A stretch of 61,917 nt of DNA, counting the filler, from Globobulimina sp. (lineage: Eukaryota): the NCBI GenBank assembly GCA_003354225.1. It is 13 parts of 13 records of this genome, joined end to end, with 100 filler letters (N's around TTAATTAATTAA, not from the genome) between each part and the next. Parts side by side here need not be neighbours in the genome. Positions count along the whole stretch, not along the records: positions 28,647 to 33,317 come from PIVH01001014.1; 12 more parts are not named here. One strand, given 5' to 3'. The number at the start of each line of letters is the position of its first letter. The first letter of the stretch is position 1. Under the pieces are notes generated by a model. The model was not told the DNA's origin. It saw nothing but the letters and a program-made list of their open reading frames with translations, and did no database searches. Positions 1 to 61,917 of the stretch are shown piece after piece. A program made the position numbers and the translations under genes.

Positions 1-32
1 AGGAAAAGAAGCAAGAAAAAAAGGAAGCAAGG

Positions 33-508
33 ATGGGCTGTTGTGCGTCATGCTGTTGTATGCAGTGTATAATGGATAGTTACTTACATATTTATATCCG
101 TGAGATTCAAAAGGCCAATTTTAAAGGCGATATCAATATAATGGGCACCGTGGACGTGTCGATTCGCGTCAAATTTAAATCCTATATGCAAGACAGTAAG
201 ATCTTAAAAGGGGAGAAGAAGACGATGTTTTTTGGCGAGCCCTTAATATTAGAAAATGCGAGCCCTGATCCAGAGTGTAAATTAATTTTAGAGATTTGGG
301 ACGTGGACCAGGCGTCGGCCGATGATTTATTAGCCATTATGGCGAGAATTATGGTGAACGAAAAGTGGAATTAAAGGATCCTAAATCGGGTGATATCAAT
401 GGCGAGCTTACCATTGAACAGTTACATTTTATCAAACAGAAAGTGAAAAGATATATGGGTCCATGTAAATGTTGTTGTTGTTGTTTAGAGAGAGGAGTTG
501 CAGAATAA
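33..508 (+). CDS. C2-domain protein with Cys-rich termini, frameshifted near 335-350 (possibly 5' partial)
   Basis: C2-like segment (LHIYIREIQKANF...LILEIWDVDQASADDLL). The frame stops at 374, but the -1 frame continues YGERKVELKDPKSGDINGELTIE...CKCCCCCLERGVAE to TAA at 506-508. Confidence 0.55.
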
Positions 509-990
509 ATAAAAGTAAATTAAAATATTGTATATAACACTAAAGCTTTTTATCTCTCTTTCAAATTATTTATGTTTTATGTTTTCTGGCCTTGCGTGGT
601 TTTTGTTGTATATTCATAAACATTTTGTTTTTTTTTGCTGTGTTGAAAGTTCATGTTGCGCTTTAAGCGTTTTTTCGTTTGTTCAAATTTCTTTAAATAA
701 CGCCGGCCGCTTTTTATTTTATAGCTCATTACGAAAGTTTCCAAAATAATTGAGCGCGGAAACAGTTTTGTAATACGAAATATGGACAAAAAAACGTTTC
801 TATCGTCCTTGTTCTATCTCAAAATGTATTTGGTTTCAAATACAGAAAAGAATATATTTATAAAAGTCAAATGAATTATTGTCAATATACAAAATTAACA
901 AATGCTTATTTACGACGACTTTGCCGATTAGAAATACAATATCGAATAACTAGAAACAAAGATGACGATAATTCGATAAATACTTAAACA

Positions 991-2294
991 TTATCTTATT
1001 TTAAAGGCCCTGAGTGTAGTGACAAAGACAGGCATCACAAACCATAAATATATAAATCCGATCACATCATAAATATAAACGTGTCCATCAAATATCTCAA
1101 TGATCATCCAAACGATGGCAATTAATAGCAATGCGGACTGAAACCATAAATAATATCTCATTCTCTTATCCAATACATTACTGTTTAACGCATCCCCTTG
1201 GAATCTTTTATAAAAATACATAAACAGCAGAAAGCCATAAACCACTGCCATTATTTCATACGGCACCCAATCATGACATATATTATAATGCGTATATTCG
1301 TCATAATATTCCGGTTCATATATACATCTCCAATGCGCTAAAAAATGCCCTAAAAGCACTATAACGCAGATTACAAATTGTATGAGAGAGGTCAATACCA
1401 AATACCTCCACGGATTCATATGTGTGCCATACAACCCGTTGAAATCATTTTGAATGTAATAATATTCCCAATCTACAATCACTGTCATGGTGATAATGCT
1501 TAATGTTATCGCAGCAATCGGCAATGCCCAACTACCAGACGGCGTTGCTGTGGTTATTGCAAATAATTGTTACATATTACAGATATACTATACGTTGAGC
1601 TGTAATGTGTAGAAATTATTTTGCTGTCATTACCTAACAATATACCAAACCATACATATAAAAAAATAACAAAATACCATCCTTGCGTTAAATCCTTGCC
1701 ATTTTTATAATTGATACGGCCACAACAAAACTGCAGATTTATCACCAATGGACGCCGTGGATGATCACGGTTTTTTTTCCATATTATCAAGTCAAATATT
1801 AATAATATCACTGCCCATAATGATGGAACGAATAAACCGCCAAAATATGCTACACCGATACCTGGAAAACCCACAAATATGCTGTGGTTTTTAGATATTG
1901 TATATATTATTTGGATGGTTGCTATTTGGATATATGTTATATGTATGTATCGTAACTATGAAATGCCAATAAAACCCCATATAATGCAAATAAATAAACA
2001 TATAAAATATCCCAGCATAAAATAAAAATATAAAAATCTGGTAACTCGTGGTTGTGACAAACGAGGAGTTGAATTGTTTAAGCCAGCATCGAGTAGCCCA
2101 CTTTGTTGGACATCTTCGTTAGTTTCGAGTAACCCACTCCCAACATCTAATATTTTAGTATCGAGTAATCCGCTTTGTTGGAGATCTTCGTTCGCGTTTC
2201 CTGACTTTGAAGATTCCGATACATCCCTTGTTCGCTGCGGTTCTTCTTCTTCTTCATTTGCATTTGCTGTTTCTTTATTATCTAAGTCTGACAT
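991..2294 (-). CDS. Multi-pass membrane protein, unknown family, 3 exons
   Basis: Three consecutive hydrophobic minus-strand ORFs; a GT-AG intron near 1550-1633 joins two of them in frame (GILL-ATPSGSWALPI). Acidic N-terminus contains a repeated QQSGLLD. Confidence 0.6.
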
Positions 2295-2424
2295 GCTAAA
2301 AGTTAGTGTGTTTTTAAAAATTGTTTTTCATTTTTTGGCTGCGTACTAACTCATCCTTCCAACATTTGCGTCATCTTGGAAGTGTGCAATTGATCCATTA
2401 AACCGAATACAATAACCAACCGTG

Positions 2425-3238
2425 ATGGCGTTTTTCCAACAAAACAAAGGCAATCAAAACCAGAACCAAAACAACAACCAATTTGGAATGAACCAACCAA
2501 ACCAACCACCAAACCAACAATTAAACAGACAAAACGCGCCTCAGTTTAAATTAGTATTAGTTGGCGACGGCGGTGTTGGTAAAACTACCTTCGTTAAACG
2601 GCATAAATCTGGAGAATTCGAGAAGAAATACGTCGGTATGTTGACTAATGTTTTATTTATCCATCCTTGCACTGCACATAAAATAACAAAAAAAACCGCA
2701 ATTTTTAGCAACTTTAGGAGTCGAAGTCCATCCTTTAACATTTTTCACCTCGTTGGGAGCCATAATCTATAATTGTTGGGACACGGCAGGCCAAGAAAAA
2801 TTTGGTGGTTTACGCGATGGCTATTATGTGGGCGGCAAAGCAGCCATAATTATGTTCGATGTGACCTCGCGGATCACTTACAAATCCGTCTCTGTCTGGC
2901 ATCGAGATTTAACGCGCGTTTGTGAGAATATTCCGATTGTTTTATGTGGCAATAAGGTGGACGTTAAAGACCGAAAAGTCAAACCAAAACATATCGTGTT
3001 TCATCGAAAAAAGCCAAATATACAATATTATGACATTTCGGCCAAATCAAATTACAATTTTGAGAAACCATTCTTATGGATAACGAGGAAATTGACTGGT
3101 AATCAAAATGTTAAATTCGTAGCGGAGCCGGCCATGCAACCCAAAGACCTTGAAATGGATCCAAAATTAGCTGAGCAATATGCAAATGAATTGGAATTGG
3201 CAAATAAAGCACCATTACCCGATGATGATGAATTATAA
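2425..3238 (+). CDS. RAN: Ran GTPase with Q/N-rich N-terminal extension; intron 2636-2708
   Basis: [20 protein letters not shown], spliced [49 protein letters not shown] and acidic tail LPDDDEL. Confidence 0.97.
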
Positions 3239-3584
3239 TTACAATCAAATGGTCAATATGCATATGGATCGAATAGAATCAACACATATCACTCAAAATT
3301 CTTTTGCTTTTTTTCCGTTCTATGTTTGACAGCAATCTGTTTGTTTTTTTTTAATATTATTAATAATTTGGGTATTCTCCTTGTTTCAATTTAATTTCAA
3401 ATGCAAAACACAAAAAAAATACTCAACGACTGAGTCAATGCATTTATGCGCTCTGTGTTCGTTAATAAGCCATTTGTAATTTATAAAAAAAACGTTAACT
3501 ATAATAATTATAATAAATAAACCAAACACCAAAAATACACCAATATAATCATTCTTAAAGTTTTGAAGAAGAAGTTTTTGATCA

Positions 3585-4355
3585 TCAGTCTAAAGCTAGT
3601 AACATGCCCAAATCATCACTTGATTGACTGGAGGTTGTTGACAATCGTCTTGTATATTGCCTTGTGAATAGCCTCTCCTCATCACCGGCTAAATCCACCC
3701 TTTTCCTGTACCAAACATATTCATCTTTATTGTGATGGTATTGCATAGCATGCGCATAACGAATTTGTTTGAATATGCTCGCAAACTCATCCAATGCTTT
3801 ATTCCTCAAATCAATGCTTTTTTTTGTTTTGTTTAATTGCAATCCTAATGAACCAATGTCGGTATGTTTTATTGATAAAAAATGATCATTGTTTTCTTGT
3901 ACATCGTTATATTCATCGTCATCTCCAGAATAATTACCATCCTCCAACAACGCAAATAGTTTATCCATTTCCCATTGACATTCATCAGCTTGTCCGACTA
4001 CATTATTTTTAAAATTATTGTATCTTTTCTCGAGTACAAAATTATCAGTGGACAGTCCATCAATCTGTTTATCAATTTGCACGATGGACTTCTTGCTCTC
4101 TTCCATTGCTGTGCTTAATTGACGATTATAATCATGAATATGTGCCAATACACCTTTTGAAGTATGCGCATTGTTTACTACCATTTGTAAATCCTGTATT
4201 CTTTCATTATCACGATTTTTATATTCCTCTTCAATATTTTCTATTGTATTCATCAATACATCGAGTTTATGTGATTCATTGTCTCCTTCTGGGCTTAGAA
4301 ATTGTTCTAACTGAATCCGTTTACATTGTTGCCCAGTTGACATGGCTCTTTCCAC
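3585..4355 (-). CDS. Hypothetical coiled-coil protein (probably a 3' fragment)
   Basis: 256-aa ORF with heptad-like, charged composition; starts at a non-ATG codon. Confidence 0.5.
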   Translation of the reverse strand: MERAMSTGQQCKRIQLEQFLSPEGDNESHKLDVLMNTIENIEEEYKNRDNERIQDLQMVVNNAHTSKGVLAHIHDYNRQLSTAMEESKKSIVQIDKQIDGLSTDNFVLEKRYNNFKNNVVGQADECQWEMDKLFALLEDGNYSGDDDEYNDVQENNDHFLSIKHTDIGSLGLQLNKTKKSIDLRNKALDEFASIFKQIRYAHAMQYHHNKDEYVWYRKRVDLAGDEERLFTRQYTRRLSTTSSQSSDDLGMLLALD

Positions 4356-4402
4356 AGAAACGATAAGATTTTGTGACCCTCACTTTACAACCAATTACCA
4401 AC

Positions 4403-4660
4403 ATGTCCAAATATTCAACAATAGTCTCGATTGTATATGCTGTGATTTATGGATTGGCATTTACGATTTATTCATTTATTCAAACAGCAACACAGTCAAT
4501 GTGGGAACCAGCAAATGATAAAAATAAAGAGAAAGAATCAAACACCAAACATAATGATACTAATAAACAAATGGAATTAAATATTATTCAAAAAGAAGAA
4601 GAAAAAGAAGAAGAAACCGCTACAATACCATCATTGAGTATGTTTAGATTTAAATATTAA
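4403..4660 (+). CDS. Hypothetical protein with N-terminal TM helix (partial)
   Basis: MSKYSTIVSIVYAVIYGLAF followed by a charged tail; ends near the contig end. Confidence 0.4.
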   Translation: MSKYSTIVSIVYAVIYGLAFTIYSFIQTATQSMWEPANDKNKEKESNTKHNDTNKQMELNIIQKEEEKEEETATIPSLSMFRFKY

Positions 4661-4679
4661 TTTTTTGCATTTATGTGGC

Positions 4680-4779
4680 NNNNNNNNNNNNNNNNNNNNN
4701 NNNNNNNNNNNNNNNNNNNNNNNTTAATTAATTAANNNNNNNNNNNNNNNNNNNNNNNNNNNNNNNNNNNNNNNNNNNN
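4680..4779. other. Artificial contig linker (44 N + TTAATTAATTAA + 44 N); first of 12
   Basis: Identical 100-nt linkers also at 9456-9555, 14231-14330, 19005-19104, 23776-23875, 28547-28646, 33318-33417, 38088-38187, 42858-42957, 47623-47722, 52388-52487 and 57153-57252. Contig lengths fall from 4679 to 4665 nt. Confidence 0.99.
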
Positions 4780-5206
4780 CAAAATCCAATAAACTCATGG
4801 TTTCTTTAAGTACTAGTAGTTCAAAATTCAGTCTAGCTTAACGATATATTCCAAAAGAAAACACCTCCCCCTGGTCGACAAGTTACCATGAGTTTTGATA
4901 CACGTCATACACCACCTCCCACTTAGTATATACATCAATCAATATAAAGTTTGCATAAATCATATACAAATATCGACTATGGTGGGTTACATATTAAAAC
5001 GCAAAGTTATAACAAATCCAGTACAAATCCAAGACAAATCTATAGCAAACCGTTTCTGGATTTGCAAACCGTTTCTCAGATAATTGAAAAAAAATGTATA
5101 CAACTTGTCGACCAGGGGAGGGAGTTGTCTTTTGGAATATATCGTTAAGCTAGACTGAATTTTGAACTACTAGTACTTAAAGAAACCATGAGTTTATTGG
5201 ATTTTG
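4780..5206. repeat. About 105-bp inverted repeat (4780-4884 vs 5102-5206) at contig start
   Basis: caaaatccaataaactcatggtttctttaag...gtcgacaagtt is the reverse complement of 5102-5206, with about 4 mismatches. It includes the ACAD start codon. Confidence 0.92.
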
Positions 5207-6445
5207 AACATCAACTATCACCTTATTATCACAAAGGACATCTGGAATACAGAGCATATTGCCGTAAATTTGTAGAAGAAAATCTAAAACCAAACGTTGA
5301 ATACTGGATCATGAAAAAAGGCTCATTTGACATCCGTACATATAGCAAGACACTCGCAGAATATGGCGGTTTGTGGTTTTTCCCATTCGGTCATTGTAAT
5401 GTAACATGGCATGGATATGAATGGGATCCATTTTATCAAATAGTATTTTATCAAGAATTTGCAAAAGTGGCATTCCTCACTAAATCTCATATTCATCGTA
5501 TATGCATTGATCCAATTCAACATTTTGGGACATCCTTAGTTCATAAAACCGCATTAAAACAAATATCTTTAGGAAATAAATTAATTTGTCTTGCCATCAG
5601 TGAGCTAAGTGGTGGATCAGATGTTAAATCTATTAAAACCACAGCAAAGTTATGCGCAGATGGAAAAAATTATATTGTGAATGGTAATAAATATTGGATA
5701 ACTGCAGGATTGCGAGCTGATTATTTTGTCACTGCAGTTCGAACTGGAACAGTGGCAGACGGAAGAAATGGTGTTTCATTGTTTTTAATTCCAAGATGCA
5801 AAGGTGTATATACATCAAGATTACCATTACAAGGCTTACATTTAAGGTACAATATATTGTATATGTTGCTATTATATGGTTATGAAATATATGTATAGTG
5901 ATACTGCAACAGTAACGTTTGTAAATGTTGTCATTCCGAAAGAGAATATTATCGGCGGATTGAATAAAGGATGGAAGCCATTGATGATTAATTTTAATTT
6001 GGAGAGATTTTGTATTTGTTGTGATGTGATATCTTATTGTATTGTATGTGTGGAGGAGGCAATTAAATGGGCATCAAAACGGAAAACGTTTGGTAGGAAA
6101 TTAATAAATCATCAAGTTATACGACATAAAATTGCGAATATGTCAAGAAAAGTCATTGCTTGTCAATCTTTATTGGAAAGAGTAGCGTATCAATTAAAAA
6201 ATGACCGTCATATGGAATATGATAAGTCCATTGCAAGGAATATTGCGTTGTTAAAAGTGAATGCTACAGAAACATTTCAATACTGTACAATCGAAGCTAG
6301 TCAGATATTTGGTGGTAGATCGTATGTGAAAGGTGGAATTGCGGCAAAAATTGAGAGACTATATAGATATGTTCGAGCGACATCTATTTATGGTGGATCT
6401 GCAGAAATTATGTTAAATCTAGCAATGAAACAAGCAAAACTATGA
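5188..6445 (+). CDS. Acyl-CoA dehydrogenase; intron 5847-5898
   Basis: CLAISELSGGSDV, YIVNGNKYWITAG, FNLER, RKTFGRKLINHQVIRHKIA, QIFGGRSY and SIYGGSAEIM motifs. Confidence 0.95.
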
Positions 6446-6763
6446 TATCTACACTTTGGTGAATGGTCATTGATTACTAACACAATTTGCAAGAATATAA
6501 CCATTTCTCTTTATAACCACTAGCTTTCCATCCTTTGGATCCGTAGTAATGAATTCTTGTAGTAACGTATTGGCTGTTTGTAGAGGTGAAAAAAAGACAG
6601 CATACGGTTACACGTGGCGTTTTCATCAGATAAGCCAAACATAATTATATTTTTGTCTTTTGTCACAGACTCACAGCTGAATTAATAATGCATAAAAATA
6701 ATCATAATTAACTAATAATACCATTTCCTATAGTGTTTTTAGACTAAAAACTAACTTTACCTG

Positions 6764-9455
6764 ATGCGACGCTCATTAATACTAAACATACTGTGTCCAT
6801 CAGGACGCAACATAATAATATGCGTCGTGGTATTAATGCTATTCATCTCAACCTTAGTCACCTTTTTATTATTTGATGACATTACAAGTTCCTCAATCTC
6901 AATAATTTATCACATACACAGTGATATTCCACATCCTGCCATCACCGACATTCTATACACAAATCACACTGTCAACCAGCACAACCACACTGACAGCGCC
7001 AACACCAAATACAAAAGCAGCGAATTCTCCATACTGAACATTTTCGATTACGGCAATAATGACATTTTTGAAAATGGAAAGTCATTCTCTCAAATCATGC
7101 ACGATCAATTTCGCCCCTCTTTACAGAATCTATTGCCATCCATGAATGACACACAAATGTTCCTCAATGACATGAACCTCAATAACCATAACCGCCACAA
7201 TAACAATAATATCAATAAACATTTCCAATGGTATAGCTCCAAACCAATCCCATACATTTTAGCCAACAAATTGAACATAAATAAATATCAAACTGTATCC
7301 ACCAAATTGATCTATCACCCAACATTGCAGCATTTCCTTTTAATTGTAATCTCGCAATGCAATAAAAAAAACGCGCATAAATGGTGCATGGATATCTATG
7401 AACGCGACGCCAAACCATTTCTGTGGAAGTATGCGTTTGATACGAAATATTTATATCAAAGTAAGAACAAAACCGCTCAAAACGATGAGTCTGACTCTCA
7501 AAAGCAAACTGAACAAAATAAATCATGGTTTGAGTCGTGTTGGGAAATGATTGCCTACGCAGCAGAGCTGATTGTCGCCGATTTGAAAGCCATTGGTTTT
7601 GACATTTCGATGGGCTTTGATAGTTTGAATGAATTAAGCCATATTTTGCAAGAAATTATACTCAAGGAATCCACGCAAAATCCGTCCTTTGAAGTTACGT
7701 TTTTTCCCATAATTATTGCATTTTTAACGTAAGTTGTAATATGTATTCTGTCTGAAATATACTACATAGAATGAAGGGGCTGGGTTGATTGAGGCGGATT
7801 TATTAAAAAATAATATTGAAAAATATATCTTTAAGAAAAGCGAAATTTATCAGTCATATTATGATGTCCATGCGGATAAAATCAAGGTTGTGTATACCGA
7901 CTGGTATCATACATACAGTACGGAGATAAATGGGGTATTCAATGATGCAGAATCATTACTGAAATGGTCCTCCGATTATCAATATTTGCTAATCAACGGC
8001 TATGTCGATGGCCAATCGGAATTACATTTATTTGAGTTTGCGATTATGGATAATAACAACTCTATGCATAGGATGAAAAATGATGAAATTATGAAAAAAC
8101 ATCATTTAAAAAACACCAAAATGAGCGAGGAATTGTTAGACAAATTGCAAGATTATGGATATTATACATCTTCTTCGTTAGACACCATTTATGGCGTAAA
8201 AACACACCAATTCAGTAACAAACACATAGCACATTACAACAACGACAATATGTATGCAAAACTCACTGCATTGACATTCAGCAAATGCAGCATTTATTAT
8301 GCGGTACAAAATGATTACAAACTTATCCGCGCCGTTAAATTGCACGATATATTCACAAATATCCATACAGAGCACTGCAATCATGAAGAAAATCAATATA
8401 CCGATACAAAAAATGCTTTCTTCCCCGCTCGTAATGACAATACGTCACACTACGAATACACGGACAGCTTAACAGAGCTCACAATGGCATTGACCCGCCG
8501 ACGATGCGCAGATTGCACCAATGAAATATCCGACATCCAAGTCATAAACGAGTCCACCTTATTAATCACACAAATAGTTTCACATAATTCCTATTACAAA
8601 TCCTATACAACCTCTTTGGTGCATATCCCGTTCACATACCAACACAGCACAAGCTGCAAAAGCGAAACCTCCGCAAACCGCGATCGCGAACTCCGTTGGT
8701 ACATTATAGAGAGCAGAGGTTTATATCGCGACCAATTGAACAGCAAACAATATTATTACAAGCACGACAATGTAGGCCATAACAGCAACAATTACAAATC
8801 CGACCGCTTCGGAGCGTGGATGTCGAGTATCCATCCATCGCAGTCCCAGCTTAACGTGAAAAGAGAGCGCAAAAAGGAGAATAAATTACACTTTCAACCG
8901 TCTTTATTCCTCTCCAAATCGCAGGACGAGTCCTCCGCAGTCATCACCGCCACACCGTACTTCATCTCATTAAACGACCAAAACACCTTTGACGACACGG
9001 TGGAGATCGTCAACATTAAACCGATGACAACTTTCACCCAATCTGCGCTGAATAAGCAAGGCGATTTGTTGGCGATTCTGGACAATACCGACTCCATTTT
9101 GGTTTTGAAGAAGAAAAAACAAGATATCTATTCATTGTCCTTCGAGGAATTGGCTGAAAACATTACTTTCAACAACTCCAATGCCACGGTACTCAATTCT
9201 GTCATGACACAGTCGTTCAATGAGTTTCTGGTCAAAACTGGTATAAAATCAGTTGACAGTGATTTGGTATTAATCAACGACACTATGATGACCATACTAT
9301 CCCAATTTATCCGTAACGAGTTGCTGGAGAAACAGAAGGAGAAACAGCACGAAGTAGAATGGAAAGTGTCCTCCGAATTCACCGCAACGTCGATAATGTC
9401 GCATTTAAAGCCGTTGAATATCATTTGTATCGATGACGATACAGAGCCGGGTATT
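6764..9455 (+). CDS. Large hypothetical protein with N-terminal TM anchor, 2 or more exons, 3' partial
   Basis: 322-aa and 572-aa ORFs on the same strand separated by an intron-sized AT-rich gap (about 7693-7769). Confidence 0.6.
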
Positions 9456-9555
9456 NNNNNNNNNNNNNNNNNNNNNNNNNNNNNNNNNNNNNNNNNNNNT
9501 TAATTAATTAANNNNNNNNNNNNNNNNNNNNNNNNNNNNNNNNNNNNNNNNNNNN

Positions 9556-9818
9556 GGTGGGGATAAGGATGGACGTTTATGGCCGTATCCTTCGTTGGGT
9601 TGATGGGGATTGTTATTGTTTCTTGATCGACTCCGATCATCTGCTCTGTTATCTGCTCTGTGTCTATCACGATGACGGTTATTGCGTAGAAAATTATTGT
9701 TTGGATGGTTTGGATTTACTGGCGGTGGCGGCACTGCATTGTATGTATAAGGTGTATTTTGATAGGATCCTGCTTCTAGCATACGATCAATGGCATCTCC
9801 TCCAAATCGGTTTTGCAT
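9556..9818 (-). CDS. N-terminal low-complexity fragment of an unknown protein
   Basis: ATG at 9818; P/N/R-rich ORF runs into the linker. Confidence 0.45.
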
Positions 9819-9833
9819 GATTGATGACTAAGA

Positions 9834-9960
9834 TGCGTAAATGGATAAAATTCTTAATTCGAAAAATTGCCTCAGATAATTTATATAAATCGCGAAAATT
9901 GCGAAAATTTCCAGAAATTTATTTTTGGGCAAATATTTTTCGAATTAAGAATTTTACGCA
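9834..9960. repeat. Intergenic hairpin, possible MITE-like inverted repeat
   Basis: Perfect 21-bp arms at 9846-9866 and 9936-9956, plus outer tgcgtaa/ttacgca and inner ttgcc/ggcaa pairs. Confidence 0.75.
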
Positions 9961-10020
9961 ACTGCTCTAAGCAAAATAAATTAAAACAAATAATAATAAA
10001 AATTAAACAATTTATGACAT

Positions 10021-11061
10021 TTATGACATGTTTTTCTGAATCATTTCAATAATTTCTTGAAACGTTGGTCTTTGCAATCGATCATGATTCCAACATTTGC
10101 AAACCAATTGTTTTAGAAATGGTGGAGAATGTTGAGGTAATTGTGGCAAATTATTCTGTACAATACATTTTTTAATCTCATTTAAATCATTATTTAAATT
10201 GTAAAAAGGTTGTTTTTTTGTGATTAATCCGTATAAAATGAAGCCAAATGCCCAGACATCAGATTGTGTTTTAATAGGTTTGCCCTGAAAATAGTCCCTA
10301 TCCATCCAATAGCCATCAAAATTACAATTTGGTAAAAAAACAGTCATCGTCTTTTTCAATGATATTAAGCCAATATCTGTAATTTTTACATTCATTTCAT
10401 TATCAAACAATATATTGCGAGACTTTAGATGGCCGTGCGGTATTTTAACGACATCATGCAACCAAAACATGAAATTCGCAATTTGTAATATCATTCGTTT
10501 AATAACATGCATGGCAAAGGGTGTATCTTTTGGGCTCATTGTGATAATGTCATATAAGGAGCCGCCCGAATACCACGGACTGAATATCCGCAATGTCCGC
10601 AAATTCACATTATTATCCAAATTATATATTAATCCTAAATGATCATGCTTTAACTTCTTAAATTTTAACAAATTCTCATATATCGGTTCTAACATTGATT
10701 TCTCGATAGATTCACATTCAAATACTTTTAAACAAAATAATTCATCATCCTCATCGCCACTGTTATCGTCATTGTTATTTTCATTTTCATTTTGTTTTTG
10801 TTCAGCTTTATAAGTTGATCTATGCGTTGAATAATAGCCGGTATAATTTAAACAAACATATGTTGGAATTATTAAATTTGAGTCAATTATAATGCGATTA
10901 AAATTGAACTGATAATTATGATCACTAATATTGATTATTTGCTTTTTATTTTTAAATATTTTGGTTGTGGTTGTATTGAATTCGTCTCTCGATAATAGTC
11001 GCGAATGTGGACCTGGTCGATTTATTGAGGACATGCTATTGGACACTATATATATACACAA
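10021..11061 (-). CDS. TKL-like pseudokinase (may have upstream exons)
   Basis: CLKVF, GGSLYD, IPHGHLKSRNILFD (HRD absent), TDIG, SDVWAFG, CWNHDRLQRPTF. Confidence 0.8.
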   Translation of the reverse strand: MCIYIVSNSMSSINRPGPHSRLLSRDEFNTTTTKIFKNKKQIINISDHNYQFNFNRIIIDSNLIIPTYVCLNYTGYYSTHRSTYKAEQKQNENENNNDDNSGDEDDELFCLKVFECESIEKSMLEPIYENLLKFKKLKHDHLGLIYNLDNNVNLRTLRIFSPWYSGGSLYDIITMSPKDTPFAMHVIKRMILQIANFMFWLHDVVKIPHGHLKSRNILFDNEMNVKITDIGLISLKKTMTVFLPNCNFDGYWMDRDYFQGKPIKTQSDVWAFGFILYGLITKKQPFYNLNNDLNEIKKCIVQNNLPQLPQHSPPFLKQLVCKCWNHDRLQRPTFQEIIEMIQKNMS

Positions 11062-11236
11062 TATATGTACAAACCGTTATCATTATTACTATTTGGAGAC
11101 GGTGCAGTATCTGATATCAATGAGTTATAATTTGAATGATAACTCTTTGTTTTGGAAGAGAAAGGTTTCATATTCACAAATGCTATTTTATTTATATAAT
11201 GTAGTTGTTAATAATAGTATATATTATATATATATC

Positions 11237-12244
11237 TTAACGCTTAAATTCTAGCTCTGAATTGTTTGGGTTGTCATCCCCCATCAAACGCGGATCATCA
11301 ATCAAACGCGGGTCGTGCGCCAATGCTGATCTTTGATTTCGAAGCCATAAATCTCTCCAATTGACAAAGGCCATCAATAAGAAACCCATCCGATGCCAAT
11401 CCGAGGTATAAATCAATGGCAATATTTCAGAGAAGACAAGGCATATAGCCACAGATAAGGAAAACCAAATATAATCATCTCTTTTCATCCAATCGCCACT
11501 ATTTAAGGTCCATATTGATGTCATAGCGCCGGATATTAATTGTCCAATGGTCCAAACTAAAACAACATAAAACATTCGTACCGTTTGTTGTTTCCATACA
11601 TTATTTAAATAAGGAAAACCTGCAAAACGTATCACCAACAATATATACACTAGAAATGCAAACAATGGGATGACAAATGTCATAATATATAAAGAGGTAT
11701 AAAGAGCTGTGATAAAATCAACATTTCCGGTAACAATGGCCCATATAAATATAAATATCAATGCAGATAATATTAATGATATAACAGTGGTCCATACAAT
11801 TTTCCACACACAATTATATCTATCATGTTGTATTAAATATTGATCGCGCGAAAACATAGTAATTTCGATCCAAATACATATTAATACCATATACGTAAAC
11901 ATAAATATGAATGTTGGTATCATATACAATGAATTCATTATTACATCTTTCACAAATTGCTGTGTATCTGGACCTAAAATATCTCCTTCGTATATTAAAA
12001 AATGTAAAACAAAACTAAATGCGCGCAATAACGGCACTATTAATAAAGATAAGCAAAATATTTTCAATGTATTCCAATTTCTGGTCTCACGAAATACACG
12101 TTTTACACCTCGCCATACAAGAAACACGACAATAATGTACAACATTCCAAGAAACAGTGCAGATACTCCCAGATGTTGCATTAGTCGATCGGTTCGAAAT
12201 TCAACATCTGTTTTATCGTTCCACCTAAACTTAGCTAGTGACAT
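11237..12244 (-). CDS. 7-TM protein, THH1/TOM1/TOM3-like
   Basis: Intronless 335 aa with 7 hydrophobic helices; IPTFIFMFTYMVLICIW and SEILP resemble the TOM1/GPR137 family. Confidence 0.65.
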   Translation of the reverse strand: MSLAKFRWNDKTDVEFRTDRLMQHLGVSALFLGMLYIIVVFLVWRGVKRVFRETRNWNTLKIFCLSLLIVPLLRAFSFVLHFLIYEGDILGPDTQQFVKDVIMNSLYMIPTFIFMFTYMVLICIWIEITMFSRDQYLIQHDRYNCVWKIVWTTVISLILSALIFIFIWAIVTGNVDFITALYTSLYIMTFVIPLFAFLVYILLVIRFAGFPYLNNVWKQQTVRMFYVVLVWTIGQLISGAMTSIWTLNSGDWMKRDDYIWFSLSVAICLVFSEILPLIYTSDWHRMGFLLMAFVNWRDLWLRNQRSALAHDPRLIDDPRLMGDDNPNNSELEFKR

Positions 12245-12364
12245 TGTTTACCACCAACTGAAGTAGAAAAAAAACAGTTTTTATATAAGATGCTCGAATT
12301 CATTTCATGCCACATTAAATAAATAAATAAATAAATTCATAACATTTTTCTACAAAATCATTCA

Positions 12365-13719
12365 CTATTTCTTTTTCTTTTTCTTAACCTTTTTCTTAGC
12401 TTTTTTGCCCTTTGTTTTAAGTTTTGTAGTCTTTGCTTTATGGGATTGTACCGTATTATAGAAAGCTTCGACAACCATAACCGGCAACGTATGAGGTACT
12501 GTAAATTTGGTGATGTGCTTTGCATTTTCATTCGATTGTAACATCATCAAAAATACATCAGCAATCTGAGTGAATCACCATGATATATTAATATATTATT
12601 TCCGTGTGAATACAAATAATCGCATATTATAAACATACCTTTTCATCAAAGAAATTTCCATGAAAAGATATTGTTTTCAGTGTATTACATGCTCTAAATT
12701 GTTGTGCTAATCTATGTAAAATCTGCACATGGCCTTCTTGGAGATCTTGACCTATTTGATTTGATGAAATATTTAATTCCTTAAATGTCAGTGATTTAAT
12801 ATCTGAAATATATACAAAACATATTAATTGTGATATAAATTGAAGTAATAATAATATATAATACAAAATAGTTTCATACTCTGGAGTCCTGTGATTAATC
12901 CGACACAACCGGTGGTGCCCAATATGTTATTCTCCAAATTTAATTCTCTGTAAATATTCAAGTCAAACATAAAAAAGAATGCTAACAAGTAATTAAACGT
13001 AACTCCAACACAAAGCAACTTGACAATATATTATGTAATGCATCATTTGCATTTTTATCACCATTAATATGACAAAATCCAAAAGATAATCGTTTAATAC
13101 ATCGATTATGTTGCAATCCATTGGATATTTGTAGCAAGCCATCACTTCCGATTCTGTTAAAATCCAATCTTAATGTAACTAAAGATTTGAATTTTCTGTT
13201 ATTTATTAGCATTGCTTTTGCGAGTAATTCACATCCTATTTCCGATAAACCACTGTCTCGAATTTCTAATGTTTGTATTGTTGGTATATTTGCAATAATA
13301 TATCCCTTATATTAATTTATAATTATTTATATAATATGCATCGTATTTTGGGAATAAATACATAAAGAAATATTAACTGCTGCTTTGGTGCCGACGTCTC
13401 CGATATTAGCTCGCCAGAAACAGATAGATTTCAACTTCATATATTTTGATTTTTTAATGGAATTAAATAATGCCTCAACAACTAATCCGTTTATTTGCTT
13501 TCCAATACATAATTGTGACAATAGTCCTTTGTCCTCATCTTCTAGGTACGATTTAAATATATCAGTTATTGGTTGAGACGCATTTGGTGATACATTTAAT
13601 GTTTTGCATTCTTTTTTAAATGCAGATTGTAATTGATCTAATGTTATTTCTTCTACTTCAACATCAGATTTTTTTTTATTGCCTCCTTTTTTGCCTCCTT
13701 TCTTCTTTTTCCCTGGCAT
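12365..13719 (-). CDS. RNI-like leucine-rich repeat protein, multi-exon
   Basis: Repeats LVTLRLDFNRIGSDG, LNLENNILGTTG and LNISSNQIG across 5-6 short exons with GT-AG gaps; Lys-rich termini. Confidence 0.85.
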
Positions 13720-13769
13720 CGTTTAACTAAAAAACGTTTTTGGTGACTCAAAGTGAGAAAAAAAAAGGT

Positions 13770-14102
13770 TTATTCATAGTCACCAACTACGACAGGATAT
13801 TCGGCTTTCCACCATTTTTCTTGCATGCCACGTTTTGCCATACAATATATCCAATTCATGAAACAACCATTGGAATATTGATGTGTTGATTCACTTGATT
13901 GCTCCTTCATATTTATATGCTTTTTTTGCAGTGAATCAACTGTGTATTCATAAGACGTCCGAGCTGTACTTATTGCAAAAATATGAAATGATATCATAAA
14001 TCCAACAATAATGCATTGGTATGCCATCCAAATAAATAATGTTATTCTTATAAGGTAGTTGTGAGATTTCTGGTGATTAATTATCAGAATTGTTGAGCTC
14101 AA
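13770..14102 (-). CDS. DHHC palmitoyltransferase-like C-terminal fragment
   Basis: TM helix followed by FHIFAISTARTSYE (TTxE-like) and YSNGCFMNW (PaCCT-like). The DHHC motif itself is not seen. Confidence 0.5.
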   Translation of the reverse strand: MSSTILIINHQKSHNYLIRITLFIWMAYQCIIVGFMISFHIFAISTARTSYEYTVDSLQKKHINMKEQSSESTHQYSNGCFMNWIYCMAKRGMQEKWWKAEYPVVVGDYE

Positions 14103-14330
14103 AAGAATTGGACGTTACAAATGGTGATAATTAATTACCAGACATAGCTATCTCACGACTACCTTAATACCAATTGAATCCAATTATGTATTGAATTTCT
14201 ATAAAAAAATAAACAATTTATAGCAATAAANNNNNNNNNNNNNNNNNNNNNNNNNNNNNNNNNNNNNNNNNNNNTTAATTAATTAANNNNNNNNNNNNNN
14301 NNNNNNNNNNNNNNNNNNNNNNNNNNNNNN

Positions 14331-15198
14331 TAACACGATAGTCTCACCATTACCCACTAAAACCTGCGTTATCACCTCATTGGTTTCAATACTGGGAATA
14401 CCTGCCGTGACCTCTCCGCGGTTATCCTGATTGATTTTCAGATCCATTATCACTTTGTCATCGGGCGTTATTTGTGGTGTAACTTCCAGCGACAGCACCG
14501 CTTCTTTGAATGAAACGGACGTCGCTCCAGAGGAAGACGCTTCTTGGTAGGGAATCTCCTCTCCTGATTTAATCGTTGCAGTCTGCCTATCTGCAGTCAC
14601 TAGCTTCGGCTGCGCGACAATTTCTCCTTTGCCATCCGATTCATACGCGGACAACTCCATATCGATTAAATAATTATCTGCGCTAAACCCGATCGCAATA
14701 GATGAAGTATTACTTCGAGTAACACCTAAATCGACGGCCAGCGCACCTGGAAAATTGATTAGGTTGCTCTCACCACGAGCAACCTCACCCAGTTCGCTCA
14801 AGGTACTCTCTGAGCCGCCTATTCGAAATAGGTTACTGCCACTTTGCTCCAGTCCGCCACCACCCCATTGAATGCCCATTTCTTCTGCAATATTTGAGCG
14901 AGCCCTAACAATTCTCGCCTCAATAAGCACCTGCCTAACAGGAATATCCCAAGTTGAGATCAGTTTACGAATCTGCTCCAATTTGTCAGAAGTTTCACGA
15001 ACACTGATGGTATTTGTTCGCTCATCCGAAGAGATAAAACCTCTCCCTGATATCAACTCGATGTCCTCCTTCAACAAAGCAACAACATCAGCAGCCTTTG
15101 CATAGTTTATCTGGACGATATCTAAATGAACGGGCGCTAGTGCGGCAACCTGTTTATTGGTTTCCAGCTCAAGTTTCTCTCTCGCAGCAATTTCTTCA
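14331..15198 (-). CDS. pilQ: Bacterial type IV pilus secretin PilQ, internal fragment
   Basis: EEIAAREKLELETNKQVAALAP...QINYAKA...DERTNTI...DIPVRQVLIEARIV...GEEIPYQEASSSGATSVSFKEAVLSLEVTPQITPD; intronless and gammaproteobacterial-like. Confidence 0.93.
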
Positions 15199-18100
15199 TT
15201 CCATCCTTATATTTATCCAATTCCCCACTCGTTTGTACGTTCGCTTGCTGCAATTTATTGATTTTTTCCTGCTCAATATCCGCTTCCTCTTTTTGTCGAC
15301 GCAACAAATATTCCCAGGATAACTTGCTCGCATCGCCTTCTTCCACAGAGAGCGCCTCTTTCACTTCATTTTCAGTGTCAACCTGACGCGCATATTTCCT
15401 TTGCAATTCTGCCAATTCCAGGCATTTCCCAGCTAGATCTTCCTTGCTATGTTTATTCGCATCACGCAATTTATTGAATTTTAGCTTTAATTTGCCATTT
15501 TCACCTTCAATCTCCTCCAATCGATCAGTACTTTCCTCCAAATCAAATTTATGATTTTCTGCCATGCTCTCCCATTCAGCACATTTCTTCTCTAAATCCT
15601 CCAAAACCGCATTCCTTGCATCAATCTCCGTTTTTAACTGCTTAACTTTGCCCATTTCATTCTTCATCTCATTATTTTTATTAACCTCTGCTGTTAACTC
15701 CCTTTCTAACTGCTCAATCTTCGCCATATCCGGTTTCATCTCATTATGTCTATTAATCTCAGCCTTCAACTCTTTATTTTTGTCCTTCAGCGCCTTCGCC
15801 TTCGTCAACAACGTCGTAAATTGTTCCGCCTTCTTCCTCAATTTGGCCAACTCCTTCTTGCCAATCGCAGTTTGGTTCTTATTCGGTGTACATGGCTCTG
15901 TCACTGTGCGCGAGGGCGCATTATCAAACATAGCAAAGCCTGGACCGGACGGTCGTTTCTGTACTGCGTTCTCCTTCACCTTGACCAGCAACTCACTCTT
16001 CTCCTTCTTCAAAGTCTTATTCTCATCCAACAACTCGTTCTTCTCCACTTTCAGCCCTTCATTCTCTCGCTTCAACGCATCCAATTCCTCACCATCGCCG
16101 CCATCAGAAAACGCAAATCCATCCTCAATCTCCTTATCCTTCCGCAACAGTTCAAGCTCACTCTGTAACTGCACAGAAACGCGCTGCACGTCTTCCTTTT
16201 GTTGCTGTGTTACATTTAACAGTCTCTCCAATTCCGCCACCCGTACTTCCAACGCGTTTTGCTGGCTCTGCCCATCTGAGATTCGCGCCTTTTGAATCTG
16301 GGCACGTTGCTCCGTGTCCGTCGCCATCCGCGTCACTCTCTGTAATTCCTCCCGCAACGCCACCAAATCCGCATCTTTGCGGCCCAGCGCATCTTTGCTG
16401 AGATCCAGTTTACTTCTCAACTCCTTGTATTTCTCCTTTACAATCTGGAAATTCTTCTGGAATTTGCGGATTTTCTCCTTCAATTTCAGCTTTTCGGCGT
16501 CGTGACGAGGCGGTGACTGTGCCGGAGTGACCCAGGGAGTGATGGAGATACTCGCCGGTTCGGACGGAGTGAGTGAGATTTTCTTGTGCATGTTTTCCAA
16601 CTCATTCTGAAGCGAAGTGTTTTCGCTTTTTAATTCGTCGATTTCTGACTGCTTTTTCTGCGTTAAGTTGTCGCGTAAATGTTGATTTTCGCTCTCTTTG
16701 TTATGTAGTTGGCTGTGTAAGGCTGTGTTTTTAAGTTCGTATTCTTCCATAGTTTGATTACTATCACGTAAATTGGTCATTAGTTCACAGTTTGTGTCGG
16801 CTAATTTGTTTCTTTCCGCTTCGGATTTGTTTAACATTGATTCCAATTCGTTTCTGTTTTGAGTCAATTGTTCCAAATCTTTTCCTAAAGTGTTTAGGTT
16901 CTCATTCTCTTGGCGCAATTGTTGATATTTAGCGTCCAACTCATCATAGCTCTCTTTATCGTGTTTGATTTGCTGTTTGTTTCTCGCCGTTATCTCTTGT
17001 AATTTGTCCACCAATTTTTTATATTTATCTGCCTTTTCGCTCAACTCATTCAATTTGCTATTTTCAGTGTCAATTTCTTTTTGATTTTCTTCTTCCACCG
17101 CTTTCAATTTAGTTTCAATCTCATTTTTGGTCTGTAATATTTCATCATATTTAGTTTCAAACTCGCTTTTTGTCTGTAATAATGTATCATATTTAGTTTC
17201 AAACTCCGTTTTTGCTCGTAATAGCTCGTTATTTTTAGTTTCAAACTCTTTTTGTTCATCTAATAATCCATTGCATTGCGTTTTTAGTTTCTCAATTTGT
17301 GTGGCATTATTTTCTCGGTCTGCCCCCAACTCATTACATCGTATTTGCATTTCATTATGTTTGACAATGAATAATTTCATTTTTCCATCAACGGCATTGT
17401 ATCGCTCCTGTAATCCATCCATATCTTTCTGTAAATTGCCATTCAATGCTTTCAATCCGTGCACCTCTTCCACACTTTCATTCATTTTCTCTCTCAACTC
17501 CTTGTTTTCCTTCTTCACACTCTCTAATTCAATGCGATTCCCTTCACGCTCATTCTGCAACGTCTCCAAATCCAACAACTTGGCCAATAATTCACTTTTA
17601 CTGCGTTGTAACTGCTCATTTTCCAGCTTCAATTGGTGTAATTCCCCCTCATTATTATGCTCATTTTTTAATTGATTAATCTCAGTTTCCAGCTCATCCA
17701 AAGTCTCATTTAATTGCTCCTGTTGTTCTAATAAGCTCTCATTGTCGCCATTAACGTCCTCAATGCGTGACTCCAACGCAATGATCCGCTCATTTTTTTG
17801 CCGGACTTCGTCATCATGCCTCAACACTGTCGCCTTCATTTTCGCTGCAAACTCTGCCATTCTCCCTTCATTTTCCTCCTTCGCCGTCTCAATTAAGCCA
17901 CGGTTTGATTGCAAATCCTTTTCCAGCGCTCGCTTCTCGCCTTGAATCTGCTCAATCGTACGTTGTAAAGACACCATCTGTGTTTGCAAGGATTCATTGG
18001 CTTGATTTAATTTTGTAGAGGCAACCACTGTGTCGTCCATATCTGCGGTTAGTTCATCAATTCTATCGTTTAAGTCCTGTACTTTAAGGCTATATCCTTC

Positions 18101-19004
18101 GGCATCACTCTGTAGAGTCATATTTGTGTCGGTCAATGTATTGATTTTATGGTTCAATTGGTCGATGGTGCCCTTACTGGATATTTTTTTCATCTCTAGC
18201 TCTTGTGTGGTGGCTGCGATTTGCGCGTTTAACTCCGAGATTATATGTTCCGTATCGGAATACAGTGAGACTTTCTTGTTTAAGGAGGAGATGCTACGTT
18301 TTGCATCTTCTAATTGCTTTTGTGTTGCTTGGTTGACGCCTTCTAAACCTTTGTAACTGTCCAATTTAGAGAGTAACGAGTCGTAATTGGCGTATTTTTG
18401 GTGCGTTTGCTCGATTTCTAAACGTAGATTGTTTATTATCTGTTCGTGCTGTTGGCTGGTATTGGCATGGTCCATTATGGAGTTCTATGACAAAGGCAAT
18501 GTTTGGTATAGAACCATGTACGAAATGCGGGTAAATTTAACTTTTAACTGATCATAGCCTTCCAATTTATGAATAACGTCATCGTATTTGGATTGTAATG
18601 CATTTAATTGGCTATTTTTTGACTGTAATTGAGTTTGCAAGTTTTCATTGGCATTCTCTAATATTGTCAACTTTTCTGTGCGTTTGATATCTGTGAATGA
18701 GTATATTTATGTTTGTGTGCAAGGATAAGGAGAATGGCCATGGGAGTGAGACAAACCATTATTAGCATGCTTTTTGATTTGGATTTTATATGCATTAATT
18801 GCTTGGTGTAACTGCTGATTTTCATCCTGTAATCTCTCATATTGCTGTGTTGATTTTATCTGTTTCCCTATTTTCTTATTTAACAAATTATTCTCTTCTT
18901 CGGCACGACGTAATCTGTGCCATTTTATGCGATGTTAGGTAGTGTTTTGGGTGCGAGGATATGATATATTAATGCATGCATACTTTGTTTTTATTTTTTC
19001 CTTA
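15198..19004 (-). CDS. Large eukaryotic coiled-coil protein, truncated at both ends
   Basis: 1112-aa E/K/L-rich ORF with upstream short exons; the last ~15 aa of the ORF are read from out-of-frame pilQ DNA. Confidence 0.8.
17105..17250 (-). repeat. 42-nt (14-aa) tandem repeat, about 3.5 copies, inside the coiled-coil gene
   Basis: tttagtttcaa recurs every 42 nt; translation FETKNNELLRAKTE-FETKYDTLLQTKSE-FETKYDEILQTKNE-IETK. Confidence 0.8.
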
Positions 19005-19104
19005 NNNNNNNNNNNNNNNNNNNNNNNNNNNNNNNNNNNNNNNNNNNNTTAATTAATTAANNNNNNNNNNNNNNNNNNNNNNNNNNNNNNNNNNNNNNNN
19101 NNNN

Positions 19105-19525
19105 CTTACTGGCCGTAATGGAAACTATTGATAACGGCAAACCGATACGCGAGACCAGGGATATCGCTATTCCCTGGGTAGCGCGGCATTTTTATTATCA
19201 GGCCGGAAGGGCACAGCTCACTGATAGTGAATTTCCGGATATGCAGGGCGTGGGTGTGTGTGGGCAGGTCATTCCGTGGAATTTTCCATTATTGATGTTG
19301 GCCTGGAAAGTCGCTCCGGCTCTGGCAGCAGGGTGTACAATTGTTCTGAAACCAGCAGAATATACACCCTTGACCGCCATGATTTTTGCTCAATTGTGTA
19401 ATGAGGCCGGATTACCCAGGGGTGTTTTCAATATTGTCAATGGTGATGGAAGTACCGGTGCTGCGATAACTGAACACAAGGCTTTTGACAAGATCGCATT
19501 TACTGGTTCGACGGATGTTGGTCGC
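19105..19525 (+). CDS. Aldehyde dehydrogenase internal fragment, bacterial-like
   Basis: ETIDNGKPIRETRD, GQVIPWNFPLLM, WKVAPALAAGCTIVLKPAE, DKIAFTGSTDVGR. The catalytic Glu/Cys half is absent. Confidence 0.9.
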
Positions 19526-22500
19526 ATCGCCAGTCACTTTTATATCGACTGCGAAACCATCGGTGTTTGGAACGAGAACATCTGTAATAACTGCACCATC
19601 GAAGACATTTTGGATTTGATATGTTTGGCCACAGAGTTCAAGCAACTGACAATGAGAGAGGAGGAGGAAAGGGATCTGATCCAATTGAGAAAGGAATGCT
19701 GTCCGTACGCCATCAAATCGTTGCAACGCGGCCCCGATTCGCCGCAAACAAAAGCAAACATTTTGTTGCAATGCTATATTGGCCGACAAATGTATCAGAT
19801 CCGGCACCCGACGCTGCTGAATGACTTAGGATATATTAAGCAGAATGCGGGCCGGATCGCGAGTGCTCTCTTTCAGATTGCGGTCAAAGTCGGCTATTCC
19901 AACTTAGCTTGCGAGGCCTTGAAAATCTGCAAAGTGATCCAGCGGCAGGTCTGGCATCACCAGACTCCATTGCGCCAATTCCAGGCCATCCGCACCGAGC
20001 TATGCATGAAAGTGGAACGCGCAAACCTCAGAATCTACCAACTGTGCGAGTACAAAGCGTCTGAAATCGGCCGAATGCTCAGAGACCAAAGGAACGGCGC
20101 TCATGTCAAGAAATTGGCCAATTTGATACCGAGAGTGGCCTTAAACTGCAAAGCCAGGCCGATAACGCGCACCTTGTTGGCCGTGGACATTTCGTTGGAG
20201 CCGAACTTCCGATGGGTGCGGAACCAGCATAGTCAGACGCAGCTGTTTCATATCTGGGTGGACGATGTGATAAAACGCGAAATCTATCATCACGAAACCT
20301 ATACAATGACAGACAAAGCTTACGCGGAAGAAGAAGAGTTATCGGTTTCCATCGTCTTACCCATTCCCGAAGGCGACGACGAAGTGCCGCCGCAATATCA
20401 AATCCATTTCATCTCTGCGTTTTGGTTGGGCTCTCACAGCATTTTCCCGCTCTCCTTCCAGCACTTAATCCGTCCGCAAGACTACCCGCCGCAGACATTA
20501 TTGCTGGATTTGCATCCATTGCCAATCGGCGCTTTGCAGAGCGAGCAATGGGAGACTTTGTACCGTGGCAAGTTTGAGTACTTCAATCCGATACAAACAC
20601 AGGTTTTCCACGTTGCGTACCACACAAACAACGCCATATTAATGTGCGCGCCAACTGGTTCCGGCAAGACTGTCATCGCAGAATTGGTGACATTTCGGTC
20701 CTTATCTTGCAATCCGGAAAAGAAAATCATTTACATTGCGCCCTTAAAAGCGTTGGCCAGAGAACGATATCGGACTTGGAAGGCTTCGTTTGGTGCCAAG
20801 TTGGGGTTCAATGTGATTATGTTGACTGGCGATATGACGCCGGACCGGCAGGCCATTAACAGCTCGCATATTATCATCACCACTCCGGAGAAATGGGACG
20901 GCATCTCTCGATATTGGAAGTCGCGCAGATATGTCAAGAAAGTGGGCGTGATCATCTTTGACGAGATCCATTTGCTGGGCTTGGACCGTGGCCCCATTTT
21001 AGAAGTGATTGTGGCTCGTTTGCGCTTCGTAGAGCGGCGCCTCTTAGCTCGCGACGACAGCGACAAAGTGCGCTTATTGGGGTTGTCGACGGCCTTAGCA
21101 AACGCCACGGATTTGGCTGATTGGTTAGGCGTCGCCGCCTATGGTCAGAGTCCGGGTTTGTACAATTTCCCCGCCGCTCAGAGGCCGGTGCCGTGCCAGG
21201 TGCACATCCAAGGATATCCGGGCAAGCATTATTGCCCTCGCATGGCCACTATGAACAAGCCGTGCTACGCCGCCATCAAATCGCATTCGATGAATAAGCC
21301 GGTGCTGATCTTCGTGTCTTCGCGGCGCCAAACCCGGCTGACGGCCATCGATTTGATCTCATTCATTTCGCGCGAGATCTCCTCCTCAAAGTTCCTAAAC
21401 ATTGACAGTACGGAAATGAACTACATTTTGCGCGATGTGCGCGACGTGAACCTGCGGCATACGTTGGCCTTTGGTATCGGTATACACCACGCCGGGCTGC
21501 ACCCATCGGACCGCAAGATCGTAGAGGACCTGTTCCTGAATGGCTGCATTCAGATTTTGGTGGCCACCTCGACCTTGGCGTGGGGCGTAAACTTGCCCGC
21601 TCATTTGGTGATTGTCAAAGGGACGGAATACTTTGACCCGAAGACCAAGCGCTTTGTGCAGCTGCCGGTGACCGACCTGTTACAAATGATAGGTCGGGCC
21701 GGGCGGCCTCAATACGATACGGCGGCCACTGCGGTGGTCTTAGTGCACGAACCGAAGAAGAACTTTTATAAAAGATTCTTGTATCACTCGTTCCCGGTCG
21801 AATCGTGTTTGCACGAAAACATTCACAACCACATCAACGCGGAGATCGCCGTCGGAACTTTGGATTCTATGCAGGACGGCATCGAGTACTTAACGTGGAC
21901 TTTTTTGTTTCGCCGCATCCTGAAAAACCCGACGTATTACGAATTGGAAGACATTGCGGCTGCGACGATCAACAAATATTTGCGCGATTTGCTGCGGACT
22001 GTGCTATGGGATTTGAGTGACGCCGCTTGCATACAATTTGACGATGAGAATGGCGACACGTTCTCGTCGACGGTGTGCGGTCAGATTGCGTCTTATTATT
22101 ACATGTCTTATAAAAGCATGTCGATTTTGGCGGCGTCGCTCAAATCGGACTGTACATTGAATGAATTGATCCGAATCTTGTCGTCCTGCGCAGAATACGA
22201 TGAACTGCCTGTTCGTCACAATGAGGATAAGCTGAATTTCGAGTTGGCCAAAGCTGTACCTTTGGACGTGTCTGATTTGGCTATGGATGAGCCGTCGACC
22301 AAAGCAATCTTACTATTTCAGGCACATTTCAGTCGGTTACCACTGCCGATCACCGATTATGTGACGGATTTGCGCTCCGTTTTGGATCAATCCATCCGAA
22401 TATTACAAGCTATGATCGATTATGCGTCGGCTGCCAACAATTTGTGGCTCAAATGCAGCCTAAAAATAATAAATTTAATCCAAATGATAACGCAGGGCCG

Positions 22501-23386
22501 CTGGCTAAATGACAGCACCATCGCCAATCTGCCACATATTACTCACAAATCGGTGGTTAATTTGTGGCAAAAGGCGGCCATCCAAACCTTGCCCGAATTA
22601 ATGAACTATCCGTACCACAAAAGTGCGCAAATCCTGTCTCTCGACGCCGAATTGACGCAAAACGACATCGATGAAATCATCAAAACCTTAAAATATAAAT
22701 ATCCGCGCATTCACATTCAAGTCACATTGTCGACGTTTGAGGTTGGTTTAGGACAGGAATTATTTCTCAAATGTCGCACAAAGCGGTTTTCTGGCAATCC
22801 CAACAAAATATATTCGCCCAAATGGTACAAACCAAAATTAGAAGGTTGGATTGTCATTGTTTCGTTGCATAATTCTGAGAAATTATTAGCTATCAAAAGG
22901 ATGCGCGTTGGCACACAATGGAGGACCACCAGAATAAAAATAACTATTCCTTCATCAATACACGACATCGCAGATTGTGATCCACTCCAAAATGAGCAAA
23001 TGATACTATTCGATATCTATGTGCTCAGCGATGCATATTTGGGATTGGATCAATTTTATACCATCGAATGTAACTTAGTTCATAATCTGAATGAGAATGA
23101 CAATATTGATACGGATCCACTCTTCAATTTAGAAACAGCGGACGATTTGATTGGATTAAAAACATCGATATCATCCGATTCGAATTCAAATGCAAATGCA
23201 AATGCAAGCAAAGCGCAAACAATATTATCGGGACAGACATTTGATACTTCTCTGTTGGATCCACGTAATCGGCCACAAAGAATGCAGAATATTGAAATAG
23301 ATTTTGATGACTTAAAAAGTGTTGTTACTGATAGTGATATTCAATCTGTATTGACTCAAACAACTTACATTAAGAAATGGGATTGA
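19508..23386 (+). CDS. ASCC3: ASCC3/Slh1-type Ski2-like helicase: end of cassette 1, Sec63, second helicase cassette, Sec63 (5' truncated)
   Basis: GRIASHFYI, FNPIQTQVFH, APTGSGKT, TPEKWDGISRYW, DEIHLLG, GYPGKHYCPRMATMNKP, LPVRHNED. Confidence 0.9.
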   Translation, partial: STDVGRIASHFYIDCETIGVWNENICNNCTIEDILDLICLATEFKQLTMREEEERDLIQLRKECCPYAIKSLQRGPDSPQTKANILLQCYIGRQMYQIRHPTLLNDLGYIKQNAGRIASALFQIAVKVGYSNLACEALKICKVIQRQVWHHQTPLRQFQAIRTELCMKVERANLRIYQLCEYKASEIGRMLRDQRNGAHVKKLANLIPRVALNCKARPITRTLLAVDISLEPNFRWVRNQHSQTQLFHIWVDDVIKREIYHHETYTMTDKAYAEEEELSVSIVLPIPEGDDEVPPQYQIHFISAFWLGSHSIFPLSFQHLIRPQDYPPQTLLLDLHPLPIGALQSEQWETLYRGKFEYFNPIQTQVFHVAYHTNNAILMCAPTGSGKTVIAELVTFRSLSCNPEKKIIYIAPLKALARERYRTWKASFGAKLGFNVIMLTGDMTPDRQAINSSHIIITTPEKWDGISRYWKSRRYVKKVGVIIFDEIHLLGLDRGPILEVIVARLRFVERRLLARDDSDKVRLLGLSTALANATDLADWLGVAAYGQSPGLYNFPAAQRPVPCQVHIQGYPGKHYCPRMATMNKPCYAAIKSHSMNKPVLIFVSSRRQTRLTAIDLISFISREISSSKFLNIDSTEMNYILRDVRDVNLRHTLAFGIGIHHAGLHPSDRKIVEDLFLNGCIQILVATSTLAWGVNLPAHLVIVKGTEYFDPKTKRFVQLPVTDLLQMIGRAGRPQYDTAATAVVLVHEPKKNFYKRFLYHSFPVESCLHENIHNHINAEIAVGTLDSMQDGIEYLTWTFLFRRILKNPTYYELEDIAAATINKYLRDLLRTVLWDLSDAACIQFDDENGDTFSSTVCGQIASYYYMSYKSMSILAASLKSDCTLNELIRILSSCAEYDELPVRHNEDKLNFELAKAVPLDVSDLAMDEPSTKAILLFQAHFSRLPLPITDYVTDLRSVLDQSIRILQAMIDYASAANNLWLKCSLKIINLIQMITQGRWLNDSTIANLPHITHKSVVNLWQKAAIQTLPELMNYPYHKSAQILSLDAELTQNDIDEIIKTLKYKYPRIHIQVTLSTFEVGLGQELFLKCRTKRFSGNPNKIYSPKWYKPKLEGWIVIVSLHNSEKLLAIKRMRVGTQWRTTRIKITIPSSIHDIADCDPLQNEQMILFDIYVLSDAYLGLDQFYTIECNLVHNLNENDNIDTDPLFNLETADDLIGLKTSISSDSNSNANANASKAQTILSGQTFDTSLLDPRNRPQRMQNIEIDFDDLKSVVTDSDIQSVLTQTTYIKKWD

Positions 23387-23639
23387 TTCTCTTTGTTTTT
23401 TAATGTGATGTACTCTTTCGTCGATCGATCAGTTCACTTTGACTTAATTCTGCACAGTAAACCAAGACCAGTCAATAATTAAACTGTCTAAAAACTTTAA
23501 TTGCTTTTGTTGGGTATGAGCATAGCGACTCTTTCGTCATTTCGCTTGGCTTTGGCCTTGTTGTATTGTGTGGGTATTGGATCAGTTAGTAACTGGGTTG
23601 AAGGAAACAATTCAATTCTTCGGTTTGAGCACCAAACCT

Positions 23640-23775
23640 CAAATGAAGGTGAAAAAGAATTTAATTTCGATGGCTGGGTTAATGAGAATGGTTTAAATGA
23701 TATTAAACATATATTTATAAAACATAATATGACAACACCTGATACATTATCTGCGCTGTCATCGTCATTTAAAGA
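23640..23775 (+). CDS. Possible SAM-like domain fragment
   Basis: FDGWVNENGLNDIKHIFIKHNM pattern at the contig end. Confidence 0.3.
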
Positions 23776-23933
23776 NNNNNNNNNNNNNNNNNNNNNNNNN
23801 NNNNNNNNNNNNNNNNNNNTTAATTAATTAANNNNNNNNNNNNNNNNNNNNNNNNNNNNNNNNNNNNNNNNNNNNTTTAAATGTATAGTAACTATACTAT
23901 GTACGTTTCTATATTATTATAATGGCATCTAAT

Positions 23934-25611
23934 TCAATCATCGTGAGTTTGTTGCAAAAAAGTATTGTTTGCACTGTCTGTTATCTGAGACGCATACACA
24001 TTTCGAGTATCTGTCTTATCATCGGATGATTCCGATGAATTAACCATGGTTTTCGCAAATATAAATTCATTTTCATTTTCATTGCTATTTACATCTTCAT
24101 TATTTGTCGACGTCTTTGCTTGTTTCAGCAAAACTAGTGCAAACAACGGAAGTAATCCAGAAACACTGCATATAATGGTATACAATGTTAAATTATTCCA
24201 ATGCGACTCCTTTACATTTAACCCTGTTAATAATATCGAAGATATTGCAGACGATGCAAGTTCCCCTAAATGCGATATGCCAATAAAACATGCAAAAACA
24301 GAGGTTTCTAACCGTAACGGACTCATTTGTGCAGCCAACGTTAACTGCGGCATCAACACCAAACTTGATACCAATGTGTCAATCAATAGCATGGCTGAGA
24401 CAAAATAACCAAATGGTATCCCATAAACACCTCTCAATGACTCATCATTTTCAAACGAATTTGACAGATTTGACAATGGAACGAAGGTTAATCCAAATAA
24501 ACAATTCAATAATTGCATCATCACAAATATCCATATTAAATATCGTTTATTTGCACAATATTTTGCTAAAAATAAAAAATAAAGCAAACCACCCAATGCT
24601 GCACCACACAAACTCATAAACTTAAAAATTCGATACTGTTCGTTTGAAAAATAATATCGCGAATAAATAAACGTATAAAAAACATCAGTTATCGTCGGTG
24701 GAATGTTTAATAAAAACACAAATATTAAACACTTCCATATTTTGCTGATTATGGTCCAATATTTGCTTAATTCACTCATCAATGTCCTGTTATTTCTGCA
24801 ATGTGTATCTTGTGGCTGTTGCGAATGTAAATTAATACTAGATTTAGGAAATAGTAACAGTAAAAAAGGTAAAACAACACAGAGATAAATGATTCCTGTC
24901 AGTGTGATTACGCTGTAATTGGCAAAGTTGTTTAATCCAATAAGCATTCCCGACGATGACAGACTGCCGCAACAGCGGACAAAATATGATAATGATTGAA
25001 TGCTTGCCGCTGAACCAAAACTAAAATGTGTTTGACAGCAATTTGGATGTTGTGCAGCAATGCGTTGCTTACGTGTTTGTAGGCATTCATCGGTTAATAA
25101 GGATTCATTTTTATTGTGTTGATTTTGTTTGAAATAATTTGAAATTTCAACAGAAATCCCATCGATAATGGCATTGCAGAAAGCTAATCCAATATTTAGT
25201 ATTACAGTAAATACAAATAAGAATGCAAAGTTAGGTTTGGTCGAACCGATGGTTATATACATTGTGCCACCAATAACTACACCACACATTGCAAAGAATT
25301 GCTGTTTGCAACATGTATATAACGAGAAAAATTGAGCGATCACAGCAAATAATGGTTGGAAGGAGAATGTTGTAAATGCAGACGTGTAATACCATGTTTG
25401 TATTGATGGTGATATGTCCAGATTTTGGGTTAATATTAAACCAAATGCAGTTGTCGGCAATTCCTGTCATAATCAAATTGTTTGCCAAAAAATGCATGAA
25501 AACATCCAGGTATAAAATGTATGTTAATTGGTATACCTCAGCAAAAGCAAACATAAAGAATACCAACAATAGACAGACAATTCTAGCGTGAATGGTATTA
25601 CAAATCTCCAT
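23934..25611 (-). CDS. BT1/folate-biopterin MFS transporter; intron about 25463-25536
   Basis: About 12 TM helices; AFCNAIIDGISVE, SIQSLSYFVR and LMPQLTLAAQMSPLRLETSVFA match the BT1 family pattern. Confidence 0.8.
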
Positions 25612-25675
25612 TATTGCTGTCTAAAATTAAAAATAACTTAAAAATAAAACAAAAATAAAACTTTTTTAACAAACA

Positions 25676-27267
25676 ATGACTGCTGATGTTTGTGACCAGG
25701 ATCCGTTCAGGGGTTCATACTTGCAATTTGCATTGACGCTACCTTTCTGCATGCTATTCCAATTGATATTATTGGGAAACACTACGTACTATGAATGGAA
25801 ACAGATGCAAAAACACACAAAAGATGCTACTGACATTAAAATGAAATGTTTATTGCGTTTAACATATATTGTTGTTCAATTAACTGGTTTCTATTTTACA
25901 ACAATGGAACTTTTTCGTTTTGTAATTGCGCCATATTCATTAGTATTCCATGGTAATTTATTGTGCAAAATCTCTGCATATTCACCGAAACTTATTAACA
26001 CAATCTTTTATGGATGCTATGGATGTCATATCTTATTGAGATTACAATTAGCATTGCGAGGCTCAGCTTTTTCCGTACACAAACATGCAATTATTTGTTT
26101 ATTATGTATTACAGTGATCCCCTTACTATGTTTGCCAGTGCTTATTATCGCATTCTCGTCGTCACCATGCATTTGGCAATGGACACCGATGGATATCCAT
26201 GATATTAATGACAAAACATTTTCATTTTGTGCACTTCCACAGGATGCAGCATCTGGAATATTGAATATATTTATTATCGGCACTGTCTATGCAGTTCTCA
26301 TCAATATTATATTCAGGTAAGTTTGCCAGATTTATGATTGTTTGATATATTCATACTACACAAATTTAAATGTATTTATAGTGTGGTTTTTTGTGCCAAA
26401 TTAAAAGACGTATTGTCCGAAAACGAAGATGGCGAACAAAAAAACCAGATGTTAAAAACTTTGGTGATCAAATATTCAGAACTAACGTTTGTTGGTTGTA
26501 TATCAACATTAATACACTATATATTATATTTTATATTATATTCAATATTTGGCATTGGCTCATTTTTATTATATACGGATATATGTTTACATTGTTTAAT
26601 GTTGGCGTTAATGCATAATTATAATGAATCGTACTATAAACCAATATGCAACAGTTGTTTTTTAAAATGTTTTGTTGGTAGCGGCACATCAGTGATCAAA
26701 CAGAAATTGGCCATAGTTGCAATACAAAAACCTGCTGAACACACAACCTCAGTTAAACCAGACACGAATGGTGCATCCAATGATCATTCTAATCATTCTG
26801 ATGAGGAAGGAGTGGAATTGGAAGAGGGGAATGGATCTAAACATTCTGACCAAGAACAGCTGGAAATGGAAATGGAAGAGAAAAACATTGAAATTGTAAA
26901 TTTAAAACTTATATTAACAAATAATAATAGTATGGTTGTACCAATAGGGTCTGACATACATTTGACTCCACCGCCAGTAGTTGATGATGATTATGAATAT
27001 GATGATGATCGACGAAGGGAATCAATGCGAACCACGTTGAGTGATGCTCAAATTGTTACTGCTTTAAAACCAATACAAAAAGGAGTCAAACGTTTTATTG
27101 ACAATGAACGTGAGATATGGTCTCCGATTCGATATAAATATAAACCGGATAATGCTTCAATTTTGAAACCAAAAAAATCTGCAACTACGTTGGCCGCAGT
27201 TAAACCATTAACAGATACAAACAAACAGAAACCAAAAAAAATGAAAAAAAATGCAAAAAGTATATAA
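25676..27267 (+). CDS. GPCR-like 7-TM protein with long C-tail; intron about 26317-26381
   Basis: Seven hydrophobic segments, a Cys before TM3 (LLCKIS) and a hydrophilic tail. Confidence 0.65.
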
Positions 27268-27631
27268 TTATTATATATAATATGAGTATTTGAATAAGTA
27301 ATGAATCAGTACGATTTATATATATGTATTTGTTTGTCTTTTTTTTGTTGTGGTGTGTACATTTTTTTCGTTGTTTCAAGATTTGTGTCGGTGTCGTTAG
27401 ATGCAAATTGCATTGAGAATAAATGAGAAATCTATTGAGAAATATAAGGTAGGGTTATTTAGTCATAATGTTCAATGTGCGAGAGACCAGTTAGATTCGT
27501 CGGTTGGTTGATTAATAAATGCATTAAAAGAGACACAAACGTGGCCAAAAACAATGCTATTATTTACTTCTGATAATGATAAGTTTTGAAGAACAATCTA
27601 TATCTTGAACAACAAACAAAATTAAAACAAA

Positions 27632-28546
27632 TCATAAATTATCTTTTTCATCTTTAAAATTACCAATTATTATTCGTGTCTCATTATATCCAGGATAAAT
27701 ATTAATTATTTCTTTATCTTTATCAAAATAATTTGAATCAAATAAAAATGGTTTCTTAATACATTTTGGCGGATTATATTCAATATCTCCCCATTGATTA
27801 CGATGAAATAATAAACATTGATTATATTCATTGTCGCCCCACAAATAATATTTATAATCCGCTGTCTTAATAATATTATGATTTGCACCACATTTAATAT
27901 CAATAATTGTTTCCTTTTTTAATGTTTCATTTGGTTGTGGTAAATATACATCTTCATTTGCACCATTTCCACATTGATAAGCACTATTCTCTCCAAAACA
28001 ATATATCTTATTTTTTTGAATGTGACAAAACAATACAAAAATAAATAAACACAAAAAAGAGCAAAACTTTATTATTTAATGATAATAATATATTATGCGC
28101 TTTGCCACAACATATTTTACCGATTTTAATATTGTTTTGAATAAAATATTGTATTCTTGTTGGCAAATGTTTATTATTACCATCTCCATGACCTAAACTA
28201 CCATAGGCACCATATCCCCACGACCAAACACCATAATTATCATCAATTGCTAAGGTATGCAAACATCCACAATATATATCCTTAATTTTTATTTTTATTG
28301 GAATTTTTTGAATATTTGGTGATGAGTTAATATCTTTACCTAATCCTAAACCACCAAAACCATAATCATCACCGGCAACATATATTTTACCATTTCTACT
28401 TAAAAATGTTGTATATTTCCATGATGTGGCTACTTTTTGAATCGATAATGATGTATTAATTGGTGTCCATTTATTATTATTTTCTTCATTTGTTTTTACA
28501 CCAAATTGATTATATTCATTACGTCCGACAGCATATAGTTTATTCT
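27632..28546 (-). CDS. RCC1-repeat protein, 5' partial
   Basis: VWSWGYGAYGSLGHG, ICCGKAHN, YCFGENSAYQCG, IKCGANHN, WGDNEYNQC. Confidence 0.9.
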
Positions 28547-28646
28547 NNNNNNNNNNNNNNNNNNNNNNNNNNNNNNNNNNNNNNNNNNNNTTAATTAATT
28601 AANNNNNNNNNNNNNNNNNNNNNNNNNNNNNNNNNNNNNNNNNNNN

Positions 28647-28948
28647 TGGATTGGCCACACGATATTTGTTTCACCGTGTCTGTAAAATGTCAAATCCATA
28701 ACATTATACGAAAAGGCAAAAGATGCTGGAAGATAATGGGAAATGGTGGATCCGATCGCATGTTTATCCTGAATGAAACTGTAAAATGAATAAAATGTAA
28801 TGATCATACATAAATATTTGTAAATCTCTTGCATGGGGTGTGATTGACCCATCACATACGCATTCGATTCCTTCTTGAAATAAATCTTGAATAAGAACAA
28901 CCACAACATTGAACATCCAATGAAACATGACAACAATTCTAAATCCAT
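28647..28948 (-). CDS. Membrane protein N-terminus, possibly TLC-domain
   Basis: Hydrophobic ORF from the ATG at 28948 containing FSYNVMDL; runs into the linker. Confidence 0.4.
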
Positions 28949-29099
28949 CTCGAAAAACAAATGTTTCTGTGTTTTCTCTTTTTGAGATTGATTGTTTTGT
29001 CTTTTTTTTTTATTGCGGAGAATATCGATTATGAATAGAAAAAAGGTAGAAAAGAAAAAAGACGAAGTTCTAATATTAGGGTTTTCCACAAAAATAGGA

Positions 29100-30565
29100 T
29101 TATAAAGCATGGATTATGAAGGTAGCTGGAATATACGTTTTCTTGCCCACTCTGGTATAATGTGGTTTTCCTTTATATTTATCATCTTGCATGACATAAT
29201 CACCGTTAACTACTGAATTCCCTCCTTCTCTTCCAGAAATACGCATAACAGTTATTTGATCTTCATCGGATTTTTCTTTCTGATCATTCTGATTCAATAT
29301 TTTTTCCATTCTCTGCACAGTTGTCATATAATAATGATTCAATGTAAATGGTTTGCGTTTCTCTGCTCGAATAATATCATTGATTAATTCTATTGCTTTC
29401 TCTTTATTTCTTTGAAGGATAATATTGAATAAATACTGTAAATTCCTTTGTAATTCATTATAATCCACACAAACATCTATGATTGAATGATTGATTTGTT
29501 TTTTAATCTGATCAAATATTGAATCAATCAATTGCATCGAAGGTTCTTCTAATTTCTCAACCATGGTCCGTATCATTTTAACCGCTATCAATGGATGCAT
29601 TGTATTTGGTAATGCACAAAATCCTCTGCTGCTTCCACTCATTCTTTTTAAATCATATAAAAACGCTTCACCCAAAAAGAATTGAACGGAAATAATTGAC
29701 GGATTTTCTCCGCAAAATCTTCTTGAATTGATAAAACAATGGATGATAAAGAAGCGTCAGAATGATCCATTTCCATCATATTTCCTTCTTTTATTCGATT
29801 TAATTTGCTGAATAATTGGGAGATCAGGATCGAGATTTTATTCTGCGTTATTGGAGATTATTATTGATTAATATTTATAAAAAGATAAACAGCTAAACTG
29901 TGCATTCTTGAGGCGATTTTAATATTTGCGGAAATCCTTTCTGTTCTTTTCGTAATTCATCATATTTTTCATTGATTGCTTTTTTGAGATCAGGAAGAGC
30001 GCGACGCATTGTTTCTGTTTGTAATTCTGCTAAATATTTGCTCAATTCCTTGCTTCCTTTATATTTATCATCGATACATGTCATATTTTCTGCATTCAAA
30101 AAATGTGTAAATTCCTCTTCTTGCACTTGCTTCAATGAGATATTCTTTTGATTCTGTTCATCTGTTCTGTTCTTCACCAAAAATACATGATCAAAATCCT
30201 CTTTAAACGCCTGATATTTCTCATTGAATGATCCTTTGTTGTTCAATAAATCTATGAATGTCAATACAATTAATGTTCGTTCGTTTTCCGGATCCACTTC
30301 TTGAGACATTTTCAATGATGCCGTGTTTGCCGTTTCGTTGATGCATTTCACCACATTGAGCATGATTGTTTGAGAATTGTCGATATATTTCTTCACCAAA
30401 TTCTCGATCATCTATCAAAAACACATGAGTTTATACTTTCTGGAGAATTTCGGAGAAGCAAACCTCGGATTTCTGTGGATTTTTCTTATCGAAATGCACC
30501 AAACCGGGCAGATCAATATCAGCTCTATAAATCGTGAGGACAATCGGCGAAGCGGATATTGATTT
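29100..30565 (-). CDS. Mx/dynamin-like GTPase fragment lacking the P-loop
   Basis: IDLPG (G3), SLKMSQEVDPENERTLIVLT, LVKNRT, SRGFCALPN and PFTLNHYY motifs with introns. No GxxSxGKS found upstream. Confidence 0.8.
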
Positions 30566-30634
30566 CAGAATAAAATTTTGTGGTACAATTTATAAAAGTA
30601 TGCAAATGCGTAAACTAATCATAAATTATGTGTG

Positions 30635-32325
30635 TTACAACTCATTATGCGCCGAACTTGGCGCAGAACTACGCATATATCGTGAACCATAATCATGCAA
30701 AATATTTCTTTTTTCTCTTTCACCAATTTTTTGCCCTCTACCTCTCTTTTCTTTAATTTTTTGAATTTTATCCTCCACCACATCATCCTCCATACGTTCC
30801 ATCATTCTCACATTTGCTGTAAAAAATGATTCAGAAATTGATAAAGGCTCAGCTTCAAATGAACGAAAATGATTACTTTTTTTTAATAAATCAATATTAT
30901 GAAATAACATCTTTCTTTTATTTATTGCTTCATCAAACTTTTCATTCTCGATATCCATCAATATTTCTTTATCAATACTTCGTATTTCATTCAATTGCCA
31001 AAATACTTTAACATGATCATTAATATTATCATCTGATTCTAATCTTTTATCATCGTTTGCAATTAATTCAACCTCGATCTTTCCAGAAACACTTTTTCTT
31101 TCTTTTCTTAAAATATCATTATATTCCAACTTCCAGTCCATCACAGCAATTTTTTCTGCAATTTTATGGTTATCTTTTGCTTCTACCAATAATTCAATTA
31201 TAACATATTTAGAATCACCAGCTCTCAAATCACGAATATCAATTTGATTATAATTGATATGCTCCTCCTCATCCAACAAGCCTCTGTCAAACATATCGCT
31301 AAACCTAACATTTATATTTTCTGTTTCATTTTGTGCTGTGAGCACAGTCAATGTCGCTTTATTACCAACGAGAGCTGCTGCGTCTTTCCTGGCGATTCCA
31401 ATGACTTTGGAAATGGCTTCGGCTGAGTCCATAAAAAAAAAATCACCTCTGGTGGCTTCCGAAATGGCGTTCATTAATTTTCGGTCAAAATCATAACCAA
31501 TGCCAAATGACGATATTGTAACATCCAATTCATTATTCCATGTGGATATGTCATCCAATATCTGTTTATGCAGCAATTAAATGCAAAATGCAACAACATA
31601 TATAACAGAAAATAAACACATTGTACAAGTTACTTGTTTGGTGTCTGTAACCCCCGCATTTAACAATCCGTCGCTGAATAAAAATATCCGTGAATGCGAA
31701 ATAACATCATTTTCTTTGTTTTTACGCACATTTATCCATTTCTTCAACACCTCATATGCTTTTGATAAGCCTCCAAATAAATTGGTAGCTCCACCTGCTG
31801 TGATTTTGTCCACCTTCTCTATAATTCTGCTCTGTGACCGCTTATCACCGTTTTCAACTAATAACTTATTTTATTCGTCACACAAGAAACACATCATCAT
31901 TATATGTATGATTTGTATGTATAGAATTATAGATTATATACTTGAACACTATGATCGTATTGAATAAGATGAATGATATCTCCTTCAATCATATTATCAA
32001 TGATCCCAGTCATGGCTAACTTTGCTTGTTCAATTTTATTTCCTGCCATTGATCCACTTCGATCTAAAACAATTGCTAACTCGAATGGTTGACGAGTTGT
32101 TTGTTGGTCAACTTGGTCATTTGGAATTGATTGTGACGTTGTGATATCAAATAACACTCCAATTTTGGTTGGTGACGTGTTGCTAATATAGTTATGTGAA
32201 ATTGATGGCGTAACTTTAACAATTGGGTCATTTTGCAGGTCGCGTTTTAAAATAGTATTTTCTTCACCGAATGCATTACAAATCAATAGATGAACGACGA
32301 AAACAACCAACGTTAACATATGCAT
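30635..32325 (-). CDS. Secreted vWA-domain protein, 3 exons
   Basis: Signal peptide; MIDAS LAIVLDRSGSMAG, GGATNL, FLFSDGLLNAG, SSFGIGYDFD. Confidence 0.88.
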
Positions 32326-32652
32326 TTGTCTCTATTTGGTTTCCTATGAACCTCAGAACAAAAAGTGTAATTTTGACTAACTGTTTTTCAAGTTACCTCT
32401 ACACGCTTTGAGAGTACATAATTAATTAATTAATTGCAATTCATGTAGCTATAGTCATGTACAGTTAATTATCATTAGTATATTTATGATTGCTCACTCA
32501 TTACAACAATCTCTTCTTCAAAACCGTTTTTTGAGAACATTTAATATATGTCGATCGAACCTTACGTTCTGTTTTTCTCCCACCAAATAAATCAAGTTTA
32601 AATCGCATTGTTTAACTCAAATTAATTGCGTGGAAACAAACCAACCATCAGC

Positions 32653-32871
32653 GGTTCAGTAGCTCAACGTAGAGCGTGTGTCTGTGACTTCTGTCATTCC
32701 AAACGACTGTGCATTATGCATTCTCGGCCTTTTGGCTAAGATTGCCTACTCTCGGCCCCTTGGCTAAGCTGTAGGTGTATCCTTTGTTTGTTTGGTTCAT
32801 TCAAACTTCATCATACAAAATGAACTTGGAAATATTTCACATTGATGTAGGTTCAAATCCTACCTGAGCCA
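32653..32871 (+). tRNA. tRNA-His(GTG)-like gene with a 148-nt insert (32688-32835) at position 37/38; possibly a degenerate tRNA shell
   Basis: Acceptor GGTTCAG/CTGAGCC + A73; D-stem GCTC/GAGC; anticodon stem TGTGT/TCACA (one mismatch) with loop CT-GTG-A; T-arm GTAGG-TTCAAAT-CCTAC; TTTT 3 nt downstream. The D-loop is short and lacks GG. Confidence 0.75.
32716..32782 (+). ncRNA. Two tandem U2 snRNA 5'-end (stem I) sequences inside the tRNA insert
   Basis: 32721-32742 TTCTCGGCCTTTTGGCTAAGAT is identical to the conserved U2 5' region. 32750-32768 TCTCGGCCCCTTGGCTAAG is a variant copy. The canonical GTAGTA branch-site motif is absent. Confidence 0.75.
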
Positions 32872-32959
32872 TATTTTACAACGAGTAAGTCCGATGCCAT
32901 GTTATCCCACTGCAGCGCTCGAAACTTTTGCACTTTGTGTTTTTTATTTTTAACAAACT

Positions 32960-33317
32960 ATGCATCCCTTCCATGCTCTCAGCACAATATTGTGTTGGTT
33001 CTCACTGCTATTGTTTCTAATTAATTGTGTTTGCAGTTCATATAACTTAATTAATACAAACCCAGGATGTTACGATGTAGGATTATGTTTATACGGATAT
33101 CCAGGAGGCAACAATTCAATTCATCCAAAGTATAGTACTCTATATATGCAAACAAACGCCACTATACATATATTTCATTATATAGCGCAGAAGAAAGAAC
33201 ACAACATTTATTTCATAATATCGCACGTGGATTTCCTCGCTCTTTCACCAATTCCAAATTTGGAAAACATAAATATGGAACATGGGGAAATCAAACTTAT
33301 TATATTTGTGATATCAA
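32960..33317 (+). CDS. Secreted hypothetical protein, 3' partial
   Basis: Signal-peptide-like N-terminus, then NPGCYDVGLCLYGYPGG. Confidence 0.45.
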
Positions 33318-33417
33318 NNNNNNNNNNNNNNNNNNNNNNNNNNNNNNNNNNNNNNNNNNNNTTAATTAATTAANNNNNNNNNNNNNNNNNNNNNNNNNNN
33401 NNNNNNNNNNNNNNNNN

Positions 33418-35441
<2,024 letters not shown>

Positions 35442-35659
35442 TAATTTGTTGTGTACGTTTCTGTCACTTTATTATATAATATAATTTTGGGCGTTTATAG
35501 GTCCGCTGTCCTCTCACAAAAAACAAGATAATATTAGACACGCACTTGTGAACGAAGTTGTTTCTTAGAAATTAAATTTTTACAAGAAACACAAAGCAGC
35601 CATAAAAAATAAAAATATATAATACAACACAAACCACACTGGAACAATATTAAAAAAAA

Positions 35660-37435
35660 TTAATTGAGTGGATTAGAAAAGTGATCTTTTATCATTTGTT
35701 GATATTGATCAGTATCATAAAATTTATTTAATGAATCACAAGTCAATAATTTAATAACTTGCTCAATTGCACCATCCAATTTATTTAAACATGAAATGAT
35801 ATCAAATTGATCATAATCAGTTGCAATTGAACTATTTGTATTCATTTTTTCTATAGGATTTATATCATTTTCTGTGGTTTTGAGATAGCTATTAATTTCA
35901 TGATCGTTTGTGTTTGGAGTACATCCAATTGCTTCCATTGAAATATCACATACTCGATCACCATTATTATTACCGTCCAATGATTTTAATATATTCTGTC
36001 TTATTCTTGCTGATATATTAACAGATTGTTCACTCTCTAAAGCTATGTATACATCAATGATATTCACAAACACATTTCTTATCTCATTCATACTTTTTGA
36101 TTTTAATGTTTTTTGTACTTTATCCTTATAATGCATTTTAATTAAAATCCCTGCTTCGGCCTCGCTTATTAGTCTAATAAAATATATATACAAACAATTT
36201 AAAAACATTGCAAACAAAAAACAAACAACACTTAGCTGTGCAGTAATGAGCTCATATTTTAATCTCATAATTTCAAACAAAAATAATAAATGTTCAATGC
36301 TAAATTGTTTCACTAAATGGTTTGCAAATAATTCAAATCCAACTTTATTCGATAAAATACGCTCTAAACTTAACTGTTTCTCACTTAGTGTTTCCAAACG
36401 TTGTTTATTATATTTTTTTAGTATCCATTGTGTTGATATAAATGCCACACTGTAACAAAAACAGCAGATTACAATATTTGTAAATAATAAGCGAATATTC
36501 CAAAATAAGTCAAGGAACGGATACACCACACACACAAAAAGTAAAAATAATACAGCTGCAGCAAATGCTATTAACTGTAATTCCTCTGTTTATTACCAAA
36601 ACAGTGTCAAACTGTGCATATGACAGCAAATGTTTATGTACACAAATAATTAACTTTTAAGGTAAATTGAATCATGCCATTTTCTTATTTTATATGCAAT
36701 TATCATCGCACCTAAGATTGGTGGAATAATGGTGAATAGTTGTAACTGATTTGCATAATATTCGCCCATTGTATAACAACCGAACCTTTGAATGTTTTTC
36801 ATAATGATATTAATTGACAGTATGCGTAATTGGACGCTCATTTTGGTACTATATCCATTGTCCAATTAATATCATAATGAAAAACATAATATTTGCATGA
36901 ATCTCAACTGAATAATAAAGATAGCAATAACCCAAAATATAACAGTGATAATGAGGATTATTTTTATATTTCCTAAAAAATGGTATTTTACTGTCCATGT
37001 CACATAACTTTGTTTGCGTTTCAAAAGACGTTTTTTCCATTCACTTGACATTACTGCAGTATTTCGTTCGTAATCGTAAAATAAGAGCCATATTCTACTA
37101 AATAAGCCATAAATCAATAAATGTAAAACATCAACTAAACACATACGGACATAGTGATTATCAAATCGTGTGGCTGTCTGCCAGATTCGTGGTAAATCGG
37201 TCAACGGTCGAATAATTACTGAGTAAATATTTAACACGATGATGCACAACAATACAGTTTCTGGCCTCCTTTTGCTGATAAACAACACATTCTCTTTGTG
37301 CAATTCCCATAACTGTTTTGTATAAAATATTGTTAATGGAAATAAAATCAATGTATAGATTGATTGAATGATGATGAACAATATGAATGCGACATCATCA
37401 CTCATTTCCAGTGAATCAACTGGAAAAGGTGCCAT
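35660..37435 (-). CDS. 7TM-RGS protein (regulator of G-protein signalling with 7-TM N-terminus), multi-exon
   Basis: TM region with FISKRRP, then RGS core ILSNKVGFELFANHLVKQFSIEHLLFL, VNISARIR and LLTCDSLNKF. Confidence 0.85.
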
Positions 37436-37595
37436 TGTAAAGAGAGATGCAGTTACACAGTTACTCGAAAATGAATATTATGCGCTGTTTGACGGATTCA
37501 ACAAAAACATAACTCAGATTACGAGTTTATAATTATATTGCTATGGGAAAATAGCAAATACAGCGATATATTCTTCACAATATGCTTTTTTCCGG

Positions 37596-37973
37596 TTAAC
37601 GTTCGTTTATTAAAATGTAAGACATATTTTGTGTATCCACCCAAAACTGTTTCCATTTGCTTTCTAAATCAGCGATTAATTTTCCATTATATTTATTGTT
37701 TATTGTTTGTTTAATTTCATATTCATTATGAATTGGATGCACATCACCATGTCCCCAATTATCTACACATTGCCATTTATTTGCCATTTGTTGGTAATAT
37801 CGCCACAATGAATGATTCATTGGATTGACCCATTTTGTTTGATGTATAAACATTACATTATTGCTATTATCCCAAAATTGAAACAAAGCAGTTGCGTCAA
37901 ACGTATTTCCTTTAACAAATCCGGCATATTGCGGCATTATATCCGTATAATAAAATGCTTTCTGTTTCTCCAT
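37596..37973 (-). CDS. Hypothetical protein (possibly a C-terminal fragment)
   Basis: 125-aa Trp/Tyr-rich ORF; its ATG lies within the terminal repeat, about 50 nt from the divergent Ub ATG. Confidence 0.5.
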   Translation of the reverse strand: MEKQKAFYYTDIMPQYAGFVKGNTFDATALFQFWDNSNNVMFIHQTKWVNPMNHSLWRYYQQMANKWQCVDNWGHGDVHPIHNEYEIKQTINNKYNGKLIADLESKWKQFWVDTQNMSYILINER

Positions 37974-38087
37974 TTAAGTAAAACGCATAATTTTTTTGCA
38001 AATGGTATATTAATACATAATGCAATGCAAATGTTTGTTAAAACATTAACTGGAAAGACAATTACATTGGATGTTGAACCAAATGAT
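37969..38087 (+). repeat. 119-bp exact terminal direct repeat, copy 2
   Basis: Identical to 33418-33536. Confidence 0.97.
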
Positions 38088-38187
38088 NNNNNNNNNNNNN
38101 NNNNNNNNNNNNNNNNNNNNNNNNNNNNNNNTTAATTAATTAANNNNNNNNNNNNNNNNNNNNNNNNNNNNNNNNNNNNNNNNNNNN

Positions 38188-38460
38188 AAATTCTCAGATT
38201 TAAAACAAGAAATCTTAACAAACACTGATAATGAGGTTGGTATTCAAGAATATAATGAAATTTTAATCAAATCACAAGAATATATCAAGACAAAAAGAAT
38301 GAGAAAGATGCGGTGTGCGACAAACGAATTTGATGACAGTATAAACTTTGGAATAAAAGAATGTGAACCAATAATATTATGGCATATTATGTCCTTATTA
38401 TTTTACACAGATTTCACAGAGTTATCAACTTCGTTTAGCAAAACCTTTCGCAGAATGGAG
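38188..38460 (+). CDS. Fragment of a hypothetical protein
   Basis: Open from the contig start; contains HIMSLLFYTDFTELSTSFSKTFRR; coding character is lost after about 38460. Confidence 0.4.
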
Positions 38461-38681
38461 GCTCACAGAATTCCAGTACTTTTAGAACTTTGCGTCTATA
38501 TACAAATGAATTGCTGGGTGTCAAAAACGTTCTAGGTAACAGATTCGTTGCGTTAAGTAAAAGCAATTTAAAAAACTCCAGTAAAAAAGTCTGTAGGTAG
38601 ATTACACCCTCATAATACTCATATGCATGCAACCGAAACACAAAAAAAGCATTTATATAACATAATTAATATTATATCACA

Positions 38682-41600
38682 TCAATGATGGTATTTATTT
38701 AATGTAATCGGATGTGTCACATTATTTCTATCAATGATTATTTTCCCCTTTATCTGATTATCTTTTTCCATTTGATTCAATAACATATTAAACTCTTGTT
38801 GTGTATGACTCTGTTTATAAACATCAATCGGCGTTTTACATTGTATATTTTCCAAATGAATATGTGATAACAACATTGGAAATAGCCATAATAAAAACTC
38901 TTGTGAAACATGAATATTTTTACACGCGTAATGCAAACATGTATTCCCTTTCAAATCAACACTATTTATATCGACCTTATAGTCCAACAATAGCAAAATA
39001 ATATGTTTATTAAACTGTGTATTCTCAAGAAAATAAGTATGATAAATTGACTCATGTTTTGCGTTTGACTCAAACGCATCTGTCAAAGAACCAAACTGTT
39101 CAATATTCTGACACATAAATCGCAATGCATCACATCCATATTGTTGATTGATCGAAGCATTCTTCACTGCCCAATGAAACACAGAATTCCTGAAACCATC
39201 TCTTATAATTGGGTCCATCCCATGTTCCATAAATAAATTTATCATCGAATTACTGATCGATAAATTATATGCCAAATAAAACATAAATGGTGTCTGATGA
39301 AACCTGTTTTTCACATCAATGCAATCCATAACATATTCCCATTGATGCGCTATCGAGTGATGCTTTTTATTTCTTTTATTCTTATACAGCTCAATATGTT
39401 CTTTTCCGGTCAGTATCTCTGATCCTTTTGGCCCATAATTACTGTCCCTCTTATTCCTCCTATATTTGATTGGTGGCTCTTCGTCATTGGCAGCCAGCAT
39501 TTTTCTCACTGAATCTAAATATAAATTTATTATAAATTCAACATTGTTATCGCTCATCATTGGGTTCATTGCGGCATAATGCACGATGCAGTTACCATTA
39601 TTATCGCGTATTTCTGGTCGTAATCCATATCCAACCATTAATTCTAAAATATCGACATTTGCATCACGTAAAAATAGTTTGTTTTTGGTCTGATTGGCAC
39701 CAATATTAATATTCAGTATATTATTCACATTGGATTTATTAATAAGTGATTGTTGGTATTTATTTGCGCATAAATAGTACATTAAGGCAGTTTTGCCATC
39801 GCTATCTGTTGAATTGATCGACATTTCATTGGCGCATTCTTGCAATAAAAACGTAATGGCACTCTTACTGGGCATACTATGCGAAACAGCGGCATGTAAT
39901 ATGGTCCTCCTTCCAGGCGCAGACATTGCACCCATATAAAACTTAGCATTGTGGCTCAATACATCGACAAAATCCTGATTATATGTTATATATTCTCGAA
40001 AATAAACATGTAATAATGTCTCATTATGCGAATTTCTAAAATTATATCGTGTACAATTGAGACAAATTCAATTATATATATGCAGTATACCTTAAATCTG
40101 GATTTACACCAAATTCAATCATCTCAGTTAAGCCTCGGATATCTCCTGTTTTGGTAATCATCCATATGTCGCGTTCTTGCGTAGCCATTAATTTTGATAT
40201 ATCTTTGACAATATAGAAATTCCATATTACTGCATACAACATTGGTGTTAAAAATGTCATGATCGTGGTACATATCAACATTACAAAGCCAAACGTAGCA
40301 TTGCTGTCATGCAGCCATAGTCGCCGCACAATCTTATCATGGCTAAAACAGCCAAATGTATGTTCACATTTAAAATCAACAAACACATTTAACCAAATTA
40401 TAAACAGCATTATAATATGTTCAATCAAGCGAATAAATGTCAATTGCCACGTTCTTCTTTGCTTCAAATATCCCAGCGGGATAGCTACAAAATAGGATAA
40501 AAAGTCATATTTGCCCTGACGTGAAGCAATATATACAATCAATATTGCTTCGGCAGCAAATATCACAGACAATAGATAGCCGCCAATAGTCAGCCATATC
40601 AACACAAATATAAATGTTCTGCACGTTACTTCGCATAATCTCCAACTAAGTCGCACCATATATGGGAATGATACGTATGGCGGCGTCTCCTTTGTAATGT
40701 AATACATATCGTAGGGGAAATATAATTTGTCATCGCGCTCGAATCTCTCTGCCATGGTCACCAATGATAATAATATTGATGTGATAACTATGGTGCTGTC
40801 GTCTTCTTCATTCCAATTGTCAATTCTCGCCAAGTAACTTATTTGTAGCACGGCCTGCGGCAGCGATTCAAACGTTGCCTGTTTCATTTATTTCATGTAA
40901 AATTGGACAACTTTGGTAACAGATCTGTCAAACCTCAAGTTTCTGGAGCCATGTTTGAATATATCCAGGTTCGGATAATTTTAATTTAAAACTTATGAAT
41001 ATAGTCCGATAAATCTCCAAATCAAAGATTAATTGCGACAGAACTCGCAATGGGGATTTTGTCAATGAATAGATCATCAAACTAGCAATGCAGCGATATA
41101 ACAAAACAAACAATATACTTAATATGAATAATGCCAACAGATCAATGTCGCCATTCGAGGATAACCATTTTGTTGGTTTGGCATTGCTGCCGTCATCATA
41201 CCATTTGATCATCACTGCGATATCCGTGCCCATGTCCCATATATGGATGATTAACAAGCCATAAATGGCCGACATATTCCATGTTACCCAGACCCAATAA
41301 AAGAATTTCACTCCGAAACTAATGTTATTTCCATAGGGGTTTTCATTTCGATTTCCATTTCGTTTACGTGTTGAACTTAAATTAATGACAGACAATTTCA
41401 ACACATCTTGTTCCTTTTTGGCATATATATCACATACAAATTACAAATGACATCAAATATAAATTAACTGCGGTGTCAACAGCCAGCTGGTTATGGTTTT
41501 CTTCTTGTTTCGTATCATCATTTTCCTCATCTTCCTCATAAATATCAAAGGGTTTGATGAATTTCTCATAATACAGGTCCGGTATTGGCCGTAGAAAAGA

Positions 41601-41924
41601 ACCGCGAAGCACCGAGCCACTGAAACCTAGCGACCCGTATTCCACTGAAGCACCAGTCAGCTGTTTCTGTAGTTGCTGTGAGAACGCAGAGGCATGCGAT
41701 GCGGAGAAATGGTAGGAATGATTTGCATATTCTTTAGGCGACGAACTGGCTGATCCACCCCCTATGGATGTTGCAGAGGCAATTTTTTTGTATTCGACAG
41801 TGATTTTTTGAATGATAAATATTAATTCATCCTCTAATTTAATCCAGCAATATATTGATAAATAGATCACAATAAGCAAGTATGAGGAGCCATATATCAC
41901 CGTAAATATATCAGCAGTTTCCAT
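38682..41924 (-). CDS. XK-related (Xkr scramblase-like) membrane domain fused to C-terminal ankyrin repeats, 4 exons
   Basis: HIWDMGTDIAV and spliced LE-ATFESLPQAVLQ; ankyrin repeats GKTALMY, GNCIVHYAA, RNSVFHWAV, GNTCLHYAC. Confidence 0.8.
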
Positions 41925-42002
41925 TGCCAAAGTAACAAAAAACCTGCTACAAAAACTTCAGTAGTACTACTAATCACAGCGAAATATCAGTAGCGTCACA
42001 CT

Positions 42003-42857
42003 ATGATGGACATGCAAATTTGGCGCAATATATCGTTTAGATTATGCGTAATTTGGATTGATTTAATCATATTGACAAGTGTCTTGCTATTCCATTCGTA
42101 TCGATTATGTTATTTACATAAAGATCGCAAAGGTTCCGCAATCAGAATATTTAAATTCATTTCCTTCAAACATTTATCATTCATTGTGATTATCTCTGCA
42201 TTATTACCAACACTACAACAAGCTTATGTGTACACGCCGCAACAATCAATTACGAATGGAATGTGCCAATTTACACTAATTTTCGGGATCACTGGTCTCT
42301 CCGTTGCCAAACTTGCCTTGTTATGTATACAGTATACGTGTTCAGTTTTGAATGTGAGCAAATTAAGCAAACTATACAAACACATAGACATTTATTCGTT
42401 GCCGTACGATCGCAGATTGTTCGAAATGAAACCAGTTCAATTTGGTTCAAAATCGGCTTAGCGATGATAATAAGCGATGTATTATACATTGTATATATTT
42501 TATCGGGAGTTCCAATCATTAGATCTATGCAGAATGACGTATTGTGCCCAGCCACCGAGGTCTCACTACCCGTTTATGTTTGGTTTGCGATGAATGATTT
42601 TGTTATTGGTTGTTACTGTTTATTTGCATTCATTGTCCCTTTACGGAAATATGTGTTATTAGAAGGCGGTGGAGAAAGTGGAGAGGAATATACAGTGACA
42701 AACGAAGCTGAAATACAAAAAACGACTAATTCAGAATTAAAAACGCTTATTACGAGGATTATGATTTATAGTTCAATTGCTTTGGTGTCGACTATGATTA
42801 CTTCCGTTATATCTGCAGTGGTTCCTCAATCTGGAGGTTTGTTGTTTGTATACAAAC
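42003..42857 (+). CDS. GPCR-like multi-TM protein, 3' partial
   Basis: Two overlapping hydrophobic ORFs that can be joined by an intron near 42320-42390. Confidence 0.6.
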
Positions 42858-42957
42858 NNNNNNNNNNNNNNNNNNNNNNNNNNNNNNNNNNNNNNNNNNN
42901 NTTAATTAATTAANNNNNNNNNNNNNNNNNNNNNNNNNNNNNNNNNNNNNNNNNNNN

Positions 42958-43233
42958 GACTCAAAAAAATTGGTTTGTGCATACTCGAAGCAATATGGCA
43001 CAAAGATTGGTACAATGCTATACTTATTGAGTACTATTGATGATTACATAGGAATGTATCCAATAATAAATGACAAAGAGGCACAGTCATTATGTGATAA
43101 AGTCGCTGGATTCAAGTATATGACATGTTCTTCATTAAAATCCAGAGGATTAGACCAAATATTTGAACAGGTCGGACAATGTTATCTGTCACAACAGCTG
43201 AAAAGCAAAGAGAACAATTGCCGAATATTGTAA
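42958..43233 (+). CDS. Rho/Rac-family GTPase C-terminal fragment
   Basis: GTKI, YMTCSSLKSRGLDQIFE and CAAX box CRIL-stop. Confidence 0.7.
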   Translation, partial: DSKKLVCAYSKQYGTKIGTMLYLLSTIDDYIGMYPIINDKEAQSLCDKVAGFKYMTCSSLKSRGLDQIFEQVGQCYLSQQLKSKENNCRIL

Positions 43234-43356
43234 AATGTAGGATTTTATTTTGTAGTTTTTTCTAAGTACGTTTTTTGTTTGTTTCCGTGTACAGCTTTTC
43301 CATCCTTCTTTCAAGAATGTCAACATAGTCCATTTTGTGCTCATACCTCCACAAAG

Positions 43357-45629
43357 ATGAATGATTACACCCCGTTTCCAACCACAACAACGGAAACCAC
43401 CTCAAAACAACAGTCATTTCCATTTAAAAATGGCACTTCCATTAAACATAAGAATAATACACTCAGTGCATCAAATATCGATGATAAATCTGACATTATT
43501 GCCATACATAATAATAATCACAATTCAAATGACCCAACTGATGATTCAGTACATTCATCCATAATAAATAACAAACTGAAACAATTAGATATCAGTGTCA
43601 AAATAAACAAAAACAATTGCGAGAATACACATTTTATGCATTCAAATCAAGCAAATTCTCCACAAACGTTAATAGAAAACAATAAAAATGGTAATGTCGT
43701 GTTATTCACCGACGACAATAACAATGATTTATCATTAAAGCAAACACAAACACCAAACACACCCTGTTTAAATCCACAAAATGAGTTCCAAAAAATACCA
43801 CAAATATCACAAAATATATTATCTCCACTCAACAACACTAAGAACAATGAAGCAAATACTTTTGAGCCACCATCGCGTTGCACCAATGATCCCGGCGCAC
43901 CTATTATTTCTTTGGAAAAAGCTAAAAAAGAATTTAAAACTGTATCACAAGCGGCGTTCAGGTACGTCTAGGCATACATTATTATAAATATATTCTATTC
44001 ATATTTTCTTACCAATCAAGATTCCAATTTGTCTGCGATGCCTATCGTCGATGTAAAATAGGCAGTGTAAAAGAAAAAGATTTTGCCAAATTAGAAGATG
44101 TTATCAATTATGTGCACGACCAATTACTCAAACGCAGACAAAGAAATTTACAAAGCAATAAAGCAACGATTACCAGGCCAATCACACCAATTTCAGACAG
44201 TGCAGCTCGCGATGATGGGAAAACAATGAGAGATATTATCCATTCGTCATTATCGCAAATATCAGCACCGATATGCAGTATTTGTAATAAATCGTTTCCA
44301 TCCAATCATTGCTACACAACCTGTAATCATCCATTGTGTATAAAATGTTTGGTGATGACATTCAATCAAAATCCAAAGAATCCAAGATGGTGCGTTATGT
44401 TTCTATGTGTTTTCTGTTTCTGTGTTGTGACATTATTGACATATATCTGTAATTAGGTACATGTGTGCTGTGAATGGCTGCCGTGCAATGTTGCCGCCGC
44501 AGGCACACTTCCTCGTGCTTTCATATAAGCCCTCATCAAATTCGAGTGCAATGAATAAAAGTTTGTACAAAAAAATGCTTTCAGAATACGTGCGTGTTCG
44601 TAATATTTCGTATAAGAATATGCTTAAGATTGTCGGCGAATATTTTAGCAGCAAACTGAAATGCTATGATAGATGGAGGAAATGCGAAAACTGTGACTTT
44701 GGTTTTTTAGCGGATCCGGATGTGTCATGGTATCAGGTGTTTGAGTTAAAGTGTGTGGTTTGCAGTGTTATACAAAGAGTACAGTTGTTAGGGCCCAATC
44801 CGTGCAACAGATTGTCGTTGAAAAAGAATTATTATCCAAATGATGCAATGTTTAAAAGTCTACTTTTTATTCGACATGGTGAAGCTGAGAATAATGTACG
44901 TCCAAATGACCCCAATTTAAGGTACTTTGCAACTTATACTGTGACAGATATGATCCTCTGCTGTTTGTACATGCATAATATTGAGAAACAGCAACGAATA
45001 AATACTCGTTTTTATAATTTTAGATGTATTTAATATGCATCTAAAATTATAAAAACACGATCAATATGAAATAATATGTTGTGATCCATTGTATTATTTT
45101 AATTATAAGGGATCCAAACTTAACAAATCGAGGAAAGGAACAATGCAAACACTTGCAACAATTCTTTGGTTGCATGATAAGCGTCGACTGCATATTATCA
45201 TCGCCAATGAACAGATGTATGCAAACTGCGATCATTGGAATCTATAAAAAAGATCTAGATGGAAAAATACCTTTTATTGTTTTAGAGTGTTTGCGGGAGA
45301 GATTATCGCCGACTTTTAATAGGAGAGAAACGATAACTGTTAAAAAAGAGAAATATAAAAATGTAACTATTGATTTCAGTCAATGCAAATGTGACAACGA
45401 TTTGTATTTTGATGTGGAGAAAAAAAATGAAAAGTATCAAGATATGAATAAAAGAGCATGGCAATTTTATAAATATTTACTTCAACGAAAAGAACAAAAT
45501 ATTGCTATTGTATCACATGAAGGAATGCTGCAATGTTTGATGAATATTATTGATGCAAATGATAAATGCCTAACCAGATCATTTAAAAATGCTGAAGCTA
45601 GATTGTGTTTTTTGGCGCATAGGAAATAA
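43357..45629 (+). CDS. RING/IBR-like zinc-finger region fused to a histidine phosphatase (PGM family), 4 exons
   Basis: CSIC...CNHPLCIKC...CAVNGC and CENC...CVVC, then FIRHGEAENN, SSPMNRCMQTA, LRERL, IVSHEG, FKNAE. GT-AG introns join the exons in frame. Confidence 0.8.
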
Positions 45630-45848
45630 TGGTGATATCACTTATTTTTTTTCTTTCACTATAGCTAGTACTGTACATACTTTATAATAGTTATCGTTTT
45701 CAAGTCAAAAAACATTACCAAACAAACATAATGCTGACACCACCACTGCGAGCAAATACGGTATTTCTAAACGTTTTTCTGTTGCTGAAAACACATAAAA
45801 AAAAATAATGCAACACCACAGCGATTCTGTTTTAGCAATTATAAACAC

Positions 45849-46605
45849 GTGTTATTAGTGGCGTTAATTTTGTTATGCATTTGTTTGTGTATGATGTCGA
45901 TGCAAGGATATAAATTTAATTTTATTGATTGGTCAAATGAGAATTACAAGCGTCATCAAGCTCGCTTATTATTATCAGCAACACCACTTTTACAACGACC
46001 AAATTTATGGACATTAGTTGATGTTGATGCGGAAAGTGAATTGGTGGATGTAGATCGCTCAACTGCTTCCAAGAATTCTTCCACTCTCAATTCTCCGAAT
46101 AAGTCGCCCATCACACATATGGATGAGACAAATATGTTGGAAACCACCGCATATAATTATGCATCACCATTTACACAAGCAAGCAGTGGTGGAGAGGATA
46201 CAGCAAATTCATTCTTTGCAGAATCTGGAGACGATCTCCCAAATTCGCTTAATTCATTCTTTGCAGAATCTGGAAATTCGCTTAATTCGCCTAACTCACC
46301 GAATCTACAAAACTTCGATATTATGCCATTCAGTTAATGTTACTTCGATGTTATGCCATTTAGTTAAAGTATTAATTATTAAATATTCATCAAATTGCAA
46401 CATATACACAGTGTCATTGGCCCATAGACACGAAATGGGAATGGATCAACCAAAACTACCAAAACTACCAAATGCTACAGGCATGGATGTGACAGTGGCT
46501 ACCTACACGACATCAGCGCTAAGGCACCGACGTGGAGAAAATATGGATGGTTCGCGATCAGAAAAGTCCGATTTGAATGATAAAGATGGAACACCTTCAA
46601 GTTGA
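45849..46605 (+). CDS. Hypothetical single-TM protein with low-complexity tail
   Basis: TM helix followed by an S/N-rich tail with a duplicated NSFFAESG; tandem ~30-nt duplication at about 46311-46367. Confidence 0.4.
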
Positions 46606-46897
46606 GAATTATTTTTATGTGTTACTGTATTTCGTCGCTCATCGGCTCATGTAACAAATGTGTATTATGATATGTAGGATTTGCTTTGTTGGGTAAAATC
46701 TGCTGTCGCTTTGGTTCGTGTTTTGGTTATTGTACATGTCTAAAGCGGTAAACATTGACTCTACTTCTTTTTCTTTGATGTCGACATTGCAAAGAAAAAC
46801 GCTATTAAATGTACATGGGATGTTGTTCTAGCAATTAAGTACTTGTTGTTTTGCTATCATACATTTTATATACCTTTATATTAAGATACTAAACATA

Positions 46898-47622
46898 ATG
46901 ATCATGATTTACAACATAATCAATTGCTTAAAAACTTGCTTTAATAAAAACTTGTTATGTATGATGTATCCGCGGCGTACTGCATTGATATTTATGACCT
47001 TAATCCTACTATGCCAAATGTTATATTTTTATTTGTATTCTGGTAATGATTTCGATGAAACAGTAATATTAAGCTCAAATGAACCAAACATATCAAATAA
47101 AAAAGTATTTGAAAGATTTGAAAAAGCAAAACAAACTGCAAAAGAAAATGCAAAATGGTTGAAAAGGAACAGTAATAAATTGTTAATATTTTTACATTTT
47201 CACAAAGCAGGCGGTACCTCTTTGTTTAAAGCAGCGTCAGAGGTTACAAAACCATATATTTTGAATATAAATGGAAATCCAAGAGAGAAAAAGTTGAAAT
47301 TCATTCGATTTTGGCAATATAATGTGACAGCAATGCAAGCATTTATTAATCATTTGTTATTGGACAAAGTATCATTTATTGCAATGGAGAATCAATATTT
47401 TTATTATTCAAATTCCATAAATTCTATAAAGAATTCATTGAATATGGAATTAATAACAATTTTGCGAGATCCATATAAAAGATTTGTGTCAAATTTCTTC
47501 TACGAAATAAATGATGTAATTCATCCAAAAATGTATATTGAAGCAAAGGAAGGAAATATTAAAGAAAGACTGCTATCATTTTATGCGGGCGATGGAGAAT
47601 ATTTTGATGGAATAAAAAATTG
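46898..47622 (+). CDS. Golgi-type sulfotransferase (Sulfotransfer_2-like), 3' partial
   Basis: Type II TM anchor; 5'-PSB motif FLHFHKAGGTS; 3'-PB motif ITILRDPYKRFVSNF. Confidence 0.88.
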
Positions 47623-47722
47623 NNNNNNNNNNNNNNNNNNNNNNNNNNNNNNNNNNNNNNNNNNNNTTAATTAATTAANNNNNNNNNNNNNNNNNNNNNN
47701 NNNNNNNNNNNNNNNNNNNNNN

Positions 47723-50700
47723 TAAATCTAATGATTCAAATATACCCAACAAATGTGACCATGCCGATCTTTTTGAACTTCCACTTTGAATCATTGCCAA
47801 CGATTTTGATATATCACCATCGACTGACGAGCCTTCATCTTGTTTATAATCACTTTCTTTCCCTTCTCCATCTCCTTCCATTCCCTCATTGTTACTCAAC
47901 AAATAATATTTTTGTTTAATGCCTAACAATTCATTTAAAATATTACTTGTATTCAATTCTTCCTCCCTATGTCTTTTAGCTCTTTTCATAGATTTTTGGC
48001 CATATTTCATTTTCTTTATTTTGCAAATCCATTCAATTTTCTTTGTAATGTTTTCTTTTGATTTGGAATAATCGACAATAAACATAATATCATTCAAAAC
48101 AGTTTCAAGATCAGCAATTAATTGTTTATTCCGCTTCATTTTAATAATTCTCTCTTTCACCGAACCAAATCGACTCATATTTACTGTCAAATAGCGCTTC
48201 TTAATCACTCCAATGATATGTTTTATTATCTTCAGTGCGGCGGTTACATTTCTTTTGGCCAAAACAGCAATCTTCAAATCAGAGACCATTTGTTGTATCA
48301 TTGCTAAAACAGTATCATAATCTTCTCCCCTTTTATTCGATTCATAGCCTAAATTATTCACAATGTTATCATGCATACAATCTATGGTTTTACCATTAAT
48401 ATATAACTGCGATGGTGGCCTTCCTCGATACAACAACGTATAACTTCCATTTGGCGGTAATCGGATCGATGCACTCCAATCTGGATTCTTTGTTAAATTC
48501 AAAACGAACCCTTCATCCAAAATGGTCTGATTATGCGGCACTTTGACGATAACTTTGCTTGTACCGGACAACAATTTGATATCTTGAATGATTTGCTTTG
48601 CCACAACCGATAATAACTTCTTTTTATTGGCGTAATATATTGGTTTCGCTTCGTACGCACATACAGTTTGTAATAAATATTTCAATCGTAACGGCGCATA
48701 ATAATTATCTGAACTTGCATTCACTGCAACAATCTTTACAATCACTTTAATCCCTTTTACATCCTCACCACTCATAACATACTTGAATTCGCTGAAAAAC
48801 TTCTCAATTGACTTCGCATCGTTTTTCGTATCACTCCCACCTAAAAATAGTACCACCACATACATGTTATCTTTCTTTTGCGACATTTTCAAAACTTTTT
48901 CATGATATTTACGTTGTAACATTGGAGCAATACCACACTGCATCTTTTTTTGTCCTATGTTGGCTGCCTCGGAGCTCACTGCCTTCACAATACTTTTACA
49001 AAATTGGTGCACTGTTTTAATTGGTTTATATCTATTATATTGTTTCAAATCTGTTTTCGCCAAATAACCTCCGAAAAAATCAGATTTAGCTTGTTTGTAC
49101 GCATCTAACTTTTCCTCCGATTTATATTTCTTATAATCATTACATAGAACATCCACTAACTTCTCAAAACAACCCAATACATTCCGCTTTGTTTCTAACT
49201 TCTTTTTCGTAAATTGCTCACTCAAAAACTTTGAAGCTGTATTAATTGAACCAAGCGGATGACAATAAACATTATCACCAAACAACACAGCCCCACTCGC
49301 TTCCGGTTGCAAATCGCGATAAATCTGAGCACAGACTGGCAATACACGTTTTGTGTACATTTTGGAAATTGCCATCGATGAAGAAATATCAATACCAAAT
49401 AACAATTTACATCCTGCCATTTTGAAATCTGATTCCAAGCCAACTTTGGATAAAACACTTTCAGTCAATGTCACAGTCCATAAATCATTGTGGACATTTA
49501 CTATTTTTGCTTTTTTCTTTTCGCGCTGCTTATAATTGCATTGCATGTCAGTACTAATCGCGTCTAAATCGCATAACTTGCTAAAATGAATAACTTTGTC
49601 CTCCTTATTCTCCTTATACATCAGCTTTAATTTTCTCATCAATTTCTTCCGTTTCTTCTTTGACGCCGCACGGATATTATTCAGCCACTGATAATCCTTT
49701 GAAGCAGCATAGGCAGAGCGCAATATTTGTGTTTTTGGGGCTAATTTCCAACCGTCACAGTCGGGATCCTCTTTCCTTTGAATAGTACTTTGTAATACGG
49801 GTAAAACCTGCATTGATGAACCGCAAATTATTTGTTTCCCATCGGGACTGATATGCGTATTCGCACCGCATTGGTATACACCTTCGAGACCAGGACTGCT
49901 TTGCCAACATGGCAGCAGATGCCTGTTATTCACATTTATGTTGAACTTATACACTACGTCGACTTCTTGCTGTGTTAATCGGTGAACTCTGCCCAAATGC
50001 ACTAAGTTTACCAATACAAGCTGTCTTTCGTGGTAATCAGTGGCTGCGTAATATCGAGCTAAGGTATAATCGCAGGATAAATAGACACCGGTTCCCCATC
50101 TGGAGCCATGTGAAACTGCTATTTGCTGTCCTGTTGATTCCATATAATCGCCGCCTTTTTTTAGCCCCTCACTCAAAATACTTTCTATATTTCTGGCTGC
50201 AGTACAATGAAATGCAAAACATGTATTATAATATCTTATATCTGATATAATAGACACCGCAGATTCTTCTTCTTCGTCTACAAATTGGTGTAACTTTTGC
50301 TCTCTTCGTTTGTGGGTCTCTTTATTTCGTAGCTTTTGCAAATTTGAACGATATTGCCAGCCAACGGCAGTCATGACTTGGCCATCAATTTCAGAGTGTT
50401 TTGGTGTTGATAGCAATGATTGAGAATGGGATTGGAATCTATGCACTAATTTCGGCAAAACAATAAATTGATGCTTTTCAGCTCCAAAACGCATCCAATA
50501 TTTACCTGGATTCCATTGATCACCAATGAATGCATGCACTGCTTCTTTTGTCATTGATAAAAGTTTATCTGTTTCTCGTTCCGCCGTTGACTTTAATTCA
50601 CCAAAACTAATCGACACACATTCTTTCAGTGGATTGGAAAGAGGTGTTTTATCAAAGGAAATTGATTTGGATTTCGAATAAATGTCCACAGCATATTTGG

Positions 50701-51858
50701 ATATATTATTTGCAATGTTTTTGCTTTGCGTATTGTATAAATAGTTATCGTCCATAATGCTGATATGTAATTAATGTCAATTTATGTACGCAAACACTCA
50801 AAAGAAAGAATAAATATATATCACCTTAAATTATTCTTCGATGATCGCTGTTGAATATCGGCAACATGCTGCTCAATATAACCATTTATCATAATCCATA
50901 AATCAGTCCAACTTCGTAGTTTATGCGGAATTAATATCCCCACAAATATGCAAACTAAATGTTGTAGAACAGTCTCTAACATTGCAACATCATCGGATAC
51001 CCAATATTTTAATTGGCCGCCATCTATATTTCTATTGTCAACTGATACTGAAACCTGTTTTTTTCTGTTATTTGCATGCGAACTTTCTCCAACATTTTCT
51101 TTCGTTTCCTTACATTCTTCGCACTCAAATTCAACATCAACTTTGATCCATTTTTGTTGAGTACAATATAATCGGATTACAAATATGCTTTCTTTTTCTT
51201 TACAAGTAATGTTTAAATGACTTATATCATTATCATTGTTATCATTTTTACCTTCGTCCAATCCCGAAATGGATGATATTAATTCATTTTTGGCAACAAA
51301 TGTCAACACAATGTCGGTTTTTTGTGGTTTATTATGTTGAAAATCAAATATTGGTTCAACCACAGAGTCACAATTATAAATATCTAAAATTATAAATAAT
51401 AGCCACTCAATAAACTTTAGCTGAATTTGATGATTTATAATGCTGTGTTTTAAACTAGATTTAAATTTTGATATTATTTGCGCGATTTGAGAATGATAAT
51501 CTGTGACTAATTCGTTATTGATGTTTTTATAAATTGTTTCAATAATTTGATCGGGAGCAATTTTGGTGCCATTTTCCTCTGACAAATTGCGGGATAAATC
51601 ATTAAAAAAGTCAATATAGTTTAGGCTATCAATAATATCATATTTGTAATAATTGTGATCAATTAATGATTTGATATTATTTTGATGTGATAGCTTCAGA
51701 CGAAACTTATGATCGCATTGAATTATGGATAGCAATATTTTAATGATTTGGGTATTGCCATAATAACAAAATATACCATCGATCATTGTAAAATATTCTT
51801 TATTGAATGACATGTAATTGAATATATCCTGAATCAATGATTTGTAATGATTATACAA
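47723..51858 (-). CDS. Large protein with PARP-like ART domain and vWA domain; intron 50760-50824; partial at both ends
   Basis: AFHCTAARNIESILSEGL, HGSRWGTGVYLS, ARYYA, LVHLGR; MIDAS-like GIDISSSM. The 65-nt GT-AG intron joins the 345-aa and 1026-aa ORFs in frame (NNLS-IMDD). Confidence 0.8.
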
Positions 51859-52487
51859 GCGATGTTGCCCAACATTTGTGTGGTGGGAAGGTGTCTGGAT
51901 TGGAGCTTATAATATGAACGCATTCAATAACAAAAAGCGTGGAGAATATACCTGTAAATATGCAGAACCTATAAACCGTGATTCAGGCTTAAGAAATGCA
52001 TTCTTTTCTTGCTCTGAGATTGTTGCGGAGTTTGCCATTAAACTAAGTGAAATCGGGGAAAAACTTACCAAACACCATGGACTTCAAAAAGCTGCTTAAA
52101 CCATTAACAGAATATTATGGTTTAGAAGCAACAAAAGAAGCAATTAAAAAACTTAAAATCTGGTACGAGGATCAAGCGTATGATGATGATGATATTGTAA
52201 CGGTAATAGTTTCTTTATTATATATAGTTTGTCCTCCTACATATACCTTAATAACAGGATTGGAACCCGGACGCATTTGAAGATTCAGAAGGCATCGATA
52301 TGCACGTTGAATTACTCAAATATCCGCAACTATTAAACAACGACGAACAAAAAGCAATATTATATTCATTTTGCCGTTATCATTTATNNNNNNNNNNNNN
52401 NNNNNNNNNNNNNNNNNNNNNNNNNNNNNNNTTAATTAATTAANNNNNNNNNNNNNNNNNNNNNNNNNNNNNNNNNNNNNNNNNNNN

Positions 52488-53473
52488 ATATACAAATAAA
52501 ATGTACATAAAATGGTACCTTAATCCAGTTCTTCCAGCAAAATTTTTGCTTTTTGCACTTTTGCGTTTCTTTTTTGGTGAACAGGAATCGTTAATGTCTT
52601 TTTCTTCATTTTCGATTTCTTTTCGTTTGCGTTTATTGCCACATAATGTTTTTTGATTCATTTTCGTCGGAATTGTTTTTGGTTTCTTTTTCTGTTTAAA
52701 AAAAATGTTATTTGTACGTTAAAATGGATTATGAACAAAACAAACAAACCATATTTCTCCAATGATTGAATATTTTGCGAATTAATACCATTTGGTAGTG
52801 TGCATCGGCATTATCAGCCTTTATAATTACATACAAAATGTATAAAATATATAAAAATGATGGCATGAAATGTTTTTATGTGTACTTAACTTTGTCTTTT
52901 TGGTCAAACTGGTTTGCCTTTATTGGTGATGCCACAATTACATCATCAGCGGCTTCAATGCGTGTCAGATGACGTTGTTGTAATGATTTAAGCGATGCGC
53001 TGTGTATAGTTGTTGATATTTTTTATGTTTATATTGTATAATACATATAATTATATATTGTAACATATGTACATTAGGGATTGAATAGATTGGGTTTGTG
53101 TATCGTTATAAATTTGTCGTTCGCATAGAAAGCACCATATTTCCTTGTAATGTGTAATATTTATATGAGATTGTTATGATTTGAATTTATAAGAATGTAA
53201 TATGAAATATATTATGCTTACATGCGAATGGATGTTAATTGTGATTGGATGTTTTATTCGTCGTTTTGAGTAACAATGATCTTCAGCATGACCTTCATAA
53301 TCAACATCAAGACAAGAGATAAAACCACATTGTAAACATGCAAATAATGGATTTGATGAGAATCTACATCCATTGGTTTGACATTTATCCCACAATGCAG
53401 GGTTTAATATTTTTCGGCTACAATTTAATGTATCGACAGTGTTGCAATTAATGTGCGGACATTCTTCATCCAT
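52488..53473 (-). CDS. zf-UBP ubiquitin-specific protease, N-terminal part, multi-exon
   Basis: ACLQCGFISC...GHAEDHC...HPITINIHS-KEIWCFLCE; the last exon ends FAGRTGLR, the start of a USP Cys box. Confidence 0.78.
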
Positions 53474-53858
53474 ACTGCTCACAAAGTTTTAGTTTTCACA
53501 CTTGTGACTGCAGTGTGGTTTTGTGTTCGTTTATGGGAAATAGTCAAAAGAATTGGACATAGAAAATCCAGAGGGAAATAGAAATTATGCAAATTAAAAG
53601 AATGAAAACGAAAATACATAGTTTACTTATCAAATAATTTATACTTAGCCCAGTTTTATGGGAGGAATGCAATATATTTTTTATTTTTCATAGCCAGTAC
53701 ATTAAATCTAATAATACTTCTTTCAGTAATGTGCTACCAAATAATCTAAACTTTGATTGTTCGACCTCTTTAAGATTAGAAAATTTTTTAGTTGAAAATC
53801 GAATAATTTTAGATGCTGAATAATTTTTTAGTTGAAAATCGAAAACTTCACATGTCCA

Positions 53859-55713
53859 ATGGCTCTGGAATATGAGAGCAGAATTCAATCAAAACCATTT
53901 TTAACTAAAAGCAATAATGATGAAAAGAAGCTGGAATATTCATCTGCATTTCCAAACTCATCATCTTATTGCGGTTATTTAGATACGCACAAAGGCACAA
54001 GTGTGCTTTGGAAGAGGCAGTACTTTATGGTGAGTAATAACTATTTGTTATCAGCAGAAACTCATTTGTCTCTAAAATTGAAGGAAATATTATATTTGGA
54101 CAGTTGCCAGCTGACAGCCAAAACAGACACATTGTTTCAACTATTTTCAGATAATCAAACTATATATTTTCGAACACAGTCATTGGAACAATCTACAAAA
54201 TGGATGACTGCCATACAAAAAGCATCAACATTGAAAATCAAGGATGTCTACAGGTTTTTTTATATATGTACAGTATTAATTTAATTAATATCGATCCGTC
54301 CCACAGATTTCTGCATGTTTTGGGTGAATCTGGAATGACAAAAGTTGTCGCCGGCAAACATAAGCTAACAAATCAAGAGAGCGCCATTAAAATCGTTGAT
54401 AAAAGAATTTGTAATAACAAATCATTGAAAACAGAAATTCAAATTTTAAGGTACAATTTCTATTAATCGATAACTGCATTAATGTACAAACGAAGTTGAA
54501 GTTGAAGTAATATCAAAATAATAAAATGTAACATTGACCAGCTGTGTCGACATATACTTCCGCTTCGTCTTTTTTTATGCAGTTAATTATCATATTAACA
54601 TTGTACACTTTCATAAGGAAATTGGATAATGACTATATAGTCAAATTGCATGACATAATTGAAACAAAGAAATACGTCTATATTATAATGGAAAAATGTG
54701 AAGGTGGCGAGTTATTTGATAAAATCATTGAATTGGATGCCATAAACGAGTACGATTGCTGTTTAATTATGCATCAAATCGCCCGCGGTGTTAAATACAT
54801 GCATAGCGTGGGAATCATCCATCGAGACTTAAAACCAGAGAACATTTTATGCGTTGAACCTGATACAATCCGAAAAGTGAAAATCGCTGACTTTGGAATA
54901 TCGCAACTATTCCACGAAACAGACCACGAAGATCAATATCTGCGGACTATGTGCAGTGTTTGTTACACCTCACCAGAGATATTAGCAAATAAAAAATATG
55001 ACTATACCGCTGATTACTGGTCCATTGGCATCATTTTATATATTTTATTATGTGGTTATCCCCCTTTTTATGATCAGGAAAACCACAATGATGAAAAAGT
55101 AATACATTCCATAATAAATGACGAGTTGCTGTTTGATGAAGAAGATTGGCAGCATATTTCTGCAGAAACTAAGGATTTATTAAAAGGTTTATTGTGTAAA
55201 GACCCACAGCAAAGGAAAACATGTGACGATATATTGAAGTTAGTTTGGAAGGTTACAAATTCGACAGCGTCCTTTGAAAAAGCAAGGGAGAATTTTATAA
55301 CGTTTAATTTTAAAAATAATTTCTCGCAGCAACGCATGCGGCGGTCCAACAGCGAAGCGCTGAGTTATGATATTATGGTTGATGTTGCTTTCGAGATCAA
55401 TAAAATGAAAATCAATGTTGGCATGAAAAAAAGAGACAGTCTGTCGATGGGAAATACGCCGTGTGCATACAATTGGGACTCTGCAGAAACGTTTGTGTCT
55501 CAAGAATATGAACAAGAGTTTGAGTGTGAATATTTTCAAGACTCTGGTGGACAAATAAAAAAATGGAAATGTAATAAGTGCGATTTTATCAATTTTGAGA
55601 TGGATAGGAACTGTTTATTTTGTAGTAGGCGATGGAAATGTAATCTATGTGCATTATTTAATAGAAATGATAATAAATACTGCATTTTATGCAAGTCTCT
55701 GCGTTTCATTTAA
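53859..55713 (+). CDS. PH-domain CaMK-family kinase with two C-terminal RanBP2-type zinc fingers, 3 exons
   Basis: PH: GYL...WKRQYF...WMTAIQ. Kinase: AIK, GGELFDKI, HRDLKPEN, DFG, LLCGYPPFY. Zinc fingers: WKCNKCDFIN..CLFC and WKCNLCALFN..CILC. Confidence 0.9.
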
Positions 55714-55912
55714 AATAATATATATATATATCGTGTCAAATAGTGTATAAATTCAATACTTGCCATTCATATTAATTTTTTCGTTCATATTGATGTGAAA
55801 TTGTATAATTGATATTTTGTATTTAAAATTCGCAACTGTTTGTATACAATCGTGACTCTTTATTTACTATATTTTAAAAACTTTGAAATCCAAAATCTTC
55901 CTATAATTTATA

Positions 55913-57152
55913 ATGTCGACCACAACCGTGTTGAAAATTGCATACAATGACGACCTTCGTCGATGGAACTTAGAACCATCCACATCTAACACCACCCAAT
56001 ACCAATCATTACAAAAATTTATATCTGACTCTTTTCATCTCTATCATTTTCAACTAAAATATATTGATGACGAAGGAGACAAAATATCATTATCAAATGA
56101 GACAGATCTACAAACTGCCATCAATATGACACGCAAAACCGATACATCTTTGAAAATTTCTGTAACCAAATTAGAAACACCCGACGCAGCAACAAACACT
56201 GTCAACACAAATCAAAAAATATCTCTCCGAATTGAGCCGACAGATTACACAAAAAGCTCTCATTTTGGCTGGGAAGAAGCAGAGCTTTTAGGTTTTATGG
56301 ATGATGAAACATTCCGTTTAGAATTACAATTCGAACAAGAAAAAGTCGCATCATCTGAAACCTGCATCCATTTAACCGGAATGTTTGCCTTTTTTTTCGT
56401 GCCGTTTTTTATTACATTGCCATTTTTGTATTGTCTTAAACGGTCCAAACGAATTCAACAGGATTTGAGCAAAGTTATTTGACATTCTCTATTTCTGAAT
56501 TTCTGAATTCTGATTAATTTAATATACAAATACCAATACAGACTGTACTTACAAATGAGAGGTTGATTACGAAGAATGTAGAAAATGATATTTGCGCATT
56601 TTGCTGCGATTGCACACAAACGCAAAGAATTTATCATCAGAGCATACCGTGGGATAAGCTGCGAGTGACAGATATTAAGGTAACAGCAGACTGTGTCGAA
56701 AAATGTTTTAAGATAAAAACGTTAAAGATTCATAATAAAGACAGGGAGCGCCCTGCCTGGATTAGCATTGTTGGGTTGAAGGATCCTGAGGGAATTAGAA
56801 AATTGCTGTTTCGGTTAAGGGACCAACACAAAGCAAACACAGTGAGAGCTGAAGAGAAAATGAACAAAGTGCGACTCGCTATGATGCGTAGAGCCAAACG
56901 TGATAAAGCCGAACGTGATAAAAATAATAAATTGGAGATGGAGAAGAACGTGGCTGTGGTTCAAGAAATAGTAACGTATCCTCACAGTACATGGCAACCA
57001 CCGCAAGAAATTAAAATGAAGAAAAGAAAAAGTTATGAAAATGAGTATGAAAACGAAAATGAGCATGAGAATGAAAATGAGTATGGAAATGAGTATGAAA
57101 ATGATTATGAAAATCATGTTGAAGAAATAGAGGAAGAACCATATGTCGAACA
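55913..57152 (+). CDS. PB1-domain membrane protein, 2 exons, 3' partial
   Basis: LKIAYNDDLRR and OPCA motif LKYIDDEGDKISL; a TM segment; PH-like ISIVGLKDPEGIRK; ENEY/H repeats. Confidence 0.8.
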
Positions 57153-57371
57153 NNNNNNNNNNNNNNNNNNNNNNNNNNNNNNNNNNNNNNNNNNNNTTAA
57201 TTAATTAANNNNNNNNNNNNNNNNNNNNNNNNNNNNNNNNNNNNNNNNNNNNTCAAATAGTGTAGCGAAACAATCTAATTGTTTGAATTTAACACACAAA
57301 AAAAAAACAGAAAGATAAAATTTAATAAAATTACAAAATCAACACAAAAAACAAGCAAAATTACATCCGCA

Positions 57372-58760
57372 TCAAACCATAAACCGTTTACAAACCGATA
57401 GTCCCCGTTTATGAAAACGACATTCATTACCACCAACATCAAGATATGCGTCATTATTCAAGCCGGACATATTAAATCTACCAATAAACAAATGATGAAT
57501 TCCATATTGTTGGGAATCTGTTTGTTCTTTGACGCGCGTAAATTTCTCCTCATACATTTTATGACCGGTCTGCACAAAATGCGTATATGTCGCTGCAATC
57601 ACTTCCAATAAACTCATCGTATCATATCCTACACCGCCAGTTCTATCATTATTCAGTTTCTGATTATATTCGTTTAATATACTAATTGATTCATCCCATG
57701 TCTTATCAAACGTTTCTGGAACAATGCCATCCTTACCTTTATACATTAATATCCATCGATTCTGTCCATTCTCGCCAGCAATATCTTCATCAAACGGCGG
57801 ATACCTCCAAATCACACCAATTCCCGGTATAAAATTCTTGCAATAATCACCTAACACCGATGCAGTTAATCCACCGTCAACATCAATGCATTTATTACCG
57901 GGTATAAAGCACCAAATATGTGTTTCTTTTACTTTCAACGAATTATCATCAGAAAATGGACATTTTTCTTCTAAATAATCGACTAATGCGGTTGGTATAT
58001 TTTGATTCACCTCATTTTCATTTTTAATTTGAATATTAAATTCGTCCCAAATGGACGCATTTGTTCCATTAAATCCATCGCCGGCATTGCGATTTGTTAA
58101 TATATTTGTGATCATATTTACGCGTTTTGCATAGCGTAAATTTTGTAATGTCACAGTCGGCAATTCTTGTAATGCTTGGATCGTTTTTAAGGCCAATTTT
58201 TTTTCATCCTCTGAGGGTCCATCTAAACCATCCTCCGCATCTGCGTTTGCTGCTAAATATAAACGGTATGCATCGCGGATCACAGACATTAAGTGTCCAT
58301 CTTGTATTTCATACATTAATTGCACATATTCGCCGGCTTCGTCCATGTAATAGATTTCCATGCCAGTTTCAGTGAGACGAAATACAGCAATTAGCATCAT
58401 AATAATCACTTCGATGGTTACAGTAACATCATCACCCTCGGCGGCTAAAATTGTAATAAAAAATATAAATACGATCATTGTGAAAGTCATACTTATGCCT
58501 TGTAATATTTTGGAGGTGCCTGTATATTCACCCTTAGTTGCCATTAATTTATATTCTGCGAATTCATTAATAAATTCATCTGAACTCTCAATGGCCATAT
58601 ATAAGCCTGCTACTGCTACGGTTATTGATTCATAATCTGAAGGTCCGACACCTGGGTAACACAAACAAAATGATAGTAAGCCTAACACTGTCATGGCGAT
58701 TGGTGTTACTTTCTCCGAATATATTCTATAAAGATCTTTGTTGATACTTTCAATACCCAT
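57372..58760 (-). CDS. Membrane protein with a C-terminal domain resembling a family from environmental Chlamydiae
   Basis: About 4 TM helices, then CPF...KVKETH...IP, WILM, IVPETFDK, LLEVIAA...HFVQTGHKMY, FTRVKEQ; intronless. Confidence 0.65.
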   Translation of the reverse strand: MGIESINKDLYRIYSEKVTPIAMTVLGLLSFCLCYPGVGPSDYESITVAVAGLYMAIESSDEFINEFAEYKLMATKGEYTGTSKILQGISMTFTMIVFIFFITILAAEGDDVTVTIEVIIMMLIAVFRLTETGMEIYYMDEAGEYVQLMYEIQDGHLMSVIRDAYRLYLAANADAEDGLDGPSEDEKKLALKTIQALQELPTVTLQNLRYAKRVNMITNILTNRNAGDGFNGTNASIWDEFNIQIKNENEVNQNIPTALVDYLEEKCPFSDDNSLKVKETHIWCFIPGNKCIDVDGGLTASVLGDYCKNFIPGIGVIWRYPPFDEDIAGENGQNRWILMYKGKDGIVPETFDKTWDESISILNEYNQKLNNDRTGGVGYDTMSLLEVIAATYTHFVQTGHKMYEEKFTRVKEQTDSQQYGIHHLFIGRFNMSGLNNDAYLDVGGNECRFHKRGLSVCKRFMV

Positions 58761-58915
58761 CTTTAATTCAATCGAATTCAATCGACTTTATCCTTTCAAT
58801 TAATTAAAAATTTTGCTTATATCAAGGGTTCGAGGTTCGTTTCTGATGCGATTGGTACGTACATCTACACAAAAGTGTTTTTTGCTGAGCTGTCTTTAAC
58901 TATTTACGTCGCATA

Positions 58916-60039
58916 ATGTCTGCTTTACCTCCATTAATTGTCGGGTTGCCACCACCTAACCCATCAGAGGAACTTATTGAACCCAACACCAACACATTAA
59001 AAGATTACAACGCACCTAACAATACAAATGAATATCAAAGTTATCATCTCACTCATGATTTAATTACAATAATCATCGCGTGTTTATCTTTATGTGTTAA
59101 TTTACAGACAACGACCCAGCAACACCAATGTCTCTAAATGAAGAAGAAGAAGTTAATTTAGTGCAAGGATAAAAGTGCGCGCGTTTTTATACAAACTATA
59201 AACTATAAAAACTATAAAAACACGTACAGGTAAAGACTGATAGCAGTGACAATGGCGAGAATGATTTACAATTATCATTAACCTGCATGAACACAGGGCG
59301 ACTACCATTGCATGTATTTTATGAAGATTTGCAATTTGTGGAGTTATCCTCCTATGAACATGGCATACCCACTGGTTTAGAAGGTTTGAAAAGGCGCTTA
59401 ATCGAAGAGAATGGCTTAGATTTTGAAGGCATTTTCCGCTTAAGAGGCAAAGAAATAACTTTGAACGCAGCCAAACAGTCCTTAAATGCATTGGACTCCA
59501 TAATAAATGTAACTGCGTCGCCCATTGAGGTGGCCCAATTAATCAAAGCATTTTATAGGAATTTGCCATGTGATGAGCCTGGATTTATCCCCAATGCTTT
59601 GATGAATGCTCAAACGGAAACTGAGATTATCAATGGATTCAATAACTTATCTGAGCCACGCAAATCATTACTTTTGTGGACCTTTGACTTATGGATAAAA
59701 ATTGAGCAATTTAAACCGAAAAATAAAATGACTCTGCAGTCGATGAGCATTGTTTTTTCACCGAATATGGTGAGGAGTCAGGATCCAAATCCCATGGCTT
59801 TTTTGGAATTGCAGAAGAAAGTGCAAAGAGTCATTCACGATGCGTCTAAGTTGAGAAAGCAAAATAGATTAATTATAAATGATGATGGGAGTTACCAAAG
59901 TCATATGGTACCTTTTCAGATGGATCGAAGTGTAAATAATCAAAATGCGTCTGCGGATGGACCAAAGTATGCAAAATATACGCCCAGGAATACAAGCAAT
60001 GGGTTGTCGGTTTTGTTTAAAAATTGTGTTGTGTTGTAA
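58916..60039 (+). CDS. RhoGAP-domain protein, multi-exon
   Basis: EGIFRLRG (Arg finger), IKAFYRNLP, NKMTLQSMSIVFSPNM. Confidence 0.9.
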
Positions 60040-60200
60040 TTTTAAATTGTAATTGTGACTGATTTGTGAGTTTTATAATCATTTTTGTGAATGGATTTTC
60101 AACATCGTAAAAATAAAAAACCTTTACCTTTTTTTTTACCTCCACTATAAAATCACATGGAACTCGCATAGCACTTTAATTTATTTCATTTATTTATAAT

Positions 60201-61830
60201 ATGAGGGCTTCCAAAGTGAAGGAGTTGAAAGAATTGGGGTATTCTGCATTACTGAGAGGTGACCCATTATTAACAGATGTAGATAATGAAGAATCATGTA
60301 TAGACTGTGTATTGTGTGAAGACAGTGGATCAATCGGAAGTGATGCAGTGGAGAAATTATATTGGTTTGAATACCATCCATCTGTACACGCAACGGACTC
60401 CAACAAAATCTGTGATCACTGCTTATTTCCGCCACCAAGAAACATAGATTTTATAATGTGTTCGCGCGAAAAACATTTGTTTTGTTTATACTGCATTGAG
60501 TTAAAACTATTCCGCATTCAATTAGGTCGATTTGTTATGGTTTGTTATAGTTTCTACTTTCCTGCCACATACAATACACACTGTAACACAATAGGAACAA
60601 GACGATGACAGCAAATTAGATTTAGGCATCCAATGGGAACGCGATTATATCGCATACCGACAAACCGCGGTTTATGACAAATCGCGGCGTAATCGGTCCG
60701 CGACAAACCCCATGAAACAAAACGGACTCTGGTGTTACAAACAGAAAGAAGATTATTGGGCGGAGGAAAAGCAACAACCAGTGGGTACACTGCGTAGTCC
60801 CGGCTATAAAACTGCCATGGCAACCAACTCCATGATAACCAATGAAATGCAAAACCATAAAAAAAATAAAAAAAATAAAAAAAAAAAACAGAAGAAAAAA
60901 TCCAAGGACGATGACGAAGACTCAAAAGACGACGATTCGAAGGAAGAAGAAATGCAACCCATTGTGGATGAAAACGACATCGACGAACTGTATGAAGAAG
61001 AATTTAAAGTGGATACCAATGAAAAAGTGGTCTTGGAACAAAATAAAAAGAAAATCAAAGCTGTCACCATCTTACTCGATGCCTGTCAGAAAGGTACGTG
61101 CATCATACGCATAATCGCATGTACATCACCTATAAACCCATAATATTTCAGGAGGGCGGCAGCCGCCATCTGTCATTATCGAGCTCAACTACGACAAATA
61201 CGCAGTATACTGCTTCACTTTTGTAATGGGGAAGTTAGAGTTGAAGCAGCGTCCATTTTTATTCCACACCCTCGAGTTTATCGCCATGGTGGCGCCGACC
61301 ACGGTGATGCTGCAATTGATCATGCAGTACAAGAAGCAATTTCTAATGTTGCCCTATAGGCGGATCGACAGCATCTTGTTGGCCGTGATCCGCGGCAGCA
61401 AATACAGCATCGCGACCGCATTGAAAATGGCAGGCTTAGCGGGCGAATTCGCAGCCATTGATTTGTCGGCCAAGGAGGTGTTCCTCCGCGTAAAGGAGAA
61501 GTATGTCGGCATTGCCATAGAATTGCTGAAACAAATCGAGTCGCACCATTTGGCCGCAGTTTTATTAGAAACGCCCTCGGACATTGAATATATGACTCCG
61601 TTGGACTTGGCGTTTCAGTACAAATTATTTTCCTTTTTGTCGCAATCCAAAATCGAGAAAATCGCGCATCAGGTCATGGTGGACCAGTTTTTCCTAAATC
61701 CGGTGCGGACGTTCGAAGTGTCAGACATTGACAGTTGGGACGTCTTGGAATTCCTGAAAAATCCGTACAAATTTTATTTCCAGCCCTTTGGCAAGAAATT
61801 AATCCAAACCTCGCTGTTTATAGCGTATCT
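60201..61830 (+). CDS. TRP(M)-like channel N-terminal part with Cys-rich RING-like N-terminus; introns 60540-60594 and about 61095-61151; truncated at S1
   Basis: CVLC..CDHC..CSREKHLFCLYC; pre-S1-like TPLDLAFQ..FLSQ..FYFQPFGK..LFIAYL. Confidence 0.55.
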
Positions 61831-61917
61831 ATTCAGAATGGAGAATCGATACGTTTGACGAATAATCCGGCTGATGATTTTCAACCGGATTGGAGTCCAA
61901 ATGGAACGGATATTACT
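61831..61917 (+). CDS. Bacterial TolB/PD40-repeat fragment
   Basis: The alternative frame reads IQNGESIRLTNNPADDFQPDWSPNGTDIT (RLT...PxWSPxG). Confidence 0.75.
   Translation, partial: MQNGESIRLTNNPADDFQPDWSPNGTDIT

Follow-up and report, generated by a model that had tools for sequence, protein, structure and literature searches.

A His-type tRNA gene with a 148-nt intron that contains two copies of the 5' end of U2 snRNA

A tRNA gene of the His type was found to be interrupted one base 3' of its anticodon by 148 nt of DNA, in which the extreme 5' end of U2 snRNA is present twice in tandem. The element is a real genomic locus and not a U2 gene. We favour, with a probability of about 0.5, the explanation that a tRNA intron already in place, where cargo would be tolerated, took up cDNA of the U2 5' end, which is now a passenger in a decaying copy of the gene. 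The locus lies in a window of 61,917 nt from Globobulimina sp., which is not one molecule: it is made up of 13 contigs, each ~4.67 kb long, with artificial spacers between them; the contig of the element comprises positions 28647-33317.

A cmscan search of the whole window returned a single match at gathering thresholds, the tRNA family RF00005 (32653-32871, plus strand, 42.2 bits with a gathering threshold of 29 bits, E 1.4e-05), which covered model positions 1-71 of 71 with an insertion of 150 nt within the anticodon loop. ARAGORN predicted one gene on this contig if introns were allowed, a tRNA-His(gtg) of 71 nt with an intron of 148 nt, and none without introns. An earlier note on this DNA had described a complete cloverleaf with the anticodon GTG, an interruption of 148 nt one base after the anticodon, a B box and a downstream T-run, and all of these were borne out (Table 1); Rfam and ARAGORN agree on the site of the insert. 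The acceptor strands are 200 nt apart, yet all seven positions are paired, and outside the D loop and the 31:39 pair the invariant positions are kept (U8, A14, A21, U33, G53-C61, UUCAAAU and A73; ARAGORN). The D loop AACGUA has a single G, lacks G18G19 and faces the canonical T loop, and the anticodon stem is not five-paired, since U31 faces U39, a position flagged 'v' in the cmscan alignment. As signals for Pol III, a B box is present, the A-box region TAGCTCAACG is without its GG part and the terminator is only a T4 run; T6 and T5 runs, which are stronger, are located at 32940-32951. His-type tRNAs are not known to be usual intron carriers. Since tRNA-Tyr is the usual carrier, an origin from tRNA-Tyr(GUA) was considered but set aside under the Tyr identity rule, the acceptor starting with G1-C72.

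Table 1 Features of the interrupted tRNA gene, in positions of the window.
Feature	Position	Strand	Basis
tRNA 5' exon (positions 1-37)	32653..32687	+	Rfam tRNA alignment, ARAGORN
Acceptor 5' strand	32653-32659	+	Rfam tRNA alignment, ARAGORN
A-box-like TAGCTCAACG	starts 32660	+	Rfam, ARAGORN
D arm, 6-nt D loop AACGUA without G18G19	32662-32675	+	Rfam, ARAGORN
Anticodon-stem 5' strand	32677-32681	+	Rfam, ARAGORN
Anticodon GTG	32684-32686	+	Rfam, ARAGORN
A37	32687	+	Rfam, ARAGORN
148-nt intron, canonical 37/38 position	32688..32835	+	ARAGORN with introns
GUCAU, predicted pairing with G34-U35-G36-A37 and first intron base	32693..32697	+	MFE, 219-nt precursor
UUCCAA/UUGGAA 6-bp helix, 5' strand	32697..32702	+	intron MFE and centroid
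U2-like copy 1, U2 model positions 1-27 (5' end and stem-loop I)	32716..32742	+	cmscan RF00004
U2-like copy 2, diverged tandem repeat of 28-nt unit	32743..32770	+	repeat search, self-alignment, fold
Remaining intron block	32771..32831	+	U2 alignment posteriors, fold
UUCCAA/UUGGAA helix, 3' partner strand	32826-32831	+	intron MFE and centroid
tRNA 3' exon (positions 38-73)	32836..32871	+	Rfam, ARAGORN
T stem-loop, canonical UUCAAAU loop	32847-32863	+	Rfam, ARAGORN
B box GGTTCAAATCC	32850-32860	+	sequence
Acceptor 3' strand	32864-32870	+	Rfam, ARAGORN
Discriminator A73	32871	+	Rfam, ARAGORN
T4 run, possible weak Pol III terminator, 3 nt past discriminator	32874-32877	+	T-run list

In the minimum free energy (MFE) structure of the 219-nt precursor the acceptor, D and T arms form, the intron is a separate folding domain and five predicted base pairs join the anticodon region to the intron. 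Such pairing of the anticodon by the 5' segment of the intron would be of the kind seen in genuine pre-tRNAs. The intron folds with an MFE of -38.9 kcal/mol, compared to -27.99 +/- 3.33 in 200 shuffles (z -3.28), none of which was as low, and in the MFE and the centroid structure the UUCCAA/UUGGAA helix closes an inner block of ~128 nt. With its ends joined by a 6-bp helix, the intron is built like expressed intron cargo, for example tricRNAs. A canonical eukaryotic tRNA intron is expected to form an anticodon-intron (A-I) pair between position 32 and intron position -3; this pair is absent, as C32 faces U at 32833. The A-I pair is mentioned in a figure legend of PMC4090602. All the structural caveats raised before, i.e. 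a D loop without GG, the U31:U39 mismatch and no clear pair for C32, were thus confirmed. With 148 nt the intron exceeds the range of 6-133 nt that is quoted for canonical eukaryotic tRNA introns in passages of PMC4090602, where the eukaryotic splicing endonuclease is also described as measuring from the tRNA body and tolerating varied intron sequence.

The 22-nt exact match to the 5' end of U2 snRNA that had been reported inside the insert was recovered: 32721-32742 is identical in 22 of 22 nt to the printed Rfam consensus of RF00004, and only 4.6e-09 such 22-mers are expected from the base composition of the window, both strands included. The alignment to RF00004 has posteriors of '*' over model positions 1-27, to which the similarity is confined; beyond position 27 the posteriors are low. 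Its total of 25.3 bits stays below the gathering score, which is 46; the corresponding E is 0.0039 for a search of 501 nt and 0.48 for one of the whole window. The core of copy 2 (32750-32768) lies 28 nt downstream of 32722-32740, to which it is 89% identical over 19 nt. This self-alignment has a score of 13, which was reached by none of 300 dinucleotide shuffles, and the 17-mer of the stem-loop, with up to 3 mismatches allowed, occurs twice in the window, both times in the intron, compared to 0.04 expected occurrences. The loop of copy 2 is CCUU instead of UUUU and is part of a longer predicted hairpin closed by CCUAC/GUAGG, whereas copy 1 holds a T4 run (32730-32733), an intronic run as long as the one after the gene. 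Neither GTAGTA (the branch-site box GUAGUA) nor an Sm site of the usual form R-A-U(3-6)-G-R was found in 32688-32835, and the 3' stem-loops of U2 are absent from the intron, which has 27 nt of U2 only. Besides the 3' strand of the closing helix, the remaining block has a GUAGGUGUAUC stretch, a (UUUG)n stretch and two small hairpins. The GUAGGUGUAUC stretch (32771-32781) has just a loose likeness to the branch-site region of U2 and was rejected as a branch site; the posteriors are low and its 7-mer TGTAGGT is also found in the T arm. Rfam matches to a PyrC leader and a plastid ycf2 5'UTR in the region are due to chance (E 1.3-1.4). A second copy of the insert was not found in the other 12 contigs of the window.

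The sequencing runs X1, X5, X6 and X7 were all compared as contigs. X1 is probably derived from the source sample of the assembly and is thus not independent of the window. The 5' junction is inside X1 record 1, which matches 32300-32783, from upstream of the 5' exon to the U2-like copies, with 0 differences, and the 3' junction is inside X1 record 4, which matches 32759-32873, from the tail of copy 2 to the 3' exon, again with 0 differences. The depths of these contigs, 5.74 and 3.2, are low. The whole element is not contained in any one X1 contig; the two junction contigs overlap by only 25 nt (32759-32783). X5, X6 and X7 are RNA-like, as seen from a GT..AG joint of 56 nt at 33129/33186; their contigs leave 32572-32809 uncovered and are silent on expression of the locus in either direction.

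Parts of the tRNA shell recur in other contigs, in line with the paralogous copies whose search had been proposed. Four further X1 contigs match 32653-32683, with a summed depth of 54.8 compared to 5.74 for the contig of the window's own copy, the 3' half of the tRNA is matched by at least three X1 contigs, and near-identical 3' halves are present in contigs of X1, X5, X6 and X7. Five X1 contigs cover the D loop, including the window's own, and in the other four the loop is 2-3 bases longer; GG is absent from all paralog D loops seen in X1. Two paralog contigs of X1 have a common upstream flank (agreement 0.85). X1 record 3 aligns to 32670-32700 with 2 differences, has a different 5' flank and then jumps to 32838. 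It therefore shares the first 13 intron bases (32688-32700), including the anticodon-complementary GUCAU, which makes it likely that an intron was there before the U2-like sequence arrived. The contig is of the DNA type, and the jump in it may correspond to a short intron. The insert was not seen in other contigs, from which, however, copies can be missing.

At the position of U39, before CACA, the contigs of X6 and X7 carry A instead; a permuted or split tRNA was rejected as a source of these 3' halves, a T9 run being located directly past the 3' end. Short contigs of X5 (31-32 nt, depth 435-550) match the 3' half with 1 difference. X5 record 11, an RNA contig of 193 nt that comes from a related organism, contains the 3' half with 5 differences in 42 and ends with A-CC, followed by adapter. 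Upstream of the 3' half it has 127 unaligned and 11 aligned intron nucleotides, i.e. at least 138 nt that are not 5' exon, which suggests that long-intron relatives of the gene are transcribed and matured at the 3' end. The 8-mer TTGGCTAA is found in its last 30 nt before the 3' half and also in both U2-like copies; in X5 record 11 it is part of an A-U hairpin without a CUCGGCC strand, a different context, and the agreement may be due to chance. No matches to the 5' half were found in the contigs of X5, X6 and X7, and no spliced form of the window's locus was found in any run, the joint in X1 record 3 being the only one to skip the intron.

Neither a target-site duplication nor poly(A) nor any other scar of insertion was found by repeat search and self-alignment. 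TCATTC(C)AAAC (32693 and 32795), the highest-scoring flanking direct repeat of the intron, was rejected as a target-site duplication, its score of 8 being matched by 87 of 300 shuffles, and so was a 15-nt repeat flanking the element (32617 and 33016, 87% identical), the core of which, AATTAATTG, recurs eight times in the window. As for the high-copy, decayed SINE that the earlier note had wanted checked, the search gave neither a target-site duplication nor the signature of a high-copy SINE. X1 has the tRNA halves in multiple copies, but the insert was seen once, and there is no significant flanking direct repeat.

In our view the element belongs, as a single copy, to a small tRNA(GUG, His-type) gene family of a protist host. 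The ancestral intron of the family would have been short, located at 37/38 and paired by its 5' part with the anticodon, and in the window copy a self-folding block of ~128 nt, with the two tandem copies of U2 nucleotides 1-27 as its core, may have brought it to 148 nt. Both copies begin at the U2 5' end, which is counted in favour of capture, and the most likely origin would be template switching by reverse transcriptase or the capture of U2 5'-end cDNA during repair, a process that also gives rise to 3'-truncated snRNA retropseudogenes and by which SINEU repeatedly gained U2 5' pieces. Insertions would be readily tolerated in a tRNA intron, since the splicing endonuclease takes its measure from the tRNA body and removes any sequence that lies in the intron. 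The U2-like copies are then probably passengers without function. The window copy looks degraded, as judged from its short D loop without G18G19, the U31-U39 mismatch, the absent A-I pair and the intronic T4 run, and would be a weak or dead tRNA gene, with about one chance in three that it still yields spliced tRNA. Several observations run against the passenger explanation, namely the absence of a scar, the z of -3.28, the invariant tRNA positions that are kept, the identity of copy 1 in 22 of 22 nt and the CC end of X5 record 11.

The same shell could belong to a working long-intron tRNA-His gene, transcribed by Pol III from the A and B boxes through T4, matured at its ends, provided with CCA and freed of its 148 nt by the ruler mechanism of TSEN, with the U2-like block as neutral cargo that is degraded after excision. 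The score of 42.2 bits despite the insert, the ARAGORN call of His(gtg), an intron exactly at 37/38 with five predicted anticodon-intron pairs and a precursor in which the arms form beside a separate intron domain argue for such a gene, as do the short X5 contigs and the RNA contig with the CC-adapter end. Varied intron sequence is tolerated by an endonuclease that measures from the body, as outlined in parts of PMC4090602, and splicing of a 113-nt intron from a fly tRNA is reported in passages of PMC4536317. We consider it unlikely nevertheless: G18G19 is missing, all four paralog contigs have a D loop that is longer by 2-3 nt, U31 and U39 do not pair, the 3' splice site has no A-I pair, a T4 run interrupts the intron, 148 nt is outside the quoted range, X5, X6 and X7 have no 5'-half matches, and the joint at 32700/32838 was seen only in a DNA-type contig. 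Quite improbable is a tRNA-derived, SINE-like repeat family that has a composite body with a U2-derived module and is spread by retrotransposition. The multi-copy tRNA halves and the paralog D loops without GG, unusual for working cytosolic tRNAs, fit this proposal, and crocodilian SINEs with U2-derived parts are described in passages of PMC4494074. However, acceptor strands that pair 7/7 at a distance of 200 nt indicate a nested insertion and not a head-body-tail SINE, no target-site duplication or A-rich tail was found, the T-runs past the 3' end are on the sense strand as in Pol III genes, the upstream flank common to two paralog contigs fits segmental duplication better than retroposition, and the insert was not seen in other contigs, which can, however, miss copies.

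The cassette model of the earlier note stood in part: there is a tRNA shell with an insert at 37/38, and the insert is partly U2-derived, but a Pol III cassette for an snRNA-like RNA was not supported, as only the first 27 nt of U2 are present, twice, the score is 25.3 instead of 46 bits, GUAGUA and Sm site are missing, a T4 run lies at 32730-32733 and the shell is degraded compared to its paralogs. In favour of the cassette count the fold of the intron (z -3.28, 0 of 200 shuffles), the predicted pairing of its 5' segment with the anticodon and the CC-ended RNA contig X5 record 11. Very unlikely is the model in its stronger form. In it the tRNA shell would provide for Pol III transcription and processing, and excision would yield a functional, stable and perhaps circular mimic of the U2 5' end, which could, for example, serve as a decoy, either for U6 snRNA or for stem-loop I-binding proteins of U2. 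Such a model would profit from the strong structure of the intron with its closed terminal helix (z -3.28), the identity of copy 1 to the most conserved part of U2, the loss of T4 from the loop of copy 2 (CCUU), which would favour read-through by Pol III, and TTGGCTAA near the 3' half in X5 record 11, and precedents exist in parts of PMC3326292 (a C/D box intron in Haloferax tRNA-Trp) and PMC4536317 (tric31905). Against it stand the restriction to 27 nt of U2 without branch-site box, Sm site or 3' stem-loops, the T4 run retained in copy 1, the single locus, of which neither another copy in the window nor a relative in three public collections was seen, the degraded host shell and the different, possibly fortuitous context of TTGGCTAA in X5. 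That foraminifer-like protists keep a whole family of long-intron tRNA genes with U2 5'-end mimics is likewise a long shot. In such genes Pol III transcription, end maturation and excision by TSEN would be provided by the shell, and the 148 nt set free would be a stable RNA, linear or circular, with an effect on the spliceosome, e.g. through pairing with U6 or by sequestering stem-loop I-binding factors of U2. An artefact, in which an assembly join or a chimera of whole-genome amplification placed U2-like DNA between the tRNA halves, is highly improbable. The coverage is low (5.74 and 3.2), no X1 contig spans the element and the overlap is 25 nt (32759-32783), X1 is probably the assembly's own sample and hence not independent, X5, X6 and X7 leave 32572-32809 uncovered, and the assembly is highly fragmented, into contigs such as the 13 of ~4.67 kb here. 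But each junction, on which the earlier note's check for chimeras turned, lies inside a contig of the probable source run with 0 differences, the halves are co-oriented and broken exactly at 37/38, the first 13 intron bases are common to a paralog, and neither the closing helix nor a z of -3.3 would arise in a random chimera.

Compared to canonical tRNA genes spliced by TSEN/Sen, the element has the intron in the same place, one base 3' of the anticodon, with a 5' segment complementary to the anticodon region and a mature domain predicted to fold independently of the intron, but differs in the length of 148 nt versus 6-133 nt (as quoted in passages of PMC4090602), the absent A-I pair and the D loop without G18G19. 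According to passages of PMC4536317, tric31905 is the 113-nt intron of Drosophila tRNA-Tyr CR31905 and forms a stable circular RNA; its expression and circularity were shown, and it is conserved in drosophilids, with pairs that covary. Like tric31905, the intron described here is unusually long, strongly structured, at the canonical site and predicted to have its ends brought together; unlike it, the element is known from DNA sequence at one locus and its cargo is recognisably snRNA-derived. The intron of Haloferax volcanii tRNA-Trp (~105 nt) carries a box C/D guide RNA and is released by the endonuclease, as stated in parts of PMC3326292. There, too, a known type of small RNA is nested in a tRNA intron, but the system is archaeal with a BHB motif and the cargo is a complete, functional guide that acts on its own tRNA, whereas the cargo here is the first 27 nt of U2, twice. 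In SINEU, which have U1/U2-derived heads, repeated tandem addition of 5' pieces is attributed to template switching of reverse transcriptase (passages of PMC4494074). Like snRNA retropseudogenes and SINEU, the element has 5'-terminal U2 fragments copied into new places; SINEU, however, are a crocodilian multi-copy family with tails and often target-site duplications, and the element is one locus inside a tRNA intron with neither. Trypanosomatid U2 snRNA genes are driven by A and B boxes of neighbouring tRNAs or tRNA-like elements, as described in parts of PMC4950102, so that Pol III promoter elements of the tRNA type are physically linked to U2 sequence in both cases; in trypanosomatids the tRNA element is separate and upstream of a complete U2 gene, and here the U2 part is a fragment enclosed by the tRNA gene. 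Among the papers listed in full-text literature searches, judged by titles and the starts of abstracts, none was found to describe U2 sequence in a tRNA intron.

If the U2-like block is a passenger only, the element would be a natural example of the 37/38 intron as a safe harbour for foreign sequence, would extend the length range of canonical-site tRNA introns and would indicate that U2 5'-end fragments are copied around in a protist lineage whose mobile-element biology is almost unknown. Stability and conservation of the intron RNA, if borne out, would make it nature's equivalent of engineered tRNA-intron expression cassettes and would newly connect the spliceosome with Pol III/tRNA processing. 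A family of U2 mimics, if true, would be the first known case of a eukaryotic tRNA intron that delivers an snRNA-like regulator.

A 21-nt query from the T arm and acceptor matched one locus in genome_contigs, one in viral_contigs and two in metagenome_contigs; of these four, one is no tRNA, and the other three are ordinary intronless tRNAs with surroundings of a bacterial or phage-like kind. A 31-nt query had 0 matches in metagenome_contigs, and relatives of the element were found in none of the three collections. One protein search with the element's own contig returned nothing and another a single EukProt protein with 55% identity. On another contig of the window a kinase is encoded whose best named protein matches are foraminiferal, an assignment that is tentative for the contig of the element.

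The Rfam tRNA model aligned in full to a plus-strand element at 42.2 bits (gathering score 29, E 1.4e-05), with an insertion of 150 nt in the anticodon loop, and this was the sole above-threshold Rfam RNA match in the whole window. ARAGORN found no gene in default mode; with introns allowed, it called one gene in the contig bearing the element, a tRNA-His(gtg) of 71 nt with a 148-nt intron that begins one base 3' of the anticodon. The earlier note had described a complete tRNA shell interrupted at this point by 148 nt, and both programs bear this out. The acceptor strands lie 200 nt apart, yet 7/7 pairs are kept and the break falls exactly at position 37/38; the nesting is genuine and specific. 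The shell is without three tested features: G18G19, a full anticodon stem (U31-U39) and the A-I pair between position 32 and intron position -3, the last because C32 stands opposite a U. The element is housed in a 440-bp intergenic gap between two genes.

Coordinates of the tRNA element and its surroundings (positions along the window)
Feature	Position	Strand	Remark
Contig bearing the element	28647-33317
Secreted VWA-domain protein gene	ORF start near 32331	-
tRNA-His(gtg)-type shell	32653-32871	+
Intron of the shell	32688-32835		148 nt
U2-like copy 1	32716-32742
U2-like copy 2	32743-32770		diverged tandem repeat
B box	32850-32860	+	GGTTCAAATCC
T4 run	32874-32877	+
Plus-strand transcript	5' end near 32982	+	adapter directly adjoins the 5' end in a contig of run X5
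GT..AG intron of this transcript	33130-33185	+	56 nt

A permissive Rfam scan of 32500-33000 gave four matches, namely the tRNA, U2 and two chance matches (E > 1). The U2 match (RF00004, 32716-32862) scored 25.3 bits, below the threshold of 46, with an E-value of 0.0039 for the 501-nt search and 0.48 over the whole window; its confident alignment was restricted to model positions 1-27, with low posterior probabilities beyond. Within it, 22 nt (32721-32742) are identical to the printed U2 consensus, where base composition predicts 4.6e-09 such matches in the window. Directly 3' lies a diverged second copy of the 28-nt unit, whose core (32750-32768) shares 89% identity with 32722-32740; the self-alignment score of 13 was reached by none of 300 shuffles. 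The intron has a T4 run, and neither a GTAGTA box nor an Sm-site pattern was found in it. Since only the U2 5' end is matched, where each copy starts, and since box and Sm site are missing, the U2-like part of the insert is, judged from its sequence, U2-derived and made of two 5'-terminal fragments. The U2 identity seen earlier in the intron thus stands by the 22-nt match, and with its sub-threshold score and missing elements it is not an snRNA gene.

The intron alone was predicted to fold with -38.9 kcal/mol, compared to -27.99 +/- 3.33 for 200 dinucleotide shuffles (z -3.28, 0/200 as good). In the predicted fold the first nine and last four bases are unpaired. Between them, 32697-32702 and 32826-32831 form a 6-bp helix that encloses some 128 nt; this inner block comprises a small palindromic hairpin, a U2-like stem-loop 1, a longer hairpin around a U2-like stem-loop 2, and a further pair of small hairpins. 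For the 219-nt precursor (MFE -65.5 kcal/mol, z -4.12), tRNA-like acceptor, D and T arms were predicted, the anticodon, A37 and the first intron base were paired with intron 32693-32697, and the 3' splice site lay in a single-stranded stretch. Genuine pre-tRNAs typically show pairing between intron and anticodon region. Anticodon-intron helices are described as common, not required (PMC4090602, excerpt).

Seven sequencing runs, none registered as RNA, cover part of 32300-33300, and four of them (X1, X5, X6 and X7) were examined, as contigs only. In X1, the probable source sample (11 records examined), two contigs match 32300-32783 and 32759-32873 with 0 differences each, at depths of 5.74 and 3.2; none of the contigs runs through the whole element, but both insert boundaries, which the earlier note had singled out for checking, lie inside these two. 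Four further X1 contigs match 32653-32683 only and depart from the window directly after U33; the D loop is 2-3 bases longer in all four, and their summed depth of 54.8 should not be taken as a copy number. Another (record 3), whose 5' flank and D arm differ, matches 32670-32700 with two differences, a stretch that takes in the anticodon and the first 13 intron bases, and resumes at 32838; at least three more match the 3' half only. The shell is therefore a member of a small family in which the intron start is common to at least one paralog and the D loop of the window copy is the shortest.

X5, X6 and X7 stem from other coded organisms, with 95-99% likeness in the flanking transcripts. Their behaviour is that of RNA, since the contigs of all three skip the GT..AG intron and X5 contigs end in adapters; the host, a eukaryote, has short GT..AG introns. 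Their contigs leave 32572-32809 uncovered and are uninformative on expression either way. The 3' half (32838-32872) occurs in all three with one difference. In X6 and X7 at least 82 nt upstream of it are unlike the 5' exon, an A stands where the window has U39, and a short trailer and a T9 run follow. X5 holds 31-32-nt contigs of the 3' half at depths of 435-550 and a 193-nt contig (depth 53.5; 5 differences in 42) with 127 unaligned nt upstream of a 3' half that terminates in ...A-CC, immediately followed by adapter. This merely hints that a related organism transcribes long-insert relatives of the gene and matures their 3' ends.

The element is like canonical intron-bearing tRNA genes in intron position and anticodon pairing, and differs from them in the three missing features; its intron exceeds their quoted range of 6-133 nt (PMC4090602, excerpt). 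It resembles the 113-nt intron of Drosophila tric31905, which is described as conserved with covariation and of demonstrated circularity (PMC4536317, excerpt). The 105-nt Haloferax tRNA-Trp intron has a complete C/D guide inside (PMC3326292, excerpt) and is alike in carrying a recognisable small-RNA type, but that cargo is complete whereas the U2 cargo is a fragment. Trypanosomatid U2 genes use a neighbouring tRNA-like element as promoter (PMC4950102, excerpt); the element is unlike these, because its U2 sequence is nested and incomplete. A full-text literature search, judged by titles and abstract starts, gave no report of U2 sequence inside a tRNA intron.

In sum, the feature is real and unusual, and combines two things known separately: a long tRNA intron at the canonical site and a retrocopy of a U2 5' fragment. 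With a probability of roughly 50%, U2 5'-end sequence was captured into the pre-existing intron of a drifted or weak tRNA copy. A tRNA family with a short intron, its 5' part pairing with the anticodon, would have come first; the intron of the window copy would then have taken up the U2 5' end twice, in tandem. The cargo could be tolerated at 37/38 because the eukaryotic endonuclease takes the tRNA body as its measuring reference (PMC4090602, excerpt). The copy would have drifted since, or already have been a weak paralog, as the short D loop without GG, U31-U39 and the intron T4 may suggest. For the crocodilian U1/U2-derived SINEs (SINEU) and chimeric snRNA retrocopies, template switching of a LINE reverse transcriptase is described to re-add U2 5' pieces in tandem (PMC4494074, excerpt). 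Neither a TSD nor a tail in support of such an origin was found at the element, so that we only infer the capture.

That the element is a long-intron tRNA gene which still works is unlikely, given the same defects of the shell, and a functional mimic of U2 that the intron would release, with the shell as Pol III promoter and processing cassette as first proposed, is clearly less probable still. These functional readings are kept alive by the strength of the fold, the closing helix, the intact U2-like copy 1 and the 193-nt X5 contig; the feature is supported by a single low-coverage locus and does not yet show that snRNA-like RNA is made in a new way. A SINE-like repeat is improbable, if less so than the mimic. 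Neither the element nor its insert recurs in the remaining 12 contigs of the window, and pattern scans of three public collections gave just unrelated intronless tRNAs or chance matches. An artefact of assembly or amplification, for which the low depth leaves some room, is the least probable, with the X1 contigs matching across both junctions. Capture into a pre-existing intron remains our preferred account.

The window consists of 13 contigs of about 4.67 kb each and has 24 N-runs in 12 spacers (4680-57252), each of 44 N, the 12-nt all-frame stop linker TTAATTAATTAA and 44 N; because the contigs were joined artificially, genes flanking a spacer are not neighbours. The best named relatives of a kinase on a different contig are foraminiferal (Ammonia sp. 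transcriptome, Reticulomyxa filosa). The contig of the element had one EukProt relative (55% identity), and a second relative search with it gave no match.

Further observations were made around the element. The X5, X6 and X7 contigs of the 5' region of the VWA gene all diverge from the window at 32542/32543, a break without AG, and carry identical unrelated sequence of up to 255 nt beyond it; by this comparison, the intergenic segment with the element may differ in structure between this genome and relatives. Behind 32872-32874, the paralogous 3' halves of X1, X6 and X7 continue, across two coded organisms, with GC-rich trailers that resemble each other (about 12 nt), before a T6-T9 run; tRNA genes do not usually have a conserved 3' trailer. 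The contig 19105-23775 has a GC content of 39-56%, compared to about 32% in the rest of the window, and a single ORF of 1422 aa, whose first 137 residues are an aldehyde-dehydrogenase fragment, directly followed by a Brr2-like (SNRNP200) Sec63/DEAD/helicase cassette; it may be a chimera or a foreign organism's DNA. The motif AATTAATTG occurs eight times in the window (five on the plus and three on the minus strand), including 32428, 32620 and 33019; three of the eight sites fall in a stretch of 600 nt around the element, and since this is a divergent intergenic region, it may be a promoter-type motif.
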